Shown piece by piece: positions 1-64,000 of a stretch of 64,000 nucleotides of DNA (positions are counted from its first letter, which is position 1; each line of letters starts with the position of its first letter). Below the pieces are notes generated by a model, which saw only the letters and a list, made by a program, of their open reading frames with translations, was not told the origin of the DNA and ran no database searches. The stretch comes from Escherichia phage vB_EcoM_ESCO9, in sequence record OM386654.1; one strand, written 5' to 3'. The position numbers were made by a program, and so were the translations under genes.

Positions 1-135
1 GATATTGTAGAATACTTAATCGAATCCCCTGATGTTTGTATTGAGAAAGGATTGGCTCTTGCTAAGTATGTAAGAGATAACTACAATATTGATGATTTAA
101 ATGAAACCCGCAGACTGCTTATCGAGGATTTATAA
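1..135 (+). CDS. hypothetical protein, 3' end only (gene runs off window start)
   Basis: Open frame from nt 1 to TAA at 133-135; stop overlaps ATG of next ORF (TAATG). Confidence 0.35.
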   Translation, partial: DIVEYLIESPDVCIEKGLALAKYVRDNYNIDDLNETRRLLIEDL

Positions 136-404
136 TGCACACTTTTGATTTTGAGTATAAACAAGATAATAAAGAACCTATTATTGTTGAAGTAGATTAC
201 TATTATGAAGAACCTAACCCTTTCTCACGAGAAAGTGATTGGGATTATTATGGTGGTCTTATTGTTGATGGTATTAGGTTTTATTCTGGTACAAAAGACC
301 TTTTTGATATAGATATTTCCCCATCGGAAATTGTTTACCAATTTAAGAAACATATGGAAGATTTGGAAATGCAATATATTATGGAGACAAACGAATCATT
401 TTAG
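135..404 (+). CDS. hypothetical protein (89 aa)
   Basis: ORF track; co-oriented and tightly packed with replication genes. Confidence 0.5.
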   Translation: MHTFDFEYKQDNKEPIIVEVDYYYEEPNPFSRESDWDYYGGLIVDGIRFYSGTKDLFDIDISPSEIVYQFKKHMEDLEMQYIMETNESF

Positions 405-416
405 TAGGAGAATCCT

Positions 417-2189
417 GTGTCTTATGTTGTAAATAAATATGGGTATAACATTGATCTAAGTCAAGAAGGACATACTGGGTGTCCTCGTTGTATGAAAGGA
501 GGGCGTGATCGATCACAAAACAATTTGATGGTATATGGCTTAGATGCCGATGAAGACCATCGAGGCGCACATTGTTTTTCTTGTGGCTTTACTATCCCTG
601 ATCAAAAATGGTTAAATGCACACGGCGAAGAAATTGAAGAGGAGGATATCTTGGGTAGTGAGTTTAATCCAGAAGTACATGATAAACTAAAAGCCAGCAC
701 TGGAACTAATCCAAAAGGTTATCGCGGTATTCGTGAAGATATCTCTAAGCCTTTCGGTGTACGTTATATGTACGATGAAGCTACTGGCGAAGTAATTTCA
801 ACACTATACCCTACAACTAAAGATTACAATATTGCTGGGTATAAACAACGTATCGATCCAAAAGATTTCTCACATCCTATCGGTGAAACAGGAAAGGATT
901 GTGATCTTTTTGGGGAGTTTAAATATCGTAACCACAGCGGTACTATTCTAATCGTTGGTGGTGAACACGATATGCTGGCTGCAACACAGATGCTAAAAGA
1001 TTATAACAAGGGTGGTAAATATCCTGTTCCTGCTGTAGTATCTGGTACTTGTGGCGAAACATCTCTGCATAAGCAGCTTCAACATCGTTATAAATTCTTA
1101 GATCAATTTAAAAAGATTGTTCTATGTATGGATAATGATGAAGCTGGACGTGCAGCAGTTGAGAAATGTGTTAAAATCTTACCACGTAATAAAGTTTACG
1201 TGATGGAACTAACGGATGTTAAAGATCCTAACCAGGCACTAGTAGAAGGAAAAATTGATCATTTTATTGATCGCTTTTTCAAAGCTAAACTGTACACACC
1301 TGCTGGTGTTTACGCTTCTAACGTACTATATGAAGCAGCCTTGGAATGCCTGGAAGCTAAAATGATCACCCTTCCTCCATTCATGCGTGTTGCTTCGAAT
1401 ATGTTAGGTGGAGGCTTGGTAGAAGAAGAAATTACTGTTATACTTGCAAAAACAAGTATCGGTAAGACACTGTTGGTTAACGAGATTACGAAACACATTA
1501 TTCTTGCACACCCAGAACATACTCTTGGTATTTTATCTTTGGAGGCAACGTATAAGAAGTATTCTCGTAACTTACTGTCTTCATTCTTGCATATCCCTCT
1601 TCACCGTAAAACGAAAGAAGAGAAGGAAAAGATTTTAAAAGATAATGAAGAAAAGATTCGTGATTTTTACGAACGAGAAGATGGAACACCACGTTTCTAT
1701 GTTTGTGATGATCGTGGAGCTAACGTAGATGTGATTAAAGAGAAGGTTCTGGAAATGATTATTTATTTCGGAGTAACCATTCTTGTTATCGACCCTTATT
1801 CTGACTTGCTTTCTGGTATGGACGTGTCACAACAAGAGGAACTTGCGACGTGGCTGAAACGCATTATGAAAGAGTATGCAATAACCATTGTTGTAATTTC
1901 ACACGTTAAAAAGTCTTCTAACAATAGTAATGAACATATTGTAGAAGATGATGCAATGGGTAGTAGCTTCCTTGCTAAAGGTGCTGGTATCACAATTGCG
2001 CTGGAGCGTGATAAACAAGCTGAAGATCCTATGGAACGTAACCGCACATATTGCTACATTCTAAAGAACCGTGAGTTCTCAGAGACTGGTGCAGCAGGTA
2101 GTTTCTTCTATGAGATTAAAACAGCTACACTTCACGATTACGATCAATACACAAGTAACCCAGAGAATATTCCTGATGGTTCTTATTAA
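417..2189 (+). CDS. DNA primase/helicase (zinc ribbon + Toprim primase fused to DnaB-like P-loop helicase)
   Basis: GTG start after GGAGAA; CPRC...CFSC zinc ribbon; Toprim-like ILIVGGEHDM...CMDNDEAG; Walker A AKTSIGKT; Walker B-like VIDPYSD. Confidence 0.85.
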   Translation: MSYVVNKYGYNIDLSQEGHTGCPRCMKGGRDRSQNNLMVYGLDADEDHRGAHCFSCGFTIPDQKWLNAHGEEIEEEDILGSEFNPEVHDKLKASTGTNPKGYRGIREDISKPFGVRYMYDEATGEVISTLYPTTKDYNIAGYKQRIDPKDFSHPIGETGKDCDLFGEFKYRNHSGTILIVGGEHDMLAATQMLKDYNKGGKYPVPAVVSGTCGETSLHKQLQHRYKFLDQFKKIVLCMDNDEAGRAAVEKCVKILPRNKVYVMELTDVKDPNQALVEGKIDHFIDRFFKAKLYTPAGVYASNVLYEAALECLEAKMITLPPFMRVASNMLGGGLVEEEITVILAKTSIGKTLLVNEITKHIILAHPEHTLGILSLEATYKKYSRNLLSSFLHIPLHRKTKEEKEKILKDNEEKIRDFYEREDGTPRFYVCDDRGANVDVIKEKVLEMIIYFGVTILVIDPYSDLLSGMDVSQQEELATWLKRIMKEYAITIVVISHVKKSSNNSNEHIVEDDAMGSSFLAKGAGITIALERDKQAEDPMERNRTYCYILKNREFSETGAAGSFFYEIKTATLHDYDQYTSNPENIPDGSY

Positions 2190-2199
2190 GGAGAGAAAT

Positions 2200-2595
2200 A
2201 TGAAAGACAACGAAAATATCCTTTATGGGGTATCCCCTTCTGCGTTAGGGTATGATTATACGAAAACTGTTGCTAAGTTTAAATTTCAAGATGGATCGGA
2301 GTTAGAACCATACGGTTATGCTTATGGTGAACATTTGTGGTTTGAGGATGGTTGCCTATACCTTCTCATTCAAACTACCAGTGGTTTTGTGGGAGAGCTT
2401 GTAGATCGTATGCTGAAAAATGTTAGTGATAAAGTTGTTCTTGATATCGCTAGTAAGGATGAAAACATTAATAACATTGTTTCCACTTTTAATGGTTTGA
2501 CAGGCACTGTTAAAATTGAACGTGTAGGCTTGAGAAATACCAATGGTGTCCCTAATTGCCTTATTAAAGTACAACTAAGTGCTGACAATAAATAA
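2200..2595 (+). CDS. hypothetical protein (131 aa)
   Basis: ATG at 2200 preceded by GGAGAG; the track's longer ORF from 2071 would overlap the helicase gene. Confidence 0.5.
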   Translation: MKDNENILYGVSPSALGYDYTKTVAKFKFQDGSELEPYGYAYGEHLWFEDGCLYLLIQTTSGFVGELVDRMLKNVSDKVVLDIASKDENINNIVSTFNGLTGTVKIERVGLRNTNGVPNCLIKVQLSADNK

Positions 2596-2685
2596 CAAGA
2601 AGGGGCGAAAGCCCCTTTACAAAACAATTAATTTGTGGTACAGTATTAACAAATTAAGACTTTAGAAATATTTTAAGGAGGGAGA

Positions 2686-5265
2686 ATGGGAGCTTTTACT
2701 TTCGACATTGAAAGTAACAACTTGCTTAATGACGAAAGTGTAGATTACTTGGCAAGTCCATATCGTTTAAAAGATAGTTTTGCAATGCACTGTATTGTGT
2801 GCGAAAGTCATGATACTGGAGAGATTATTGCTTTCCATGATGGTGATAAATATCTTTTCGATGGTCGTCCGTATATTGAGACTGACGGAAAGTATGAATA
2901 CCGACTGGAGGAATATGAGCATTTAGAATATACCCATTTCCCTCTTAAAGATTTTCCTGATTTTGTAAATGGAACAGGTAAATTTAAAGGTAATTCAAAC
3001 TATAAAATTACCAAAGTAGTTGGACATAACATCATTAACTTTGACTTACTGGCAATTAAATTATTTTTTAAACTCAACTACAGTATTAAGTACAATACTT
3101 GGGGTAATAGTAACATTGAAATTTGTGATACTATGATCTTAAGTAAGACACTAAACCCTGATCGCTTCGGTGGTCATAGTCTGGCAGAGTTATCTAAGAA
3201 AGCTGGAGGGGATGTTAAAATTGATTTTAGAAAAAACATCCCTGAAACTGAAAGATTTAAAACATTTGCAGCAGATATGCTGTATTACTGTATTTACGAT
3301 AACAAAGCTAACACCGCAGTGTTCCGTTATTTGATGGAAGAGTGGGGTGATTATAATAAGTGGTCTGAACCATTTAACTTAGAACAACGTGTAGCTGATA
3401 TTATTACACGTCAAGAGCACCGTGGCTTTGCTTTCAATATGAAGCAAGCAGAAGATAATATTCGTGATCTGGATGCTCGAATGGAAGCATGTCGTTTAGA
3501 GGCAGAACCTGTGCTACCTCCTAAACCTGCTACTAAAGGTTATTTGAAATCATTCATTCCACCTAAACTACAGTTTAAAAAGAATGGTGAACCTTCAAGT
3601 AACATGATAAAGTTTGCAGAGAAACATTCTGGTGAACTTGTACAAAAAGAAGATGGTTGGTGGTTATTTGCATTAGGTAAAGAGTTTAAACTGCCTATTC
3701 CAGCAGAAGAACCTATTTGTGATCCTACAGTACCTGCTACTTTAGACGACACTACACATATTAAAAATTGGTTAGTTGGTTTAGGTTGGAGTCCATCTGA
3801 ATATAAAGATAAAGATATCACTCTTAAATCTGGCACTAAGATTAAGAAAGATGAAGCACAAATGGAGAAAGCTATTCGTGACTATGTTGATCAAACATTA
3901 GCATCTAACTTCTGCCAGGATAGATGTGATCATCTGGAGTGCACACCAGAAACTTTGGAATGGAAACTAAGAGATCGTATTGCTAAAGCTAAAGGTCGTG
4001 GTGTTAAGGTGCTTACTAACCCTTCCTTTACAAAAGGGCAAGAGAAGGATATTTGTCCTAACTTGGAAGCACTAGGTGAAAAGTTTCCTTATGCTACGCA
4101 GATTGTGCAGTATCTTACGTATAAACATCGTAGAAACTCTATTCTAGGCGGTGGTGCTGATTGGGAAGAGGATGAAGAGGATTACGATAAAGGTTATCTG
4201 GCGGCAGTAAGGGCTGATGGTCGTATACCGACTCCTGCTGCAACGTGTGATGCAGCTACGTCTCGTATGAAACATAGGTTAGTAGCAAATATCCCACGTG
4301 TAACATCTCTGTACGGATATGAAATGCGTAACTTATTTGGTGTAGAAGTTCCAAAATACTTCCAAATTGGTTATGACTTTGATTCTCTTGAGGCAAAAAT
4401 AGAATCACACTACTGTTGGCGGTACGAGCAGGAACCACATGAATATTGTAATGCTCTATTATTGGAAAAACCTAATGATGTTCATACAATGATGGCTCGA
4501 CGTATTTCTGACACTATTGGTCGTAAGTTTGAACGAAGCCCTGCTAAATCTGTTAAGTATGGTATTACTTATGGTGCTCAAGCTGCAAAAGTAGCAAAAA
4601 CTATAGGTAGTGATATGTATACAGGACAGCTTGTATACGATGCTTTCTGGGAAGCTGCAAAACCTCTTGCGCTTCTTAAAGAACGTCTGCATGATTTTTG
4701 GGTTAAAACAGGTAAGAAATACATTCTTGGTATTGATGGTAGGAAAGTACCTACACGATCTGCACACGCAATACTTAACTCTCTGTTCCAGAGTGGTGGT
4801 GTTATTTGTGCAAAAAGAGCAATGGTTATCTACGACGATCTTATCGAAGAAGAAGGATTAGCTGTTGACTTTTTTGTTGATGACTGGAAAAATAAGTCAT
4901 TCGTTCAACAAATGATTGCATATCACGATGAAGCACAGCTTGAAGTAACTCGTGATCTGGTGCATTTTAAATGGTTCTCTAAAGAATCTTTAGGTTGGAC
5001 TCAAGTTGATGATCCAGAAGAACAAAAGAAAATTGATAAAGAATGTTTGGATAAGGTTAATGCCTGGAAAGAAGAGGAAGAGAAACGTACTGGCAAGATT
5101 TGGGCTAACGTACATGAATCTCCGAAAGGTGGTTGGTTTACAGCCTACAGTCGTGCTGGAGAATTAGCATCTATCGCTGTTAATAAAGCTGGTGAGTATT
5201 ACAATCTTAATGTACCTCTCACTGCTGGTTACGATGTTGGTAGTTCATGGTCAACTTGTCACTGA
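2686..5265 (+). CDS. DNA polymerase, family A (Pol I-like) with 3'-5' exonuclease domain
   Basis: 859 aa; exo motif VGHNIINFDL; motif B-like KSVKYGITYGAQ; motif C AYHDEAQLEV; RBS AAGGAGGGAG. Confidence 0.9.
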   Translation: MGAFTFDIESNNLLNDESVDYLASPYRLKDSFAMHCIVCESHDTGEIIAFHDGDKYLFDGRPYIETDGKYEYRLEEYEHLEYTHFPLKDFPDFVNGTGKFKGNSNYKITKVVGHNIINFDLLAIKLFFKLNYSIKYNTWGNSNIEICDTMILSKTLNPDRFGGHSLAELSKKAGGDVKIDFRKNIPETERFKTFAADMLYYCIYDNKANTAVFRYLMEEWGDYNKWSEPFNLEQRVADIITRQEHRGFAFNMKQAEDNIRDLDARMEACRLEAEPVLPPKPATKGYLKSFIPPKLQFKKNGEPSSNMIKFAEKHSGELVQKEDGWWLFALGKEFKLPIPAEEPICDPTVPATLDDTTHIKNWLVGLGWSPSEYKDKDITLKSGTKIKKDEAQMEKAIRDYVDQTLASNFCQDRCDHLECTPETLEWKLRDRIAKAKGRGVKVLTNPSFTKGQEKDICPNLEALGEKFPYATQIVQYLTYKHRRNSILGGGADWEEDEEDYDKGYLAAVRADGRIPTPAATCDAATSRMKHRLVANIPRVTSLYGYEMRNLFGVEVPKYFQIGYDFDSLEAKIESHYCWRYEQEPHEYCNALLLEKPNDVHTMMARRISDTIGRKFERSPAKSVKYGITYGAQAAKVAKTIGSDMYTGQLVYDAFWEAAKPLALLKERLHDFWVKTGKKYILGIDGRKVPTRSAHAILNSLFQSGGVICAKRAMVIYDDLIEEEGLAVDFFVDDWKNKSFVQQMIAYHDEAQLEVTRDLVHFKWFSKESLGWTQVDDPEEQKKIDKECLDKVNAWKEEEEKRTGKIWANVHESPKGGWFTAYSRAGELASIAVNKAGEYYNLNVPLTAGYDVGSSWSTCH

Positions 5266-5292
5266 CATCTCTTTGATTTTAAAGGAGTTTTT

Positions 5293-5889
5293 ATGCTTAC
5301 CGTATATGGTGAAGGTATTAATGATTTGGAAGGCGAGAGTACGCTACCTGGTAGTAAGAAACTAACGCCGCATTATATGAAATGGATGGCTATGTTGGGG
5401 AGGTGTTACTCCCCTTGTCAACAAGAACGTGATCCTTGTTATAATGGGGTGACGGTTTGTGAAGAATGGAAACTGTTCTCCAATTTCTACTCTTGGTTGC
5501 AAACTTGGGATAACTGGGAAAACTTAGAACTTGATAAAGATATTATAGGAGGGAGAGTTTACTCTCCCGATACCTGTCTTTTAGTAACAGGAGATCTTAA
5601 CAAGTTCTTAGCTTATAGAGTAAGTAAAAGATCTCATGGGACTATGGTAGGATGTAGTTACGAAAAAGATCGTAAAAAGTATAAAGCCCATATTCAACGT
5701 GATGGACGTGTTATAACACTGGGACGTTTTAATACTGAAATTGAAGCGCATCTTTGTTGGTTGAAGGCTAAGGCAGAACAGCTTACAAAATTCTTTGAAA
5801 CTGAAGATGAAAGAGTTGTTCCACATCTTAAAGCACTATATAATGAAATGCTTGAGCATGTAGAACAACACAAAGAGTGGACACGATAG
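5293..5889 (+). CDS. AP2-domain DNA-binding protein, possible homing-endonuclease-like gene
   Basis: C-terminal YKAHIQRDGRVITLGRFNTEIEAHLCW resembles the AP2 DNA-binding domain found in phage homing endonucleases; no catalytic motif identified by eye. Confidence 0.4.
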   Translation: MLTVYGEGINDLEGESTLPGSKKLTPHYMKWMAMLGRCYSPCQQERDPCYNGVTVCEEWKLFSNFYSWLQTWDNWENLELDKDIIGGRVYSPDTCLLVTGDLNKFLAYRVSKRSHGTMVGCSYEKDRKKYKAHIQRDGRVITLGRFNTEIEAHLCWLKAKAEQLTKFFETEDERVVPHLKALYNEMLEHVEQHKEWTR

Positions 5890-5897
5890 GAGAAAAT

Positions 5898-6491
5898 ATG
5901 AATATTGAAGATCAAAAAGTACGAGCTTTAGAAGTATTACGTATGTGCCAACTGGTAGATCCGTTTGCAATTGTAGCTGGCGGCGCTGTACGTGACTGGC
6001 GATTAGAGAAACCTGCGCAAGATATTGACATTTACTTGCGTATGCCTAACCACAATACACTCGTGCTAGTAGAGAAGTTTTTGATGTTGGGTGTTGGTGC
6101 ACGTAATGTTAAACAACTTACTAAGCAAACAGAACACACTTATGCCGAACTACCACATTTGAAATGGGTATTTGAAGCATACTATAAAGACCTTAAGTTT
6201 AACTTTATGATCATGGAAGAAGGTGTACGCAGTGAAATCGTATGGAACTTTGATGTAGCTATTTGCCTGTGTTACTGGGATGGTCAAAATTATGTATATC
6301 ATCCAGATTTTGAATTTGCACTGAAAACTAATATTTGTACTATTAATCACCGCTACACAGGTAAAGAAGCACACGTCCGTAAAATGGCAGAACGTTTCCC
6401 TATGTTCCGCTTTGTAAAAGACGTTTTCATTCCCAAAGAACCAGAAGTACGTACACTGGATTCATTTAACAACGAAGAATTTAAGATTTAA
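5898..6491 (+). CDS. hypothetical protein
   Basis: ATG at 5898 preceded by AGGAG; track start at 5877 has no RBS and overlaps the upstream gene. Confidence 0.5.
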   Translation: MNIEDQKVRALEVLRMCQLVDPFAIVAGGAVRDWRLEKPAQDIDIYLRMPNHNTLVLVEKFLMLGVGARNVKQLTKQTEHTYAELPHLKWVFEAYYKDLKFNFMIMEEGVRSEIVWNFDVAICLCYWDGQNYVYHPDFEFALKTNICTINHRYTGKEAHVRKMAERFPMFRFVKDVFIPKEPEVRTLDSFNNEEFKI

Positions 6492-6494
6492 GTG

Positions 6495-6524
6495 TTGACA
6501 AACATTATAATTATGTGTTATTAT
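6495..6524 (+). promoter_or_regulatory. sigma70-like promoter (-35 TTGACA, -10 TATTAT)
   Basis: TTGACA at 6495-6500, 18-nt spacer, TATTAT at 6519-6524 preceded by TGTG; 10 nt upstream of the ATG at 6535. Confidence 0.4.
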
Positions 6525-6534
6525 TAGGACTTGA

Positions 6535-6933
6535 ATGACAGATAATCGTTCTAAAATCTTAGTCGAGACGTTCTACAGTAGAGAAACTAATCGTCTTGAG
6601 CTAACTAAAAAAGATGTTGAACCTCAAGATAATACCTTTTTTATTCAAATACTATGTCTCTTTGGTGGATACAATCGTTTAACAGTGAGAGTAGAAAACA
6701 AAGAGATATCTGAAACCACTATCACAAAACGTGAACTAATGCTACTACAGGATACAATACGAGATGTTTTGGATAATCCTGGAAAAGCAAAAGTAATTAA
6801 CCTTGGTGGAGAAAAGATACAAATCCTCCATTTCGAAAGTGGTGAAATAGGATTTGGTATTGGTCTTGGTAAATACCTGTTGGAAGAAACTGACGCTACT
6901 CTTTTACGAGAGTTTTGTGTTAAAGTAATGTAA
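6535..6933 (+). CDS. hypothetical protein (132 aa)
   Basis: ORF track; promoter-like element immediately upstream. Confidence 0.5.
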   Translation: MTDNRSKILVETFYSRETNRLELTKKDVEPQDNTFFIQILCLFGGYNRLTVRVENKEISETTITKRELMLLQDTIRDVLDNPGKAKVINLGGEKIQILHFESGEIGFGIGLGKYLLEETDATLLREFCVKVM

Positions 6934-6949
6934 TTATAGAGGAGAATTT

Positions 6950-7897
6950 ATGCCAGTAATTAATTCTGAAATCGATCGTCGTACTAAAAAAGAAGCATTC
7001 TGGGCTGAAGGTATCGTTGAATATGTCAAACTAGATAAGTTTGATGAAATGAAAGTCTCTTATATTAAGGTTGCAGGTCAGCCAGATAAGAAAATTGAAT
7101 CAACTCACAAAGCATCCCTGCTTATTAAAGAGAAAGGTGCTGGTGCTGATGATAAAGGTGTTTGGGTTAGCCTAGGTGAAGTTAAACTGCACCCAGAACA
7201 TGAAAACCTGCAAGTTAAAGATGGTGATAAGTGGATTACTATCGAAAAAGGTGTAGAAGTAACTATGGATGTTAAACCTTCCGAATGGAATGGCAAAACA
7301 TACTACAACTCCTCTAAAGGTAAAATCACTGTTCTTTCAACAGAAGGTGTTCAGCAAGCACAATCTTCTTCAAAAGGTGGAAATAAGCCATCTAATAACG
7401 AAGGTAGCAAGCCTAACTACAAAAAACGTGATACCGTAGGGATTGAAACAGGACACGCTGTAAACGGCGCTCTGGAGCTTCTACGTGCTGGTGTGAAAGG
7501 TGATGCTTTCGACTTGGCTGGTGTGGTACAATCTGCAACTGTTAATCTGAAAGCAGAAATTGCTAAAGATCGTGGCGTTGATGTGACTGACTATGATCTT
7601 GGTGCTTCAGTTGGACACGCAATTCTTAACGCTTGTCGTGATCATACAGGTAAAACTGTAACGGCAGAAGAGATTATTGAAGCTGCTCGTGAAGTTCTTG
7701 CTTTGTCTGATAAAGTAGCTGCTGCTATCCGTGGAATGTCTACCCCAGTACAAGAAGTTAAGAAAGAAACTAAAAAAGTAGAGAAAAAAGAGCCAGCACC
7801 GAAAGAACCAGAACCTGTTGTTCAAGATTTCGATGATGATATCCCATTTGCTCCTATTGGTTTGCAGTATGGTCGAAATTTCCTGCACTGTTTCTAA
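6950..7897 (+). CDS. single-stranded DNA-binding protein-like
   Basis: Contains DFDDDIPF, identical to the acidic C-terminal tip of bacterial SSB, followed by 15 extra residues; Gly/Ser/Asn-rich linker; high-expression-like codon usage; RBS AGGAG. Confidence 0.5.
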   Translation: MPVINSEIDRRTKKEAFWAEGIVEYVKLDKFDEMKVSYIKVAGQPDKKIESTHKASLLIKEKGAGADDKGVWVSLGEVKLHPEHENLQVKDGDKWITIEKGVEVTMDVKPSEWNGKTYYNSSKGKITVLSTEGVQQAQSSSKGGNKPSNNEGSKPNYKKRDTVGIETGHAVNGALELLRAGVKGDAFDLAGVVQSATVNLKAEIAKDRGVDVTDYDLGASVGHAILNACRDHTGKTVTAEEIIEAAREVLALSDKVAAAIRGMSTPVQEVKKETKKVEKKEPAPKEPEPVVQDFDDDIPFAPIGLQYGRNFLHCF

Positions 7898-7919
7898 TAG
7901 TTAAATATTGTGTGAATAT

Positions 7920-7945
7920 AAGGAGCCTAACGGCTCCTTTTCTTT
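7920..7945 (+). terminator. rho-independent terminator (GGAGCC-TAAC-GGCTCC + T-run)
   Basis: Perfect 6-bp stem with tetraloop at 7922-7937 followed by TTTTCTTT. Confidence 0.5.
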
Positions 7946-7957
7946 GAAGGAGATATA

Positions 7958-8689
7958 ATGAGCGAATTTGTAAACAACACCGCATTAAACTACCTGCAAA
8001 CCCTCGAAAGCAATAGTGTAGATTTGATTCTTACTGACCCACCATATGCTATTTCTCGTGACACAAATTTTCAGTCTGGAGAGCCTACTGGAAAAGATAC
8101 GGATAGATTCCGTGTATCTTACAACTTCGGTGATTGGGATGTTGTAGATATTCCTTACTTTAAAGAAGTATTCAAAGAAGCCTACAGGGTGCTTAGAAAA
8201 GGTGGTACTTGCATAGTTTGGTATGATATCTGGAAGATCCAGGAACTACGTGAAATCCTTGAACCGCTTGGTTTTCGTATGTTCCGTACCATCGAATGGA
8301 TTAAAACAAACCCTGTACCCATCAACAGTGGTGTTAACTACCTTAGTAACGCTAAAGAGATGGCTATTGTTTGTGTTAAAGGTTCGAAACCAACCTTCAA
8401 TGCTTCCTACCATAAGGGTGTGTTTGAGTATCCTATCTATCAAGGAGCAGATCGTTTTCATCCAACACAAAAACACTTGACTTTGTTTTGTGACCTTATT
8501 AATATACACACCAACGAAGGAGATGTAGTCTTAGACTTCTTCTCTGGAAGTGCAACAACACAAGTTGCGGCACTTTTAACAGGTAGAGAATACTTAGGCT
8601 GTGAAGCCGATGTAAATATTTTTAAGCAAGCGGAGGAACGACTAAATGAGTACACTGAACAGCAAAATCACCCTGAAAGCACTGATTAA
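7958..8689 (+). CDS. DNA methyltransferase (amino-MTase, N6-adenine or N4-cytosine)
   Basis: Motif IV LILTDPPYA (DPPY) precedes motif I VVLDFFSGSATT (FxGxG), the beta-class order. Confidence 0.8.
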   Translation: MSEFVNNTALNYLQTLESNSVDLILTDPPYAISRDTNFQSGEPTGKDTDRFRVSYNFGDWDVVDIPYFKEVFKEAYRVLRKGGTCIVWYDIWKIQELREILEPLGFRMFRTIEWIKTNPVPINSGVNYLSNAKEMAIVCVKGSKPTFNASYHKGVFEYPIYQGADRFHPTQKHLTLFCDLINIHTNEGDVVLDFFSGSATTQVAALLTGREYLGCEADVNIFKQAEERLNEYTEQQNHPESTD

Positions 8690-9077
8690 CAATGGTATGA
8701 ACCTGGACTCTGGTCTGTCTCCAAAGATTTCTATGGCACGACTGGAACAAGTTACTGGTCTTCGTCAAGTAAGTAATGGCGGTAAGATTATTCGTGATGA
8801 CGCTGTACCTTTTAATAAGTTTCAGATTGAACGTCATTACGATCCTGTAACTGCAAGCCTCACTGGTGTAACTTTCTCAGGTTATCGTACTGCCGGATAC
8901 CAGCGTAAAGTTGTAGCTGAACGTATTAAGAGTCGCAAACAGAAAATTGCGACATTGAAGAAACTGGTAGAGAAAGATGTTTCAGAACTTCTTAACCTGT
9001 ATGAAACTCTTGAGACAAAAGGTGAAGATCATAAACTCTTCTCTAAAGAAGATGTAAGCGTAATTTTCACTGATTAA
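8646..9077 (+). CDS. hypothetical protein (143 aa)
   Basis: ORF track; start overlaps the end of the methyltransferase gene. Confidence 0.45.
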   Translation: MSTLNSKITLKALINNGMNLDSGLSPKISMARLEQVTGLRQVSNGGKIIRDDAVPFNKFQIERHYDPVTASLTGVTFSGYRTAGYQRKVVAERIKSRKQKIATLKKLVEKDVSELLNLYETLETKGEDHKLFSKEDVSVIFTD

Positions 9078-9080
9078 GAT

Positions 9081-9113
9081 AAAAGAAAAGGAGCCTAATG
9101 GCTCCTTTTTGTT
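9081..9113. terminator. bidirectional terminator between convergent genes (A-run, GGAGCC-TAAT-GGCTCC, T-run)
   Basis: Hairpin at 9090-9105 flanked by A-run and T-run; sits where the plus block meets the minus block. Confidence 0.5.
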
Positions 9114-10999
9114 TATGTAACATTGACTGTAAATCTGACAAGAGGTGATAACACGTCATTATCAGCATCATAGTGTGCAACATCAAACACTGTTGTACCT
9201 GCTGCAAATCCATATTGTTCAACCTGATCTGCATAAGTAAATGTGTAAGTGTTAGTATCCAGGGTTTGTTCTGTAAGAATTGCTGCTGTGAGGACGTTTA
9301 CATTTCGGAAGTAATGTTTAGTATATCCTGCTGGTTCCCAAGAGACAATTGCATCTTGGTTAGCTTGTCTTACAGCGGCTCCTCCTGTTGGAACAGACAT
9401 ATCAACCCAAACAGGTGACGCTGATGTTAAGTCTGTACCGTCTGCTGCCGATTTAGCAAGTTTTGTAGCTGCTGTTTGATATACAGAAGAAATATAATGG
9501 ATACGACCATCAATACCTTCTTCATAAACATAACCACTGTAACGTTCAGCACCATCTACCCAAGAACCAATTATAACATCATCACGTGCTGTAGAGATGG
9601 TTCTTTGTACATTTCTGTACTTCTGCCAATCCACACCATTAACTTCTACACCATATAAATAAGAACGTCCTAGGATCTGCCAAACAATTTTTGCTTGAGA
9701 AGCAGGAACTATTGTACGCATCTTATCAAAGATAGCTATCGTAGCATCATGGTAACGTGTAGTGTTACTGTACCTACCTGCAACAGTCGAAGATGCTGAT
9801 ACAGCATCATTTTCACCTTGTCCCCAAATAATTGCTTTAACCTTACTTGCATAAGGTGTGACTTTAGTGATAAAGTTAGTTAAGCATGGCCCATCTGCTG
9901 TGTTATCCAGATCATACCAGTAGTTGTCTGGTGTTCCTGTTCCGGCTTTATCATCTGCATATTTATCTGCTGCTGATGATCCAGAAGCTGCATTTAACGG
10001 AAGAACTTCAGCATTTGCTAAACCACGTTGCGTAGCATATGCATTACGGGCTGTTGTGCTACTCATTGCTGCTTTATTTGCACCAGATAGTTCTGTAAAG
10101 TGTGCATTTACGTTATCTTGTCCAGCAAAGACAATAACTTCTTTAATGAATGAATCATCTGTAGCTATTGAGCTATTAAAGATAACGGCTGCTGCTTTGG
10201 TGCTCTTAACGCTAATTTTAAGGTATGTTGGAGCAAACCCATAAAGAGGAATAGAGTCAGAGATATCAAAGTAGGCGTAAGTATTTGTGGTTGTTGTAGT
10301 CCACTGGACACTATTATCACTTAAATCTAATACTTCTACAGTATAAGTATCACCATCTAGCGGATCAGTTACATCCCAAGCAACACGAACGTCTCCATAA
10401 CTGTTTGCCACGGCTGTTACATTAGAAATAACAGGAATAGCATTAACACCTAAATAAGAACTATCAGAGGCCACAACTGTTCCTTGATACGTTGCAGTAC
10501 AACCTATACGGCAATTACCATCTTTAAGAGCAGTTATTAATCCTGTAGGGCTTACAGTAGCTACTTCTGGATCTGTTGTGGTGTACGTAATTACCATGTC
10601 TGGAAGATCTTTAGCACCTTCTGGACTGATTGTAGCAACCAACTGTTGAGTAGTGCCTACATCCATAGCTGATAGACTTTCAGTGTACACGCTTAATTCT
10701 GAAGCATAACCACCAGATTGATCAGTTAAGACAGCACCTAAATTATTTTTAGCTGTCATTATTGCATCAAAACCACCTTCGGCAACAAACTCCATCATAC
10801 CACTATTATCTATAACCATTTTGGTATTATCTGAAGATGAAAAAGCTATATCAAATAACGCACCATCTTCCGGTGAAACTGTGTATGTCAGTTGCTTTTT
10901 ACTACCAACTATTGCAATACCAATAGAGGAAGTGGTTATAGATGTAGCTGTTACTACTGAAGCTGATGTTGTTGACATAAATAAAGGAATAGGATACAT
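9113..10999 (-). CDS. virion/tail-fibre protein with Ig-like (Big_2) domains and a SASA/SGNH-type carbohydrate esterase-like domain
   Basis: 628 aa; Big_2-like repeats (ATISPEGAKD..., VATVSPTGLITALKDGNCRI); esterase-like blocks IVFAGQDNVNAHF and IIWGQGENDA. Confidence 0.5.
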   Translation of the reverse strand: MYPIPLFMSTTSASVVTATSITTSSIGIAIVGSKKQLTYTVSPEDGALFDIAFSSSDNTKMVIDNSGMMEFVAEGGFDAIMTAKNNLGAVLTDQSGGYASELSVYTESLSAMDVGTTQQLVATISPEGAKDLPDMVITYTTTDPEVATVSPTGLITALKDGNCRIGCTATYQGTVVASDSSYLGVNAIPVISNVTAVANSYGDVRVAWDVTDPLDGDTYTVEVLDLSDNSVQWTTTTTNTYAYFDISDSIPLYGFAPTYLKISVKSTKAAAVIFNSSIATDDSFIKEVIVFAGQDNVNAHFTELSGANKAAMSSTTARNAYATQRGLANAEVLPLNAASGSSAADKYADDKAGTGTPDNYWYDLDNTADGPCLTNFITKVTPYASKVKAIIWGQGENDAVSASSTVAGRYSNTTRYHDATIAIFDKMRTIVPASQAKIVWQILGRSYLYGVEVNGVDWQKYRNVQRTISTARDDVIIGSWVDGAERYSGYVYEEGIDGRIHYISSVYQTAATKLAKSAADGTDLTSASPVWVDMSVPTGGAAVRQANQDAIVSWEPAGYTKHYFRNVNVLTAAILTEQTLDTNTYTFTYADQVEQYGFAAGTTVFDVAHYDADNDVLSPLVRFTVNVT

Positions 11000-11016
11000 T
11001 TAATCTCCTTAAATAA

Positions 11017-11036
11017 TAAGCCCCCGAAGGGGCTTT
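11017..11036 (-). terminator. terminator-like hairpin (AGCCCC-CGAA-GGGGCT)
   Basis: Perfect stem at 11019-11034; on the minus strand followed by TATTATTT. Confidence 0.35.
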
Positions 11037-11038
11037 GA

Positions 11039-13000
11039 TTATGTGCGTTTAGCAACAATAGCATCTACGTAATCGCCAACACCACAATATGTTAGTTGTA
11101 GTATTGTTACTCCGTTAGGATCTGTATTAATATCACTAGAACCAATTACTTTGTAAGATGGATCTAAAGTAACAGTACGACCTCCAGTGGCATCTTGGAT
11201 AAGATAAACTATTGCAGAGAATGGTTTAGGTTTTGTGCTATCTTCGACACCAGGCCATGCTTTTATAGTAGAGTTACCAGTAAGATTCAACACATTCATG
11301 TTATGTGTTCCTGGAGGTGTCCAGTCACCTGTAACAGAGTTGTTGGTGTATGCTGTAACCTCTATAAAATTAGTTGTTACTTTTGTTGGAACTATATCTT
11401 GACCATCTACAGAACTAGTGAGTTCTTCCCATGCTCCATCTTTACGAGCATAGATCTTACCGTCACTAGGTGCATCTGTGATGCTAGGCAGTGTACCTTG
11501 AGAAGTCCAGGCAGTTGCAGATGTTTTTAAGAACACCTCACCAGTGGAGATATTAAAGGCATAATCACCTTGTTTACCATCACTAGAAATTGGATCTGTT
11601 GTTTTAACAATCCAAGTTGCACCGTCTGTACCGTTAGTACCAGCGTCACCTTTTTCACCCTTATCACCTTTCAAACTACCCATATCTACATATTCAGCAG
11701 TTTGAGTTTGTTCATCATAGGTGTAAATGTAAAGATGACCTGTATCTTCCGTCAGATAAGCATCACCGTAATTGGCTGTAGGAGGAAGTGCACTTGCAGA
11801 CGCAACGTGTCCTTTTGCAGTGATTGGAGTACCAGCTAAACGACCAACATTTGTCCACTGTGTGGCTCCTTGCAACCAAACCCAAAGTTCATTATTGATC
11901 AGATAACCATCACCATCTTCTCCAGTTTGTGGTAGTTCAGAAGTGTCAGTCAGAATATCAATAATTGTCAACCCTGCACCAGTTGGCCCCGTCAAGCCTT
12001 GTATACCCTGCTCACCTTGATCACCCTTGTCTCCCTTATCACCTTTTTCTCCTTTCAGAGAGGCAATATATTCATCAATAGTACCAACGTTACCAGCATT
12101 TAACCAGACTTGATAAGCAGAATCACCAGTGTTACCCTTATCTCCTTTGTCGCCTTTATCTCCTTTTGGCCCCACTATAGCGCCCATATTGATCCATTCT
12201 ACACCGTTTGACACGTATAGATATGTACCAATACTCCATGCTTGAGATGTGTTTCCAGGAGATGCAGAAGGAAGATCTGAAACAGAATTAGCTGCACCTT
12301 GGTAATCAAAACCATTAGCATTATTACCTGGTACACCTTGTGGCCCCTCTGGGCCAGGTTCCCCTTTATCACCTTTAATTGAAGCAAGATAATCTAGTTC
12401 TGTACCTTCATTTCCTGCTGCAAGCCATACTTCATAAGCAGATTTACCTTCTGGCCCCTGTGAGTTTACTTTTCTCCAAGCAGTGCCATCCCAAGCATAC
12501 ATATTCTCGCCTACAATCCATGCGTCACCTGCATTGTTTCCAGTTGTAGGTAATTGGTTGGTATTAGACAGCGTTCCTAATAGCTTTAATGGAGCACCTG
12601 GATCGCCTTTTAAAGAAGCCAACCACTCTGCCTCAGTACCTTGGAAACCATTGTCTACGGCAATCTGGTAAGCTGATTTACCAGCTTCTGGAATGGACTC
12701 TCTAAGATCTTCAATTTCAGCTTCAATAGCATCTAATTCTGATTCTATTTGAGCAATGTCATCTGCATTACCCACATTTTTCCAAGCTGTATCTGAAATC
12801 CCTCCAGTAGATGTAGGAGTAGAGTTAGCAGGTACAACTTTAGGTAGAGAACCTTTCCACTGATAGTAGTTACCGTCAGTTTCAAAGAGCAATGCTTCAC
12901 GAGCATCTCTTAAGGTAAAACCACTTGCAAAACTTCTACGCTTTCTATAGCGAGACTCTACCATGTCTGCAATGGCACTATTTGGACGTGTTAAAATCAC
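11039..13000 (-). CDS. tail fibre protein with collagen-like Gly-X-Y repeats
   Basis: 653 aa; GDKGDKGDKGNTGDS and KGEKGDKGDKGDQGEQGIQGLTGPTGAG; recurring SAYQ(V/I)W...E(Y/W)LASLKG motif. Confidence 0.6.
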   Translation of the reverse strand: MILTRPNSAIADMVESRYRKRRSFASGFTLRDAREALLFETDGNYYQWKGSLPKVVPANSTPTSTGGISDTAWKNVGNADDIAQIESELDAIEAEIEDLRESIPEAGKSAYQIAVDNGFQGTEAEWLASLKGDPGAPLKLLGTLSNTNQLPTTGNNAGDAWIVGENMYAWDGTAWRKVNSQGPEGKSAYEVWLAAGNEGTELDYLASIKGDKGEPGPEGPQGVPGNNANGFDYQGAANSVSDLPSASPGNTSQAWSIGTYLYVSNGVEWINMGAIVGPKGDKGDKGDKGNTGDSAYQVWLNAGNVGTIDEYIASLKGEKGDKGDKGDQGEQGIQGLTGPTGAGLTIIDILTDTSELPQTGEDGDGYLINNELWVWLQGATQWTNVGRLAGTPITAKGHVASASALPPTANYGDAYLTEDTGHLYIYTYDEQTQTAEYVDMGSLKGDKGEKGDAGTNGTDGATWIVKTTDPISSDGKQGDYAFNISTGEVFLKTSATAWTSQGTLPSITDAPSDGKIYARKDGAWEELTSSVDGQDIVPTKVTTNFIEVTAYTNNSVTGDWTPPGTHNMNVLNLTGNSTIKAWPGVEDSTKPKPFSAIVYLIQDATGGRTVTLDPSYKVIGSSDINTDPNGVTILQLTYCGVGDYVDAIVAKRT

Positions 13001-13016
13001 TTTACTACTCCTTTTA

Positions 13017-13040
13017 TAAAGGGGCTTTCGCCCCTTTTTA
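13017..13040. terminator. terminator-like hairpin (GGGGC-TTTC-GCCCC) flanked by A- and T-runs
   Basis: Stem at 13021-13034; same hairpin family as 2601-2616 and 63093-63110. Confidence 0.4.
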
Positions 13041-13041
13041 A

Positions 13042-15456
13042 TTAAGCATTATTGACAGTAACAAAAGTAACAGGGTTCAGAGCTTTAATTTGTGTATTCT
13101 CTGCTGTAGGTGTTACAATTGGATCTGCAATATCTATTGTGTACAAACTATTTGTCACATATGTAGCACGTGCTATAGTTGTCACAAGATCGCCGCCATT
13201 TGCACCTGCACCTGGAATAACAATCTTAGTACCTGCTGCTTTAGCGTAGCCATTACTAGCCCAGTTTAAAGCATTAGACTGTAGATAGGTTTGACCTGTA
13301 ACAGTTGCTTTTATTTTCTCGTTGGCACTAAAGAAAGCACCACCTACTGTAACAACATGTTTTTTACCGCTTGCACAATGAATAACTGTTCCAGTAGGGA
13401 ATTCACGCCCACCTGGGAATTCATCATAAGCTGTAAAATATTGTTCAGAGATAGTAGTTAAAACTGGCCCACGATGACCTGTTCCATCAACAGCAGTTGG
13501 AACACCAAAGTTATTTCCAACCTGATCGCAACGATCCGTGTAGATTTTAGCAAAAGAAACTGTTGTTTCATCTCCGCTAAGTGCTGTACATCCTACCCAC
13601 TTCATATACGTGAATTGGCTGCGAGTATAGAAACCGCCACCACTTCCTTCTCCGCTTCCGTGTTGACCAATAAAGTCAATACTACGGCAACGAATATTAT
13701 TAAAGGTAGAGCTAGATGGTAGCCCACGCCATTTAAAAACATTACAATTGATATTACTAACAATTGTAGAGTTTTCCCAGTCATCTGATCCAGATGTTGC
13801 AATCTCAATTGAAGATTCTGGAATATCCAAATTCTTAATTGTAAAGTTAATTGGTGGCCCCGCATATCTTCCACTGTTAACACCCCAGTCAATAAAGACC
13901 ATGCGTGTTGAAACAGACGGATCATTAAGCAGATAACCAGTTAAACCATCAACTTCAAAATCTTGGCATCCGTATAATGCAACACCACAAGTAGTTAAAC
14001 CTGTACCTGTTGAAACTGCTGTGTTAGGATAAACTTCATTATCACGTATTGTGAAGTTTTTACCCATTTCAACGTGTAAACATTGACGGCAATTGTAAAC
14101 CCTATTCCCAACGATACTGAAATTACGTACATATTGTGAATCAGGAACATCAACACCATATGGGCCACTACCTGCTACACCAATACCAATACCCCAGTTT
14201 GCACCTTGTCCAGAAGCATCTACGTTAGCAATGTGGTTATTCTCGATAATCAAACCTTCAGTGTAGTGTTTTTGAACTACGTTAAGTTCAATAGCATCAC
14301 CTTTAATATCGTGAATATAGTTGTTAGAGTAACGCCCGTAGGTCATTACTTCTCCAGTACCTTGTTGCAGGATCGCATATTTACAACCATACATTTCGTT
14401 GTAACTGAAGTCCAACGTACCTTCACTTGTCATTGCTTGCATTAAGAATGCTGCTGTAGATGTTGCGTTGGAGAAGATATTACGATAGAATCGGCAATCG
14501 CCACCTAACATCTTAACATAACATTTTTCAAAGCGAACGTTTTCCATCCAACAGGACACAGTAGAAATCATTGTTCCACCGTTACCAGTGAATGTACCAC
14601 CATACCAACGAATACCAGACATAGCAATTGAGCTTGTGAATCTATAATTCTTATCTGCACGTACTTGAATGTTATTCGTGTTAGCGAAAGTAATGGTTTT
14701 TAAAATTGCTTGGGTATCATCGGTAACTCCATCACCAATTGCACCAAACTGCTCAGGCGTTACAAAGTATTGAGCTTGTAACAGGTTGCCTCCAGATGGA
14801 AGACCAACCATTGCTGCACCAGTGGTAGATGACAAAAGGTTTTTCTCTACGTAAGAAGTAGAGGCTGTTGTTTTACCAATAAAAGCAAACAATTTGTTAG
14901 GTAGACCAGTAGACGGATCTAAACCTAATGGTTCTGCCAGAATAATTTTACTATCTTTGATAGTAAATGCTTCACCTTGAATCTGAATTACACCGTTAAT
15001 GGTGACAATAGCATTATCAAAGATATAAGGAGGACTGATTTCTGTTTCATATCCTGTAGCACCTTTAAAATACCAAGGATACACATCTGAAGCTAACTGT
15101 TCAGTTTTAAGAGCGTACAGAGTCCAGTTACTATCTCCTACAGGTGTACCCTGCATAGGTACAGGGTTAGCAGTAGTGGCAGATGGGGCATAATAGTATC
15201 CACTCAAGATACCGTTTTCAAAATAACGTAACTGGTTAAATACAGTTTCAGTTGATCCTGCTGACCAAGCAACAGGACTCTTAAAGAAGAAGTTATCAAC
15301 AAGTGCTTTACGCAGTGTAGGTATTAAACCTGTTTCGGTTTCTACAGTTGCTGTAGCATCCCCATTAATAACATCATGCATCTGGTTAGACGAGAATATA
15401 ACCAGATCAACACCTTGTTCTAGTGTCGTAGCAGGATATGTTGGAAAATTCGCCAT
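13042..15456 (-). CDS. tail fibre/tailspike protein, probable right-handed beta-helix
   Basis: 804 aa; repetitive N/G/T/S-rich segments typical of beta-helix tailspikes; in the fibre cluster. Confidence 0.5.
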   Translation of the reverse strand: MANFPTYPATTLEQGVDLVIFSSNQMHDVINGDATATVETETGLIPTLRKALVDNFFFKSPVAWSAGSTETVFNQLRYFENGILSGYYYAPSATTANPVPMQGTPVGDSNWTLYALKTEQLASDVYPWYFKGATGYETEISPPYIFDNAIVTINGVIQIQGEAFTIKDSKIILAEPLGLDPSTGLPNKLFAFIGKTTASTSYVEKNLLSSTTGAAMVGLPSGGNLLQAQYFVTPEQFGAIGDGVTDDTQAILKTITFANTNNIQVRADKNYRFTSSIAMSGIRWYGGTFTGNGGTMISTVSCWMENVRFEKCYVKMLGGDCRFYRNIFSNATSTAAFLMQAMTSEGTLDFSYNEMYGCKYAILQQGTGEVMTYGRYSNNYIHDIKGDAIELNVVQKHYTEGLIIENNHIANVDASGQGANWGIGIGVAGSGPYGVDVPDSQYVRNFSIVGNRVYNCRQCLHVEMGKNFTIRDNEVYPNTAVSTGTGLTTCGVALYGCQDFEVDGLTGYLLNDPSVSTRMVFIDWGVNSGRYAGPPINFTIKNLDIPESSIEIATSGSDDWENSTIVSNINCNVFKWRGLPSSSTFNNIRCRSIDFIGQHGSGEGSGGGFYTRSQFTYMKWVGCTALSGDETTVSFAKIYTDRCDQVGNNFGVPTAVDGTGHRGPVLTTISEQYFTAYDEFPGGREFPTGTVIHCASGKKHVVTVGGAFFSANEKIKATVTGQTYLQSNALNWASNGYAKAAGTKIVIPGAGANGGDLVTTIARATYVTNSLYTIDIADPIVTPTAENTQIKALNPVTFVTVNNA

Positions 15457-15797
15457 TAATTTTTGTCCTTACTTTGTGTGCGCTTCGTAATCTCCTCTAA
15501 CATTAATTGAACAGGAGCATTTTTTAAATCCATTATTTTTTCAATCTTCTGTTCTAAGGCAGTGTTATTTGCCATTAATGTAGAGTTGATCTGGTTAAGC
15601 ATTTGAGCAAGTTCTGCTTTGGTAGCATAAGTGGATTCAACAAACACCAACTTCTTTTCTAGTTCGCGGTATTTGTCTTCCATTTTATCCAAATCACTTG
15701 CCATATCATCTATCTTCTGTTTGAAGACCACCCAGATTACGCCAATAAGAGGGATAATCGCCTCTTTAGCGATATCCCATACTTCTGTTAGCTCCAT
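15456..15797 (-). CDS. hypothetical protein (113 aa), membrane/coiled-coil
   Basis: ORF track; N-terminal hydrophobic segment; ATG overlaps upstream stop. Confidence 0.45.
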   Translation of the reverse strand: MELTEVWDIAKEAIIPLIGVIWVVFKQKIDDMASDLDKMEDKYRELEKKLVFVESTYATKAELAQMLNQINSTLMANNTALEQKIEKIMDLKNAPVQLMLEEITKRTQSKDKN

Positions 15798-15806
15798 ACA
15801 TTGCCC

Positions 15807-16358
15807 CTATTTCTTAGGTCTTGTAGGCCAAGTTATATTAGGTGCATCTTCAACGTTAATTTGAATTAATGTTGCACGATAGAGTTTAACTTTTCCTAAC
15901 CAATCTTTTTGTTCTTCAGATAAACCTTGTAATTCCTCTAAATCTTGAATCGCAGACACTTGATTCGTAGCCCAAGTTAGCTCCTTTTCTAACTTAAGAG
16001 TAGCATCTTCAATAGCAAGATTATTGTGAGGAACAAACTTACCTTCAACATATTGCCAAGAGCCAATATTACTTTCATCTTCTATTTTATCTGGTACATT
16101 ATATGTAACTAAAATAGATTGTCCGGCAGGGAAATAGGTAGTAACATCTTTAGTAGCACCACGTACAATATTATTATCATCTAAGGTAATAAAATAAGCG
16201 TCGGGATATTCTACCATCAAAGTTTTTTGAAGCTGATACCAGTCGTTACCATCTTTGTCTTGCAAAAAACCACCACCAACAGAAAGATAAAGAATATTTT
16301 CTTCTGTTAATTCTGGTTCATACAATTCAAAACCTGTAAAAATAACGTCTTTTTTCAT
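15807..16358 (-). CDS. hypothetical tail-associated protein
   Basis: ORF track; position inside the fibre/baseplate cluster. Confidence 0.45.
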   Translation of the reverse strand: MKKDVIFTGFELYEPELTEENILYLSVGGGFLQDKDGNDWYQLQKTLMVEYPDAYFITLDDNNIVRGATKDVTTYFPAGQSILVTYNVPDKIEDESNIGSWQYVEGKFVPHNNLAIEDATLKLEKELTWATNQVSAIQDLEELQGLSEEQKDWLGKVKLYRATLIQINVEDAPNITWPTRPKK

Positions 16359-16367
16359 AGACTCTCC

Positions 16368-17351
16368 TTACGAAACGTTGGTTACTGTTATCCAGCTACC
16401 ATTAATATAATATTGTAGCGGGGCTGACCAATACCAAGCACCACGAAGTTCTTTCTTGTCACCAAAACCCCAACCTGTGATCACGTGACCAGCATAGAAA
16501 CGAGACTCAGACACACCAGCTTGGATACGTGTTCCAAGACGGATAGCAGACACAACAGAAGAAACTCTATTGTTAATGCTATTAATTTGGCCTTGCAAGT
16601 TACTATTAACGTTGTTAATATTATTTTGCAGTGTGCTTTGCAATGAGTTTAGTCTGGAGTTAAGATAATCTAATCTTACAAGAGCATTACCATTACCAGT
16701 ATCTTGACCAGAATTAGAGCGAGGGTTGTCTATTAAAACATAACCTGCATCATATAAACGGACTGCACAAGATGTTCCTCCAGTCGATGGGTTCATTCTA
16801 TAAATATAGAGTTGACCACCTGCACCTGGTTCAGAGGACATATTACCTACTGTTTGTCCGTTGTAGTTTCTAAAAAATAATGTTGCAGGATCTGTAGCAC
16901 CTGTACCACAAGTGTAAATATCACCTGCATAGATAGCACCACCATTATCACGCTTAACAAGAACATTCCCTACAACTTGGTTTGATGTTGCGTCTGTAAT
17001 GTTAGCTGATAAGTGATTATGGCTGTTATCTACGACTTGAATAGATAATGTTACAGCAGCATTACCATTCCATGTAACTTCACCTGTAGCATCACCTGCC
17101 ATTGTAATTTTAGTACCGACTATAGGAAGATATGTAGTAGGCAATGTTGGGAAGAATTCATCTTGCATATAGCGAATCCAAGACCCAATATTGTTTAAGA
17201 TCCAGTTCATTTCTTCACAAGTCATAATCTGACCAAAGTCCATACCAACATTACGGATGGTTTCTTTTGGTCTAATCTTGTTTGTGTTTCCCGTTCCTGG
17301 GAGGGTTACTGTTTGTGTCGCCCAGTCAGGGTAGTATTGTGGCTTTGCCAT
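16368..17351 (-). CDS. putative tail fibre/baseplate protein
   Basis: 327 aa; N/S/Q-rich heptad-like repeats (NINNVNSNLQGQINSINNRVSS). Confidence 0.4.
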   Translation of the reverse strand: MAKPQYYPDWATQTVTLPGTGNTNKIRPKETIRNVGMDFGQIMTCEEMNWILNNIGSWIRYMQDEFFPTLPTTYLPIVGTKITMAGDATGEVTWNGNAAVTLSIQVVDNSHNHLSANITDATSNQVVGNVLVKRDNGGAIYAGDIYTCGTGATDPATLFFRNYNGQTVGNMSSEPGAGGQLYIYRMNPSTGGTSCAVRLYDAGYVLIDNPRSNSGQDTGNGNALVRLDYLNSRLNSLQSTLQNNINNVNSNLQGQINSINNRVSSVVSAIRLGTRIQAGVSESRFYAGHVITGWGFGDKKELRGAWYWSAPLQYYINGSWITVTNVS

Positions 17352-17364
17352 TAAGAGTAACTCC

Positions 17365-17994
17365 TTATTCTATTTGAGCTATCAGCATAGTCATTCGCCC
17401 TGTATCATCTCCTTCAGCCTCTGTGTAAAGAGAACCTAAACCACCTATACCATGAGGTGGAGTTGTGGCATAATAGGAAGTGAAACCAAAGGCTGCACCA
17501 GCTTTCGCACCTAAGCGATAACTACTTAGGATCGGGAAAACGTTAAGTAACTGTGCTACTGCCTGATCGGATTGTAGACACAAATTATAAAAGAATACGT
17601 CGAATGTTTTATTTAATCCAACGTATGTATTGATCGTTTCTTTTTCTGTTCCTGTAAAACGAGCGAACATATCAATGATATCATCTCGCGTACCAGAAGA
17701 CGCAACACGATAAGCCCTGATTTTTAATATTGTACGATACTCTTCATCTGTAGCACCATTTCTTTCCATCCCCATCTCTTCACCAATAAGATCTAAATAC
17801 TTACCAGTTGCAGTAGAGATTAAGCGGTGTTTGGCAAGATAGATCATTGCCTGATCTATCTTTTGTTTTTCGCTAGAAATGATATAGAGTAGTTTGACAA
17901 TGTTCGGAGAAGATTTAAAATCTTCAATCAGTAGGTCTTTAACATCTTCATTGATACTATCCCACGTTGTCACATGGTCAACACTCACTGCCAT
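17365..17994 (-). CDS. putative baseplate protein
   Basis: ORF track; position only. Confidence 0.4.
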   Translation of the reverse strand: MAVSVDHVTTWDSINEDVKDLLIEDFKSSPNIVKLLYIISSEKQKIDQAMIYLAKHRLISTATGKYLDLIGEEMGMERNGATDEEYRTILKIRAYRVASSGTRDDIIDMFARFTGTEKETINTYVGLNKTFDVFFYNLCLQSDQAVAQLLNVFPILSSYRLGAKAGAAFGFTSYYATTPPHGIGGLGSLYTEAEGDDTGRMTMLIAQIE

Positions 17995-17996
17995 TT

Positions 17997-19484
17997 TTAG
18001 ACTCCGTACTCGTAGGAAATATTATCAAGGTCAAAGGATGGTACAACATTGTACGCTGGAGTGATATCTCCCTCATTATATTTACTGTCATCCTCAGTAT
18101 TAAGTTTAACATAAACACGGAGAGAAGTCAAGCGTCCGAACGCAAGTGCAGAATAAATTACACCTTTTATCTGATCGTTAGTTACTGTTGACCCTAGCTC
18201 AAAATAAGCCTGTAAGTTTGCAAGAGCAGAAACAATATTTTCCCTTTCTGTTGTACTTAGCACACTACCATTGCCAGTTTGATACACCAGTTTAAGTGAA
18301 TATTCAGCATTGTCACCAGGAGAAAAACGAATTACTTCTTGACCGCCATCTTCTGTTACGATAGTAATTGCTGTTGTACCATAGGTTAAGGTGTTAATAG
18401 GCTTAGTATTATAAATAACCTGTGCAACTTCTTCTGCTGTACCACCATACACAATAGTCTGGAATGTCATAGCTGGAGCATGTTCCTGATCATGTAATGT
18501 AGGGTTATCATAAATCTTAACCTTTGTCACACCATCTGTCAGTAGCAGGGCTTTAACAATAGCAGCACGAGTAGCAGCATTAGCTTCATCCATATTATCA
18601 TTGAAACGAGAACGGAATTCTGCATCTGTTTCAACATCTGTACCTGGAGAGAATGGATAGAAGTTACCTGTATCTAAAAAGCCTGTAAACGTTGAAGAAA
18701 TACCTGTGATACTTTCTGTACCTACTGGATTATAACCAACGTCTGAACACGTAACTGGAATTTCACTCCATTTTGTACCAATTGCAATAGATGCGTAAAA
18801 TTTCACTGGTGTTACTAGACCTATTGGGTTAACATTATCTTCTGGATTATAACCCATATAAACATTACTAGCATCATTCCATACTAAAGCACGATCTGTT
18901 GTTGATACGTTAGCTTTAATGAAATTCGTGAGATCTAAAATAAAGTTTGTATTGCTAGGACTTAATGTTTTACTGTTAAGACCACCATCAATAGCACTTT
19001 GAATGTAGAAAGTAATAGAAGTTTCACCAGAAGCTGTTGCGTTTGCTTTAGAAATGGTGTATGCTCCAATCTTAGCATTCAACATTGTTGGTGCACTGAC
19101 ATAATATGTCAAATCGTTATCGGCATTAAAATAAACATCTGTGCTTAGTTCATAAGTCCAAGCTGCCTTATTGTTAGATTTAACATAAGCATAACCACTA
19201 CCAGCAGAAGCAGCTTTACGATAAAAACCTCTTTTAGAGAAGATTTCATCAAGGTAAATACCTTCTGCACCATCTAAGGTTTGGGTATTGTAAACACCTT
19301 GCATACCTTCCCAAAGGGTGTAATCTGTATATGCAATAATACGAAACAGTTGACCAAAGACAGTATCTTCAGATGTAGCTGTATCTGCACCGAAAGTGTT
19401 TTTCAATGCTGTCATATAATTATTTAAAATATCATCAAACGTTGGAATTACAAAACCAGCATCTGTTAAACCATAATCTGCCAT
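17997..19484 (-). CDS. putative baseplate wedge protein
   Basis: 495 aa; position only. Confidence 0.4.
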   Translation of the reverse strand: MADYGLTDAGFVIPTFDDILNNYMTALKNTFGADTATSEDTVFGQLFRIIAYTDYTLWEGMQGVYNTQTLDGAEGIYLDEIFSKRGFYRKAASAGSGYAYVKSNNKAAWTYELSTDVYFNADNDLTYYVSAPTMLNAKIGAYTISKANATASGETSITFYIQSAIDGGLNSKTLSPSNTNFILDLTNFIKANVSTTDRALVWNDASNVYMGYNPEDNVNPIGLVTPVKFYASIAIGTKWSEIPVTCSDVGYNPVGTESITGISSTFTGFLDTGNFYPFSPGTDVETDAEFRSRFNDNMDEANAATRAAIVKALLLTDGVTKVKIYDNPTLHDQEHAPAMTFQTIVYGGTAEEVAQVIYNTKPINTLTYGTTAITIVTEDGGQEVIRFSPGDNAEYSLKLVYQTGNGSVLSTTERENIVSALANLQAYFELGSTVTNDQIKGVIYSALAFGRLTSLRVYVKLNTEDDSKYNEGDITPAYNVVPSFDLDNISYEYGV

Positions 19485-19729
19485 TAGTTATCCTCCTTAT
19501 CAGGGGCAGGTGATCTGCCCCAACGTAAATCTATTAAATTCTTCATTAGTCTGGATGGTGTGATCATAAAAACAAAAGCCCAGCCCATCCATTCAGGAAT
19601 TTCTTTATCAATTCCCAAATAAATAAACATACTGGACATAACAATCATACCAATAGCATTCCAAACTTTAGTAGAACTGACTTTATTATCAGGATATGTA
19701 CAGAACATACCTATTAAAAATTTTCTCAT
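19484..19729 (-). CDS. small membrane protein (81 aa)
   Basis: Two hydrophobic segments; ATG overlaps the stop of the upstream frame (ATGA). Confidence 0.5.
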   Translation of the reverse strand: MRKFLIGMFCTYPDNKVSSTKVWNAIGMIVMSSMFIYLGIDKEIPEWMGWAFVFMITPSRLMKNLIDLRWGRSPAPDKEDN

Positions 19730-19730
19730 G

Positions 19731-20238
19731 GTGCGTTCTCATTACTTTTTAAATCACGATATACAGCTAATTCCCCAAGGTCTACAGAACCCGCTGAATG
19801 CACAAGTACAGCAGCACTAAGACTAATGGCAGTAGTACCTGGGGCAATATCAGCAGGTAGGGAAAGCGGGGTTTCTGTTACCAACTTGCATCTATATAAA
19901 ACGTTGGAGATGTAGTTGTGGACCCTTCAATCGATATTTGTCCTGTTGAAGCATTAATGGTGGCCATTGCCATGCCAAATGAAACGCCATCAGCAGTGAA
20001 CGGTACAGGGACATTTTTGGTTACTTTTGGTCTGCACCACCTTGGCAGCGTTGGAATTATCATAACTTGGTATTTTTGTAATCGACTGTAGAGTAAGGTC
20101 AGTGGCTAAAACCACTCCAGTGTCAGTAAGAAAGTTGGAAACTGTGCTTTTAACAGTCTTATCAGGTTGGTCTAAAACCAGGTAATCTGAACCATTAACT
20201 TTTGATGTTTCGGGTAAATTAGTAATTGTAGTTGACAT
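19731..20238 (-). pseudogene. tail-fibre-N-terminus-like gene split across two reading frames (two compensating frameshifts)
   Basis: N-terminal 82-aa frame (20238-19990) resembles the N-terminus of 25291..25764; continues in a second frame (20063-19878, NVPV motif shared with the paralog); returns to the first frame for the last ~50 codons, ending in TGA overlapping the next ATG. Shift points lie at A5 and T4 runs. Confidence 0.4.
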
Positions 20239-20246
20239 TTTTACTC

Positions 20247-22406
20247 CTATATATAAAATTTTTGTGTTGTTACTAAATCTTCTCCAGATTTAGTGGCTAA
20301 TGTAATTCCACTTATGGTGGCAATCGTAACATTTACCTGTTTAAGAGTGATATCTTGCAAATAGCAATTCAAAGGCACATTACCCATATAAAAAACTTGG
20401 GATTTTGAATTAAGAACAGTTATTGAATCATGCATTATTTGTGGATAAGCCCATATGTATTGATATAAACCAACAAACTTCTGGTCATTCAATACAATAT
20501 TACCTATAATCATTTTCCACAAATATGTCCTATAGTTTGATTCAGGATCAAAGCCATATAATGGTGCTAGAGTTGCATCTGGAACAAACCCTGCAAGATA
20601 ATGTATCTTATCATAACTAAAACCTAGTTGCTCATTAGGTATTGTGATAGCGTCAAAAGATCTTTCCATCTTACCTTCCAACAACCAATCATAACATTCT
20701 GAACAATAAAAATCAAAGTTTTCTGGGATATAATAATCTTTAGGGAAGTTAACAAATTCCATCATACCGTTACCTAAGATGGATGGTACAAATGGTAACA
20801 ATGTAACTTTTGCCCCAGGATATGCTAATCTAGTATCTGTTGCAAATTTAGCAACACGCAGTCCTAATGTTTTAGATAGGAATGCATAATATTCATCATA
20901 TGGTGTACCAGTTTTATAATTCTTAACTGTACCAACATCTTGTGCATATAATCCAGTTTCATTATTAAATGCAACTTTGGTTGTATAATCATAAATACAC
21001 GGTAGATTGGTAGCTGTATTATACCACCACCACGGTTCACCAACCTGAATAATAACCGGAAGATCATTAGCAGCGGATATAGAAGCTATCTTATTTATTA
21101 CACCTTGTAAATAATTCATCCCTTCATCAATTGAAGGAGATAAAACATAACTTGGTGGCTCATAACCTGTAGCAGCCAGATCATCATTCCAAGTATGTTG
21201 TACCCATTCTACAGGACACACTGTACTCATAAGTTCAAAACTTAAGGAGTTCATTACTGTGTAGCCCATAGCTTTTGCATTAGCGTGGAAGTTATCAAAC
21301 CAGGCTTCTGTTGCTGGGTTTAAATATTCTGTTCTGTTCAAAGCCCATTTATTAGAGCCAGCGTCCCAACTAAATTGATAATAATGTGACATACCATTAT
21401 AGTGGTTAATCATATCCCTATAACCTAATCTGTAGGTGTTAGAAATAACTCGCTCTGGGGTAAGGTTATACATATCATCATAAGATGTACACATTCTTAT
21501 GGTGTGTGCTGGAACATTTAAATTACCCATATTCATCATACTATAACCCGTATCAGGTTCCAGTATGGTAAACTTAAAGGAAAGATCCTCATTGTCTACA
21601 GGAATAATATCTTCAATTTCTTGATACCTTGTGGAGATCAAGGAGAAGAACATATTATCTATCTGTGTAGTGTCAACAACAATATCATTTTCTGGCCCAG
21701 ATTTTAAATTTGAGAAATCTAATTTTATTGTTGCTGTTTTACCATCCTCTGAAACTTCTTCTGCATAAAAGTTTAGAGATACATAATGAACTGTTTCATC
21801 CTTCAGTGTCACTGTTAAGGATGGCAATAATTTTTCTTCTTTTAATCCAGGAACACCTTGACTAAGTTCCATTTTAAACCAAAGTTTCTCTTTACTTAAG
21901 TCAGAATGTTCTTGGTAGCCTAATCCTTTGTGATCATATTTATCGTAAGTTGACCAAATAATCCCAGCAAGACCAGCCACTGTCCTATTAACCATTCTTG
22001 CTGTGAAAGAATCACCATTAGAGATAATAGAACAACTTTCTGTTGCTTGAGAATCTATTGTCCAAAACTTAGGATCAAACATTCTAGACTTCACAACAGG
22101 CCAAGTTAGCGGGGTTGTATTCGATTGATCAGTCGTAATAACACAACGAATTTCTTCATTGATCATCATGTTATTTTGACTTATGCTAGTAATCTCAAGA
22201 GTAAAATAAAGATCTAAAGAGTTTGCCGGACGTTCATATACATCAACCACTACAGTAGCAGAATCTGCATCAGAAGGGAACGTTACTGTTCCCTGTTTAG
22301 CTACATAATCTCTACCAGCGACCGCCGTTCCATCGACGGTCTTATAGCTGAATGAACTGGCATTTACTCTCGTATTTCGAGTTACAGTAAAAATAGCCTG
22401 TTTCAT
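20247..22406 (-). CDS. structural protein with N-terminal Calx-beta-like domain
   Basis: 719 aa; N-terminus FTVTRNTRVNASSFSYKTVDGTAVAGRDYVAKQGTVTFPSDADSATVVVDV matches the Calx-beta pattern. Confidence 0.45.
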   Translation of the reverse strand: MKQAIFTVTRNTRVNASSFSYKTVDGTAVAGRDYVAKQGTVTFPSDADSATVVVDVYERPANSLDLYFTLEITSISQNNMMINEEIRCVITTDQSNTTPLTWPVVKSRMFDPKFWTIDSQATESCSIISNGDSFTARMVNRTVAGLAGIIWSTYDKYDHKGLGYQEHSDLSKEKLWFKMELSQGVPGLKEEKLLPSLTVTLKDETVHYVSLNFYAEEVSEDGKTATIKLDFSNLKSGPENDIVVDTTQIDNMFFSLISTRYQEIEDIIPVDNEDLSFKFTILEPDTGYSMMNMGNLNVPAHTIRMCTSYDDMYNLTPERVISNTYRLGYRDMINHYNGMSHYYQFSWDAGSNKWALNRTEYLNPATEAWFDNFHANAKAMGYTVMNSLSFELMSTVCPVEWVQHTWNDDLAATGYEPPSYVLSPSIDEGMNYLQGVINKIASISAANDLPVIIQVGEPWWWYNTATNLPCIYDYTTKVAFNNETGLYAQDVGTVKNYKTGTPYDEYYAFLSKTLGLRVAKFATDTRLAYPGAKVTLLPFVPSILGNGMMEFVNFPKDYYIPENFDFYCSECYDWLLEGKMERSFDAITIPNEQLGFSYDKIHYLAGFVPDATLAPLYGFDPESNYRTYLWKMIIGNIVLNDQKFVGLYQYIWAYPQIMHDSITVLNSKSQVFYMGNVPLNCYLQDITLKQVNVTIATISGITLATKSGEDLVTTQKFYI

Positions 22407-22414
22407 TATTTTCC

Positions 22415-25291
22415 TTATTTGGTTACATCAACACTAATATCATTCATAGTTAGAACAGTTAGTGTTGGTATGTTACTATTATCCAAAATTGGTAAAGCGT
22501 TTTGAGGGTTTAGTTTACGATACAAGGCATATAAACCAAAACCACGTAATAGTTCTCCAGCATGGAAACCAAAGAACATTCCGTTATCTGAATCTGGGCG
22601 TGGTGCAACACTCCAGCAACCATTCATCGGATGGTTAGGGGAAAGCACAATATAGTTTTGCTGAATCAGATCAAAACATCTGTCTGCTACAATACCAATG
22701 TTTGGAATTTGTGAATCATAACCTGCCAAGCCCATGATTGAACAACCAGCCATAAACAGTGCAGACATATGACTAGTAAAGTCATCAATAGGTGCAAGAA
22801 CTGTACCATCTGGGTTAAAGATAGTTGGTGTTCTTCCATCATTATTGTCTTGGAACCATTTAAGGTAGTTGATCCAATTTTTACAAACAGTTACTAGTTT
22901 TTCAGGAGGTGTTTCTCCTCTTTGTACAAGTTCGTATACAGTATGACAAGCACAGTAGAATGCACGAGCTTCATAACCATCCCACGCTTTTTCATTCCAG
23001 TGTTTCATTGTAAACGTATTAGGTTCACCGTATTTTCTTGCATCCCAACGATCCCACACATATGCTTGTGCCATAGGCCCAGGCATCACAGGATCAAACG
23101 TGTTATAAAACCACATTTGAGCATCATACAAGAAATCAATACTGTTGTTTAAACGTGTCCAATCAATATCCCTACCTGCGAAACAGTATAAGGAAGGATA
23201 CTGGTATCCTGGGTATGGAATACCACGCCATCCATCGTATAATGCAGTGTTTGGGTCACTGATATTAGAGAATGGAATTATTCCTGGTGTGTAATTAAGA
23301 CTATTTAACTTATAGTCAATAATAGTACAATCACCTAACTTAGCAGTATGAGGACTTGAAGCCTGTACAGTAATACGGAAGTACATGGTATAATCATCAC
23401 CAGAAGATGACGAATATCTTTCAGGTACATCGTTAATACAATAGAAATCTATTGTTCCTGTTAAACCATTGACAGGAGCCGTATCAAGAACTAAATTTAC
23501 CTGATCTACAGCAGTAAGATTTATTGCTGAAGGTTTAGGATCTGTTTCTGGATGATTAGGCTGGTAAGCACTTAACTTAAAAGCAGAGGCTGATAAAGTC
23601 TTCGTACTCCATGCCCCTTGCGTTTTAGGCAGCATAGCCCACCATCTCCAACCTTGATCATCCGTGATAGTCATGTTAAAGTCATCTTCATATGTTCTAT
23701 ATGTAATAGACTTAACATTAGCTTTTGATGTAGGAGTTAACCAAAAACCAACAGTAACACCACCATCCGTATCCATTGATGCAGTAACAATCTGGTCATT
23801 ATTAGTTCCAGCAATACCTGTTACATACTTATATTGTACCACAGTATTGTCACCCCAGTCAACAATAATTCGCGGATCTGCGATAATATATGTTCCACCA
23901 CTAGGAGGGGTACTTCTCATAAAGCTGGATAGTGGAATATCCATGCTTGTCATATTAGCTGTACCTAGTGGTAAGCCACAGCGGTAAGTTACTGTGTTAT
24001 TTTCATCTTTGGTCTTACTTAATTCCAACTCTGGACGGAAAAGAATACCATGTCCTGCGTCATCTACACCTTGAAACTGGACTCGTAACTTAGAGTTCTG
24101 ATCAACTTTAAACCAAATGGCTTGCTGTTCTAATGTTGTTTGAGCAGCAACATCTTGTCTAATAACAATATAGCCTAAAGTATCTCTTGAATATTTAGGT
24201 ATTGCTGTAGATGGATACGAATAATCGTAAGAGATGCCATCTGTAAACGGGATAGTTGCATATGTAGACTTACGGAAGAATTTATCAAACATATCAATGT
24301 TTGAGTAATCTTGACACACTAACAGTGAAGACTGCCAGCATAGCCAATATTTTCTTTCTCCTGTAATTTGGTACATCAGGTAATTAGCATCACACCACCA
24401 AGTTTCAGCATCTGACGCATTATCCTGAAAGCCCATTTCTACCGGAACGTTAACTGGTCTGTTATGCCACATAGTGTTACGCTCCATTAAATAACCACCG
24501 TGTTCAACAGGGTTACAAGTCGCGTAGTTAAATTTATATGTACCGTTTACAGAAGTATTTTTTAGTTGAACTGTTCCGTATTGAGATGTTGGAAAACCTT
24601 CTTCTAAGATATTCCCATCCCAGTCAACTTTACGTCCTAGACGATCAATGATCCAATCAACATCCCATTGATCTCCCTTCTTAGACCAATCTGTTGTACC
24701 ATCTGCATTAACAGCATACACTGTAGCGTTTACAGAGTTCCATCCTAGATTACCATTAAAAGCAAACCATGCTTTGTCAAGGTATTCTCCCCAATGAGGA
24801 GCACCATGAGGAATAACTGTTCTGCCGTTAGTCCACGTCATTAAGCTACCCTTAAAACCTCCGTGTGTAGGGTAGCCATCATCTGTAAGAGGATAGTGCG
24901 CAAGACGTGGTTCTTTACCGTTAATAATCCAGTTAGGGCGATATTTTGCTGGCGGATCTGGGATAGGTTGACCACCAAAGAAGTAATCTATATAGGCTTG
25001 CCAATATTTTTTAGCAGAGTCTAAATACTTTGTATCGCCGGAAGCCAGGTATGCATAAGCGCAACCAAGAATAAGCACGGATTGACCTTCTGTTGTAGCA
25101 TCCCCGTTTGGTTGCCCTTCTTGAGCAGTCCAGTTTATAAAGTGTCTGTTATTAGCTAGAACGTTTTGTGGGTTTAATACATAGTGTTGCACTGTAGGAT
25201 CTACAGTTAAACCTGTATTACGATCTAAGAACTGAATATGTCCATCGATCAGTTGAAAAACATTGTCAATTCTGTGCTTAATTCTTGACAT
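22415..25291 (-). CDS. large virion structural protein (958 aa)
   Basis: ORF track; Trp/Tyr/Asn-rich; position in the tail cluster. Confidence 0.45.
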   Translation of the reverse strand: MSRIKHRIDNVFQLIDGHIQFLDRNTGLTVDPTVQHYVLNPQNVLANNRHFINWTAQEGQPNGDATTEGQSVLILGCAYAYLASGDTKYLDSAKKYWQAYIDYFFGGQPIPDPPAKYRPNWIINGKEPRLAHYPLTDDGYPTHGGFKGSLMTWTNGRTVIPHGAPHWGEYLDKAWFAFNGNLGWNSVNATVYAVNADGTTDWSKKGDQWDVDWIIDRLGRKVDWDGNILEEGFPTSQYGTVQLKNTSVNGTYKFNYATCNPVEHGGYLMERNTMWHNRPVNVPVEMGFQDNASDAETWWCDANYLMYQITGERKYWLCWQSSLLVCQDYSNIDMFDKFFRKSTYATIPFTDGISYDYSYPSTAIPKYSRDTLGYIVIRQDVAAQTTLEQQAIWFKVDQNSKLRVQFQGVDDAGHGILFRPELELSKTKDENNTVTYRCGLPLGTANMTSMDIPLSSFMRSTPPSGGTYIIADPRIIVDWGDNTVVQYKYVTGIAGTNNDQIVTASMDTDGGVTVGFWLTPTSKANVKSITYRTYEDDFNMTITDDQGWRWWAMLPKTQGAWSTKTLSASAFKLSAYQPNHPETDPKPSAINLTAVDQVNLVLDTAPVNGLTGTIDFYCINDVPERYSSSSGDDYTMYFRITVQASSPHTAKLGDCTIIDYKLNSLNYTPGIIPFSNISDPNTALYDGWRGIPYPGYQYPSLYCFAGRDIDWTRLNNSIDFLYDAQMWFYNTFDPVMPGPMAQAYVWDRWDARKYGEPNTFTMKHWNEKAWDGYEARAFYCACHTVYELVQRGETPPEKLVTVCKNWINYLKWFQDNNDGRTPTIFNPDGTVLAPIDDFTSHMSALFMAGCSIMGLAGYDSQIPNIGIVADRCFDLIQQNYIVLSPNHPMNGCWSVAPRPDSDNGMFFGFHAGELLRGFGLYALYRKLNPQNALPILDNSNIPTLTVLTMNDISVDVTK

Positions 25292-25764
25292 TAAATCACT
25301 CCTGCCATCACTAAACTACCTATCCAGGTAGCTCCATTATCATAACTAACAAATTCAAAAATATCTGTAGCTCCCTGTTTATAACTCAAAACAGGAGCGC
25401 GACCAAAACTCCATTTAACAGATTGAGGCCACGTTACTTTATTTGCTCCACTGCCTTGACGTAGGGATAGAGTAAAGTTTTGAACAATGTTAGTTGTAAC
25501 TGGAACATTACTAAATGAAATACTGCAAGTTGGACTAGATAAAGTGGCAGAGAAATACTCTGCCGTGCTAATATCTAAAGCTAGGGTATTTGTAACAGTA
25601 CCCCTTGCAGAAAGACGATTTCGTGTAACACCAGCACCCGCAAGAAGAACACGTAATGATGTTTTCTTAGTGATGCCTGATTGATCTGTTACAAAATAAT
25701 CTGTGTCTGAAACAGATGTTGTTACAGGTAGATCAGACACCTTGATTGTAGTTAAATCAGCCAT
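25291..25764 (-). CDS. tail-fibre-associated protein (157 aa), paralog of the N-terminus of 19731..20238
   Basis: Shared N-terminal pattern (..DLP.T..V.D.DY.V.DQ....K). Confidence 0.45.
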   Translation of the reverse strand: MADLTTIKVSDLPVTTSVSDTDYFVTDQSGITKKTSLRVLLAGAGVTRNRLSARGTVTNTLALDISTAEYFSATLSSPTCSISFSNVPVTTNIVQNFTLSLRQGSGANKVTWPQSVKWSFGRAPVLSYKQGATDIFEFVSYDNGATWIGSLVMAGVI

Positions 25765-26392
25765 TATTATTTGTAGCTCCCATTGTTGCTGTTATAGCAT
25801 AGTTGTAATTGGTTGCAAGACCTTTATTGGCTTCGTTAACAAGGTATTTTTCAATCAATGCCTCGTTAGACCACTCATTCCACCAAGTAGAATAAGTATC
25901 TTTAGGAAGACCAACAATGTTAATAAAGCGATAGAGTCTATTTGCAGATTCAACAATTTCAAATGCTTCACAAGTGATTGCTGCATTATCATCACCAGCT
26001 TCTGGATAAATATATTCTTCAGACGGCTGTGTACTGAATAGCGCACTAACAACTTGTTCACCAACTGTAACAGTAACGTTCATTGAGTAATACCTATCAT
26101 CTCTATCATAAGAGGAAGTGTAGGAATTAATATTATCTATATAAACATTACTTGCGATAGTTGATAAGAAAATGCGATCAACAATCTCTTTCTTCTTGGC
26201 AACACCAATAATCTCTTGCAGATATGGAACCCCAAAATTAGAATTGAGGAACCATTCTCCACGGAAAGTTCTAAGTGTTATTCCAAGCGTCTGTGCTGCA
26301 ATTTCACTTTTAGTTGTGGTTAGTGTTAAATCACCATCCACCATTACTAAATCGTTAGAACCATCAAGTTTTAAATCAAATGGTATTCCCAT
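25757..26392 (-). CDS. putative baseplate protein
   Basis: ORF track; position only. Confidence 0.4.
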   Translation of the reverse strand: MGIPFDLKLDGSNDLVMVDGDLTLTTTKSEIAAQTLGITLRTFRGEWFLNSNFGVPYLQEIIGVAKKKEIVDRIFLSTIASNVYIDNINSYTSSYDRDDRYYSMNVTVTVGEQVVSALFSTQPSEEYIYPEAGDDNAAITCEAFEIVESANRLYRFINIVGLPKDTYSTWWNEWSNEALIEKYLVNEANKGLATNYNYAITATMGATNNNG

Positions 26393-26395
26393 CTG

Positions 26396-27133
26396 TTAAC
26401 CTCCATTTGGTTTGTCGGAAGTAACAGTGCTACCACCAGTTTCAACACCGCGCACAGGGTGTGTATGTGTGTGTAAACCAATGCCACCACTATCTTTCAT
26501 ACGACCGTCAGGTGTGATTGTTAAACCGTTTAAATTTACAGTACCACCTTTATATGTCATAGTCCCACCTTGCAGTGTAAGTTTTCCTCCTCCTGCATCA
26601 GTAAGAACGATACTGTTTGGTGTCATATCTATTTTCATACCTTGTGTGTTGTACACAGATATATTACCGTTAGGATCAAACGAAGCGTAAGTTTGCTTAT
26701 TATTTGAGATAACAACTTTTTCAGAATCTACTTCTTCTGAAGAATCTGTAGCTGTTGCTATCTTAGGAATAAAACAGGCTGGATACAAACCACAAGGTTG
26801 AATTAATGTTCCGCTGCTGGCTGTATCTCCGTCTGTCTGGAAAGCATTCGACGGATCTCTTTCTGAAAAGACAACAACACCAATATCTCCTGCTTTAATT
26901 GGAAATGAAATTCTACCTGTACCACCACCATTTACCATAAAAGGAACATCGTGGAATGTTGGGTAATCTATTTCATCTTCAGTAGATCTGGTATTTTTTA
27001 CGATAGATTCTAAAGTTACTGTCTTAGATCCATAATCTACACCAATTACCCTTACAGGTAAAGATGTATGTACTTCCGCAACTTGCTCGTTGATTAGTCC
27101 ACGGATTGCTGTTACAAAATTTAAAGCATCCAT
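26396..27133 (-). CDS. putative baseplate spike/assembly protein
   Basis: 245 aa; Gly-rich C-terminus; position only. Confidence 0.4.
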   Translation of the reverse strand: MDALNFVTAIRGLINEQVAEVHTSLPVRVIGVDYGSKTVTLESIVKNTRSTEDEIDYPTFHDVPFMVNGGGTGRISFPIKAGDIGVVVFSERDPSNAFQTDGDTASSGTLIQPCGLYPACFIPKIATATDSSEEVDSEKVVISNNKQTYASFDPNGNISVYNTQGMKIDMTPNSIVLTDAGGGKLTLQGGTMTYKGGTVNLNGLTITPDGRMKDSGGIGLHTHTHPVRGVETGGSTVTSDKPNGG

Positions 27134-27135
27134 TT

Positions 27136-28146
27136 CTAGCCCTTCTTAATAATTGCAGATACAGATACAGACTCTACTTCAGTTGTCCAGTCTTTACCTT
27201 CCCTATCACCTGTATGAACAACAGACACCACCTTAAAACCACCATCGTAGTTATGGCTCTTGAGCCAAACAGTTTTTTCTGGTAAGATAGCACCGTTCAT
27301 TTCACATCTGAACTTAACACCATCTGTAGGCTTTTTAGCTTTCTTAGAAGATTTAGTTACTTTTTGTGTCGGTTTAATATCGTTGTGGAAAGGTTCTGGA
27401 CTACCAATTAAACCTGTTTCTGCACTAATATATGCGCATCTTGCACTAGACATTTGTGATCTTGGTGTCACGTAAACAGATCCATCTTGTATCGACACAT
27501 TGTGATCAATACCTTTACAGATACTTTCTAAGTAATGTGATGTGTTACCACACATAGCTGTTGCAGATGATAAAGTTTTCTCTGTGTCTACGTGAATATT
27601 ACCTTCTGTAGTACCTAAATCTTTAACTAAGTCTTTAACAACCTTACTTACTTTTGTACCTTTCGGATAACTTCGGCTTGTCCTTGCTTCGGAGATGTTA
27701 ATACCACCATCCAGACAATGTAACACTGTACGTCTGTCTGTATTGTTAAAAGTATCACTCACCCATTGCACCGTTCCCTTAAAGATCATAATTAACTCTT
27801 GACCTTCATAACCTACTGCCAAAGCAACAGCCAAGTTGTTACGAATACCTTTGTTAATATAATTAACAGTATCATCACTTAGGTTATAAATAGTTATCTC
27901 GGCTTGATTAGGATCTTTATTATTATCTTTTCTTATTGTGAAAGATATTTGGTGCTCCGTAATAACATACAAATTAGGGGTTGATTTTTTAGCATCCCCT
28001 AGTTTAGTATCTAAGTCTACTGTAGATTTGAAAGAGGAATTTTTTGTCCTTTTTTCTTTAGTATTAGTAGCTGTACCTATTAATAGTTTGTATGCTCTGT
28101 TTAGATTGGGTGCAGGAGCTTTTGTGTAATTTCTTTCTTCTGCCAT
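27136..28146 (-). CDS. putative baseplate hub / tail protein
   Basis: 336 aa; position only. Confidence 0.4.
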   Translation of the reverse strand: MAEERNYTKAPAPNLNRAYKLLIGTATNTKEKRTKNSSFKSTVDLDTKLGDAKKSTPNLYVITEHQISFTIRKDNNKDPNQAEITIYNLSDDTVNYINKGIRNNLAVALAVGYEGQELIMIFKGTVQWVSDTFNNTDRRTVLHCLDGGINISEARTSRSYPKGTKVSKVVKDLVKDLGTTEGNIHVDTEKTLSSATAMCGNTSHYLESICKGIDHNVSIQDGSVYVTPRSQMSSARCAYISAETGLIGSPEPFHNDIKPTQKVTKSSKKAKKPTDGVKFRCEMNGAILPEKTVWLKSHNYDGGFKVVSVVHTGDREGKDWTTEVESVSVSAIIKKG

Positions 28147-28162
28147 TTAAAAACTCCTTTTA

Positions 28163-28582
28163 TCATGCTTGATATGGAAGAGCGTCGATATAAACCAAAG
28201 CAAATCTTTTATCTACACCTGTGTCATAGTAATTAGGTCTACCGTTTATTTTAACAGTATCTACCAAATAGAGTTGACCATCCGGCACAGATTCTATATA
28301 CTTATATGGTTCTAGAAGATCTAAACCATTGGTTACTTTAAAAGTTACACTAGGATTGTCTCCTGATAATCCTAATTGCATTTGCCACGCTTGATCTCTT
28401 GTGTTCCATCTCAAACGTATATCATAATCTACTCCATCGAGAGTTACTGTATATGTTTGGTCTGGGTACTGTTCTGTAGGTAAGTACCAAGAATAATAAC
28501 CTAAATTTCGATCAATAAATACTGCATTGTAGCCACTATTAGATGTGCTTCTACTGATCTTTGAATAAGATGAAATAGCCAA
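28163..28582 (-). CDS. hypothetical tail protein
   Basis: ORF track; position only. Confidence 0.4.
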   Translation of the reverse strand: MAISSYSKISRSTSNSGYNAVFIDRNLGYYSWYLPTEQYPDQTYTVTLDGVDYDIRLRWNTRDQAWQMQLGLSGDNPSVTFKVTNGLDLLEPYKYIESVPDGQLYLVDTVKINGRPNYYDTGVDKRFALVYIDALPYQA

Positions 28583-28593
28583 AAATTTTCTCC

Positions 28594-29304
28594 TTATTTT
28601 TTACCATCTGCACTGTGATCACTAAGATGTTCTGTACCAGTTGCTTTCCCTGTTCTTGCATCCAAATCAGCATCTGGACTAGTACCTTTCTTGTTTTTAA
28701 CACCTGTATTCTTATTTGGTTTTGTCTTAAGTGCAATAGCATTTGTTTCCCCGTAAGAAACTAATCTTACTTGTTCAAATTCCAAGTCAAATTGCATTGC
28801 ATATTCTGTTTGATATTCATATGATATGCCTTTCAAAATAACATTCTCATACACCTTATGTTCTGTTATTAAAATAATAGGCTGTCTTTCATCAAATATT
28901 TTATCTAAGTAAGTAATTGCTTGACTGATACGAGTACCGTTAACACCAGCACTATATAGCATATCTCGCATTAATCTTACAGGTGTCTCTGTAATCATTC
29001 CTGATAAAGAGAAAGTATTATTCTTAACTTGAACGTGATCCGATACATTAGCACCATTTTCTACAGGATAGCTAGTAACATCTGCTTGACGTTTTACACC
29101 GATATTTGGAACAGCATCAAAAACTATAGCTTGGTAGTTTTGAATATATTGATCACTTGCACTATTGTAAACACTTGCTAAAATACAAAAACCATTCTCC
29201 CCTTTCACAGTAGAGGCAGAGTTATTTGTGTTTTTTGTAGAATTTATATCTTGTTCCGCTTTATAAACCGCTTGAACGTGTTGTTCTGGAGTGTTTGCTG
29301 CCAT
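28594..29304 (-). CDS. hypothetical tail protein
   Basis: ORF track; promoter-like element immediately upstream. Confidence 0.4.
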   Translation of the reverse strand: MAANTPEQHVQAVYKAEQDINSTKNTNNSASTVKGENGFCILASVYNSASDQYIQNYQAIVFDAVPNIGVKRQADVTSYPVENGANVSDHVQVKNNTFSLSGMITETPVRLMRDMLYSAGVNGTRISQAITYLDKIFDERQPIILITEHKVYENVILKGISYEYQTEYAMQFDLEFEQVRLVSYGETNAIALKTKPNKNTGVKNKKGTSPDADLDARTGKATGTEHLSDHSADGKK

Positions 29305-29344
29305 ATAATTTTACCTCTTAATGTGATAAGAAACATTCTCCCTT

Positions 29345-29381
29345 ATCACTCATTTTATCACGAAAAACAACTCTTTGTCAA
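29345..29381 (-). promoter_or_regulatory. sigma70-like promoter (-35 TTGACA, 18-nt spacer, -10 TAAAAT)
   Basis: Minus-strand TTGACA at 29376-29381 and TAAAAT at 29352-29357. Confidence 0.45.
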
Positions 29382-29385
29382 GACA

Positions 29386-29413
29386 AATAAAAAGCCCCGC
29401 CGAAGCGAGGCTT
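29386..29413 (-). terminator. rho-independent terminator after the tape measure gene
   Basis: Minus strand reads GCCTCGC-TTCG-GCGGGGC followed by TTTTTATTTG. Confidence 0.55.
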
Positions 29414-29419
29414 TATGCA

Positions 29420-31399
29420 TTAACCACCAGTAGAAGATTGTCCACTGCTTAACTGAAGAGTTAAACCTTGTGAGAAGTTACTAAAACTGGTATTCATTGT
29501 CGCATCTAGATAATTACTAAAACCATAGCCATCTGGAATAACATTAATCTGGAATGCGTTATCTGGGATAACAACCGTATTCTCTACACTTAATGGTACT
29601 GGAACACCTTGGCGTGGTGTTAGCATAGATGCTGTTAAATCAGGTCTATTGTAACCGATACTAGAAGCACTTGGGTTTAAGGCACTAGTTAAGAAACTAC
29701 TATCAAAGTCACCTAAAGGTTGATTTTCAGGTTTATATTGATCTCTTCCAATAGGCCAATAAGCCCAAGGATTACCACCAACCTGTGCATCGTACCCATA
29801 CTGCGTACCATTATAATAATCTCTTACAGCTTCTTTAGTATTGTTTTTTGGCCCAACCTTATTTGAAAAATCAAGGAAATATTTCGCAATTTTTGCAAGG
29901 CTACTTACAATACTACCAGACATTTCACCAAGACCACGAGCAGCTTCTTGGAAAGTTTTCATATTCTCTGCAAAATCTGGTGCAGATTTTAAACCATCCA
30001 TGAATCCTATAAGTAAGTTATTGGTAAAACCTTCTCCTGCTGCACTAATTTGTGCTCTTAGCTTAACAAAATCTTGTGCTGCTTTGATGTTTTCATCGTT
30101 AAGAGTTGCTCCTGAATTTTTTAACATATCCAAGACTTTCATGTACTCTTTACCGTTATCCAAAAACATACGTTGGTAGTGCATTAAGTCATCACCAAGG
30201 TTTTCCATCAAACGACCAATTTGCGCGGAGTTCATTCCTCTTTTTTGACCTTCATTAACAAGTGCTTGAACAAAGTCTAAAGGTCTGTTCTGGAATTTAG
30301 CAACGTCTTCTTTTGACCAACCAAATTGGTTCATGATTTCATTAATACCACTATCTCCACCTTTCCATTTACCTGATTTTTCATCAAATTCAGAGTGGAG
30401 TACAGTATTACCTAAACGTTCACGAACGTCTTTAATATTGTCAATGGCTTTAATAATGCTGGCAGAGTCTACACCGTTCATCTCACCCCAAGTACGCATT
30501 GTTAAAATTGCATTAGGGTTTACCTGTACGTTCTGACCACCTTTACTAACCATATTAATACGTTCTGCCGCAGTTGTGATACTTTCAGCTATTTTGCTTA
30601 TACCTTGATATAAACCAGCACCTAAAAGAGCAGCACCAAACATAGCAGGGTTAAGAGCAATAGCAGCATTACCTACACCAGATAGCTTACGTTGTCTATC
30701 TCGTTGTCTTGCTTCTTTCTCTCTTCTTTGCTGACGTTCGAAATCCTTTCTTTCTCTTTCTCGGATACGCTGTCTTCTTTTATCTTCTGCTTCTTGCAGA
30801 CGGGCAATTCTACGTCTAGCTCTCTCTTCATCAAGAAGTTGTGCATTCTTCTCTCTATGAGATCTGCGTAGTTCTTCTAACTGTCTAGCCAAAGTATTAT
30901 TCATTTGTTGGCTAGTGATTACACCTTTACGATAAAGTTCAACAGTTTCTTCTACAATCTTTTTAGATTTTTCTAGAATTCTGCTGTCTGCTTTTGTAAA
31001 AGGCATAGCTTTAAAACTAAAATCGTCTTGCTTCATATTAGCAAGTGCTGCACGTTTAGCGGCGGCTTCTGCGGCTCTTTCCTCTGGTGTCTTACGTCCT
31101 CCAGAAGATCCAGAACCACCTCTACCACTTCCTCCTTTTCCACCACCACTTGAACCTCCGGTTGGTGGGATTGGTGGAGGATTACCGCCGCCAAGACCTG
31201 ACATTTGCTGCCTTATTCTTTTAGCATACTCTTCCATACTTTTAAACTGACGACGCATTTTAGTCATATTTAAAGATGGTTCAATAGATTCTGTAAAAGT
31301 TTTAAGGTTTTTAATTGCGTCTTTAGTATTTTTTAAACTGTCTTTATCTACAGTAAACGTTACTGTATTCTTAATCTTGGAAGTGTTAATTTCTAACAA
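29420..31399 (-). CDS. tail tape measure protein
   Basis: 659 aa; charged coiled-coil stretch (RRRIARLQEAEDKRRQRIRERERKDFERQQRREKEARQRDRQRK), Gly-rich segment, hydrophobic central region. Confidence 0.6.
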   Translation of the reverse strand: MLEINTSKIKNTVTFTVDKDSLKNTKDAIKNLKTFTESIEPSLNMTKMRRQFKSMEEYAKRIRQQMSGLGGGNPPPIPPTGGSSGGGKGGSGRGGSGSSGGRKTPEERAAEAAAKRAALANMKQDDFSFKAMPFTKADSRILEKSKKIVEETVELYRKGVITSQQMNNTLARQLEELRRSHREKNAQLLDEERARRRIARLQEAEDKRRQRIRERERKDFERQQRREKEARQRDRQRKLSGVGNAAIALNPAMFGAALLGAGLYQGISKIAESITTAAERINMVSKGGQNVQVNPNAILTMRTWGEMNGVDSASIIKAIDNIKDVRERLGNTVLHSEFDEKSGKWKGGDSGINEIMNQFGWSKEDVAKFQNRPLDFVQALVNEGQKRGMNSAQIGRLMENLGDDLMHYQRMFLDNGKEYMKVLDMLKNSGATLNDENIKAAQDFVKLRAQISAAGEGFTNNLLIGFMDGLKSAPDFAENMKTFQEAARGLGEMSGSIVSSLAKIAKYFLDFSNKVGPKNNTKEAVRDYYNGTQYGYDAQVGGNPWAYWPIGRDQYKPENQPLGDFDSSFLTSALNPSASSIGYNRPDLTASMLTPRQGVPVPLSVENTVVIPDNAFQINVIPDGYGFSNYLDATMNTSFSNFSQGLTLQLSSGQSSTGG

Positions 31400-31418
31400 G
31401 GGTAATCCTCCGTATTAC

Positions 31419-31646
31419 TTATGAATCTGGAATTAATTTTTTCATAGCCGTATCCAGTTCTCTTATTGTTCTCTGTTGACCACGTTTAATATCCGCATCT
31501 TTAACGTGAAGATCTTGTACATAATCTTCGAATGTTAAATATTCATAAATTTTAAGTAGATAATCTACACCATAATTATCTAACGAGGACAAGGTTTCGG
31601 AGGTATTCTTAATTACCTTACAAAGAATTACTTCATACCATGTCAA
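31419..31646 (-). CDS. hypothetical protein (75 aa), possible tail assembly chaperone
   Basis: Position upstream of the tape measure gene. Confidence 0.35.
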   Translation of the reverse strand: MTWYEVILCKVIKNTSETLSSLDNYGVDYLLKIYEYLTFEDYVQDLHVKDADIKRGQQRTIRELDTAMKKLIPDS

Positions 31647-31693
31647 GCTAAGGGTTTGTGAGGCAATTTCAATTGCTGATTTAATTGCCGGAC

Positions 31694-32176
31694 TTAACTC
31701 TTCGCTAGAGTCTCTATTCCTTGAAATTGGGTCAACAGTTTTCCGAAACCTCGTTTGAAAAAAGGGGCATAGTTCACCTCAAGAACTTTTGCAGCTAAGT
31801 CAACAACTAATTCTGGGTGAGCAAAAAACAATTCATCAAAATTATCGGAAACACTGTGACCTGCTTCTGTGTAAACTTCATCTAAAATTTTACGTAAGAA
31901 TGCGGCTAAGTTTTTTTCTTCCAGACCACTGAATAACTGGATCAGCGCCATAGCAATACGAGCTTCTAGATCTTCATCTGCTGACATAAGAGCAGTATTA
32001 TACATTGTCATAGGAACAGCTAGTACACTACCTAGTTCTGGAATCCTTTCAAAAACTTTAGTTGGACTCCACTTGAGAACTCTAAATTTTACACTGCGTC
32101 CTTCATCCAGATCAATTTCAACCATTACTTCTGGACGAGCAAATTTTGCAATAGTATTATCTTTTTGTTGTTCCAT
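31694..32176 (-). CDS. putative tail assembly chaperone
   Basis: 160 aa acidic protein between tube and tape measure genes. Confidence 0.4.
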   Translation of the reverse strand: MEQQKDNTIAKFARPEVMVEIDLDEGRSVKFRVLKWSPTKVFERIPELGSVLAVPMTMYNTALMSADEDLEARIAMALIQLFSGLEEKNLAAFLRKILDEVYTEAGHSVSDNFDELFFAHPELVVDLAAKVLEVNYAPFFKRGFGKLLTQFQGIETLAKS

Positions 32177-32192
32177 TATTTCCTCTCTCTTT

Positions 32193-32221
32193 AAAAATAA
32201 AGGGCATTTCTGCCCTTTTTA
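32193..32221. terminator. terminator-like hairpin (AGGGCA-TTTC-TGCCCT) flanked by A- and T-runs
   Basis: Stem at 32201-32216, T-run 32217-32221, A-run upstream. Confidence 0.45.
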
Positions 32222-32701
32222 TTACTGAATAGTTAGAGCACTAATAGAGTTAAGTGCGTTAACACCAACACCTACAGTAGAACGAAGTAGGCTTGCATCT
32301 TTAAGACCAATTACCCATTGGTTTTCTTGAATAGTTTCACCAATAGTATCGTCCGGTTGGCTTTGAATCCAACCAATTGTGCTGATATAATATCCGCGAG
32401 GGTCTTCTAGATATACGCTAAATGCTACTTGACGAGTAGAATACATCGTTTGTGCATAAGCAGCAAGAACTTCGTTTGCTGGGGAAGTACGTTGCAGTGA
32501 CATTGTTAGCGTACCTAAGCGGTTACGACTAAGCGCCAAGGAAACGTCACCATCAGTACCTGAATATGGGTTGATGATATCGTTAGTTTTGTTAATAACA
32601 ATTTTGGTATCTGCGGCGAAACCCCAAGGTTCCCAACCACCCAAAGACAGGATTACTTGAGAAGGATCATAGGCCATTACGCCAGTAAGCATTTTATCCA
32701 A
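32222..32701 (-). CDS. putative tail tube protein
   Basis: 159 aa, directly downstream of the sheath-like gene. Confidence 0.45.
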   Translation of the reverse strand: MDKMLTGVMAYDPSQVILSLGGWEPWGFAADTKIVINKTNDIINPYSGTDGDVSLALSRNRLGTLTMSLQRTSPANEVLAAYAQTMYSTRQVAFSVYLEDPRGYYISTIGWIQSQPDDTIGETIQENQWVIGLKDASLLRSTVGVGVNALNSISALTIQ

Positions 32702-32759
32702 AGTGGATCTCCTTTTATACTACTTTTCATATAAGCGGGGTTGCCCCCGCTGCTTTTAA

Positions 32760-34166
32760 TTATGAAGATACAGTAGAGCTATTGGAATTCTGGCTATTTG
32801 CAGTGCGGTTCGTCAGAACGTTTACCTGCACTTTAACATAGTGGAAGAATCCAGCATATACGTATTCAATAACCATACCATCAACCAAACGTGCATTGAT
32901 TTGAGCATCAGTCATATCTGCACGAGATGGGATATAGATAGTAGGTTTAAGGCTTACCAGAAGTCCTGTTTCCTCTGAAGTTACTACCTCATTGGCAATA
33001 GAACCATTGTTAATACCTACTTGGATTGGGTTTGCAGTAACAGCCTGACGAATCAAAGCAAGACCAGCAGAAGTTGCTCTAACACCGCTACCAAGCATAG
33101 ATTGCTGTTTAAATAGAGTGAACAGAGATTCTTCTACGCGAGCTTTGAACCACAGAGCGTGTACCACATAGTCAACATAGAAACCACTAACCATGAAACC
33201 ATCACGGTAGAACAGAACACCGTGTTCTTTACGGTAAATATTACCATTCTGTTGAACGATAAAGTTTTCTGCTGTCTGACCAAGTTTTTCAATCTCGATA
33301 CCAACAAGGGTTTTACCATGCAGGGTAGTAGTACCTGGTGTTGCAGAGCAGATAGAACCAACTACAGCAGCCTCTGGGAACACTGTATCAGCGTTAGTCA
33401 TCCACAATGCCATACAAGTGTTATTGTAGCCCATATCACCTAAGCGTTCTAGAATGTTATCTTCTTCTTTAGTTAGAACACCTGGTTGCGAGGTAGAGAA
33501 GAAATACACTTTATCATGCTCTTCTACATAACCTGCTAGATCGATAATATCTTGTTCTGCGTGAGAATCAGATAGTAACCAGAACCAACTGTTTTCATAA
33601 TCTGCAATTTTAGTAATATCTTCTAAGATATCATTTGCATATTCTACTTTAGTTGTGAATCCTGAACTATCCATAGTAGCGTATTTACCTGCAACTGGGG
33701 TTACAGTGATAACACTACCATCATTTGATACAGTGAAGAATTCTTTATACACTGTGTCTGCGTTGATCATTTCTGTTAAACCAACAACAATCTCTTGCGC
33801 AGTTGCAGTATCATCGGCAACAAACTTGAAGTCCTTGCTTTTTGAATTTGCTTTAATAGTGATAACGTAAGTTGCACTATCTTCAACTACTGGAGTTAGA
33901 GTCGTTTTAGAAACATCACGCTTACCGACGATAACTTGTTCTGGTGCGAACAGACCGTCAAATAGTAGTTTTGCCATTTTATAAGCTGGATCGGCAGTGC
34001 CAAAACCTGCTTGCAGAAGTGCGTCTGAAGAAGTGAAATAATCTACAAGATTGCCAGTAACGTTATGCCCTGTAAGAATTAGAGGGATATCAAACTGTGT
34101 TTCACTAATTGAAGTAGCACCGTAGGTAAGGGTTACGGAAACTACCTTATCACGAAAAGTTGCCAT
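32760..34166 (-). CDS. putative tail sheath protein
   Basis: 468 aa; size and position (before tube, chaperone, tape measure) fit a contractile tail. Confidence 0.5.
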   Translation of the reverse strand: MATFRDKVVSVTLTYGATSISETQFDIPLILTGHNVTGNLVDYFTSSDALLQAGFGTADPAYKMAKLLFDGLFAPEQVIVGKRDVSKTTLTPVVEDSATYVITIKANSKSKDFKFVADDTATAQEIVVGLTEMINADTVYKEFFTVSNDGSVITVTPVAGKYATMDSSGFTTKVEYANDILEDITKIADYENSWFWLLSDSHAEQDIIDLAGYVEEHDKVYFFSTSQPGVLTKEEDNILERLGDMGYNNTCMALWMTNADTVFPEAAVVGSICSATPGTTTLHGKTLVGIEIEKLGQTAENFIVQQNGNIYRKEHGVLFYRDGFMVSGFYVDYVVHALWFKARVEESLFTLFKQQSMLGSGVRATSAGLALIRQAVTANPIQVGINNGSIANEVVTSEETGLLVSLKPTIYIPSRADMTDAQINARLVDGMVIEYVYAGFFHYVKVQVNVLTNRTANSQNSNSSTVSS

Positions 34167-34186
34167 TTATGCTCCTGTTAGAAACT

Positions 34187-34888
34187 TTATTCCAATGAAT
34201 TATCCGTTGGGATATACTTAATTAATGATCCATCATCAGTCGTCGTAAAGTAATAAGTTTTACTTCTGTGAGCAACAATGTAAATCTTATCCAAAGGAAG
34301 ATCTATTGGAGTAGGATCATCGTAATCATCTCTGAACGAATGAATGTTCATATTAATTGCTTCAATTTCGGTAGTTACTAAATCCTCAATAACCATCGTA
34401 GTATTGAATGTAAGAAATATTCTCGCTCTTTGTTCAGTTTTATCTCCATCCAGAACAGTGTTAGCCTGTGCAACATTTGTTGCAGATAAGAAGCTAATAC
34501 CTTTGGAATAAAGATACTGGTATTTTAATTCATCTGCACCACGAAGTGCCGCAAGAACATAACTTAAAAGTGTCATGGGTCTTCCTCTAAAAGCCATAAG
34601 TTCTATTTCATACTTATTGTCCATTAGATAGGAAAACGCATCTTCACTAAAAGAATATTTTTGTGACCAACCACCTGAATCATCAGATGATACAATACGT
34701 AATGTCAGATATGGGGTTGTTGGTTTAACAAATGGTTTATCCATAGCATAAACCGGAAGCCCCACTAGTCTTTGTAAGAACTTAGCGATATTTAATAATA
34801 TCGTATTTTCATACAATTCAATTTGTTCATAGATATTAGCCAAAATTACCACCCTCCTCAGAATATGAATAGGTGTTATTCTGGTCAT
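34187..34888 (-). CDS. hypothetical virion protein
   Basis: ORF track; real start may be the internal TTG near 34843 after GAGGAGG, which avoids overlap with the upstream gene. Confidence 0.4.
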   Translation of the reverse strand: MTRITPIHILRRVVILANIYEQIELYENTILLNIAKFLQRLVGLPVYAMDKPFVKPTTPYLTLRIVSSDDSGGWSQKYSFSEDAFSYLMDNKYEIELMAFRGRPMTLLSYVLAALRGADELKYQYLYSKGISFLSATNVAQANTVLDGDKTEQRARIFLTFNTTMVIEDLVTTEIEAINMNIHSFRDDYDDPTPIDLPLDKIYIVAHRSKTYYFTTTDDGSLIKYIPTDNSLE

Positions 34889-35252
34889 CTAGAATAGCAA
34901 CACAATGTGTGTGTATTAAGAAAGATGTTCTTGTCCAGTCTTTCAAAGAATAAATGGAAAACCATTGTCCATCTATTAGTATTTGGTCAGATAATTGATC
35001 TGATCCTTGCTGGATGCCTCTGATTTCTGTTTTTGTCCAGAAGCTATATTGTGCCTTAGATCTGTATCCTTCTGGCAGTGCTTGAAGTGTTCTACCTGAT
35101 ATTGGTTGCAAACTTGCAGCCTCTATTGTAAAGTCTTCGTATGCTACTGTATTACCCATATTGGAAATTGGCGAATCAGGATCTTGAACATAGGTTCTTT
35201 TACGACCCTGATACGTTGTAAGATCAAGGAGAGTAAATTGGTCTAATAGCAT
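34836..35252 (-). CDS. hypothetical virion protein
   Basis: ORF track; position only. Confidence 0.4.
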   Translation of the reverse strand: MLLDQFTLLDLTTYQGRKRTYVQDPDSPISNMGNTVAYEDFTIEAASLQPISGRTLQALPEGYRSKAQYSFWTKTEIRGIQQGSDQLSDQILIDGQWFSIYSLKDWTRTSFLIHTHCVAILDDQNNTYSYSEEGGNFG

Positions 35253-35296
35253 TGTATCTCCTTTTTAGTATACATCAAAAACAGACTTATTGCAAG

Positions 35297-35785
35297 TTAT
35301 TTTTTAGAACGACCCTTCTTGATTTCTGATTCAATACTGTTAATTAAGTGTCCAGTATCAATAAGAATATGAGAAGAGTAGTTACCTTTATCTCTACGGA
35401 TTTTAATAGTCACAGGAGATAGTGGTCTATAACGTTGCAGAGCAATCGCTTTAGCAATAGATTCTCGTGAAACTTTTGCAATAGGTTCAAAGGCAGCTAA
35501 ACCCCTTCCACGAAGTAAATAATTTCTAAACACTTCATCAAAATGTTTAGGTATTTCTTTGCTGGCGTGGACTGCACCATCTGTTAAAAACGGACGTGCA
35601 GGAGTATTGTTTGTTTCATTACCAAATTGTTGTATGGCAGCAATTGCAGGGATAGTGAGATCTGATTCTGGATGGCGAACAGCAGTAAGAAAACCAGCAT
35701 CTATTTCTATATTATCCAGAGCCAGCATTTTACTAAAATATTCATCTAACGACATATCATCGCCACGTTTGATCTCACATTTCAT
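35297..35785 (-). CDS. hypothetical virion protein
   Basis: ORF track; position only. Confidence 0.4.
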   Translation of the reverse strand: MKCEIKRGDDMSLDEYFSKMLALDNIEIDAGFLTAVRHPESDLTIPAIAAIQQFGNETNNTPARPFLTDGAVHASKEIPKHFDEVFRNYLLRGRGLAAFEPIAKVSRESIAKAIALQRYRPLSPVTIKIRRDKGNYSSHILIDTGHLINSIESEIKKGRSKK

Positions 35786-36333
35786 TATTTATCCCTTCTG
35801 TAGTAACCAATGGGGCCATAGTTTCTGGCATACTTGATATTTCTCGTGTGTCGATCTACACTGCCAACACCACCTAAACCATTTACTGAATTAGGATCAC
35901 TGTTGACACGATCAATTTCACGAGCATCAACACCACCAACTAATACTTTACTCGTTACACCTCTACCAGAAGTACAACCAGGTATCATCATATCACCATC
36001 AAGATATCCTTTATAGATATTTTCCCAAGGTGAGATGTATTCTGTCTGTCCAGTACCAAAGGTTACTTCAACCTGTACTTCGCCAACTTTCTCTTTTCTA
36101 GAAAGAGCACCACCTGTCTGTGTATTATGATTTAGTACGTCTGTATTCCACAAATATTCAAGTACAGAGATCAGACTGTTCCACAATACGGCACATTTAT
36201 TGGCATCATCATTTCCTAGCACATCTATCCACGTTTGAATGATCTGTTCAATCATTGCATCAGGAAGCGTTTCTTGTGAAGGATTAAACACCAATATGCG
36301 GATCATAGGTACAAGGTCACTAGCTACAAGCAT
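35785..36333 (-). CDS. hypothetical virion protein
   Basis: ORF track; ATG overlaps downstream stop. Confidence 0.4.
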   Translation of the reverse strand: MLVASDLVPMIRILVFNPSQETLPDAMIEQIIQTWIDVLGNDDANKCAVLWNSLISVLEYLWNTDVLNHNTQTGGALSRKEKVGEVQVEVTFGTGQTEYISPWENIYKGYLDGDMMIPGCTSGRGVTSKVLVGGVDAREIDRVNSDPNSVNGLGGVGSVDRHTRNIKYARNYGPIGYYRRDK

Positions 36334-36345
36334 GTAAACCTCCTG

Positions 36346-36714
36346 TTACTTTTTAGTGCGCTGTGCACGTTTCTTTGCTGGTGTGTCTACTGCTTTAACT
36401 TCAATTTTATCTTGCGTTTTTAATTCTACAGGGGCATAATCTTCATAGCTAACGAGATAGTAGCCAGGATGTTCTTCACTTCCGAAAGGATGAACCTGAA
36501 TCCCTGTCTCTTCACGTAGACGAACTAAGAAGTGAATAAAGTTACCGCCAAGGGCTACTCTACCATCTGTAGTATAGAATGACATAGGTGGAGCAACACT
36601 AAGTGTCTTACCTGCATCTAAGGCAGGAGATAGTGAAGCAAAATCCATAATCATTTCATGGTAGCTAAAATATGTTTTCAGTACAGCGTTACCCATAATC
36701 GTGTTTCCTCTCAT
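36346..36714 (-). CDS. hypothetical virion protein
   Basis: ORF track; position only. Confidence 0.4.
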   Translation of the reverse strand: MRGNTIMGNAVLKTYFSYHEMIMDFASLSPALDAGKTLSVAPPMSFYTTDGRVALGGNFIHFLVRLREETGIQVHPFGSEEHPGYYLVSYEDYAPVELKTQDKIEVKAVDTPAKKRAQRTKK

Positions 36715-36735
36715 TGTTAGTGGGACACATAATAA

Positions 36736-36765
36736 AAAAGCCCACCCGCAAGGGGCAGGCTTTTT
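36736..36765. terminator. GC-rich hairpin flanked by A- and T-runs, downstream of the capsid gene
   Basis: AAAAAAGCCCACCCGCAAGGGGCAGGCTTTTT. Confidence 0.4.
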
Positions 36766-36781
36766 AGAATCCCGTTAAGGA

Positions 36782-37783
36782 TTAAGCAGTAGTCAGTTTA
36801 ACTACCAGTTCTGGACGGGTATTAACCGCCAGCAGGGAGAATTCAGACTGTAGCTGTACAGTGCGGTGTTCAGATACCATAAAGGTATACAGATCACGAG
36901 CAACAGTGTTAGCCAGTTCTGGAGTATCCGCTGGAGCATAGTGCGCCTGGAACATATCTGGAATACCCATTGGCAGAACAAACGCTTCACCAGCAGGGAT
37001 GTTACCGTGGATATCTTCGATGTAGGTTACACCATTCCATTCGAATACCTGAACGTCCATATTACCGCTTAGGCGGTCACGCAGAAGGTTCGGAGTACCT
37101 TGGAAGTATTGATAAGCCTGGCGAACAAACGGAGAGTTAACCAGAGAAGCAAAGAACTCACGAGAGCACAGAGCAACGATACGAGTAGCGGTAGAACCGT
37201 CTTGTTTCTGATCGATGATGTATGCACGAGCTTCTTTCTCAATGGTAGCAGCCGGAGAAACAGTAGTAGAAGCGAAATCTACAGATACTGATTTCTGGGT
37301 AGCACCCCATTCGGTGTACCAGTTGTATGCAGAGTTAGCTGCACCACCAACACCATTGTATGCACGACCCATTACTGCTTCTGCAAAGATTTTTTCTTTA
37401 GTTTTTGCAACATCACGCAGGATTTGAGTCATATAGCGGTTAACAACTTCCGCTTCGGTACGCAGGTTATCATTGATGCCACCCATAGCGAAGCTACGGA
37501 AGGATTGAATATCCTGTGCCTTAATGTTCTTATCCAGAGGGAAGAACGGAATACGGAAGACTTTAACGCTTGGAGCGTCCATAGTCAGGAAGTTACGCTC
37601 ACCACCACGTTCACGTGCTGGGATCAGACCATCTGCATTTTTCTGTCTGCCAATTTCGATAGCAGTGGTAGCATGATACTGAACATCAAACAGGTTCAGA
37701 CTTGCGATAAGTGTATCAGGAGTTTCTTGTAGCTCAATCATTGGGCTAAAGTCAACAACCTGATCTAAGATAATAGCTGGCAT
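36782..37783 (-). CDS. major capsid protein (HK97-fold-like)
   Basis: 333 aa; strongly biased high-expression-like codons; sits after portal, scaffold and decoration-like genes. Confidence 0.6.
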   Translation of the reverse strand: MPAIILDQVVDFSPMIELQETPDTLIASLNLFDVQYHATTAIEIGRQKNADGLIPARERGGERNFLTMDAPSVKVFRIPFFPLDKNIKAQDIQSFRSFAMGGINDNLRTEAEVVNRYMTQILRDVAKTKEKIFAEAVMGRAYNGVGGAANSAYNWYTEWGATQKSVSVDFASTTVSPAATIEKEARAYIIDQKQDGSTATRIVALCSREFFASLVNSPFVRQAYQYFQGTPNLLRDRLSGNMDVQVFEWNGVTYIEDIHGNIPAGEAFVLPMGIPDMFQAHYAPADTPELANTVARDLYTFMVSEHRTVQLQSEFSLLAVNTRPELVVKLTTA

Positions 37784-37804
37784 GTATAAATCTCCTATTA
37801 AAAA

Positions 37805-38197
37805 TTAAGAAGTGAAAACAACTTTTTCAGTCAGTTTCAGATCGTGAGTTTCCAGTGCTGCAACGCCAGCGTCATCAATCAGATCACCACTCTTGTAGTA
37901 AACTGCATAACGGTTGAGAGTCAGGTCACGTACACCAACAACTGCGGTGAAAGTGTCACCTACTGCAACATCATCGATCCCGAACAGTGCGTCAGTCCAC
38001 AGCAGAACTTTAACAGCTTCACCAGCAGAAGCAGCTTCTGTGTTGTCAGCTTTCAGTACAGAACCAATTTTCATGGTTGCAGTTTTAACCAGGTTCACTT
38101 CACGAACACAGTGACCTAGGTCAGAACTAAATACTCCACCCAGAACAAGGTGTCCAAATTCCTGGCGGTAGTTTGATAAAGAAATTCCAGTTGCCAT
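37805..38197 (-). CDS. putative head decoration/accessory protein
   Basis: 130 aa, biased codon usage, adjacent to the capsid gene. Confidence 0.4.
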   Translation of the reverse strand: MATGISLSNYRQEFGHLVLGGVFSSDLGHCVREVNLVKTATMKIGSVLKADNTEAASAGEAVKVLLWTDALFGIDDVAVGDTFTAVVGVRDLTLNRYAVYYKSGDLIDDAGVAALETHDLKLTEKVVFTS

Positions 38198-38215
38198 TAA
38201 TTAAATCTCCTTAGA

Positions 38216-39331
38216 TTATTTCTGGGCTTTTTTAAGTTCAGCAGCTTTTTGACGAATCAGTTCAGAAGCAGATTTAGCAACAGGTTCTTTGTTTTCAACA
38301 TCAACACCTACTTCTTTGCCAAATTCTTTCTTAACTGTTTCAACTTCTTCGCGAGCTTTTTCAAATGCAGTAACAACAGTTTCAGCAATTTCTTTGTTAT
38401 CTACTAGGTATTTAACAAGTGCTTCAACTTTGTCTTCTTCAACATAGCCATAAGACTTAATTACATTGGTATAGTCTTCTTCGATACGAGCAATTTCTGC
38501 TTTACGAAGTTCTTCGGCTTCTGCCTTAGCTTTGTTGATTTCTTCCTGTGCTTTAGCTTCTGCCTCTGCACGAGCTTCAGCAGCAGCTTTTTCTACCGCT
38601 TCTGCAATCTGTGCTTTAATAAGGTCTTGCACCTCAGCAGATTTCAGGAATTCTTCTTTGTTAATATTTTCCAAAGGGGTATCTCCTTTATTTATATCGG
38701 TTGTGTTTGCAGATTCAAGATCTGCTGGATTATCCTCTGCAATCACAGAGTCTTTATTAGTACGAGCTTCGTGAGCTTTTACTAAATAATCTTTTACGTG
38801 ATCAAACTTAATTGCGCTCTTAACTAAATCACCTAGAGCATCATCAATCAAGTTATCAAAGAAATCCAGGGAAACTAAAACATCACCGTCTACTACTTCA
38901 TAGTCCGTTGTTTGTACTACTGGTTTTGCAACATCACCAACTTCAACAAGAAGTCCGTTAATGGTAAAATCAGTAGAGAACATTCCATAGTCAGAACAGA
39001 AAATAACAATGCCATTATCAAAATCGGCATCGACTACATAAACCCAATCCCAACCAGACTCGTATTTTTCACGAACGGCATCAGATAATGATCCCATAAG
39101 TTGGTTCATATATGATTTACGTAATTCAGTAACGTCTTCACCCATTTTTTCTAGAGCTTCTAACTTAGTGAAGCTAATGTCTGGGTTGTCGCCAGATTTA
39201 AAAAGTAGAGGGGTATTAAAGCCAGAAGCAGCACCACCTTGAAAATCGAAGGTGTAAGCAATGTGTGCTCCGCAAGAATCTTCCGTAGCTTTACCCGAAA
39301 AGTCTACGTCAGCTAGATATGTATGTGCCAC
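38216..39331 (-). CDS. putative scaffolding protein
   Basis: 371 aa, acidic, C-terminal Ala/Glu/Lys-rich helix (AEAVEKAAAEARAEAEAKAQEEINKAKAEAEELRKAE). Confidence 0.5.
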   Translation of the reverse strand: MAHTYLADVDFSGKATEDSCGAHIAYTFDFQGGAASGFNTPLLFKSGDNPDISFTKLEALEKMGEDVTELRKSYMNQLMGSLSDAVREKYESGWDWVYVVDADFDNGIVIFCSDYGMFSTDFTINGLLVEVGDVAKPVVQTTDYEVVDGDVLVSLDFFDNLIDDALGDLVKSAIKFDHVKDYLVKAHEARTNKDSVIAEDNPADLESANTTDINKGDTPLENINKEEFLKSAEVQDLIKAQIAEAVEKAAAEARAEAEAKAQEEINKAKAEAEELRKAEIARIEEDYTNVIKSYGYVEEDKVEALVKYLVDNKEIAETVVTAFEKAREEVETVKKEFGKEVGVDVENKEPVAKSASELIRQKAAELKKAQK

Positions 39332-39333
39332 AA

Positions 39334-39825
39334 TTAATCCTTCTTCACTTTACATCCTACTGCACCAATACTTAAACCTTTAAGAACGCCGTTCTTTCTT
39401 GCTTCATACAGTTCAGGATCATAGAATTGAATTTTAACGAGTGGTGTTCCTTCAACAACAAACTCGTCACCAATATAACAATCGACTTCATTAACCCAAG
39501 CCTTAACTGGTTTAAATTTATCGGTGTTTTTGATATGACCAAGATTACCACTTACGTTAGTAATATTTGCGTTGAAGTTGTCAACCATCTTTCTGATTTC
39601 AATTTCAGACATACGTTCACCGTGGAGGTCATCGTGTTCTGGTGGACAATACATCACTTCAATCACTTGCATTTTTTCTTCGTCAAATTTATTTTGTTTG
39701 ACGATAGTAGCAGGTGTTTCTTCTGGAGTGGAATTTTGTTGGGTTTGCTTTTTCTCTTTCGTTCCACTGAACGTTTTATAGAGTTCCCAAAGCGTGTCTT
39801 TATTAAGTTCCATACGGTTCCTCAT
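39334..39825 (-). CDS. hypothetical head morphogenesis protein (possible prohead protease)
   Basis: 163 aa between portal and scaffold genes; no catalytic motif confirmed. Confidence 0.35.
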   Translation of the reverse strand: MRNRMELNKDTLWELYKTFSGTKEKKQTQQNSTPEETPATIVKQNKFDEEKMQVIEVMYCPPEHDDLHGERMSEIEIRKMVDNFNANITNVSGNLGHIKNTDKFKPVKAWVNEVDCYIGDEFVVEGTPLVKIQFYDPELYEARKNGVLKGLSIGAVGCKVKKD

Positions 39826-39844
39826 AAAAACAAATATCCCATAA

Positions 39845-39878
39845 ATCTTAGTCTACAGGATATTTGCTTATTTGTCAA
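39845..39878 (-). promoter_or_regulatory. sigma70-like promoter (-35 TTGACA, 17 nt, -10 TAGACT)
   Basis: Minus-strand TTGACA at 39873-39878 and TAGACT at 39850-39855. Confidence 0.35.
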
Positions 39879-39909
39879 TACCTAAATTAAAAAATTTTTA
39901 AAAATATTT

Positions 39910-47889: not shown

Positions 47890-47979
47890 TGGAGGAAGAT
47901 AATGGAGTCGAACCATCACCGTATCACTACAATGGGCCAGGGTTCAAACCTGGTTGCGCACCGCTGCGCCCTACCTTCC
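47890..47979 (-). tRNA. tRNA-Ser (anticodon TGA), long variable arm
   Basis: 90 nt; anticodon arm CCAGG-UUUGAAC-CCUGG; T-arm GAUGG-UUCGACU-CCAUU; acceptor GGAAGGU/AUCUUCC with one G.U; CCA encoded. Confidence 0.65.
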
Positions 47980-47989
47980 CGTTATCATA

Positions 47990-48024
47990 CTTTAAATCTA
48001 ACATAAAACTATCTTGCTTGTCAA
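47990..48024 (-). promoter_or_regulatory. sigma70-like promoter for a tRNA transcription unit (-35 TTGACA, 17 nt, -10 TTAGAT)
   Basis: Minus-strand TTGACA at 48019-48024; -10 at 47996-48001; tRNA-Ser 5' end about 17 nt downstream. Confidence 0.4.
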
Positions 48025-48042
48025 GTAGTTTTTAAAACTTTT

Positions 48043-48124
48043 TGGCCGGGGTGACAGGATTCGAACCTGCATACTCCAATTACTCGGTTAACGCCTGATT
48101 AGAAGTCAGGTGAGATACACCCCG
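48043..48124 (-). tRNA. atypical tRNA-like (anticodon arm consistent with Arg-TCT; no recognisable D-arm)
   Basis: Acceptor CGGGGUG/CACCCCG, T-arm GCAGG-UUCGAAU-CCUGU, CCA, hairpin CCUGA-CUUCUAA-UCAGG; only 7 nt between acceptor and that hairpin, 23 nt after it. Confidence 0.4.
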
Positions 48125-48197
48125 TTTTTATAATGACTATAACAAAAAACTAAGTAAATGTCAAGATATTTTTTACTAAAATTACTATTTAAATTGA

Positions 48198-48303
48198 AGC
48201 CTAGTTATGGAATCGAACCATATTTCGTATTTAGTTAGACAAAGCGGTCTAACATATTTTTCAGGCTTTGATGGCCTCGGAATTACCAAATACCCTACTA
48301 GGC
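48198..48303 (-). tRNA. atypical 106-nt tRNA-like element; candidate anticodon loop CAUCAAA (UCA) in my fold
   Basis: Perfect 7-bp acceptor GCCUAGU/ACUAGGC; T-arm UAUGG-UUCGAUU-CCAUA; D-region GGUAUU-UGGU-AAUUCC; hairpin AGGC-CAUCAAA-GCCU; extra perfect 7-bp hairpin GUUAGAC-CGCUUU-GUCUAAC; no CCA encoded. Confidence 0.4.
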
Positions 48304-48305
48304 GT

Positions 48306-48391
48306 TGGTGCAAGTGGAGGGATTCGAACCCTCAATCATTTAAGCGTTGCGTTTTAAGCACAATGTGTATCACCAATTCCACCACACTTGC
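48306..48391 (-). tRNA. tRNA-Leu (anticodon TAA), long variable arm
   Basis: 86 nt; D-stem GUG/CAC; anticodon arm UUGUG-CUUAAAA-CGCAA; T-arm GAGGG-UUCGAAU-CCCUC; CCA encoded. Confidence 0.7.
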
Positions 48392-48422
48392 GTATAGGAG
48401 ATGCATAGCACCTCCTTTTAAA

Positions 48423-48498
48423 TGGTGGTTCCCCAGGGTTACAATCCCTGCCCTCGACACTTATGAGGTGTGCGCTCTCGTCAGTGAGCTATGGAACC
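48423..48498 (-). tRNA. tRNA-Met (anticodon CAT), second copy, non-canonical T-loop
   Basis: Acceptor GGUUCCA/GGGAACC; D-arm GCUC/GAGC; anticodon loop CUCAUAA; T-arm CAGGG-AUUGUAA-CCCUG; CCA encoded. Confidence 0.55.
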
Positions 48499-48505
48499 TT
48501 GAATA

Positions 48506-48772
48506 TTAAGCATACTGGGTCATTTCACCAGCTTCGCGTTTCTCCAGAAGAACTGCAATCAAAGCAATAGCTGCTTCTTCTTCGTGAGGAAGCCCCATTT
48601 CATCCAGAAGAGCAAGGAAGTCAATTACCAAACTTTCTGTTTTAAGGCTAACGCTACCATTTTCGTTTTCAGTAAGAACTGATTCAGGATCAAAAATAAA
48701 GATTGCTCCACCTTTATTATCAATCAATACGTGCTTCTCAATCAATTCTTTGCCATAAGTCTTTTCTGTCAT
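48506..48772 (-). CDS. hypothetical protein (88 aa)
   Basis: ORF track; promoter-like element upstream. Confidence 0.5.
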   Translation of the reverse strand: MTEKTYGKELIEKHVLIDNKGGAIFIFDPESVLTENENGSVSLKTESLVIDFLALLDEMGLPHEEEAAIALIAVLLEKREAGEMTQYA

Positions 48773-48795
48773 AGTTTTCTCCTTTTGTTTAACTT

Positions 48796-48831
48796 GTGCT
48801 TATCTTAGCAAATAACTAGCTATGTTGTCAA
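48796..48831 (-). promoter_or_regulatory. sigma70-like promoter (-35 TTGACA, 18 nt, -10 TAAGAT)
   Basis: Minus-strand TTGACA at 48826-48831 and TAAGAT at 48802-48807. Confidence 0.4.
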
Positions 48832-48951
48832 CTAGTTTTTACAATATTTTTTCTTGATCTGTAACCCAGTGTATAACCGCATACAAAAGATACAATAGCA
48901 ATAAAAACAGATAAGCCAAAAATAATTTCTGTAGACATACTGTTTCCTTAA

Positions 48952-49173
48952 TTATGTGAAATCTAATTCCTCCTCTGGTGCTGTGTAATTTAGAAGAAGA
49001 TCAGTTACACTTTGATGTTGATAAACCCTTTCGGGACTGTCGTCGAATGCCAAACTTGTACAAATCGAGCATAGATCCGACTCTTGAATATTACCATTCC
49101 TGTCTCTACGGGAGTGATTAGTCAAGTGTCTGTTACAGGCTCGGCAACGAAAATAAAAATTATGTTGTTTCAT
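48952..49173 (-). CDS. small zinc-ribbon-like protein (73 aa)
   Basis: Cys pairs CRAC ... CSIC. Confidence 0.45.
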   Translation of the reverse strand: MKQHNFYFRCRACNRHLTNHSRRDRNGNIQESDLCSICTSLAFDDSPERVYQHQSVTDLLLNYTAPEEELDFT

Positions 49174-49244
49174 AAATCCTTCGTGAAGCCCATCCAGGGC
49201 AGTTGCAGGCTCTCCTTACCTTAATCTTATCACGAAGTTTTTAT

Positions 49245-50978
49245 TTAGTCAACCTGGATGGTTCCCATAGTACGAAGAACCTCTACATCAACACGGTTAC
49301 GGATATCTGTAAATGTTTCATCACGTCCTTCTACTTGTGGTGTAATAACCGTACCATCCCTGAAGATAACTTTTAACTCATTGTCTTCATCTTGGATATC
49401 TTTAAAAGAAAGATTATCCACAAGAGAAAGTTTACCATTTGTATCCTTAACAACCTTAATAAAACCTTTTGCAGAGCGTTTACCAGGATCAGTTTTAGGC
49501 TCCTTACTTACCAAAATTTCGTGTTCACCGATGATACTACCTGTTGCTTTAACAGCAAAACCAAAAGTATCTCGTGTATTGAACTGATAAGTATAACTAC
49601 CAACACCAAATACAATATTGGAAGCTGCAAAACCTTTCTTCTTCAGTCGGCGTAAGATCTCGTGTTCTCGTTCAACAGTAATAGAATCACCATAAATCAT
49701 ACCGATGTGCTGATCAAGAACCTTGTAGCCTTTTCGGTTGATAGTACCACCAAACACTTCCCAAAGGATTTGAATAGAACCTACTGCTTCACAATAAGGA
49801 ATCTCATAAGTTTCATCAATACAATCAGCAACACTGCAATCCTGAAGAACATTGTAATACTTATTAACATCAGCCAAATGAACTACTTCAGTGGCTGTAG
49901 CAATACCATTATTTAAAAGGTCTTCATAGTTATCAAAAGATTCAACATTGTATCCTGCAACAACTTTAACCGGATCTCCTGAATCTGGACGAATAACAAG
50001 ACGACCATTTCGTGACATAATGGAATCTTTCAACTCTACCAGAATGCGAGTCAAGACAGCCCAGTAGTCATAAGAATCTGCTACATATGAACAAAAACCT
50101 TCTGGAACAATTTCTTCAATATAGCGGCGAAGAAACTCTTTCTCTGCTACATAACGAAGCCCATCAACATCATCTTTAAGATGTGGGAAATGTTTCTTCA
50201 GACCTTCAACAATAGCTCCAATGTTAGTCGTTGCTACTGAATGTTCTGTTGCCGGAATAGAACCTGCAACAAACTGATCATAATCAATACCATAATAATC
50301 ATGCACAGTCTCAATAGCCAGAATGTTATCTGTTCCTGTGAAAGATGCCAAATGAGCGATACCACTCTTATAACCATCTTCGATATTACTTAAACCACGT
50401 AGGCTAAAATCATGACACTGGAAGTTAACGTGATCAATATTATCACACGTTGCCATCGCATATGCCATAGCGATACGCTTATACTGAAAAGCTGCTGTGG
50501 CATTAGTCATTGTCTTCCAAGTTTCATCTGACAATAGTGTTTCCACATAGTTAGTTAACCAAAAGAATTTTTCTAAAGTATTATGCACAGTAAACACAGG
50601 AACACCAATAGGACACAAAACACCTTCTGGCAGAGATCGAACTTCCAGCGGAAGATAACCTAAATCGTGCAATTCTCCCCAACATTCAGCAGAAGGAGCA
50701 GAAGCACCTAATGCATTCTTAGACATACGATAAAATTTATTTACTGCTGCACTACGAGACATTTTAAAGAAGCTGTCCCACATAGTTACAAGGGCATCGG
50801 TGACTGCTCGACGAATACCTAAAACAATTACACCACGTGCTTCACGATCTGCATAGTGTGCAAAGTTTTTATCATTACGAGGAGTTAAATTAGAGAAAAT
50901 GAGTTTTGTATTTTGGTTGTACATCTGCTTGTGACCAGGTTTATACCAATCAGTAGCAAAAGGTGCAAAAATATTCAT
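49245..50978 (-). CDS. nicotinamide phosphoribosyltransferase family protein (NAMPT/NadV-like; Namat-type activity not excluded)
   Basis: 577 aa; blocks recalled from NAMPT: FATDWYKPGHKQMY, LPEGVLCPIGVPVFTVHNT...FWLTNYVETLL, HDFSLRGLS, RPDSGDP. Confidence 0.85.
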   Translation of the reverse strand: MNIFAPFATDWYKPGHKQMYNQNTKLIFSNLTPRNDKNFAHYADREARGVIVLGIRRAVTDALVTMWDSFFKMSRSAAVNKFYRMSKNALGASAPSAECWGELHDLGYLPLEVRSLPEGVLCPIGVPVFTVHNTLEKFFWLTNYVETLLSDETWKTMTNATAAFQYKRIAMAYAMATCDNIDHVNFQCHDFSLRGLSNIEDGYKSGIAHLASFTGTDNILAIETVHDYYGIDYDQFVAGSIPATEHSVATTNIGAIVEGLKKHFPHLKDDVDGLRYVAEKEFLRRYIEEIVPEGFCSYVADSYDYWAVLTRILVELKDSIMSRNGRLVIRPDSGDPVKVVAGYNVESFDNYEDLLNNGIATATEVVHLADVNKYYNVLQDCSVADCIDETYEIPYCEAVGSIQILWEVFGGTINRKGYKVLDQHIGMIYGDSITVEREHEILRRLKKKGFAASNIVFGVGSYTYQFNTRDTFGFAVKATGSIIGEHEILVSKEPKTDPGKRSAKGFIKVVKDTNGKLSLVDNLSFKDIQDEDNELKVIFRDGTVITPQVEGRDETFTDIRNRVDVEVLRTMGTIQVD

Positions 50979-51004
50979 AGTTATGTCTCCTTGTTTGTTA
51001 GTGT

Positions 51005-51039
51005 GGGAGTATCTTACTAAGCATACTCCCTATTGTCAA
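51005..51039 (-). promoter_or_regulatory. sigma70-like promoter (-35 TTGACA, 17 nt, -10 TAAGAT) overlapped by an inverted repeat
   Basis: Minus-strand TTGACA at 51034-51039 and TAAGAT at 51011-51016; inverted repeat GGGAGTAT...ATACTCCC (51005-51030) spans the -10. Confidence 0.4.
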
Positions 51040-51049
51040 CACTTATTAT

Positions 51050-51943
51050 TTAAAAATTCCACACGTATGGAGATACAATTTGTTGTTGCAAATCTGACTG
51101 ATTCTTAACAAGAACACCGGAATCTTCTTGGATGTTATCTTCCCACACATTAAGAGAATGAATGCAGTCAAAGTGCTCACTTAACTCTTTAAGACCTTTA
51201 GAAAAGATACCGTGTGTAACATATAACTCAATCTTACCTGCGTTACGAGCACGTAGCACTTTAGCCAATTCAATAAAAGTTCTACCGCCGTCACAGATAT
51301 CATCTACGATCATCAGGTTACGCTTATTGAAATCCTGTACAGAAATGTCTGTACGAACAATAGCACCTGTTGCAGTATCTCTAACCTTCTCTGCACAGAA
51401 CACATCTAAAGACATTTTCTTAGATAATTTAAATATTTTCTTAAGAGCACCACCATCAGGACTAACAAGAGCAAAATTCTCCATACGTAACTTCCACTTT
51501 AAAGTTTCGTAAGCAATCTCTTCTTGAGGTATTACACAGAGTCTGTCAAACACTGCTGGAGTAACATCACTATGTGGATCAGCAACGATAACACGTGAGA
51601 AATTTAATGAATTAATTATAGAAGCAAAGGCTTTAACTCCGAATGCTTCCCCAGGCTCACACACTCTGTCTTGTCGTGCATACGGCACATACAACATGAG
51701 TAAATCAACACAATATGGTTTATGATATAACATATTGTCCAATGCATTCTTAGTCATAACCAAAGTCATCAAGTCTTTAGCAGATCTTACTTCTAAAGAG
51801 AGTAAGATTCTGTCTGTAGCATGATTGAAACCTGATAGATTCGTGTCTAGTTGAACATGTTGTTCTCCACCAGAGAATGTAAAGACTTTAACGTCTACAT
51901 CAGTAACATAACAGTCAACACCATGTAGAATACTAACTTTCAT
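51050..51943 (-). CDS. ribose-phosphate pyrophosphokinase (PRPP synthetase)-like protein
   Basis: 297 aa; Prs-like motifs YARQDR, VSPDGG and IVDDICDGGRT; RBS AAGGAG. Confidence 0.85.
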   Translation of the reverse strand: MKVSILHGVDCYVTDVDVKVFTFSGGEQHVQLDTNLSGFNHATDRILLSLEVRSAKDLMTLVMTKNALDNMLYHKPYCVDLLMLYVPYARQDRVCEPGEAFGVKAFASIINSLNFSRVIVADPHSDVTPAVFDRLCVIPQEEIAYETLKWKLRMENFALVSPDGGALKKIFKLSKKMSLDVFCAEKVRDTATGAIVRTDISVQDFNKRNLMIVDDICDGGRTFIELAKVLRARNAGKIELYVTHGIFSKGLKELSEHFDCIHSLNVWEDNIQEDSGVLVKNQSDLQQQIVSPYVWNF

Positions 51944-51977
51944 TGTTTATCTCCTTAGTTGAGTTAGGACTTTATGT

Positions 51978-52011
51978 TCTCTACTCTACATACAGATAGA
52001 TCTAAAGTCAA
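51978..52011 (-). promoter_or_regulatory. sigma70-like promoter (-35 TTGACT, 17 nt, -10 TAGAGT)
   Basis: Minus-strand TTGACT at 52006-52011 and TAGAGT at 51983-51988, inside the AT-rich divergent region. Confidence 0.4.
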
Positions 52012-52352
52012 TAGATATTTATTATTTAATTAATAATAAAATTAATAAAGAATCTATTGTTAGTATAGAGTATGTATGTTAGTATTATAGACATAACATA
52101 GTGCTATATGTAGACTACTCAGTTGTCTGTTAGATCATGTATCACAAGATTAGATAACACCCCCTCGCTGCGCTCGGCGTTTTTCGGGGGTTAGGGTAGC
52201 ATACTTTTTTGCGTTTGTCAACACCTTTTTGGATTATTTTTAAGTACAACCTAAACCTCCTAAAAACGATTGTAACGAGTTTTACTGTGAGGTAAGGTGA
52301 TTGCATATCTTAAAGGCCATTAGCTCGTTACAGAGCCGTATAGGAGGGAATA

Positions 52353-52721
52353 ATGAGGGTCACACGCTACGTTAGAAGTGAAACAATAGATGGAAGCATA
52401 ATGTATGCTTTCTACGATGATAAAACTTTTTGTTCTGCGTTCTATGAAGAAGACTTGTCTACGGAATGGCAACAAATCATCTTCTTACTTGACATTTTGA
52501 AAAGAAGAGATAACTTTGAAGGTATTGAGTGGACAGTGGGAAGCAAAGTTATCATTCCAGGTTTAAGCAAACATGAGTTGCTTGACTTAGATTGTAAACT
52601 TTGTAATTATCAATTCTCAAAACGTTTACCATTAGAAAGACAGTTAGGAGTTGAGATTCATGTTGACTTGGGCGATGGAGTATCCTATACTCTCAACAAT
52701 CATAGTGCTGACGTTAATTAG
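52353..52721 (+). CDS. hypothetical early protein (122 aa)
   Basis: ORF track; RBS AGGAGGG; first gene of the plus-strand block. Confidence 0.5.
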   Translation: MRVTRYVRSETIDGSIMYAFYDDKTFCSAFYEEDLSTEWQQIIFLLDILKRRDNFEGIEWTVGSKVIIPGLSKHELLDLDCKLCNYQFSKRLPLERQLGVEIHVDLGDGVSYTLNNHSADVN

Positions 52722-52787
52722 TGGGATCACAAAGTGCGTCACAAGCATTTGCGATTGTTTAACACATTTTAAACAAAGGAAAAATAA

Positions 52788-52985
52788 ATGAATCAAACTA
52801 TGCAAACAATCTATAGAGTAATTCTTGGTGAGTTCCATGTTGTTAAGTCAACATTGAATTATGAAGAAGCTAAAGAGAATTTCTTGCTTTGGGTTGAAGC
52901 ATTCTCTGAAGTTGAAAAGGTGAGTTACAATTGTGTAACTTTAACTGCTGATCACGTACCTGTATTGGAGTTTATTAAGAAATGA
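52788..52985 (+). CDS. hypothetical protein (65 aa)
   Basis: ORF track; RBS AAGGAAA. Confidence 0.45.
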   Translation: MNQTMQTIYRVILGEFHVVKSTLNYEEAKENFLLWVEAFSEVEKVSYNCVTLTADHVPVLEFIKK

Positions 52986-53221
52986 AAAAAGAAATTTTAA
53001 CTGATGTAACATATTCTTGTATTAGCAAAGGCGGTTTATATCGTGTAGTTGGCTTTCCTAAACCAGCGGGTGTATCTAAAGTATTTGATCCTGTTGTGAT
53101 CTACGAAGATGTAAGGACTGGTCAACAGTATTGGCGATTCCAGCAAGATTTCTTACACCGCATGGAGGTTGTTGATGGCGAAAACACCGAAGAAGCGATC
53201 CGTAACAAAGCACGCATCTAA
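52982..53221 (+). CDS. hypothetical protein (79 aa)
   Basis: ORF track; ATGA overlap with upstream gene. Confidence 0.45.
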   Translation: MKKEILTDVTYSCISKGGLYRVVGFPKPAGVSKVFDPVVIYEDVRTGQQYWRFQQDFLHRMEVVDGENTEEAIRNKARI

Positions 53222-53510
53222 AGATGGGGCGGCAAAGACCGCTCCTAAGAAACAAAAATTTGACACAGAGGCTTTTGTCTTTGATACTCCAATAGAGAAG
53301 ATAGAAGAAGCTCTTGCTAGATTTGAAGAACGTGAAGCAGATCCTATGGCAGATCCTTTCACAGAAGATGAATTGTATTGGTTTGGCTGGTGGGTTTTGA
53401 ATCTACCAGAAGCTAAAAAACGAGGAATGAAGTTAGTTCCTATCTGTGCAAAAGAGTCTGCTGTGTTAGGTTTATACGAGAAGCCTAAAAGAAGGAGCAA
53501 AAAGAAATGA
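53175..53510 (+). CDS. hypothetical basic protein (Lys-rich termini)
   Basis: ATG at 53175 preceded by GGAGG. Confidence 0.45.
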   Translation: MAKTPKKRSVTKHASKDGAAKTAPKKQKFDTEAFVFDTPIEKIEEALARFEEREADPMADPFTEDELYWFGWWVLNLPEAKKRGMKLVPICAKESAVLGLYEKPKRRSKKK

Positions 53511-53785
53511 GAAAAACCTATCTGAAGTGTTTGTCTGTTGTGCAAAATGAATGGTATTCAGGTTTGCTGACAGCAGGTAAGAAATATGAAGTGCTCAATA
53601 AACCAGGGGCAAGGTTTTCATTAATTAAGAACGATGAAGGCACTGAAATGCTTATTTCAGTTGCAGATTCTGTGTATGGTACTTTTGAGTTTGTCTATGA
53701 ACATGCACCAATTATTCTTGAATACAGTGGTACAAACAAACCTTACACAGCTTTAGATGTGATCAACAACAAAAGGAATAAGTAA
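53507..53785 (+). CDS. hypothetical protein (92 aa)
   Basis: ORF track; ATGA overlap. Confidence 0.45.
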   Translation: MRKTYLKCLSVVQNEWYSGLLTAGKKYEVLNKPGARFSLIKNDEGTEMLISVADSVYGTFEFVYEHAPIILEYSGTNKPYTALDVINNKRNK

Positions 53786-53979
53786 TGTTTCTTATTTATT
53801 CAGGTAAAGCCAAATACATGCAAGGTGTAAAGCGTGTAGAAGTAGCAGATACTGTAACTATAGGAAAATCCTTTATTCTTTATTTGTTTTATATCAATGG
53901 AGAAAGATTTGCTGTTTCTAAGAAGTTGGTAGATAATGGTAAAACTTGGAAAGAAGAGAAACAGGAAGGGGGTAGATAG
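53785..53979 (+). CDS. hypothetical protein (64 aa)
   Basis: ORF track; TAATG overlap. Confidence 0.4.
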   Translation: MFLIYSGKAKYMQGVKRVEVADTVTIGKSFILYLFYINGERFAVSKKLVDNGKTWKEEKQEGGR

Positions 53980-54320
53980 TGGCTAAAATTCTTTGGTTAG
54001 ACGATTTAAGAGATCCTAAAGATTATGGTTATGAGGATGCCATTTGGTTAAAATCTTTTGAGGATTGGTTATCTTTTGTTTCAGATGAAGATAATTTCAA
54101 TAATATCTCAGAGATACACTTCGATAATGATCTTGGAGAAGATCAAGAAGGATATCATGCGTTCTTAGACGTAGAATGTATGTTGTACGCGGGTGAATGG
54201 GATGCTCTTAAAACTATCTATGTTCATACATCAAATCCTTCTGCTGCTGGTAAATATATGTTAGCTAAGGAAAATTTTATTTCATCCTATGGTATTGAAA
54301 TTAAACGTGTTAACTATTAA
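53979..54320 (+). CDS. hypothetical acidic protein (113 aa)
   Basis: GTG start overlapping upstream stop. Confidence 0.45.
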   Translation: MAKILWLDDLRDPKDYGYEDAIWLKSFEDWLSFVSDEDNFNNISEIHFDNDLGEDQEGYHAFLDVECMLYAGEWDALKTIYVHTSNPSAAGKYMLAKENFISSYGIEIKRVNY

Positions 54321-54329
54321 GTAGGTATT

Positions 54330-54479
54330 ATGCATTACTCAGTTTGGTCAGAGCAAGAAGAGGATGAAGGGCATTTTATCTATAGAGAGGAAGAAAATTG
54401 GAGCGATACGAGTAATGATCTTTTACTTCCTGATTACAGTTTTTTCGCTGATAGACTAAAAGAGTATGGAGAAAATTGA
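54330..54479 (+). CDS. small hypothetical protein (49 aa)
   Basis: ATG ORF found by eye (MHYSVWSEQEEDEGHF...); below the track's length cut-off. Confidence 0.3.
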   Translation: MHYSVWSEQEEDEGHFIYREEENWSDTSNDLLLPDYSFFADRLKEYGEN

Positions 54480-54838
54480 TGTGCGCTACTAATCAACATG
54501 ATATTTGTTACCAACCTCTCACTTGGATTGGTGAGGATCACTATGCTCAACGTGTTATAGTCTGCGCTGCGAACAAGTATATTCTTAACAATGGCGAAGA
54601 GTTAATTATTCCTTGTGTTAGGCATGCAAATCCTGTACTATCTGCACAACTTAATGTTTTAAAAGATGCAGGATTGATCGATAAACTGTTTTGCTTACCT
54701 GATAATCAAGGGTTTATTGATCAGTATTATAACTGGTGGAGTCGCAAAGATGCTTATGTCATTGCAGATAACGCCAAACAAATTAACTACGAAAGAAATG
54801 GTCACAACAGTGAACTATTCAGCGAGGGATTATACTAA
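54476..54838 (+). CDS. hypothetical protein (120 aa)
   Basis: ORF track; ATGA overlap on both sides. Confidence 0.45.
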   Translation: MMCATNQHDICYQPLTWIGEDHYAQRVIVCAANKYILNNGEELIIPCVRHANPVLSAQLNVLKDAGLIDKLFCLPDNQGFIDQYYNWWSRKDAYVIADNAKQINYERNGHNSELFSEGLY

Positions 54839-55389
54839 TGTTTATTACAAGTGATTTGCATTTTATGCACAAACGTATCCGAGAGTTTGCTCCTGAATAT
54901 CGCCCGTGGGAAGATATGGAGCATATGACAGAAGCACTGATCGAAGCATGGAATAAATGTGCCAAAACACCAGGAGTAAAGATGTACCATCTTGGGGACT
55001 TCTGTTTCGGGACTGAAGAAGATACCCGTAAGATTGCTTCCCGTCTCCAAGGGGATATTACTTACTGTGTTGGGAACCATGATTACAGCAAACACAGAAA
55101 AGTGCTTGCAGAATATGGTGAGGTTGTGTATTATGACGAAGTGAAATATCAGAAACTGTTCTTCGTCTTAAGTCATTACCCTATGGCTGCCTGGAATAAA
55201 CAAGGGCGTGGATCAATCATGCTACACGGGCACTCTCACGGATCATTCCCTGATCATTTGTATGGGAAAATGTTGGATGTTGGTTGGGACGCACACGGAA
55301 AAATCTTGCATTTTGACGAAATCATCTCTATTATGGATAAACGTGATATTGTTGTTGTAGACCATCATAAGATAATCAAAGGAGATTAA
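54838..55389 (+). CDS. calcineurin-like metallophosphoesterase
   Basis: Motifs DLHFMH, LGDFCFG, GNHDY, HGHSHG. Confidence 0.7.
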   Translation: MFITSDLHFMHKRIREFAPEYRPWEDMEHMTEALIEAWNKCAKTPGVKMYHLGDFCFGTEEDTRKIASRLQGDITYCVGNHDYSKHRKVLAEYGEVVYYDEVKYQKLFFVLSHYPMAAWNKQGRGSIMLHGHSHGSFPDHLYGKMLDVGWDAHGKILHFDEIISIMDKRDIVVVDHHKIIKGD

Positions 55390-55390
55390 G

Positions 55391-56323
55391 GTGGCTAAGT
55401 TCAATTGTGATGACCTGATTGCAAAAGGTTTAGTGCATAAAAAAGAAGTTAAATCTGGAGAGTATGCTGGTCTTGCTGTACTTAAATACAAAAACAATGT
55501 ATTCTGGGATAACTTGTGGAACGTTGACAAACGACTTCTAGATTGTCGTGGGTTGGTTGTTGACTCAGAAGACAATGTTGTTATTTGGCCTTTTACTAAA
55601 ATCTTTAATCGTTTTGAGAATGGTACAGATCTTCCAGCAGACGAACTTGTAGATGCTGTCCGTAAAGTAAACGGTTTTATGGCATCTGTAGGTGTGTACA
55701 AAGGGAAACTTGTTGTATCAACAACAGGGAGCCTAGAATCAGATTTTGCAATTATGGCAAAGAACCGTATTGTTTCCGAGTGTGACGACATAGAGTATTT
55801 CATTAAGTGGACAGAAAGTGCAAAAGCAACTTTTCTTTTTGAAATCTGTGATCCTTCTGATCCACATATTGTCGAAGAAGAACCAGGCGCATACTTAATT
55901 GGAGCAAGAATTCAAAATCTTGATGGGACAAGTTTCATGTTACCTGAAGGTGTTCTTGATGGGATTGCATCTATTACAAAATTTAAACGTCCTGAAGTTT
56001 ATCCGATGATTAAATTTTCAGATGTTGTTGAAATGTCTAAACATTGTAGACACGAAGGCTTTGTTGTTCGTGAAACAAACTATCCGTTTAACTTACTCTT
56101 AAAGATTAAGTCACCATACTATCTTGCTAAGAAGTTCCTTATGCGTGGTGGCAATAAGAAGTGGGATATGATTTGGGACAACCCAAACAATGCTAAACAA
56201 ATTGTTGACGAAGAATATTATACTTTGTTAGAATGGCTTCGAAATAACTTTACGAAGGTTCAATGGGCTGCTCTAGATCCACAAGAGCGACGTAAAGAAA
56301 TAGAAAACTTCTTTGGAGGCTAA
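55391..56323 (+). CDS. ATP-dependent nucleic acid ligase (nucleotidyltransferase superfamily), candidate RNA ligase
   Basis: GTG start; motif I VRKVNGF (KxNG), motif III-like FLFEICDP, motif IV EGFVVRE, motif V LLLKIKSP. Confidence 0.65.
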   Translation: MAKFNCDDLIAKGLVHKKEVKSGEYAGLAVLKYKNNVFWDNLWNVDKRLLDCRGLVVDSEDNVVIWPFTKIFNRFENGTDLPADELVDAVRKVNGFMASVGVYKGKLVVSTTGSLESDFAIMAKNRIVSECDDIEYFIKWTESAKATFLFEICDPSDPHIVEEEPGAYLIGARIQNLDGTSFMLPEGVLDGIASITKFKRPEVYPMIKFSDVVEMSKHCRHEGFVVRETNYPFNLLLKIKSPYYLAKKFLMRGGNKKWDMIWDNPNNAKQIVDEEYYTLLEWLRNNFTKVQWAALDPQERRKEIENFFGG

Positions 56324-56728
56324 ATGAAACAACTTATCATTTTACGTGGTGTTTCAGGTGCAGGTAAATCTACAGTAGCAGAAATTATCTCTGAAAATCA
56401 TTGGCCTATTTGTGAGGCAGATCAATACCACTACACTGAAGATGGTGTGTATGAGTGGAAACAAGAGAATATCCATAAAGCACACCAATGGTGTCGTGTC
56501 AAAGTAGAAAAATATATGCAGTATGGTGTTGAAAAGATTATTGTTTCTAATACCTCTACTACAGAAAAAGAACTTAAACCTTATTTAACTCTTGCTGAAG
56601 AGTTTGGTTATCAAGTTATCTCCTTAGTTGTTGAAAATAGGCACGGTAACGACTCAATTCATGAGGTTCCACAACATATTCGTGATCAGCAAGAGAAACG
56701 TCTTCGCAGTTCACTTAAGCTACAATAA
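56324..56728 (+). CDS. P-loop kinase, candidate polynucleotide 5'-kinase
   Basis: 134 aa; Walker A ILRGVSGAGKST at the N-terminus; directly follows the ligase-like gene. Confidence 0.6.
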   Translation: MKQLIILRGVSGAGKSTVAEIISENHWPICEADQYHYTEDGVYEWKQENIHKAHQWCRVKVEKYMQYGVEKIIVSNTSTTEKELKPYLTLAEEFGYQVISLVVENRHGNDSIHEVPQHIRDQQEKRLRSSLKLQ

Positions 56729-56737
56729 GGAGAGTGT

Positions 56738-57058
56738 ATGGAAATTTATTCTGGTGAAGGTAAGTATTTTACAGTAGTCGATAATGGTGAAATTATTATT
56801 TATCGCTACGGAAGTGAGTGGAGGAACGAGACAGGAGACGGCTATATCTTATCTTTGCTCAGTTTGATTAATGATCTTACGGAAGAACTTGAAGAAACAA
56901 AACGTTCGTATGATGATCAAGTAGATTCATTAGAAAACATTATTTCAGATCTAAACGAAGAAGTTTCTTGTTTGAATGAACAAGTTTCAGAATTAACACT
57001 GGAATGTGAAGATTTAGGTGATGTTATTGCAGATTTAAATGAACGTCTTAAGGATTAA
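56738..57058 (+). CDS. hypothetical coiled-coil protein (106 aa)
   Basis: ORF track; acidic heptad-like repeats. Confidence 0.45.
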   Translation: MEIYSGEGKYFTVVDNGEIIIYRYGSEWRNETGDGYILSLLSLINDLTEELEETKRSYDDQVDSLENIISDLNEEVSCLNEQVSELTLECEDLGDVIADLNERLKD

Positions 57059-57061
57059 TAT

Positions 57062-57286
57062 ATGAGTACAGCTATCTATGTTAAAGGTGTAAGCGAAGAT
57101 CAACAAATGTTATTCTCATTTGGTGAGAATACTGAAATGGAAGATATGTTTAATGATATCCTTGATGCCCTTTCTTCGGAAGGGTTCACAATGATTACAT
57201 ACTTTATGGCAACATCTTCTGAATACGTTGATACAGATCTTGAAGACTTAATGGAAGAAATTCAAACTCTTGTGTATAATTGGTAA
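57062..57286 (+). CDS. hypothetical acidic protein (74 aa)
   Basis: ORF track. Confidence 0.45.
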   Translation: MSTAIYVKGVSEDQQMLFSFGENTEMEDMFNDILDALSSEGFTMITYFMATSSEYVDTDLEDLMEEIQTLVYNW

Positions 57287-57483
57287 GGGTAACTATGACA
57301 TTTATTGAAGAACTAACGAGAATTGCAAACGCACCTAACAGTAGCGAAGATCCTTACTTTATGGTGGATGATTACACTGGTGGTAATATTGATTATGCCT
57401 ATGAACTAGGCAGACTACACGGTGAAATTGAAATGGCTAAATGGGTTCTTTCTCAACTGGAGGTTAAAGATGAAACAAACTAA
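57280..57483 (+). CDS. hypothetical protein (67 aa)
   Basis: ORF track. Confidence 0.4.
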   Translation: MVRVTMTFIEELTRIANAPNSSEDPYFMVDDYTGGNIDYAYELGRLHGEIEMAKWVLSQLEVKDETN

Positions 57484-58585
57484 TCCTACATTGTATGGTA
57501 AAACTTCTACAGGTAAAATTAAACAGTGGTCAGTCTATACAGAAGGTAGTGTTGTAACTGTTGCTCATGGTCAATTAGGTGGAAAGATTACTAGCAAATC
57601 TTATATAGCAGAACCTAAAAATATTGGTCGCTCAAATGAAACAACAGCAGAAGAACAAGCTGAAATAGAAGCTCTTGCCAAATGGACAAAACAACTTAAG
57701 AATGGGTACTATAAAACAAAAGAGGAAGCTGAAAACCATGTTCCTTCCACACCCATGAAATGTCAGGATTATAAAGATTATGCTGATCGTGTTTTGTTCC
57801 CAGGTTATGCACAGTATAAATTGAATGGTCTACGTTCAATGATTAACATGCAAGGTGAATGCTTATCTAAAGCTGGGGAAGTATATAAACTTCCACCTCA
57901 CTGGAAAGAAATTCCAACCTTCATTAAAGAAGTAGTTGGTCATCCTCTTGACGGTGAAGTTTTTGCTGGTTTGGGTGTCCTTAGCCTTCAACAAATTAAT
58001 AGTGCGTGGAAAAAGCACAATGCTAACACACCGCTTCTTAAATATTATGTATACGATGTTCCTGTGGCATCTGTACCATTTGAGAAGAGAGTTCAAGTTT
58101 TGGCTGCTCTGAAAGAAGTTGTTGAAGATAAAGGTTTAGATGAACTTATTTGTGTAGTACATACAGAGTACATTGAAAACCAAGAACAGTTTGATGCTTT
58201 CTATGCAAAAGCTCTACGAGAGAAAGCGGAAGGTGTGGTGTATCGTAACGCACAAGGTGTTTACGAGTTTGATAAACGTTCTTATGATGTTATTAAACGT
58301 AAACCACGTCAGACGCTTGAAGTTAAAGTGGTAAGTGCAAAACGTGATAAAAATGGTGACGGGGTATTGACAGGCGAGATGGAAAATGGTAAAGTAGTCG
58401 AATTCCTGATGCGTAAGGATTCAGATGAAACCATTAACTATCGTAAAGAAGAAAATGCTTTGACACTTATTGGTCAATTTGTTGAAATAGAGTACGAAGA
58501 ATTTTCAGACGAAGGTATTCCTACCAAGCCTGTTGGGGTACGTGTACGTAATATGATTCCAGGTACTTGGGAACCAGCAGAGTAA
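57470..58585 (+). CDS. ATP-dependent DNA ligase
   Basis: ATG at 57470 preceded by GGAGG; motif I YKLNGLR, motif III PLDGEVFAG, motif IV EGVVYRN, motif V VIKRKP; C-terminal extension consistent with an OB domain. Confidence 0.75.
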   Translation: MKQTNPTLYGKTSTGKIKQWSVYTEGSVVTVAHGQLGGKITSKSYIAEPKNIGRSNETTAEEQAEIEALAKWTKQLKNGYYKTKEEAENHVPSTPMKCQDYKDYADRVLFPGYAQYKLNGLRSMINMQGECLSKAGEVYKLPPHWKEIPTFIKEVVGHPLDGEVFAGLGVLSLQQINSAWKKHNANTPLLKYYVYDVPVASVPFEKRVQVLAALKEVVEDKGLDELICVVHTEYIENQEQFDAFYAKALREKAEGVVYRNAQGVYEFDKRSYDVIKRKPRQTLEVKVVSAKRDKNGDGVLTGEMENGKVVEFLMRKDSDETINYRKEENALTLIGQFVEIEYEEFSDEGIPTKPVGVRVRNMIPGTWEPAE

Positions 58586-58593
58586 GAGGTAAT

Positions 58594-58773
58594 ATGGTAT
58601 TAGTAACAGTTCTTATGATGTTAATTGCTATTGCAATTATAATGTTAGCCTCGTTTCCAGTGGATAAATGGTACTGCAATTTTTGTAGATTTGTTGTTTT
58701 CCTCTGTGCTGGGGCGTATATGGGCGAATCGGTAGTTCGCATTAGTGTTTTGTTAGAACAATATTTTAAATAA
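58594..58773 (+). CDS. small membrane protein (59 aa)
   Basis: ATG at 58594 preceded by AAGAGG; hydrophobic N-terminal segment. Confidence 0.4.
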   Translation: MVLVTVLMMLIAIAIIMLASFPVDKWYCNFCRFVVFLCAGAYMGESVVRISVLLEQYFK

Positions 58774-58782
58774 GGAGAAACA

Positions 58783-59505
58783 ATGATCGAGAATTTTTTC
58801 AAACAAGTAAAAGTGGACAATAGCTTCTTTATCAAAGCTGCCGATCAAATTGTTGCTTGGAATGCTAAGGCACGCGGTGGAGTAACTCCAGAATTTACTC
58901 AAGAGATGTTTGAAGCTCAACTTTCTTTTGTACGAGAAGAACTTAAAGAGTTTCAAGCAGCAGCACAGGAAAATGATCACGTTGAATTACTTGATGCAGC
59001 AGCAGATATTTTTGTGGTAGCATCCTATCTGGCATTTATGTTCTTTGGTAAAGAAGGTGTTGATAAAGCTCTGGAAATGCCGACAGGCGATGTTCTGGCA
59101 GAAAACATTTACGATGTTATCATTGAATTTGATAAAATGGTAGAAAATGACTTGCAATTTGCCTTAATGTCTCTTACACTTACACGTATGGCACGAGATA
59201 CTTTGGTGCGTTCTGTCTATAACGAGAAGAAGGTTATGCGTGAAGTGTTGAATAGCAATGAGTCCAAGTATCCTACCAAGAAGCAACTCCTGGCTATTTG
59301 GGAAACTAAGGATATTATTGAAGCTCTTGAAAAAGAGTGCGATGCTATCGAGATGCGAAGCAAAGATCGTGCAGAAGGTTCTTATACTGGGGTACATGCT
59401 GTATATAACGAAGTTCAAAAGGTGTACGTATTCTTTGATGACAAAGGTAAAATTATGAAACCATCTACCTTTGTTAAACCTAATATCGCAGCAATCATTG
59501 CTTAA
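58783..59505 (+). CDS. hypothetical protein, possibly MazG-like nucleotide pyrophosphohydrolase
   Basis: EE/ExxD-type acidic helix pairs (VREELKEF ... ELLDAAADIF); weak. Confidence 0.3.
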   Translation: MIENFFKQVKVDNSFFIKAADQIVAWNAKARGGVTPEFTQEMFEAQLSFVREELKEFQAAAQENDHVELLDAAADIFVVASYLAFMFFGKEGVDKALEMPTGDVLAENIYDVIIEFDKMVENDLQFALMSLTLTRMARDTLVRSVYNEKKVMREVLNSNESKYPTKKQLLAIWETKDIIEALEKECDAIEMRSKDRAEGSYTGVHAVYNEVQKVYVFFDDKGKIMKPSTFVKPNIAAIIA

Positions 59506-59541
59506 GAAATAAAGCCCCTTCGGGGGCTTATTGGAGGTATT

Positions 59542-59820
59542 ATGTTAACAGCAGAAGATATCTTTAAACACGGTTTGCGTCAGGTAATCAAATCCTTGAA
59601 GAATGCAGGTATTGAAGATATCACACAGGAAATTGTTGGTTTAGAAAAAGAAGGTAAGAGAACAGAGTTTAAGTTTTACACAGAAGAACAGTGGTTGAGT
59701 AATCCGCAAAACAAAGCTAATGAGGCTGTTAGTCTGTTTGGTAAATCTTATAAAGGATTTAAATATCCTGATCATATTGTCGAATATGATGGTGTAAAAT
59801 ATTTTGTAGTTATTATTTGA
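59542..59820 (+). CDS. hypothetical protein (92 aa)
   Basis: ORF track; preceded by hairpin AGCCCC-TTCG-GGGGCT at 59512-59529. Confidence 0.45.
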   Translation: MLTAEDIFKHGLRQVIKSLKNAGIEDITQEIVGLEKEGKRTEFKFYTEEQWLSNPQNKANEAVSLFGKSYKGFKYPDHIVEYDGVKYFVVII

Positions 59821-59830
59821 GGAGAAAACT

Positions 59831-60715
59831 ATGTTTGCTAAAAATTTCAAATCTTGCGTAACCCTGATTTCTGGTGATGGTCTGTCTATTTCCGCACTGA
59901 ACACAGTAACAGACAAACCGCTGGATTTTGTTGTGGCACAGGGTCAACAAGCACATACCATTGGTCTTGTTCGTTTTGAAGATGATGGTTCCTATGTAAA
60001 AGTGTTCTCTGGTTTAGAGGTTATTAAAGTAGGGCAATCTGTTAAGAAAGTTAACAAGAAAAAAGTTAAACGCATTCTTAATGAAAAACTCCAAGAGATG
60101 GAACAAGAGTTTATTGCTGCAAATCCTACTAAAGAATTCTTCTTGGATAAAGAAAGTAAAAAAGCAATTGAGGCTGATATCGTGTTTTCTCTGCTCCCAG
60201 AGACAGAGGCAGATGATTTCTATAACTATGTTGTTGTAGACACTGAGAACAGTATTACCTACGTTCTTAATGGTACTAAGAAAATTAGTGAAGATATTGC
60301 TGTGTTTCTTCGTGAGGTGTTGGGTACTTTCCCAGTTCTGCCGTTTAGTGTACACGAAGAAGCCATTATTAAAGGTTTTGATACCATCTTAGAAGAACAT
60401 GAGGCTGAACGACTGACCCTTGGTAATTATATTAAACTTGAAGATTCTGAAGGTGTGGTTGTATGGAGTAAAGAATCCCTTTATGAATCTCGTGCAGTAG
60501 AACTTATGGAAGATGGTAAGCACGTTGTTGCCATTGGCCTGGAATATGACGGTTTCGTTAACTTTATTGTTGATAAAGAATTTAAGTTGAGTGGTATTAA
60601 ATTCCCTAAATACTTTAACGATGAAGAAGGATCTTTTGAAGCATCTGTCCTTCTGTGCTTTAATGAAATCCGTGGTATTATGCAAGACCTTATTAAGTCA
60701 ACTATTCAAAAATAA
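59831..60715 (+). CDS. hypothetical protein (294 aa)
   Basis: ORF track; RBS GGAGAA. Confidence 0.5.
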   Translation: MFAKNFKSCVTLISGDGLSISALNTVTDKPLDFVVAQGQQAHTIGLVRFEDDGSYVKVFSGLEVIKVGQSVKKVNKKKVKRILNEKLQEMEQEFIAANPTKEFFLDKESKKAIEADIVFSLLPETEADDFYNYVVVDTENSITYVLNGTKKISEDIAVFLREVLGTFPVLPFSVHEEAIIKGFDTILEEHEAERLTLGNYIKLEDSEGVVVWSKESLYESRAVELMEDGKHVVAIGLEYDGFVNFIVDKEFKLSGIKFPKYFNDEEGSFEASVLLCFNEIRGIMQDLIKSTIQK

Positions 60716-60718
60716 TAC

Positions 60719-60748
60719 TTGACTTACTAATTTAATATGTGTTAATAT
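60719..60748 (+). promoter_or_regulatory. sigma70-like promoter (-35 TTGACT, -10 TAATAT)
   Basis: TTGACT at 60719-60724, 18-nt spacer, TAATAT at 60743-60748 preceded by TGTG. Confidence 0.4.
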
Positions 60749-60789
60749 GCCTACCTACTTAGTTAGGTGGGCTTTTAAGGAGACACACC

Positions 60790-61002
60790 ATGAAAAAACT
60801 TCTTGTCGGTTTACTTTTAGTAATCAGTTCTTATTCTTATGCTGGTCAAATAACTTTAATTAATTCTGGAGAACAAGTTTCTGGAAGTACAAAATACTGT
60901 TTTTACTCTAACGGTATGTACGACAAGGTTATAGAGGTTTCTGCAAGTCGTCAGTGTCCCTACACACGAACATTCTCAACAGAGAGTTCAGATGATGAAT
61001 AG
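60790..61002 (+). CDS. small secreted protein (70 aa) with N-terminal signal peptide
   Basis: MKKLLVGLLLVISSYSYAGQ...; two Cys; RBS AAGGAG. Confidence 0.5.
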   Translation: MKKLLVGLLLVISSYSYAGQITLINSGEQVSGSTKYCFYSNGMYDKVIEVSASRQCPYTRTFSTESSDDE

Positions 61003-61010
61003 GAGGTAAT

Positions 61011-62129
61011 ATTAGCGGTTACATTTTAATCCAACCGGAAGACCTGCACAAATATGTTGACGAGAACACAATTCTTGCAATAGACTACGATCAAGTGGCG
61101 TTCCAAGCATCTTCAGCTTTAGAGCAAAGAAAAATCCACGCTGTACACAAGGCTTCCGGTAATGTAAAAGAGTTTGAAACAAGAACAGATTTTTGGGGTA
61201 AATCTTCAAAAAATATTGGAGGATGGTTAGGAGCACTTAACGCGCAACGCGAAGCTGCTGGTAAGAAGTTGTTCTCCAAGGAAGATTTTGAAATAAAAGA
61301 TGTTCAAATAGTCCCAGAGAATATTTCTTTTACGTTTCAAGCTGCAAAGACAAAAATAACCCAGATGGTGGATCACCTAAAACTTCAAAAGTATTGCGGT
61401 GTCATCGGGGTAGGAAAAACCTTCCGGCATTCTTTCAAAATGCCAAAAGAATATAAATCAGAACGATCAGATTTAAGACCAATCCAATTATCAGATACTA
61501 AAGATTATCTAGTTGAAAAACATAACGGTGACGTTGTTACTGGTATTGAGGCAGATGATGCTTTAGAAATCTATGGATATGCAGGGTATAAAGCCTACAA
61601 GGAAACTGGTAAGTTTTCTCATATTGTAGCATCTATCGACAAAGATAGCTTACACACACCAAGTTTACTCTTTAACTTTTATAAAGAGGATGGTGTTTAT
61701 AAAAATCCTTGTGTTATTCTGATTGATGAATCTATCGGTGATATCTGGATCGTAGAAAAAGGTAAGAAAAAAGAAGTTAAGGGTTGGGGTAGTTACTGGT
61801 TAGCTTATCAAATGCTAATGGGCGATAAGACAGATAGTATTCGACCTTACCAAGATTTCGATGTTAAGTTTGGAGATATTACTTGCTTTAATCTTATTTC
61901 CAAATGTAAAACACAGGCTGAACTTTTTCAGACAGTTAAAGATCAGTATTATGAATGGTTCCCAGATGGCGTTAAATTTACTTCTTGGGATGGTGAAGAA
62001 GTAGAAATGACAACTGATGAATGGATAGAGACAATTTTTCAGTTGGTATATATGAAACGTTGGGCGAATGATGAAACAACTTTTGAAAGTATGCTACAAG
62101 CATATATTTCAGAGCAGGAGGAACATTGA
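61011..62129 (+). CDS. 5'-3' exonuclease / flap endonuclease (RNase H-like); start codon uncertain, probably non-AUG
   Basis: GIEADDALE metal-binding motif; N-terminal-type motif ILAIDYDQVAF lies upstream of the first in-frame GTG (61095), with no in-frame ATG; AGGAGG at 61001-61006 precedes an in-frame ATT at 61011. Confidence 0.65.
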   Translation: MSGYILIQPEDLHKYVDENTILAIDYDQVAFQASSALEQRKIHAVHKASGNVKEFETRTDFWGKSSKNIGGWLGALNAQREAAGKKLFSKEDFEIKDVQIVPENISFTFQAAKTKITQMVDHLKLQKYCGVIGVGKTFRHSFKMPKEYKSERSDLRPIQLSDTKDYLVEKHNGDVVTGIEADDALEIYGYAGYKAYKETGKFSHIVASIDKDSLHTPSLLFNFYKEDGVYKNPCVILIDESIGDIWIVEKGKKKEVKGWGSYWLAYQMLMGDKTDSIRPYQDFDVKFGDITCFNLISKCKTQAELFQTVKDQYYEWFPDGVKFTSWDGEEVEMTTDEWIETIFQLVYMKRWANDETTFESMLQAYISEQEEH

Positions 62130-63088
62130 GTAAATTAACAGACGAACAGAAAGCCTTGATTGTATCTATGAAAGCACAAGGTTATTCTTCGCGTAAGATT
62201 GCACAAGAGGTGTTGGGAAGTTCTACTAAGAAGAGCACAGTAAATGATTACTTAGCTCGTGTAAATTCACCGCATCGCGGTGCTCCGCAAGATAAAGGTG
62301 GGCCAGTAATTAAAATTATTGACGTAGAGACAGCACCGGAGATTGTGTATAGCTTCTCACGTTTCAAAGCCTTTATTGCACCTGAACAAGTTATTCGTCG
62401 AGGTTACTTGCTTTCCTATTCATCTGCTGATTTAGAAACAGGGGAAGTAGAAGGTAAGAACCTTAGCAATTACCCTTTGTTTGACATAGATCATACGGAT
62501 GATTGGGAATTATGTCAAGATCTCTGGCACTTGCTTGACGATGCAGATATTGTGATCGCGCACAATGGTATTAAGTTTGATAAGGCTTATATTAACCAAC
62601 GTTTTGCTTTTCACGGTATGGAGCCACCATCACATTACGTTGTAATTGATACACTCAAGGCAGCTAAGAAGCAGTTTGCACTACCTTCTAATGCGCTTAA
62701 AGAAATGTGTTTGTATTTTGATACAGAAAACTTTAAACTTGATAATGAAGGTTTTCCTTTGTGGAAAGCATGTTGTGAAGGAGATAGACATGCCTTCTTC
62801 CGTATGCAAACATACAACGATGGTGATGTTGTTTCTCTTCGAGATCTTTACATCAAACTTCGTGCATGGATTCCACAACATCCTAACGTATCTGCATTCT
62901 ATGACGATGAAAAACTTCGTTGTCCTCGTTGCGGTAAAGAGCACCTTGAAGTTGTTCCTGGTAAGGTTTACACAACAGCGGTTAGTACATTCCAAGTGCT
63001 AAGATGCACATCATGTAATAGCCTGTCTCGTGGACGTGTTAATTTGCGTAGCAAAGAGAAGCGTGTAAACACTGTTATTGGAATTTAA
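62126..63088 (+). CDS. DEDD-family (DnaQ-like) 3'-5' exonuclease with N-terminal HTH-like segment and C-terminal zinc ribbon
   Basis: TTG start after AGGAGG; exo motifs IIDVETAP, IAHNGIKFD, YNDGDV; CPRCG...CTSCN. Confidence 0.6.
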   Translation: MSKLTDEQKALIVSMKAQGYSSRKIAQEVLGSSTKKSTVNDYLARVNSPHRGAPQDKGGPVIKIIDVETAPEIVYSFSRFKAFIAPEQVIRRGYLLSYSSADLETGEVEGKNLSNYPLFDIDHTDDWELCQDLWHLLDDADIVIAHNGIKFDKAYINQRFAFHGMEPPSHYVVIDTLKAAKKQFALPSNALKEMCLYFDTENFKLDNEGFPLWKACCEGDRHAFFRMQTYNDGDVVSLRDLYIKLRAWIPQHPNVSAFYDDEKLRCPRCGKEHLEVVPGKVYTTAVSTFQVLRCTSCNSLSRGRVNLRSKEKRVNTVIGI

Positions 63089-63116
63089 TAAAAAGGGGCG
63101 AAAGCCCCTTTATTTT
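63088..63116 (+). terminator. rho-independent terminator (AAGGGGC-GAAA-GCCCCTT + T-run)
   Basis: Hairpin at 63093-63110 followed by TATTTTT. Confidence 0.5.
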
Positions 63117-63126
63117 TGGAGGATTT

Positions 63127-63528
63127 ATGACTACAGCACTGGATATTCAAATTGATGGTGATCACTACAAACGTATGCGTATGCAACCTTTGGAACTTGC
63201 ATATCTAATTGGTGCAACTCCTTGTTTCACTAAGTTAGCTAAGTATGCTTGTCGAAACAAAGGTGATCGTGTGATCAACCTAAACAAAGCGATTCACGTT
63301 ATTCATATTGAAAAAGAATTGAGTGATAAATATTACAATATGTTGTATGAAGCCTACCCTAACTTAAAAAATCCTGTAAAAATTGAGTTAGCTAATCAGC
63401 TAATTGATTTATACACAGACGATGATCTTGTTCGTAAGGCTTTAAAAGCAATGTATAAAGGTAAGTATATTGAAGCAGCAGATGCTATTGAACAATTGAA
63501 GGAGAGTGTAGATGGCTTCTCACGGTAA
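63127..63528 (+). CDS. hypothetical protein (133 aa)
   Basis: ORF track; RBS GGAGG. Confidence 0.5.
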   Translation: MTTALDIQIDGDHYKRMRMQPLELAYLIGATPCFTKLAKYACRNKGDRVINLNKAIHVIHIEKELSDKYYNMLYEAYPNLKNPVKIELANQLIDLYTDDDLVRKALKAMYKGKYIEAADAIEQLKESVDGFSR

Positions 63529-63706
63529 ACAATACGGAGAGGGTGAAGTATATAAAATATACAATAAACGTGGAGATAAACTCCTATATACAATCACAAT
63601 CCCAGAAAACATGTGTAAGGCTGGTTTAGACCGTATGCTTTTCTTTAAATATAACATTCCACCTGGAGATTATGTAGCTAAAAAGGTGAGCACTATTGGA
63701 AAATAA
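63512..63706 (+). CDS. hypothetical protein (64 aa)
   Basis: ORF track; overlaps upstream gene end. Confidence 0.4.
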   Translation: MASHGKQYGEGEVYKIYNKRGDKLLYTITIPENMCKAGLDRMLFFKYNIPPGDYVAKKVSTIGK

Positions 63707-64000
63707 AGAACCTAAAGTTATTTGGGGAGATGGAACACCTTGGAAAACTCAAGCAGCCTTTTATACATATTTAAGGGGTTGCTTAAGGAAAGCATGGGTG
63801 AGACACCCGAATAAGATAAAAAAGATCCAATCTGTACGATTTAAAGCCGATAGGTTGGATAAAGATGGCAATGTAGTTTTAGATAAGAAAACAGGCAAAC
63901 CGAAACAGGTTTGGAATTGTCAATGTGAATTGTGTGGACATACAGGAGGTATGAAAGACTTTCAAGTAGACCATATTAATGCAGCAGGTACATTAACCTG
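63696..64000 (+). CDS. HNH endonuclease-like protein, 5' part only (runs off window end)
   Basis: Frame open from TTG at 63696 to the window end; CQCELCGHTGGMKDFQVDHINA resembles an HNH Cys/His motif. Confidence 0.45.
   Translation, partial: MENKEPKVIWGDGTPWKTQAAFYTYLRGCLRKAWVRHPNKIKKIQSVRFKADRLDKDGNVVLDKKTGKPKQVWNCQCELCGHTGGMKDFQVDHINAAGTLT

What the first reader, a model, noticed from the sequence alone, without database searches (positions are those of the whole stretch)
49245..51943. NAMPT-like plus PRPP-synthetase-like gene pair: NAD+ salvage or NAD+ reconstitution (NARP1-type) anti-defence module
Adjacent co-oriented genes encode a nicotinamide phosphoribosyltransferase-family enzyme and a ribose-phosphate pyrophosphokinase-like enzyme, each with its own promoter-like element. 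This two-gene arrangement matches, as I recall it, the phage pathway that rebuilds NAD+ from ADP-ribose and nicotinamide to overcome NAD+-depleting defence systems; it could equally be classical NadV/Prs salvage. By eye I cannot tell whether the Prs-like enzyme acts on ribose-5-phosphate or ADP-ribose. No NMN adenylyltransferase is visible in the window.
Basis: partly seen in the sequence, partly recalled or inferred. Interest (0 to 1): 0.65.

Follow-up and report, generated by a model that had tools for sequence, protein, structure and literature searches.

The report
Known phage NAD+ rebuilding operon (NARP1)
This is the two-gene NARP1 operon of a phi92-like E. coli phage, which rebuilds NAD+ from the fragments left by NAD+-destroying bacterial defences; it is already catalogued for this phage group, so it is an ordinary, known feature.

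Summary
Two co-oriented minus-strand genes lie exactly where stated: a 297-aa PRPP-synthetase-like protein (51943..51050) and a 577-aa NAMPT-family protein (50978..49245).

The window is a phi92-like Justusliebigvirus. The two proteins are 100% and 99% identical to bas60_0254/0255 of BASEL phage Bas60. Osterman et al., who discovered NARP1, already list these Bas60 and phi92 proteins in their tables as Adps homologues with an adjacent "Adps-associated" Namat.

My independent tests agree:
- The Prs-like protein nests among verified Adps enzymes (ICP1, Bas63, SpβL1, FADO). It keeps the catalytic Lys and the acceptor-groove residues. Its HMM scores look like Adps and not like E. coli Prs.
- The NAMPT-like protein carries the published Namat adenine-clamp motif (GSYTYQFNTRD), which true Nampts lack.
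- Its best structural match is the Namat crystal structure.
- No Nmnat, NadR, Macro or RyR gene accompanies the pair.

The best reading is therefore NARP1: ADPR + ATP gives ADPR-PP, then ADPR-PP + nicotinamide gives NAD+. Classical Prs/NadV salvage is unlikely.

The activity has not been assayed for this lineage. Minor unexplained features are two Namat insertions, a variant clamp loop, and a conserved internal promoter and hairpin. Novelty: already known. Interest: low.

The parts
51050..51943 (-). adps: ADP-ribose pyrophosphate (ADPR-PP) synthetase, PRPS-like, 297 aa. First gene of the NARP1 pair.
   Evidence: ORF. It is 100% identical to Bas60 bas60_0254. It differs at residue 10 (D vs G) from phi92 FR775895_00103, which Osterman Table S1 ('Adps homologs') lists with 'Namat within 10 genes: Yes'. 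It is 40.5% identical to the structurally and biochemically characterised ICP1 Adps (157 bits), against 28% (73 bits) to E. coli Prs. Conserved functional residues: F23, R90, H124, D163, K186, D214, D215, I216, C217, D218, F223. HMM score pattern is Adps-like. It nests among verified Adps in an NJ tree. AF2 model pLDDT 92.9 with a PRPS fold.
49245..50978 (-). namat: nicotinamide ADP-ribose transferase, NAMPT-family, long form of 577 aa. Second gene of the NARP1 pair.
   Evidence: ORF. It is 99% identical to Bas60 bas60_0255. The phi92 and Bas60 orthologues are tagged 'Adps-associated' in Osterman Table S2. Best PDB sequence and fold match is SpbetaL1 Namat 9W5X/9W5W (398 bits; TM 0.93 on target). 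Catalytic residues are conserved: D10, Y12, F191, R194, D217, R330, D332. The SCH motif G460-S-Y462-T-Y-Q-F466-N-T-R-D470 fits the published Namat signature. AF2 model pLDDT 91.9.
51983..52011 (-). Candidate sigma-70-like promoter upstream of adps (TTGACT-17-TAGAGT).
   Evidence: Pattern scan, 9 of 12 matches. It lies about 40 nt upstream of the adps ATG in a 400-nt divergent intergenic region. This is a pattern only and is not shown to function.
51011..51039 (-). Candidate internal sigma-70-like promoter in the 71-nt adps-namat spacer (TTGACA-17-TAAGAT).
   Evidence: 10 of 12 matches. The same motif family precedes downstream small genes and the tRNA cluster, at 49252, 48831, 46722, 41572 and 29381. 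A relative with 50% protein identity has TTGACT-17-TATTAT in the equivalent spacer.
51005..51030 (-). Intergenic hairpin GGGAGTAT-N10-ATACTCCC overlapping the -10 element. No U-tract follows it.
   Evidence: RNA fold -15.3 kcal/mol, z = -2.8 against shuffles. A GGGAGGTAATTACCTCCC hairpin is present in the same spacer of relative L014. It was not called as a terminator. Function unknown.

Best explanation
The two genes are the NARP1 (NAD+ reconstitution pathway 1) operon of a phi92-like Justusliebigvirus.

Proposed mechanism:
- An NAD+-depleting defence system (SIR2-HerA/Nezha, DSR1/2, type I Thoeris, SEFIR, Kongming and similar) cleaves NAD+ into ADP-ribose and nicotinamide during infection.
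- The second enzyme, Namat (a NAMPT-fold dimer), displaces that pyrophosphate with nicotinamide and regenerates NAD+ directly. No NMN intermediate and no host or phage Nmnat are needed.

Shown here: gene presence and order; near-identity to catalogued NARP1 genes; clade membership; conservation of catalytic and specificity residues; folds; absence of an Nmnat.

Inferred from homologues (Bas63 genetics and metabolomics; SpbetaL1, ICP1, DyoEdafos and P. foliorum biochemistry): the two reactions and the anti-defence phenotype.
For: 1. Identity. The window is 98.5-99.4% identical in DNA to phi92, alia, Eryne and PaulScherrer/Bas60 across the locus. The proteins are 100% and 99% identical to bas60_0254/0255.

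2. Prior cataloguing. Osterman et al. Table S1 ('Adps homologs') lists phi92 FR775895_00103 and Bas60 MZ501100_00239 with 'Namat within 10 genes: Yes'. Table S2 lists FR775895_00104 and MZ501100_00240 as 'Adps-associated'. The paper says four BASEL phages carry the operon.

3. Adps side.
- Identity to enzymes shown to make ADPR-PP: 40.5% to ICP1, 35% to Bas63, 35% to SpbetaL1. Identity to E. coli Prs is 28%.
- The NJ tree places it inside the bracket of ICP1, Bas63, SpbetaL1 and FADO Adps, with E. coli Prs outside.
- Curated Prs equivalog/subfamily models are missed by a wide margin (PRK01259 100 bits against a cutoff of 297), as for verified Adps (74-101 bits); E. coli Prs scores 533. phrog_619 gives 306 bits, against 248-333 for verified Adps and 193 for E. 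coli Prs.
- The ICP1 functional residues F18, R87, H121, D161, K185, D212, D213, I214, C215, D216 and F221 are all conserved, and the PP loop DDICDGGRTF is identical to that of Bas63.

4. Namat side.
- Best PDB match is SpbetaL1 Namat by sequence (398 bits) and by fold (TM 0.93).
- The SCH signature GS-X-phi-X-phi-X-phi-TRD, with aromatics at positions 3 and 7, is met (Y462, F466) and is conserved in 60 of 60 clade members apart from a few with Met at position 7.
- Nampts have GGGLLQ... (phage NARP2-type) or GAQTYQRNTRD (H. ducreyi NadV) at this site.

5. Context.
- The adps-then-namat order with a ~70-nt spacer is kept in a relative at 50% identity.
- No Nmnat, NadD or NadR is found in the window or in the whole phi92 genome: annotation, tblastn hits only at E > 1, and gp158 'nucleotidyltransferase' has no CTP_transf_like domain. 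This fits the published NARP1/NARP2 exclusivity.
Against: - No enzyme or deletion data exist for any Justusliebigvirus NARP1. The experiments used Bas63 (35-40% identical), SpbetaL1, FADO, ICP1, DyoEdafos and P. foliorum.
- The raw distance from the window Adps to the SpbetaL1 Adps (0.85) is no smaller than to E. coli Prs (0.81). The tree also has only one Prs outgroup.
- ICP1 adenine-contact F92 is Cys95 here, and the lid residue F223 is Glu225.
- The 'missing C-terminal alpha11-alpha12' signature of Adps is not clearly met. The AF2 model has one confident C-terminal helix at 282-295.
- The Namat clamp loop (SCL) reads K37-N38-F39, not K-W as in Bas63 or R as in SpbetaL1, so the stacking residue is uncertain.
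- Namat enzymes keep PRPP-to-NMN activity in vitro, so some classical salvage flux cannot be excluded.
- Profile libraries (PHROG, NCBIfam) do not separate Namat from Nampt.
Confidence: 0.9

Rival explanations
1. Classical pyridine salvage. The Prs-like enzyme makes PRPP from ribose-5-phosphate. The NAMPT-like enzyme (NadV) makes NMN from PRPP and nicotinamide. Host NadR, or PncC plus NadD/NadE, finishes NAD+ synthesis. The phage would simply be boosting NAD+ supply.
For: This is the historical annotation in all GenBank records and in Pfam/NCBIfam naming. TIGR01251 is just passed (118.8 against a cutoff of 113). Namat homologues can make NMN from PRPP in vitro. H. ducreyi NadV, a true Nampt, is fairly close in sequence (339 bits). 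The Prs-like model keeps a PRPS-type fold with a C-terminal helix.
Against: All Prs equivalog models fail by about 200-480 bits, exactly as for verified Adps. [quoted passage not shown] The window Namat has the adenine-clamp aromatics that HdNadV and phage Nampts lack. 97% of Adps-clade genes sit next to a Namat whereas bacterial prs genes rarely do. The phage has no Nmnat, whereas 94% of phage Nampt carriers do.
Confidence: 0.05
2. A dual-use or lineage-diverged module. The enzymes perform NARP1 chemistry but also have a second role specific to the long-form clade. Examples are meaningful PRPP/NMN production early in infection from the separately promoted namat, or use of additional ADPR-derived substrates through the extra Namat subdomain.
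For: There is a candidate internal promoter plus a conserved hairpin before namat. Two confident insertions are absent from the crystallised Namat: a helical hairpin at about 246-290 and an alpha/beta subdomain at about 343-399, the latter varying from 49 to 95 aa across the clade. The SCL variant is K-N-F, with F39 at least 90% conserved and H41 invariant. Adps keeps a C-terminal helix.
Against: Bas63 Namat has the same insertions, and larger ones (593 aa), and behaves as plain NARP1 in vivo. Nothing in the sequence points to a specific extra activity. The promoter evidence is pattern-level only.
Confidence: 0.05

Closest known systems
NARP1 of Escherichia phage PaulScherrer (Bas60) and phi92 (gp107/gp108), as listed in Osterman et al. 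2024 Tables S1/S2
   Same: Same genus. The proteins are 100% and 99% identical, with the same gene order, spacer and flanking tRNA cluster.
   Different: Essentially nothing. The window Adps differs from the phi92 Adps at residue 10 (D vs G). Neither phage's operon has been tested experimentally.
NARP1 of Escherichia phage JohannRWettstein (Bas63, genes 79-80). [quoted passage not shown]
   Same: Same two-gene order and the same E. coli host. Long-form Namat with the same two insertions. Identical Adps PP loop (DDICDGGRTF). SCH motif present.
   Different: Only 35% (Adps) and 40% (Namat) identity, and a different phage family (Felixounavirus). The SCL is K-W-F in Bas63 and K-N-F here. The spacer is 45 nt in Bas63 and 71 nt here, with a promoter-like element and hairpin in the window.
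SpbetaL1 Adps/Namat (biochemistry; Namat crystal structures 9W5X/9W5W) and ICP1 Adps (crystal and cryo-EM structures)
   Same: Same folds. Same catalytic residues (Adps K186 corresponds to K185 in ICP1 and K162 in SpbetaL1; Namat R330 corresponds to R306). SCH clamp motif present. TM 0.93 to 9W5X.
   Different: SpbetaL1 Namat is the short form (491 aa) and uses Arg40 as its SCL stacking residue. ICP1 Adps contacts F92 and F223 are Cys and Glu here. ICP1 Adps ends without the C-terminal helix predicted here.
NARP2 (KVP40-type Nampt + Nmnat) and bacterial NadV (H. ducreyi, 9KE8)
   Same: Same NAMPT fold and the same nicotinamide/ribose-phosphate catalytic core.
   Different: These enzymes lack the clamp aromatics (GGGLLQ.. 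or GAQTYQRNTRD), are paired with an Nmnat rather than an Adps, and prefer PRPP. No Nmnat is present here.
NARP1-AP (with Macro-domain Adpp) and RyDEP-containing NARP1 loci
   Same: Same Adps/Namat core.
   Different: No Macro or RyR-domain gene lies in or beside this operon. phi92 has a Macro protein (gp185), but it is about 65 kb away in a PRTase_3/HAD cluster. By analogy this phage's NARP1 should be blind to aRES-type NAD+ phosphorolysis.

Membership tests
NARP1 (Adps + Namat) | A PRPS-like protein belonging to the Adps clade rather than to housekeeping Prs | tested here: met
   It nests among ICP1, Bas63, SpbetaL1 and FADO Adps, with E. coli Prs as outgroup. HMM score pattern matches verified Adps and not E. 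coli Prs. The phi92 and Bas60 orthologues are in Osterman Table S1 'Adps homologs'. Caveats: only one Prs outgroup, and the raw distance to SpbetaL1 Adps is no smaller than to E. coli Prs.
NARP1 (Adps + Namat) | A Namat homologue immediately adjacent and co-oriented (97% of Adps-clade genes) | tested here: met
   The genes are 71 nt apart on the same strand, with adps first. The arrangement is conserved in a relative at 50% identity.
NARP1 (Adps + Namat) | [quoted passage not shown] | tested here: met
   G460 S Y462 T Y Q F466 N T R D470. The motif is conserved across 60 clade members. It is absent from phage Nampts (GGGLLQ..) and from HdNadV (GAQTYQRNTRD).
NARP1 (Adps + Namat) | Namat selectivity-clamp loop (beta1-beta2) supplying an adenine-stacking residue: Arg at position 3, or Lys/Tyr followed by a stacking residue | tested here: inconclusive
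   The window has K37-N38-F39-A-H41, Bas63 has K42-W43-F44 and SpbetaL1 has R40. Lys is present, but the next residue is Asn. F39 (at least 90% conserved) or H41 (invariant) may do the stacking. Testing this needs a dimer-plus-NAD+ model or a structure.
NARP1 (Adps + Namat) | Conserved Nampt-like catalytic core in Namat (SpbetaL1 D13, Y15, F189, R192, D215, R306, D308) | tested here: met
   D10, Y12, F191, R194, D217, R330 and D332 are all conserved and invariant across the clade.
NARP1 (Adps + Namat) | Adps catalytic Lys on the beta-hairpin, and acceptor-groove/PP-loop residues (ICP1 F18, R87, F92, H121, D161, K185, D212-D216, A218-S220, F221, F223) | tested here: met
   11 of the 16 checked positions are identical (F23, R90, H124, D163, K186, D214, D215, I216, C217, D218, F223). 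G220-R221-T222 replaces A-A-S, exactly as in Bas63. F92 becomes C95 and F223 becomes E225, and these two also vary in Bas63 and SpbetaL1. Most of these residues are shared with PRPS, so they support catalytic competence more than substrate specificity.
NARP1 (Adps + Namat) | Adps lacks the PRPS C-terminal alpha11-alpha12 filament/allosteric module | tested here: inconclusive
   The 36-aa tail does not align with the E. coli Prs C-terminus, and the ...SISAMF allosteric residues are absent. However, the AF2 model shows one confident helix at 282-295, and Foldseek alignments to PRPS span about 295 columns. No per-residue superposition was available.
NARP1 (Adps + Namat) | Enzymatic activities: ADPR + ATP gives ADPR-PP; ADPR-PP + nicotinamide gives NAD+, with preference for ADPR-PP over PRPP | not testable with these tools
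   Shown only for homologues: SpbetaL1, ICP1, DyoEdafos and P. foliorum in vitro, and Bas63 in vivo.
NARP1 (Adps + Namat) | Rescues the phage from NAD+-depleting defence systems independently of host NMN salvage | not testable with these tools
   Shown for Bas63, FADO, and knock-ins of the SpbetaL1 operon. I found no report for Bas60 or phi92.
Housekeeping class I PRPP synthetase (Prs) | Scores above the curated cut-offs of the NCBIfam Prs equivalog/subfamily models | tested here: not met
   PRK01259 99.6 against a cutoff of 297, PRK00934 98 against 296, and the others 50-78 against 322-536. Only the broad TIGR01251 model is just passed (118.8 against 113). E. coli Prs scores 533 on PRK01259 and 423 on TIGR01251.
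NARP2 / NadV-type Nampt | A Nampt accompanied by a phage Nmnat (94% of cases), without the adenine-clamp aromatics | tested here: not met
   No NadD- or NadR-like sequence in the window or the phi92 genome (tblastn hits only at E > 1; annotation; gp158 is not a CTP_transf_like protein). The clamp aromatics are present.
NARP1-AP / RyDEP-extended NARP1 | A Macro-domain ADPR-1''-P phosphatase (Adpp) or an RyR-domain glycosidase encoded within the operon | tested here: not met
   The flanking small ORFs have no Macro or RyR hits, and the spacer between the genes is only 71 nt.
NARP3 | A PnuC-like transporter plus a NadR-like bifunctional enzyme | tested here: not met
   No NadR homologue.

The most novel reading that the evidence does not exclude
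The long-form enterobacterial-phage NARP1 may be functionally diverged from the characterised short-form system. The differences are:
- Namat carries a helical hairpin of about 40 aa and an alpha/beta subdomain of 49-95 aa.
- The Namat clamp loop is K-N-F.
- Adps retains a C-terminal helix.
- A conserved internal promoter and hairpin precede namat.

Possible consequences are a broader donor range (meaningful PRPP use alongside ADPR-PP), regulation through the extra subdomain, or uncoupled expression of Namat from Adps.
Probability: 0.1. Interest if true: 0.4.

Novelty: already known. Interest (0 to 1): 0.12.

Why it matters
It matters little as a discovery. NARP1 was described in 2024, structures of both enzymes were published in 2026, and the phi92/Bas60 genes are already in the discoverers' tables.

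Its practical value is in annotation. GenBank records of this genus still call the genes 'ribose-phosphate pyrophosphokinase' and 'nicotinamide/nicotinate phosphoribosyltransferase', which misstates the chemistry.

For phage-therapy candidates of the phi92 group, the operon predicts resistance to SIR2, TIR, DSR and SEFIR-type NAD+ depletion. Because no Adpp phosphatase is linked to it, it also predicts sensitivity to aRES-type NAD+ phosphorolysis.

Tried and rejected
- PHROG and NCBIfam profiles cannot tell Namat from Nampt. Both hit phrog_448 and NF006629 with overlapping scores, so I used the published clamp motif instead.
- Overall similarity is weaker evidence than it first looked. H. ducreyi NadV scores 339 bits, against 398 for Namat.
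- Fold search of the Prs-like model returns only PRPS structures (TM 0.72-0.76). No Adps entry is in the PDB copy, so the fold does not discriminate.
- phi92 gp158 'nucleotidyltransferase' was considered as a hidden Nmnat. It was rejected because it has only a sub-threshold PolyA_pol-head hit, and that region does not match the window anyway.
- phi92 gp185 (Macro) was considered as an Adpp. It is about 65 kb away, sits in a PRTase_3/HAD/Ter-like cluster and lies outside the window, so it is not counted as part of the operon.
- P0096 (867 aa) was suspected to be an Adps-Namat fusion. It has no similarity to Adps, so the extra length is an internal insertion.
- An NAD+ riboswitch or other known RNA upstream was sought. 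There were no Rfam hits apart from a sub-threshold GA-cis match (E 0.37).
- The 'hypothetical tRNA' annotated inside the phi92 NAMPT-like gene is not supported. ARAGORN finds nothing between 48498 and 53000.
- The intergenic hairpin was considered as an intrinsic terminator. It has no U-tract and was not called by the scan.
Full report
**Observation**

The two ORFs exist exactly as reported, both on the minus strand. One is 51943..51050 (297 aa) and the other 50978..49245 (577 aa), with 71 nt between them. Each is preceded by a GGAG-type ribosome-binding site.

The longer protein is a NAPRTase/NAMPT-family enzyme: PF04095 at E 1e-37, phrog_448 at 627 bits, and NF006629 at 461 bits against a cutoff of 405. 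The shorter one has the PRPP-synthetase domains: phrog_619 at 306 bits and TIGR01251 at 118.8 bits against a cutoff of 113.

Promoter-like hexamers lie upstream of each gene. TTGACT-17-TAGAGT is at 52011..51983 and TTGACA-17-TAAGAT is at 51039..51011. The region as a whole has only slightly more such matches than shuffled sequence (20 against 13.6 +/- 3.7). The observation, including 'each with its own promoter-like element', is therefore confirmed as a description.

**What genome this is**

The locus is 98.5-99.4% identical to 55 phage records of the genus Justusliebigvirus, including phi92, alia, Eryne and PaulScherrer. The window aligns colinearly, in reverse, with phi92 36121..102334. The Prs-like protein is 100% identical to bas60_0254 of BASEL phage Bas60 (PaulScherrer), and the NAMPT-like protein is 99% identical to bas60_0255.

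**What is already published**

Osterman et al. (bioRxiv 10.1101/2024.02.11.579819) noticed this Prs + NAMPT operon in four BASEL phages. Their main results:
- Deleting it from Bas63 made the phage sensitive to SIR2-HerA.
- The rescue did not need host pncC or nadR.
- A new metabolite, ADPR-pyrophosphate, appeared in infected cells.
- With SpbetaL1 homologues, the 'Prs' (Adps) pyrophosphorylates ADP-ribose, and the 'NAMPT' (Namat) joins ADPR-PP to nicotinamide to give NAD+, preferring ADPR-PP over PRPP.

Their Table S1 ('Adps homologs') contains phi92 FR775895_00103 and Bas60 MZ501100_00239, marked 'Namat within 10 genes: Yes'. Their Table S2 marks FR775895_00104 and MZ501100_00240 as 'Adps-associated'. 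The gene pair in this window is thus already catalogued as NARP1.

I found no experiment on a phi92-like NARP1 itself. The function here rests on homology.

**Independent tests: the Prs-like protein**

- *Pairwise similarity.* It is 40.5% identical (157 bits) to ICP1 Adps, whose ADPR-PP synthesis and structures were published in 2026 (PMC13586617). It is 35% identical to Bas63 Adps and 35% to SpbetaL1 Adps over 176 residues. Identity to E. coli Prs is 28% (73 bits).
- *Curated models.* It behaves like the verified Adps enzymes and unlike a housekeeping Prs. PRK01259 gives 100 bits (verified Adps 74-101; E. coli Prs 533; cutoff 297). TIGR01251 gives 119 (Adps 98-139; E. coli Prs 423). phrog_619 gives 306 (Adps 248-333; E. 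coli Prs 193).
- *Tree.* In a neighbour-joining tree it sits inside the bracket formed by ICP1, Bas63, SpbetaL1 and FADO Adps, with E. coli Prs outside.
- *Residues.* The ICP1 residues F18, R87, H121, D161, catalytic K185, D212, D213, I214, C215, D216 and F221 are all conserved. The PP loop DDICDGGRTF is identical to that of Bas63.

Caveats:
- The tree has a single outgroup.
- The raw distance to SpbetaL1 Adps is no smaller than to E. coli Prs.
- ICP1 F92 and F223 are Cys and Glu here.
- The 'loss of alpha11-alpha12' signature is not clearly met. A confident AF2 model (pLDDT 92.9) shows one C-terminal helix at 282-295.
- The fold search returns only PRPS structures at TM about 0.73, and no Adps entry is in the PDB copy, so the fold is uninformative on specificity.

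**Independent tests: the NAMPT-like protein**

Its best solved relatives are the SpbetaL1 Namat crystal structures 9W5X/9W5W, at 398 bits by sequence and TM 0.93 on target for a pLDDT 91.9 model.

Overall similarity is not decisive, because the true Nampt of Haemophilus ducreyi (9KE8) scores 339 bits. The discriminating feature is the published 'selectivity clamp' (PMC12774641). [quoted passage not shown]

The window protein reads G460-S-Y-T-Y-Q-F-N-T-R-D470. All 60 long-form relatives sampled keep the motif, a few with Met at position 7. Phage NARP2-type Nampts read GGGLLQQSDRD or GGGLLQEVTRD, and HdNadV reads GAQTYQRNTRD, with Gln and Arg at the two stacking positions. All nicotinamide/ribose-phosphate catalytic residues are conserved.

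The second clamp element, the beta1-beta2 loop, is K37-N38-F39 here, K-W-F in Bas63 and Arg40 in SpbetaL1. Lys is as described for the Bas63 type, but the following residue is not aromatic. F39 (at least 90% conserved) or the invariant H41 may take that role. I mark this feature inconclusive.

**Context**

- The adps-then-namat order with a ~70-nt spacer is kept in a metagenomic relative at 50% identity.
- No NMN adenylyltransferase exists in the window or in the entire phi92 genome. None is annotated. tblastn with E. coli NadD and NadR gives only hits at E > 1. phi92 gp158 'nucleotidyltransferase' has no cytidylyltransferase-like domain. This fits the reported mutual exclusivity of NARP1 and NARP2 and also rules out NARP3, which is PnuC + NadR.
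- The operon is the bare two-gene core. It has no Macro-domain Adpp and no RyR-domain RyDEP. By analogy with published data it should therefore not counter aRES, which produces ADPR-1''-phosphate.

**Mechanism**

A defence NADase splits NAD+ into ADPR and nicotinamide. Adps uses ATP to put a pyrophosphate on the terminal ribose of ADPR. Namat then exchanges that pyrophosphate for nicotinamide and restores NAD+ in two steps at the cost of one ATP.

What this work shows is gene identity, clade membership, motif and residue conservation, folds, and the absence of alternative partners. The chemistry and the phenotype are inferred from homologues. Confidence is 0.9.

The classical Prs/NadV salvage reading gets about 0.05. 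A lineage-specific dual or diverged function also gets about 0.05.

**Residual oddities**

None changes the verdict.
- The Namat is a long form with two insertions relative to the crystallised enzyme: a helical hairpin at about 246-290 and a small alpha/beta subdomain at about 343-399. Both are confidently modelled. The second varies from 49 to 95 aa in the clade. Bas63 Namat (593 aa) shares both.
- The 71-nt spacer holds a good sigma-70-like match overlapped by a GGGAGTAT/ATACTCCC hairpin (-15.3 kcal/mol, z -2.8, no U-tract). A relative at 50% protein identity has an equivalent promoter-like element and a GGGAGG/CCTCCC hairpin in the same place. This hints at conserved internal regulation or RNA processing.
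- No known RNA family matches the upstream region.

**Verdict**

The feature is already known. Interest is low (0.12).

Noticed in passing
window 53979-54320 (+) and downstream to about 56500: A 113-aa protein with a cREC_REC 'cyclic-phosphate processing receiver' domain (PF20274, E 2e-14). By homology with Bas60/phi92 gp097-gp095 it is followed by a metallophosphoesterase, an RNA ligase and a polynucleotide kinase, which together form an RNA-repair cassette. With the tRNA cluster and NARP1 next door, this stretch looks like a counter-defence neighbourhood.
   Followed up: partly
window 45460-48498 (-): A cluster of 15 ARAGORN-called tRNA genes lies immediately downstream of NARP1 on the same strand. 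The last one, tRNA-Met at 48423-48498, was not recovered by the Rfam tRNA model at E <= 1. It corresponds to a 'hypothetical tRNA' in the phi92 record, so it may be degenerate or atypical.
   Followed up: partly
window 51005-51039 (-); L014 3915-3980: A promoter-like TTGACA-17-TAAGAT overlaps a GGGAGTAT-N10-ATACTCCC hairpin in the adps-namat spacer. A relative with 50% protein identity has TTGACT-17-TATTAT plus a GGGAGGTAATTACCTCCC hairpin at the same place. The same TTGAC(A/T)...TA(A/G)(A/G)(A/G)T motif precedes other minus-strand genes at 49252, 48831, 46722, 41572 and 29381.
   Followed up: partly
window 49245-50978 (-), residues about 246-290 and 343-399: Two insertions relative to the crystallised SpbetaL1 Namat are confidently modelled as a helical hairpin and a small alpha/beta subdomain. 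The second ranges from 49 to 95 aa among relatives and is larger in Bas63. Function unknown.
   Followed up: partly
window 48952-49173 (-) and 48506-48772 (-): Two small ORFs lie directly downstream of namat, each with its own TTGAC-type promoter-like element. The 73-aa one has two CxxC pairs and a sub-threshold RecR zinc-finger hit (E 0.004). The 88-aa one has no domain hit. It is unknown whether they relate to NARP1.
   Followed up: partly
phi92 loci L011 14526-16741 and L009 12318-13130 (outside the window): phi92 encodes a Macro-domain protein (gp185), a ComF-like PRTase_3 (gp186) and a HAD hydrolase (gp187) in a row near Ter-like stress genes. It also encodes a Sir2-family protein (gp038). 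These are all ADP-ribose/NAD-related activities whose relation to NARP1, if any, is untested.
   Followed up: partly
window 19724-20102, 4414 and 5295-5811, compared with phi92: This phage differs from phi92 at the tailspike module: the phi92 endosialidase gp143 region, about 2.7 kb, is replaced by about 380 bp. It lacks about 730 bp that phi92 has inside the DNA-polymerase region. It also has an unmatched ~500-bp stretch where phi92 has gp158. In the window, 2686-5265 reads as one 859-aa polymerase ORF.
   Followed up: no
protein P0096 (metagenomic homologue of Namat): An 867-aa Namat homologue carries an internal insertion of about 300 aa and has no similarity to Adps. This may be an intein or homing-endonuclease insertion in a NARP1 gene.
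   Followed up: no
phi92 record NC_023693.1 49736-49886 (equivalent to the inside of the window namat gene): The phi92 record annotates a 'hypothetical tRNA' inside the NAMPT-like CDS. ARAGORN finds no tRNA anywhere in window 48499-53000, so this is probably an annotation artefact.
   Followed up: yes
proteins P0181, P0182, P0207 and P0223 (homologues of the window Adps): Adps-like proteins at 43-46% identity are encoded on bacterial chromosomes, including Geminocystis spp. (contigs of 3.9-4.2 Mb) and Thorsellia anophelis. This is consistent with the reported rare bacterial NARP1 copies. I did not check whether they lie in prophages or next to a Namat.
   Followed up: no

Follow-up and report, generated by a model that had tools for sequence, protein, structure and literature searches.

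The segment 54838..56728 of Escherichia phage vB_EcoM_ESCO9 (sequence record OM386654.1; positions are those of the analysed stretch of 64,000 nucleotides, hereafter the window) carries three consecutive genes, which raises the question of whether their products together repair broken RNA and what a phage would gain from this. The source is a phi92-like E. coli phage from a group with genomes of about 145 kb. The initial annotation, made without database searches, had proposed a phosphoesterase, a ligase and a kinase acting against host anticodon nucleases. After following it up by profile searches, structure modelling and comparison of gene neighbourhoods, we consider it probable that the three genes constitute a split RNA 'healing-and-sealing' system.

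Organization of the gene cassette

The three ORFs are located one after another on the plus strand, as had been proposed: a metallophosphoesterase (54838..55389, 183 aa, ATG start), a putative Rnl1-family ligase (55391..56323, 310 aa, GTG start) and a P-loop kinase (56324..56728, 134 aa, ATG start). One base separates the TAA stop of the phosphoesterase from the GTG of the ligase, which is preceded by an AAAGGAG ribosome-binding site and is consistent with the N-termini of the homologues, and the TAA of the ligase abuts the ATG of the kinase without a gap, with GGAGG upstream. These tight junctions, from which translational coupling of the trio had been suggested, are real, but they are not special to it: the phosphoesterase start is overlapped by an upstream ORF (TAATG, 54836-54840), and genes that overlap or abut continue in a chain upstream through 53979 and further. 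Coupling alone is thus weak evidence for a cassette, because the chain also takes in upstream genes, and the main support comes from the linkage kept in distant genomes. Relatives of the three genes already carry the labels 'RNA ligase', 'polynucleotide kinase' and 'phosphoesterase'. Two neighbours pointed out initially were also recovered, namely a separate ATP-dependent DNA ligase (57470..58585; DNA_ligase_A_M, 3e-11; phrog_114, 1e-74) and an array of 15 tRNAs on the minus strand (45460..48498), 6.3 kb upstream of the cassette.

The ligase is related to T4 Rnl1

All motifs quoted initially for the three proteins are present; those of the ligase are K92-V-N-G95, E222-G-F-V-V-R-E and K238-I-K240. 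The protein matches Pfam RNA_lig_T4_1 over profile positions 2-227 of 227 with 52.7 bits (6.6e-14; curated cut-off, 28.3 bits) and phrog_562 with 5e-68, and the only significant matches of its profile in the PDB are the T4 Rnl1 entries 2c5u and 9do4 (E = 7e-10). In that alignment R53, K70, F72 and K92 fall on R54, K75, F77 and K99 of T4, while E151, E222-G223 and K238/K240 fall on E159, E227-G228 and K240/K242; the LDCRG motif (R53) and K70-I-F72 correspond to LECRG and K-F-F in T4 Rnl1. The aligned nucleotidyltransferase-motif residues are invariant in all 79 sequences of the family, position 72 being F or Y, and R54, K75 and F77 are reportedly essential in mutational analysis of T4 Rnl1. Furthermore, T4 Rnl1 or Trl1 ligase domains make up all of the ten best Foldseek matches of the AF2 model (pLDDT 90.4), with E about 1e-12 and TM 0.59-0.67; Rnl3 comes next at 1e-9, then Rnl2 at 1e-6, and DNA ligases reach 4e-5 at best. 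Both profile and fold therefore group the protein with T4 Rnl1 and fungal Trl1, and clustering with DNA ligases or capping enzymes was not seen. This supports its assignment to the Rnl1 family of ATP-dependent RNA ligases and makes it the predicted sealing enzyme. The profile alignment ends at T4 residue 250, and the C-terminal region of the model is all-helical (helices from 242 to 307), comprising about 65 residues after motif V as compared with about 120 in T4 Rnl1. The C-terminal domain of T4 Rnl1 confers tRNA specificity.

PHROG and GenBank label the ligase family 'RNA ligase and tail fiber protein attachment catalyst', so the gene might be kept chiefly for a non-catalytic, T4 gp63-like role in tail-fibre attachment with its neighbours being incidental. 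This reading is extremely improbable. The label is inherited from T4, the catalytic residues are invariant in 79/79 sequences, and many genomes, among them cyanobacterial chromosomes, which have no tail fibres, encode the ligase fused to a kinase. As far as the available part of the HIDEN-SEQ report goes (10.1101/2025.11.20.689424), the N-terminal domain of T4 rnlA was scored essential, but the homologous cassette genes of phage Bas54 tolerate transposon insertions on E. coli K-12; the ligase homologue of Bas54 is therefore not required for infectious virions.

The kinase belongs to the polynucleotide kinase clade

The kinase carries the P-loop G9-VSGAGKST17, in which K15, S/T16 and T17 are invariant in the family, and R8 immediately before it is invariant and family-specific. 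It matches AAA_33 (1.5e-10), phrog_2071 (4e-58) and phrog_505, annotated 'polynucleotide kinase' (1.4e-9), and in the PDB its profile finds the Pnk of Clostridium thermocellum (CthPnk, 1.6e-5), Capnocytophaga Pnkp1 (9e-5) and T4 Pnk (2.4e-4). The first 22 Foldseek matches of its AF2 model (pLDDT 90.3) are T4 Pnk or CthPnk throughout, with TM of 0.73-0.77. Thymidylate and deoxynucleoside kinases gave chance-level scores with both profile and model, and the protein groups with the Pnk enzymes of T4, C. thermocellum and Capnocytophaga, so that it does not appear to be a dNMP kinase. There is a weak match to nicotinamide riboside kinase (E = 0.005), restricted to residues 2-38, the region of the P-loop and Asp.

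D33 aligns to CthPnk D38 and T4 D35, the general-base Asp (PMC3902929), and is invariant in 68/68 sequences; T77 (equivalent to T80) is conserved as well. The acceptor-clamp arginine three residues after the Asp, essential both in CthPnk (R41) and in T4 Pnk (R38) (PMC3902929), is H36 here and is an arginine in none of the 69 family members, in which the position is occupied by H (24), F (24), L (10), W (6), M (3) or A (1). Equivalents of the lid arginines that contact the gamma-phosphate (CthPnk R120/R123, T4 R126) are likewise absent from the family; these positions vary among N, D, K and G except for the invariant H113, and R106, which corresponds to the nucleobase-stacking R116 of CthPnk, is R in 48/69. 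The phosphoacceptor of an enzyme lacking the acceptor-clamp and lid arginines could therefore differ. The initial annotation did not record the lack of the canonical arginine. Altogether, profile and model support a minimal enzyme of the polynucleotide 5'-kinase clade, for which healing of 5'-OH ends is predicted, with a divergent acceptor site.

The phosphoesterase belongs to an aq_1665-like subfamily

The phosphoesterase contains D6-x-H8, G53-D54, G79-N80-H81-D82 and H130-G-H132-S-H134; together with H113, all five metal-ligand motifs (DxH, GD, GNH[D/E], H, GHxH) are present. D6, H8, H11, R22, G53, D54 and G79, and also N80, H81, H113, H132, H134 and D151, are retained in 63-64 of the 64 unique members. 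It matches Pfam Metallophos with 27 bits (7e-6; curated cut-off, 21.5 bits) and phrog_547 with 3e-55, and its family profile finds Aquifex aq_1665 (PDB 1xm7), the one close relative with a solved structure, with 6e-23. The lambda phosphatase (1g5b) and the phosphatase domain of C. thermocellum Pnkp (CthPnkp, 4j6o) were not found in the PDB by this profile at E <= 1, by which both the lambda-type Ser/Thr phosphatases and the CthPnkp-phosphatase subfamily were ruled out; that it lies outside the latter had not been noted in the initial annotation. Against a cyanobacterial CthPnkp-like domain the hhalign probability was 20%, and PdeM, the DNA-ligase-associated phosphoesterase, was matched weakly (E = 0.004), far below the cut-off. 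The sequence comparisons thus support a binuclear metallophosphoesterase of the aq_1665-like subfamily, which is otherwise uncharacterised. We predict it to be the 3'-end healing enzyme, acting as 2',3'-cyclic phosphodiesterase and/or 3'-phosphatase. Taken with the ligase and the kinase, the three activity families named in the initial annotation are upheld by profile, fold and linkage.

Conserved linkage and natural gene fusions

The linkage was assessed in 84 phage loci containing the ligase, at 97% down to 40% identity and representing 26 ligase lineages, using a distance of 6 kb. The phosphoesterase lies within this distance of the ligase in 69 loci (24 lineages) and the kinase in 76 (23 lineages), and 21 of the 26 lineages have both. 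Other neighbours from the window are kept in only 1-3 of 80 IMG/VR loci, and when all neighbourhood ORFs were clustered de novo, the phosphoesterase, ligase and kinase were the top-ranked families. The gene order is phosphoesterase-ligase-kinase in 36 loci and kinase-ligase-phosphoesterase in 21, and divergent layouts occur besides. The cassette is widespread among phages. Moreover, 11 phage loci encode kinase and ligase as one fused ORF, and in Cardiobacteriaceae a phage-type phosphoesterase follows a kinase-ligase fusion. Leptolyngbyaceae cyanobacteria encode a 712-aa kinase-metallophosphoesterase-Rnl1 protein (for example, Leptolyngbya sp. PCC 7375, L106 3768..5906), in which the first two domains give matches to the kinase (3.5e-11) and the phosphatase (4j6o, 2.5e-24) of CthPnkp.

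The recurrent neighbours bear on what the cassette acts upon. They include a second, Rnl2-type ligase, an Rv2179c-like exoribonuclease, tRNA arrays and tmRNA, which are RNA-end or translation-rescue functions. An ATP-dependent DNA ligase is also found within 6 kb of the Rnl1-type ligase in 45/84 loci (11/26 lineages), and in L044 and L045 it is placed between the kinase and the RNA ligase. Genes for NAD+ reconstitution by the NARP1 pathway (Adps, Namat) occur within the same distance in 13/26 lineages, in at least 8 arrangements: they share an operon with the cassette in PAK_P1, L023 and L066 and are located inside it in L034, L044 and L045. NARP1 genes are adjacent to the cassette of the window too, which the initial annotation had not mentioned. 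The recurrence of the DNA ligase and of NARP1 leaves room for DNA-end or NAD-linked roles.

For DNA ends, the cassette would be a general nucleic-acid end-processing module working also or mainly on DNA, in which the kinase and phosphoesterase heal 5'-OH/3'-phosphate nicks for the nearby DNA ligase and the Rnl1-type enzyme works on RNA-DNA or single-stranded ends. Besides the position of the DNA ligase genes, the weak similarity to PdeM fits this, as does the fact that T4 Pnkp and CthPnk act on DNA as well as RNA ends, CthPnk having been crystallised with DNA oligonucleotides (PMC3902929). However, the kinase is fused with the Rnl1-type ligase and in no case with a DNA ligase, 15/26 lineages carry the cassette without a DNA ligase nearby, and the remaining recurrent neighbours are RNA-related. 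The DNA ligase is, in addition, a core replication gene, whose proximity may reflect a nucleotide-metabolism module. We therefore regard this explanation as unlikely.

It is very improbable that the cassette extends a pathway of NAD+/ADP-ribose salvage instead of repairing RNA, for example with the ligase-like enzyme putting AMP on a nucleotide 5'-phosphate such as that of NMN, the kinase phosphorylating a nucleoside and the phosphoesterase trimming phosphorylated ADPR derivatives for NARP1. NARP1 is missing near the cassette in half of the lineages, the best full-length matches of the kinase and the ligase are polynucleotide enzymes, and the ligase clade is joined in the cellular fusions to a genuine Pnkp module. 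The arrangements of NARP1 described above and the short match of the kinase to nicotinamide riboside kinase speak for such a pathway. A phosphatase is among the additional genes of NARP1 operons, but the validated one is a Macro-domain protein and not a metallophosphoesterase (Osterman et al., 10.64898/2026.01.28.702374). A link between the cassette and NARP1 was not described in the literature searched.

Housekeeping RNA processing for the phage, such as maturation, splicing or circularisation of its tRNAs or other transcripts, would use an enzymology identical to that of repair, and a tRNA array accompanies the cassette here, as do tRNA arrays or tmRNA genes at some other loci. Nevertheless, of the 54 loci scanned only 14 have tRNA genes close to the cassette, most cassette loci having none within 6 kb, and ARAGORN reported no intron-containing tRNA among the 15 of the window. 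The recurrent partners NARP1 and Macro are counter-defence genes and not RNA-processing genes, and the non-essential nature of the Bas54 homologues on K-12 also argues against this role, which we hold to be distinctly unlikely.

Upstream genes

Two genes upstream of the cassette lies a gene absent from the initial annotation (53979..54320, plus strand), whose 113-aa product matches the cyclic-phosphate-processing receiver-like domain cREC_REC (PF20274) with 54.3 bits (2.3e-14; cut-off, 27 bits). D8, D9, D12, H47, D49, D51, H83, T/S84, S85, N86 and K92 are invariant in 12/12 sequences, and so the receiver-type acidic pocket is conserved. Phapecoctavirus-like loci (L003-L007, L012) have the gene between ligase and kinase, and in rV5/FV3-like loci (L015, L083) it lies directly 3' of the ligase. 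The available part of Iyer et al. 2021 (PMC7824862) reports an operonic link of cREC with RNA ligase and treats the catalytic activity of cREC as a prediction. The cREC gene is probably a lineage-restricted accessory of the cassette. Between it and the phosphoesterase, a small ORF (54479..54838, plus strand, 119 aa; phrog_839, 1.3e-46; precomputed Pfam PF26092) has a stop overlapping the phosphoesterase start. It has 19 homologous clusters only, all from close relatives, one being named 'putative anti-restriction nuclease', and homologues lie near the ligase in only 2/26 lineages, one of them the distant L071; its membership of the cassette is uncertain.

Comparison with known repair systems

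In phage T4, Pnkp (PseT) and Rnl1 (RnlA) reverse the damage done to tRNA-Lys by the anticodon nuclease PrrC. The cassette resembles them in bringing the same three predicted activities into a phage, in its Rnl1-type ligase with the aligned catalytic residues kept, in a kinase of the same fold and clade, and in being dispensable on laboratory hosts. The differences are considerable. The T4 kinase is fused to a HAD-type (DxDxT) phosphatase, whereas the 134-aa cassette kinase stands alone with P-loop kinase matches only, and neither the cassette proteins nor the annotated recurrent neighbours showed a HAD domain; a T4-type bifunctional Pnkp was thus ruled out. The 3'-healing enzyme would be a metallophosphoesterase unrelated to the T4 phosphatase, the kinase has no equivalents of T4 R38 and R126, the C-terminal domain of the ligase has about half the T4 Rnl1 length, and the trio abuts, while the T4 repair genes are not adjacent.

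With C. thermocellum Pnkp the cassette shares the combination of a P-loop Pnk, a binuclear metallophosphoesterase and a ligase of the covalent nucleotidyltransferase superfamily, and CthPnk is the best PDB match of the kinase profile. That protein, however, is a single bacterial polypeptide partnered with Hen1, whereas the phage has three genes, with a phosphoesterase outside the CthPnkp/lambda subfamily and a ligase of the Rnl1 type. No methyltransferase was seen among the recurrent neighbour families that were annotated. The Leptolyngbyaceae protein joins three predicted activities in one chromosomally encoded chain; its ligase domain, 31-35% identical to the phage ligase, is the cellular relative of that enzyme, but its kinase and phosphoesterase are CthPnkp-like and not of the phage subfamilies. 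In the Pnkp1-Rnl-Hen1 system of Capnocytophaga gingivalis (PDB 4xrp) the ligase is also a polypeptide separate from the healing enzymes, and the Pnkp1 kinase domain is among the best matches of the cassette kinase; there, kinase and phosphoesterase form one protein and Hen1 is included. The C. gingivalis Rnl belongs to a different ligase clade. Fungal and plant Trl1 share the heal-and-seal logic and a Pnk-clade kinase, with a ligase domain as near in fold as T4 Rnl1, but use a 2H cyclic phosphodiesterase and leave a 2'-phosphate that is removed by Tpt1 with NAD+. Among the annotated neighbours of the cassette there was no 2H domain, and neither the loci nor the window yielded a Tpt1/KptA homologue.

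Phage RNA-repair systems with cREC were predicted computationally in two general surveys, Burroughs and Aravind 2016 and Iyer et al. 2021 (PMC7824862), the latter limited to jumbo phages. The available portions of these surveys do not describe the phage group of about 145 kb, the divergent active site of the kinase, the aq_1665-like phosphoesterase family, the fusions or the linkage to NARP1. We found no paper in which the cassette was tested.

Proposed role of the cassette

We infer RNA, and tRNA in particular, as the substrate, together with the order of steps and the chemistry of the phosphoesterase and cREC proteins. A ribonuclease of the host, in the typical case a metal-independent anticodon nuclease or some other RNase of abortive infection, would cut RNA and leave one end with a 2',3'-cyclic phosphate and the other with a 5'-OH. 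The metallophosphoesterase would then produce a 3'-OH by opening and removing the cyclic phosphate or 3'-phosphate, a step in which the cREC protein may assist in this phi92-like group, and the Pnk-like kinase would move a phosphate from an NTP onto the 5'-OH. Finally, the Rnl1-type ligase would adenylylate itself at K92, pass the AMP to the 5'-phosphate and join the ends, so that translation would be restored and the phage would escape abortive infection.

By analogy with T4, the cassette would serve as a counter-defence against anticodon nucleases. The tolerance of its Bas54 homologues to insertions on K-12 is as expected for a conditional module. Against this role, tRNA genes accompany the cassette at no more than 14 of the 54 scanned loci, and when K-12 was compared with a clinical isolate by HIDEN-SEQ, the Bas54 cassette showed no depletion (log2FC +0.3 to +0.4), according to the available part of that report (10.1101/2025.11.20.689424). 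The general repair scheme had already been predicted computationally, and the phage cassette is a variant of the T4-type strategy.

A bolder possibility, to which we give little credence, is that the cassette is functionally coupled to NARP1 in a conserved 'damage-reversal island' with shared intermediates, or, in a milder form, that the minimal kinase, with its canonical arginine missing, represents a novel subtype of Pnk that binds its acceptor in a different mode. If such coupling were true, in one version the Rnl1/Trl1-like ligase would seal ends bearing a 2'-phosphate, which the enigmatic host RNA 2'-phosphotransferase KptA would strip using NAD+. The cREC or Macro proteins would process the cyclic or phosphorylated ADP-ribose, from which NARP1 would rebuild NAD+.

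Gene organisation and the ligase

The source of the window is a phi92-like E. coli myophage of the genus Justusliebigvirus, and the 4.7-kb region around the cassette shows 98% identity to the phages Eryne, alia and phi92. The three consecutive ORFs of the initial annotation are all present, and each of the motifs quoted for their products was found in the translations: a phosphoesterase (54838..55389, +, 183 aa), a ligase (55391..56323, +, 310 aa, GTG start) and a kinase (56324..56728, +, 134 aa). The translational coupling also claimed for them is borne out in that the genes abut at TAA-g-GTG (phosphoesterase/ligase) and at TAA directly followed by ATG (ligase/kinase), with a Shine-Dalgarno sequence at each, but it is not particular to the trio, as the stop of the ORF before it overlaps the start codon of the phosphoesterase gene (TAATG), and further overlapping genes continue this chain upstream. 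Because these upstream genes likewise overlap, adjacency in a single genome was not counted as evidence. A promoter and terminator scan of 48-60 kb gave counts no higher than in shuffled sequence, and thus no operon boundary is claimed. Scans with NCBIfam and PADLOC returned generic P-loop matches and otherwise nothing useful.

The ligase matches the Pfam family RNA_lig_T4_1 over the whole profile (52.7 bits, threshold 28.3 bits). A PDB search with its single sequence gave only chance-level matches, and a profile of 25 sequences was required to reach T4 Rnl1 (2c5u, 9do4; E = 7e-10), which then provided the only significant matches. In the alignment, LDCRG (R53), K70-x-F72 and K92-x-N-G of the ligase correspond to R54, K75/F77 and K99 of T4 Rnl1, and E151, E222-G223 and K238-x-K240 to E159, E227-G228 and K240/K242. 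All 79 sequences drawn from 84 phage loci keep these aligned catalytic residues, with F or Y at F72. Moreover, the ten best fold matches of the AlphaFold model (pLDDT 90.4) are T4 Rnl1 and fungal Trl1 ligase domains (E ~1e-12), followed by archaeal Rnl3, Rnl2 and Naegleria Rnl, with DNA ligases at 4e-5 or weaker. The helical region after motif V is only ~65 residues long, roughly half as long as the C-terminal domain of T4 Rnl1. On the profile match, the PDB alignment and the fold ranking, the 310-aa protein is classed as a predicted Rnl1-clade RNA ligase, neither a DNA ligase nor a capping enzyme, in agreement with its first assignment as an RNA ligase.

Several other features lie in the region. 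A 15-tRNA array (45460..48498, −) includes tRNA-Lys(UUU), Tyr, Asn, Thr, Gln and two Met, and contains gaps of ~300-430 bp (46175-46607, 46681-47084 and 47979-48306), in some of whose counterparts small hypothetical ORFs are annotated in phage Eryne. Downstream of the DNA ligase gene are genes for a MazG-like nucleotide pyrophosphohydrolase (58783..59505, +; PRA-PH, 3e-7) and an RdgC-like protein (59831..60715, +; 2e-19). In addition, four records named Campylobacter phage A150, A145, A110a and A116 (MG065639, MG065645, MG065689 and MG065676), with Campylobacter jejuni as listed host, have 96-97% identity to the E. coli phi92-like or rV5-like region. These records are unannotated, and their host assignment looks doubtful.

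Linkage across phages and natural fusions

Viral loci with relatives of the ligase (80 loci, 97% down to 40% identity) were searched with iterated HMMs seeded from the window proteins. The phosphoesterase occurs in 65 and the kinase in 72; other immediate neighbours in the window are retained in only 1-3. The order is phosphoesterase-ligase-kinase in 36 loci and kinase-ligase-phosphoesterase in 21, and rV5/FV3-like phages have a divergent layout. When the loci were grouped into 26 lineages at 55% ligase identity, the phosphoesterase was found in 24, the kinase in 23 and both in 21 lineages, and de novo clustering of every neighbourhood ORF gave the same family ranking. Furthermore, the trio is present in annotated isolates of unrelated groups, namely Pseudomonas phage PAK_P1 (Pakpunavirus), E. 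coli phage FV3 (Vequintavirus) and the T5-like Vibrio phage Chester. This comparative evidence is the core of the case for a putative cassette.

In 11 phage loci a single ORF encodes both the kinase (~residues 15-138) and the ligase (~150-426). Bacterial genomes were also scanned for relatives with the ligase alignment. In Cardiobacteriaceae (loci L087, L095, L107 and L116) a 493-aa kinase-ligase fusion is followed by a phage-type phosphoesterase, and in Leptolyngbyaceae cyanobacteria chromosomal proteins of 712 aa carry AAA_33, Metallophos and RNA_lig_T4_1 in tandem (for example, L106 3768..5906 of Leptolyngbya sp. PCC 7375, with ~25 other cyanobacterial loci within L088-L119). In the 712-aa proteins, the kinase domain matches the kinase of Clostridium thermocellum Pnkp (CthPnkp, 3.5e-11) and the phosphoesterase domain its phosphatase (4j6o, 2.5e-24). 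Thus, in cells, the clade of the window's ligase is part of one polypeptide with a genuine Pnkp healing module. In phages the phosphoesterase is of a different subfamily from the cyanobacterial domain (hhalign probability 20%), and the exchange looks like non-orthologous displacement within one superfamily. The fusion proteins of both bacterial families appear uncharacterised so far.

Other genes recur around some of these loci. A MazG-like gene is near the cassette in 12 of the 80 loci. One phage clade encodes a tmRNA 4-5 kb downstream of its kinase-ligase fusion gene (L053 12189..12591, L055 10399..10801 and L064 11208..11604); it has an Rv2179c-like 3'-5' exoribonuclease nearby and no metallophosphoesterase within the flank. 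A second, Rnl2-type ligase with an N-terminal PHA02142 OB-fold domain is encoded a few kb from the cassette in 4 lineages (L039 10834..11886, L042 8530..9609, and also L043, L047, L050 and L073).

The kinase and the phosphoesterase

The kinase matches AAA_33 and the PHROG 'polynucleotide kinase' family. The top PDB matches of its profile (27 sequences) are the Pnk domain of C. thermocellum (CthPnk, 1.6e-5) and a Mucorales kinase (9d8a), with Capnocytophaga Pnkp1 (9e-5) and T4 Pnk (2.4e-4) also among them, and the top 22 fold matches of its model (pLDDT 90.3) are all T4 Pnk or CthPnk (TM 0.73-0.77). A dNMP kinase, to which a phrog_139 match could point, was rejected, as that match spans only the P-loop (residues 1-35) and thymidylate and deoxynucleoside kinases were at chance level with the profile (E >= 0.13). 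The P-loop, the general-base Asp (D33, equivalent to CthPnk D38 and T4 D35) and T77 (equivalent to T80) are conserved, and R8, Y43 and H113 are invariant in the family. In CthPnk and T4 Pnk an arginine (R41 and R38, respectively) clamps the phosphoacceptor and is essential (PMC3902929). Its equivalent was not found among 69 family members, which have H, F, L, W, M or A there, and the lid arginines of the reference Pnks are also absent from the family. By modelled fold and by context the kinase is of the Pnk clade, yet it lacks these two defining active-site features, and therefore we treat it as a divergent, minimal Pnk subtype. In PADLOC it comes closest to the P-loop module of a CARF-PD-(D/E)XK-AAA protein (PDLC01900, E = 1.5e-6, residues 2-109), and CARF-associated host proteins may thus include a related kinase module.

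All five binuclear-metal motifs are present in the phosphoesterase and invariant in 63-64 of 64 relatives, which makes it an active-looking metallophosphoesterase. Among solved structures, only that of the uncharacterised Aquifex protein aq_1665 (1xm7, 6e-23) is strongly related. Searched as a profile against the PDB, it matches neither the CthPnkp phosphatase domain nor lambda phosphatase, so that a lambda-type protein phosphatase was rejected. It is also distinct from the NARP1-associated phosphatase of Osterman et al. (10.64898/2026.01.28.702374), since that protein, Adpp, is a Macro-domain protein. We assign it purely from context as a putative 3'-end healing enzyme.

Association with NARP1 and candidate accessory genes

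The window carries both genes of the NAD+-reconstitution pathway NARP1, Namat (49245..50978, −) and Adps (51050..51943, −), whose product N-termini are identical to the entries for BASEL phage PaulScherrer in the tables of Osterman et al.; the ligases of the two phages share 99.4% identity. NARP1 genes lie <=6 kb from the ligase in 13 of the 26 lineages, in at least 8 arrangements; these include placement within the cassette (L034, L044 and L045) or immediately downstream of the kinase (PAK_P1, L023 and L066). The next most frequent neighbours are Macro- and HD-domain genes. We found no mention of this linkage in the parts of the NARP1 papers and of Iyer et al. 2021 (PMC7824862) available to us. 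The simplest reading is a co-selected island restoring what abortive-infection systems destroy. The two sets of genes may also be functionally coupled, but a phage-encoded Tpt1/KptA homologue, which would signal a Trl1-style 2'-phosphate route, was found neither in the 84 phage loci nor in the window.

A cyclic-phosphate-processing receiver-like (cREC) domain protein with a conserved acidic pocket is encoded at 53979..54320 (PF20274, 54.3 bits), and its position relative to the core genes has three variants, in phi92-like, Phapecoctavirus-like and rV5-like phages. Iyer et al. 2021 describe RNA ligase genes in operons with cREC and propose that cREC opens cyclic phosphates. The protein is probably a lineage-restricted accessory of the cassette (2 of 26 lineages). 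The small ORF overlapping the phosphoesterase start (54479..54838, +; phrog_839, precomputed Pfam PF26092) occurs in close relatives and in the distant locus L071 (5178..5456, immediately before the ligase gene). With homologues in only 2 of 26 lineages it is not supported as a fourth core component, and its membership in the cassette is uncertain. One record names it 'putative anti-restriction nuclease'. A gene for a Sir2-like NAD-dependent deacetylase, another NAD-related neighbour, comes right after the ligase and cREC genes in rV5/FV3-like phages (FV3, L083 4271..5032; bas54_0207 in Bas54).

Relation to published data and known repair systems

The genes already carry labels in GenBank records, namely 'putative RNA ligase/RNA repair', 'phosphoesterase' and 'polynucleotide kinase'. 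For jumbo phages, Iyer et al. 2021 describe a general scheme that combines Rnl1 or Rnl2 with polynucleotide kinases and with phosphoesterases, the latter occasionally calcineurin-like, and cite Burroughs and Aravind 2016 for it. Our literature search found no biochemical or genetic test of the cassette. The only experimental datum comes from the HIDEN-SEQ preprint (10.1101/2025.11.20.689424): bas54_0209-0211, labelled RNA ligase, polynucleotide kinase and putative phosphoesterase, are rich in transposon insertions, as is bas54_0208, and show no depletion in the displayed comparison of K-12 with a clinical isolate. The Bas54 coordinates match those of phage MaxBurger; the MaxBurger and window ligases share 47% identity. 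This tolerance fits a conditional function, without a positive phenotype. A tail-fibre-attachment reading of the ligase was rejected, as it goes back to a label carried over from T4 annotation, and the tolerance argues against a structural role like that of T4 gp63. In the same study, the T4-type PseT orthologue of Bas37 is conditionally required on a clinical isolate, and therefore natural E. coli strains impose a need for end-healing.

Family, predicted fold, conserved catalytic residues, linkage and fusion thus support the interpretation of the cassette as an RNA-repair module; we further infer an RNA target, tRNA specificity and a counter-defence role. The logic is the same as in T4 Pnkp/Rnl1 and bacterial Pnkp. 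What sets the cassette apart is its make-up: the minimal kinase stands alone and has a non-canonical acceptor site, the phosphoesterase is aq_1665-like, the Rnl1 is short, and cREC is optional.

Significance

RNA-cleaving abortive-infection systems such as PrrC, RloC, PARIS, retron/PtuAB tRNases and Cas13 are common in bacteria, and to our knowledge T4 Pnkp with Rnl1 is the only well-studied phage repair answer to them. The cassette would be a differently built one. The ligase family was found by tBLASTn in 691 phage records, including phi92-like, rV5-like and Phapecoctavirus coliphages, Pseudomonas Pakpunavirus, and Klebsiella, Acinetobacter and Vibrio phages, genera in use or proposed for therapy. 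If confirmed, the cassette would give the aq_1665-like phosphoesterase family a function, define a minimal type of polynucleotide kinase whose acceptor site is non-canonical, and may explain part of the host-range variation among therapeutic phages. Moreover, the repeated linkage to NARP1 suggests that phages bundle functions restoring tRNA/RNA and NAD+ into one locus, and such bundling, if the cassette is confirmed, could help to find more counter-defence genes.

Follow-up and report, generated by a model that had tools for sequence, protein, structure and literature searches.

Initiation at the near-cognate codon AUU is already established, and confirmed AUU starts in the Escherichia coli system are very few, namely those of infC, which encodes IF3, and pcnB, which encodes poly(A) polymerase I (bioRxiv 10.1101/063800). 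In both genes, the AUU codon stands behind a Shine–Dalgarno sequence. The near-cognate start of infC is phylogenetically conserved, being AUU or AUC in relatives, and the IF3-dependent regulation at this start has been stressed (PMC5499595). It forms part of an IF3 autoregulatory loop, whereas the presumed role of AUU in pcnB is to limit a protein whose excess does harm. Initiation from AUA, AUC, and AUU amounts to 1–2% of that from AUG in E. coli reporters, and the presence of N-terminal Met in a protein started from AUC was demonstrated by mass spectrometry (bioRxiv 10.1101/063800); elsewhere, the efficiency of near-cognate codons is given as 5–7.5% (PMC5499595).

The gene considered here appears to be an additional, well-supported case. 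It has the same proposed arrangement, an AUU codon behind a Shine–Dalgarno sequence, relies on the same E. coli translation machinery, and, like infC, shows a near-cognate start conserved among relatives; the likeness to pcnB lies in the possible harm caused by an excess of the product. The differences are that this is a phage DNA nuclease gene, that its AUU initiation is predicted from sequence, that there is no evidence of an autoregulatory loop of the infC type, and that its relatives use all three Ile codons (AUU, AUC, and AUA). Three of the features by which a near-cognate gene can be recognized were found: a protein N-terminus encoded upstream of the canonical starts, appropriate Shine–Dalgarno spacing, and a conserved codon in the orthologs.

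The window, which is the whole analyzed stretch of 64,000 nucleotides from Escherichia phage vB_EcoM_ESCO9 (OM386654.1), was compared with phage genomes in the region 60700–62300. The level of identity was 99–99.9% to 55 genomes of the genus Justusliebigvirus (phi92, muut, PaulScherrer, and others), and by this sequence identity the window belongs to a phi92-like phage of Justusliebigvirus. The nuclease gene is a homolog of phi92 gp085, annotated there as ‘putative (5'-)exonuclease’. The order of genes along the strand is as follows: an RdgC-like gene, a 70-aa ORF encoding a small signal-peptide protein (gp086 homolog), the nuclease gene, and a DnaQ-like 3'-5' exonuclease gene. The nuclease thus belongs to a phage replication/recombination module with these neighbors. 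The features of the locus are listed below.

60719..60748, + strand: sigma-70-like promoter match by consensus (TTGACT, 18 nt, TAATAT, with an upstream TG)
60790..61002, + strand: upstream 70-aa ORF, homolog of phi92 gp086, small signal-peptide protein (SignalP signal-peptide note in the phi92 record)
61001..61007, + strand: Shine–Dalgarno sequence AGGAGG(T), at the modal spacing in the window and with homologous sequence in 22 lineages
61011..61013, + strand: ATT, proposed near-cognate initiation codon, presumably read as fMet (comparative data; ESCO13 CDS annotation)
61011..61094, + strand: 28-codon N-terminal extension with invariant D25 and D27, strand beta1, and the start of helix 1
61083-61085, + strand: D25, invariant, upstream of GTG
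61089-61091, + strand: D27, invariant, upstream of GTG
61095..61097, + strand: GTG, usually annotated start, most likely internal Val29; without a Shine–Dalgarno sequence and unconserved as a start
61011..62129, + strand: full-length nuclease gene (5'-3' exonuclease/flap-endonuclease fold), 372 codons and TGA
62126..63088, + strand: DnaQ-like 3'-5' exonuclease gene, downstream, in the context of the replication module

The DnaQ-like gene starts with TTG at 62126, overlapping the nuclease stop codon TGA (62127-62129), and its AGGAGG (62116-62121) is separated from the start by 4 nt, the same spacer as for the nuclease ATT. It is another gene with a weak start within the module of the nuclease. 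The sigma-70-like match at 60719-60748 sits in the 74-nt gap 5' of the gp086 homolog and might drive a gp086–nuclease unit; such matches are no more frequent in the window than in shuffled sequence.

The reading frame is as the earlier note had described it. The GTG-started ORF of 344 aa with the GIEADD motif is present at 61095..62129 and contains ‘VVTGIEADDALE’. Its frame is open back to 60999, being preceded by an in-frame TGA at 60996-60998, and the codons from 60999 read ATA GGA GGT AAT ATT AGC ... GAT CAA GTG. The codon listing contains no ATG, GTG, or TTG among the 32 codons of 60999-61094. AGGAGG at 61001-61006 and ATT at 61011-61013 are both found where that note had placed them, and the TAG at 61000-61002 does end the upstream ORF; this stop codon overlaps the Shine–Dalgarno sequence of the nuclease and lies 8 nt before the AUU. 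The conserved segment ILAIDYDQVAF is encoded by 61071-61103, i.e., most of it precedes GTG 61095, the first canonical start.

The spacer between GGAGG and ATT 61011 is 4 nt. This is the commonest class (6 of 23) among the GGAGG sites of the window that stand before a canonical start, with ORFs of 50 or more codons counted, and the neighboring genes at 59542, 62126, and 63127 share it. A crude scan of approximately 78 genes of the window for near-cognate extensions singled out the nuclease gene as the only one with a long extension and a Shine–Dalgarno sequence, and no second near-cognate-start gene was found by a systematic scan of the window. The combinations of GGAGG with a near-cognate codon near 14793 (- strand), 15029 (+), 12805 (-), and 3205 (+) were rejected as candidates, being located inside longer ORFs or opposite one. 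The RNA folding around ATT and GTG is no stabler than that of shuffled sequences (z-scores of -0.59 and -0.21, respectively).

Several independent lines of sequence comparison and structural modelling agree that the 28 codons upstream of GTG are translated. When the 27 codons after the start were compared in eight lineages, the pairwise pS values were 0.57–1.0, i.e., saturated, and the pN values were 0.08–0.25; judging from these values, the extension evolves under purifying selection as protein in this frame. D25 and D27 are invariant in the alignment of 35 homologs with 33–78% identity. The PHROG 107 ‘exonuclease’ profile matches residues 10-367 of the ATT-started protein. A tblastn search of 50,697 phage records found matches in 1020 of them, and the first aligned query residue for distant phages (rV5-like, PVP-SE1-like, ICP1, and others) lies between 1 and 11, upstream of Val29. 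The AlphaFold2 model constructed from the alignment has a pLDDT of 95.3 and a pTM of 0.88, with a pLDDT of 97–98 for residues 11-30; it predicts a strand at residues 5-7, a helix at 9-14, a strand at 21-25 (ILAID), and a helix at 26-37. The earlier note would have been contradicted by orthologs that start at the position of GTG and lack ILAIDYD; in every ortholog examined at the DNA level, this segment is encoded.

The comparison of start regions in 22 lineages revealed a common layout: a (T)AGGAGG-like motif, a spacer of 3–5 nt, and one codon at the same position, followed by (S)G(Y/F) or GYP. The aligned codon is ATT in the phi92-like and ESCO13-like phages and in L021-L028, L027, and L103; ATC in L011/L017, L013/L019, L096, and L098/99; and ATA in L097, while L014/L020 and L102 have the arrangement ATT-ATC. 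In total, an Ile codon (ATT, ATC, or ATA; AUH in RNA) is the first behind the Shine–Dalgarno sequence in approximately 15 lineages with 48–100% amino-acid identity, and ATG is found there in none of them. In L013/L019, an in-frame TAA directly precedes the ATC, and therefore no start further upstream is possible there. The rV5-like, PVP-SE1-like, and related large myoviruses share the protein family, the position of the N-terminus, and the layout of Shine–Dalgarno sequence and short spacer, with a canonical codon at the aligned start: TTG in the rV5-like phages and several others, GTG in the PVP-SE1-like phages and L048, and ATG in five lineages. Since these are canonical starts, the rV5-like and PVP-SE1-like orthologs are annotated at full length. 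The alignment with related exonucleases, which the earlier note had suggested as a check, places the canonical starts found in distant relatives at codon 1, i.e., at ATT 61011.

In three distant AUH lineages the start is ambiguous. In L100 and L104, an ATG lacking a Shine–Dalgarno sequence lies nine codons downstream of the AUH codon, although the peptide between the two is kept between these lineages (..F.TI[SP]), and in L101 a TTG lies within the Shine–Dalgarno sequence. It can be noted that in all three (L100 553-700, L104 344-480, and L101 401-440; 48–56% identity), AGGAGGA followed by ATT or ATA is located upstream of the called start. Judging from these sequences, the called starts in L100, L104, and L101 are probably wrong as well.

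The AUU initiation proposed earlier is supported by these comparative data: the modal spacing, AUH in the relatives, and the replacement of GTG 61095 by other codons. It is very likely that AUU 61011 is the start codon of the nuclease gene and is used by near-cognate initiation, and GTG 61095 most likely encodes the internal Val29. The opposite reading, in which GTG is the real and only start, the 28 codons form a leader that is not translated, and the protein is 344 aa long, may draw on the fact that GTG is the first canonical start codon in the frame and that this or a later start is used in all annotated Justusliebigvirus records examined, as judged by the coordinates or by the lack of a feature over the extension. 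However, the phi92 record itself remarks on this CDS ‘No RBS identified; weak Prodigal statistics’, and the codon aligned to GTG is ATT in L004 and L011, ATA in L013, and GTT in L014, so that the codon is unconserved in relatives as well as devoid of a Shine–Dalgarno sequence. The PHROG and tblastn homology starts upstream of it, and the strong coding constraint on the extension with its invariant D25 and D27 is difficult to reconcile with a leader. According to the model, a start at residue 29 would remove the core strand 21-25 and cut the following helix. Taken together, this makes a GTG-only start extremely improbable. Initiation at another near-cognate codon of the extension, i.e., ATT 61023, ATC 61029, or CTG 61044, deserves consideration in that all three are in frame and upstream of D25, and I5 and I7 are conserved Ile (AUH) codons in relatives. 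These codons are located 16, 22, and 37 nt downstream of the sole Shine–Dalgarno sequence, relatives have CTT, TTA, or CTA in place of CTG 61044, the model shows an ordered strand at residues 4-7, and the canonical starts of distant relatives correspond to codon 1 and not to codons 5, 7, or 12, all of which makes this reading quite improbable. The least credible explanation is an artefact, either a sequencing or assembly error that hides an ATG or a read-through or frameshift fusion of the nuclease with the upstream ORF. The check for a sequencing error revealed none: the region 60990-61040 is identical in 52 of the 55 independently sequenced genomes, and the phi92 record, read directly, retains the ATT and the Shine–Dalgarno sequence, with a single difference lying outside both. 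A database protein of 444 aa (P0002, from a cluster with 48 member sequences) does look as if the gp086-like ORF and the nuclease had been fused in frame. It was rejected as a real fusion: its DNA (L096 601-1935, Logan SRR30397360 contig) has a TAG at the junction, which the gene caller read as Gln, and translation with table 11 does not give P0002. Whereas the upstream ORF of the window is in the +1 frame relative to the nuclease, the two share one frame in L004, L011, and L013; because of this difference, there is no conserved fusion mechanism, and the explanation by artefact or fusion is largely refuted.

The reading that differs least from AUU initiation at 61011 is termination–reinitiation, in which ribosomes arriving from the TAG of the gp086-like ORF restart at the same AUU and de novo initiation from the Shine–Dalgarno sequence is negligible. 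In every AUH lineage examined, the frame-opening in-frame stop lies at most approximately 50 nt (no more than 16 codons) upstream of the AUH codon, and the stop of the upstream ORF, where checked, is within approximately 15 nt of it; fMet-tRNA serves in E. coli re-initiation, which IF3 modulates (PMC2268962). On the other hand, the distant relatives with ATG, GTG, or TTG starts share this close stop-to-start layout, which is typical of phage operons, the relative frame of the two ORFs differs between lineages as described above, and a conserved strong Shine–Dalgarno sequence at the optimal spacing is a requirement of de novo initiation. Re-initiation as the dominant route is therefore unlikely, and, given that the start codon would be the same AUU, it would refine the main explanation rather than replace it. 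Direct initiation at AUU 61011 and coupled re-initiation there, the alternative that the earlier note had also named, are both compatible with the sequence.

If AUU 61011 is the start codon, the strong Shine–Dalgarno sequence AGGAGG(U) (61001-61007), 4 nt upstream, would position the 30S subunit at the AUU, and the initiator fMet-tRNA would pair with it with a mismatch at the third position, so that fMet would be inserted and a nuclease of 372 residues produced. Some of the initiation at this codon may come from ribosomes that terminate at the upstream TAG, which precedes the AUU by 8 nt. The similar behavior of AUU, AUC, and AUA in the reporter assays fits the drift between ATT, ATC, and ATA among the relatives. 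Given an efficiency of 1–2% of AUG, the start codon most likely keeps the nuclease level low, and a weak AUU start would keep a potentially harmful DNA nuclease scarce. The synthesis of the nuclease may also become sensitive to IF3 fidelity.

The probable low nuclease level through the AUU start can be viewed against the start codons of the whole family. ATG is used in about five of approximately 25 nuclease lineages, versus approximately 73–78% in a crude gene call of the window. Together with the AUH clade, in which ATG is missing although synonymous sites are saturated with changes, this paucity is suggestive of selection that keeps nuclease expression low. The absence of ATG among approximately 15 lineages is modest statistical evidence for selection against AUG: the probability of a chance absence is about 0.75^15 if the lineages are independent and the bases equiprobable; in fact, the lineages share ancestry, and A and T predominate in the genome. 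We tentatively consider a further possibility, which is more doubtful than not, that selection against AUG has kept the AUH start across a deep clade of large E. coli/enterobacterial myoviruses as a translational throttle or sensor. In that case, nuclease synthesis might, for example, depend on IF3 fidelity, on ribosome/mRNA competition, or on coupling to the upstream ORF, and production of a replication nuclease would be restricted to a fixed low amount or to a certain phase of infection; the preference of the wider family for TTG and GTG would then be part of the same constraint. A phage family in which an AUH start has been retained through saturating divergence, and whose sister clades use canonical starts at that codon, offers a natural test system for the questions of why near-cognate starts persist and how phage mRNAs cope with IF3 discrimination.

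As to the protein itself, it is predicted to have the FEN/5'-3' exonuclease fold (PIN-like 5'-nuclease) and to represent a divergent subfamily. The FEN fold that defines the superfamily was recovered, and since the Pfam search with the query protein gave no hit to PF02739 (5_3_exonuc_N), the superfamily membership rests on the fold and the motifs (PHROG 107). The relatives score 16–35.5 bits against PF02739, with a gathering cut-off of 34.3 that only P0090 passes; their 5_3_exonuc_N alignments, mostly below the threshold, begin only at profile position ~30. The comparison of the family profile with the Pfam-positive 5'-3' exonuclease P0090 by hhalign gave a probability of 99.5% over the IEADD, DKD, and GDxxD motifs in the central and C-terminal parts. 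The acidic cluster of FENs was sought as the motifs ExDD, DxD, and GDxxD and an N-terminal Asp, and the acidic residues D25, D27, E180, D182, D183, D210, D212, D272, and D275 are invariant in 35 homologs.

The sequence is very divergent from those of the T5 D15 flap endonuclease, T4 RNase H, and bacterial FEN/ExoIX, from which the nuclease also differs in an insertion of approximately 60 residues after helix 1 and in a second invariant Asp (D27). Judging from the boundaries of the Pfam hits and the secondary-structure elements of the model, the insertion comprises a beta-hairpin and a helix after the first strand and helix (window 61122-61310, residues ~38-100). Neither phmmer nor a profile search against PDB sequences returned anything relevant, and the hhalign probability for the family profile versus the T4 RNase H sequence (1TFR) was 0.5. 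No residue-level alignment of D25 to the first FEN carboxylate was obtained by phmmer, profile search, hhalign, or Pfam, which can be explained by the beginning of 5_3_exonuc_N at profile position ~30 and by the insertion of ~60 residues after helix 1. The segment ILAIDYDQVAF resembles ICLIDFSQIAL of T4 RNase H (sequence verified as 1TFR); this resemblance is a lead supported by the modelled fold and not a demonstrated equivalence. In the earlier note, the segment had been matched to the N-terminal metal-binding region of the family. Metal binding is a candidate role for D25/D27, suggested by fold and motif. IGVGK of the nuclease stands where T5 FEN has its second carboxylate, in a motif that we take to be LGDKG. 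The composition of the metal site may thus differ from that of canonical FENs.

The start codon has left a trace in the databases. The query consisting of the extension matched 55 Justusliebigvirus records; among the 46 with annotation, 45 lack any feature there. The remaining one, vB_Eco_PATM (OX090893), was rejected as an annotation of the ATT start because its feature is a spurious reverse-strand ORF labelled ‘putative exonuclease’, and the real nuclease gene is called even shorter in this record; apparently, the lack of a canonical start led to an annotation error driven by blastx. The shadow ORF of 74 aa, antisense to the nuclease N-terminus, lies at 61012-61236 (- strand) in the window and at 299-523 in L095. 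The extension also matched 65 Phapecoctavirus-like records, and among the annotated ones listed, only ESCO13 (KX552041.2/NC_047770) has the long form, its CDS being annotated from the homologous ATT; the genome announcement of ESCO13 leaves the ATT start unmentioned. In approximately 100 annotated relatives checked, the ATT start is annotated in ESCO13 only. Searches of the literature turned up neither a paper mentioning this start codon nor an N-terminal, proteomic, toeprint, or ribosome-profiling report. Gene callers limited to ATG, GTG, and TTG cannot find such a start, and in practice a truncation error runs through the database entries of the family: nearly all Justusliebigvirus, Phapecoctavirus, and related metagenomic records carry a nuclease truncated by 28 codons at the N-terminus. 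Cloning of the annotated ORF would probably yield an inactive or misfolded protein, with a core beta-strand and two invariant Asp residues gone.

Besides the nuclease locus, the window contains the following feature of the translation apparatus.

45460-48498, - strand: tRNA gene cluster of 15 genes, including tRNA-Ile(GAT) and two tRNA-Met(CAT)

Bacterial initiator tRNAs typically carry three consecutive G:C pairs in the anticodon stem. On inspection by eye, these pairs are missing from both tRNA-Met(CAT) genes, at 45682-45760 and 48423-48498 (- strand); a phage-encoded initiator-like tRNA was set aside as an explanation of the AUU start. Both genes may be elongator Met genes or genes of tRNA-Ile2 (lysidine).
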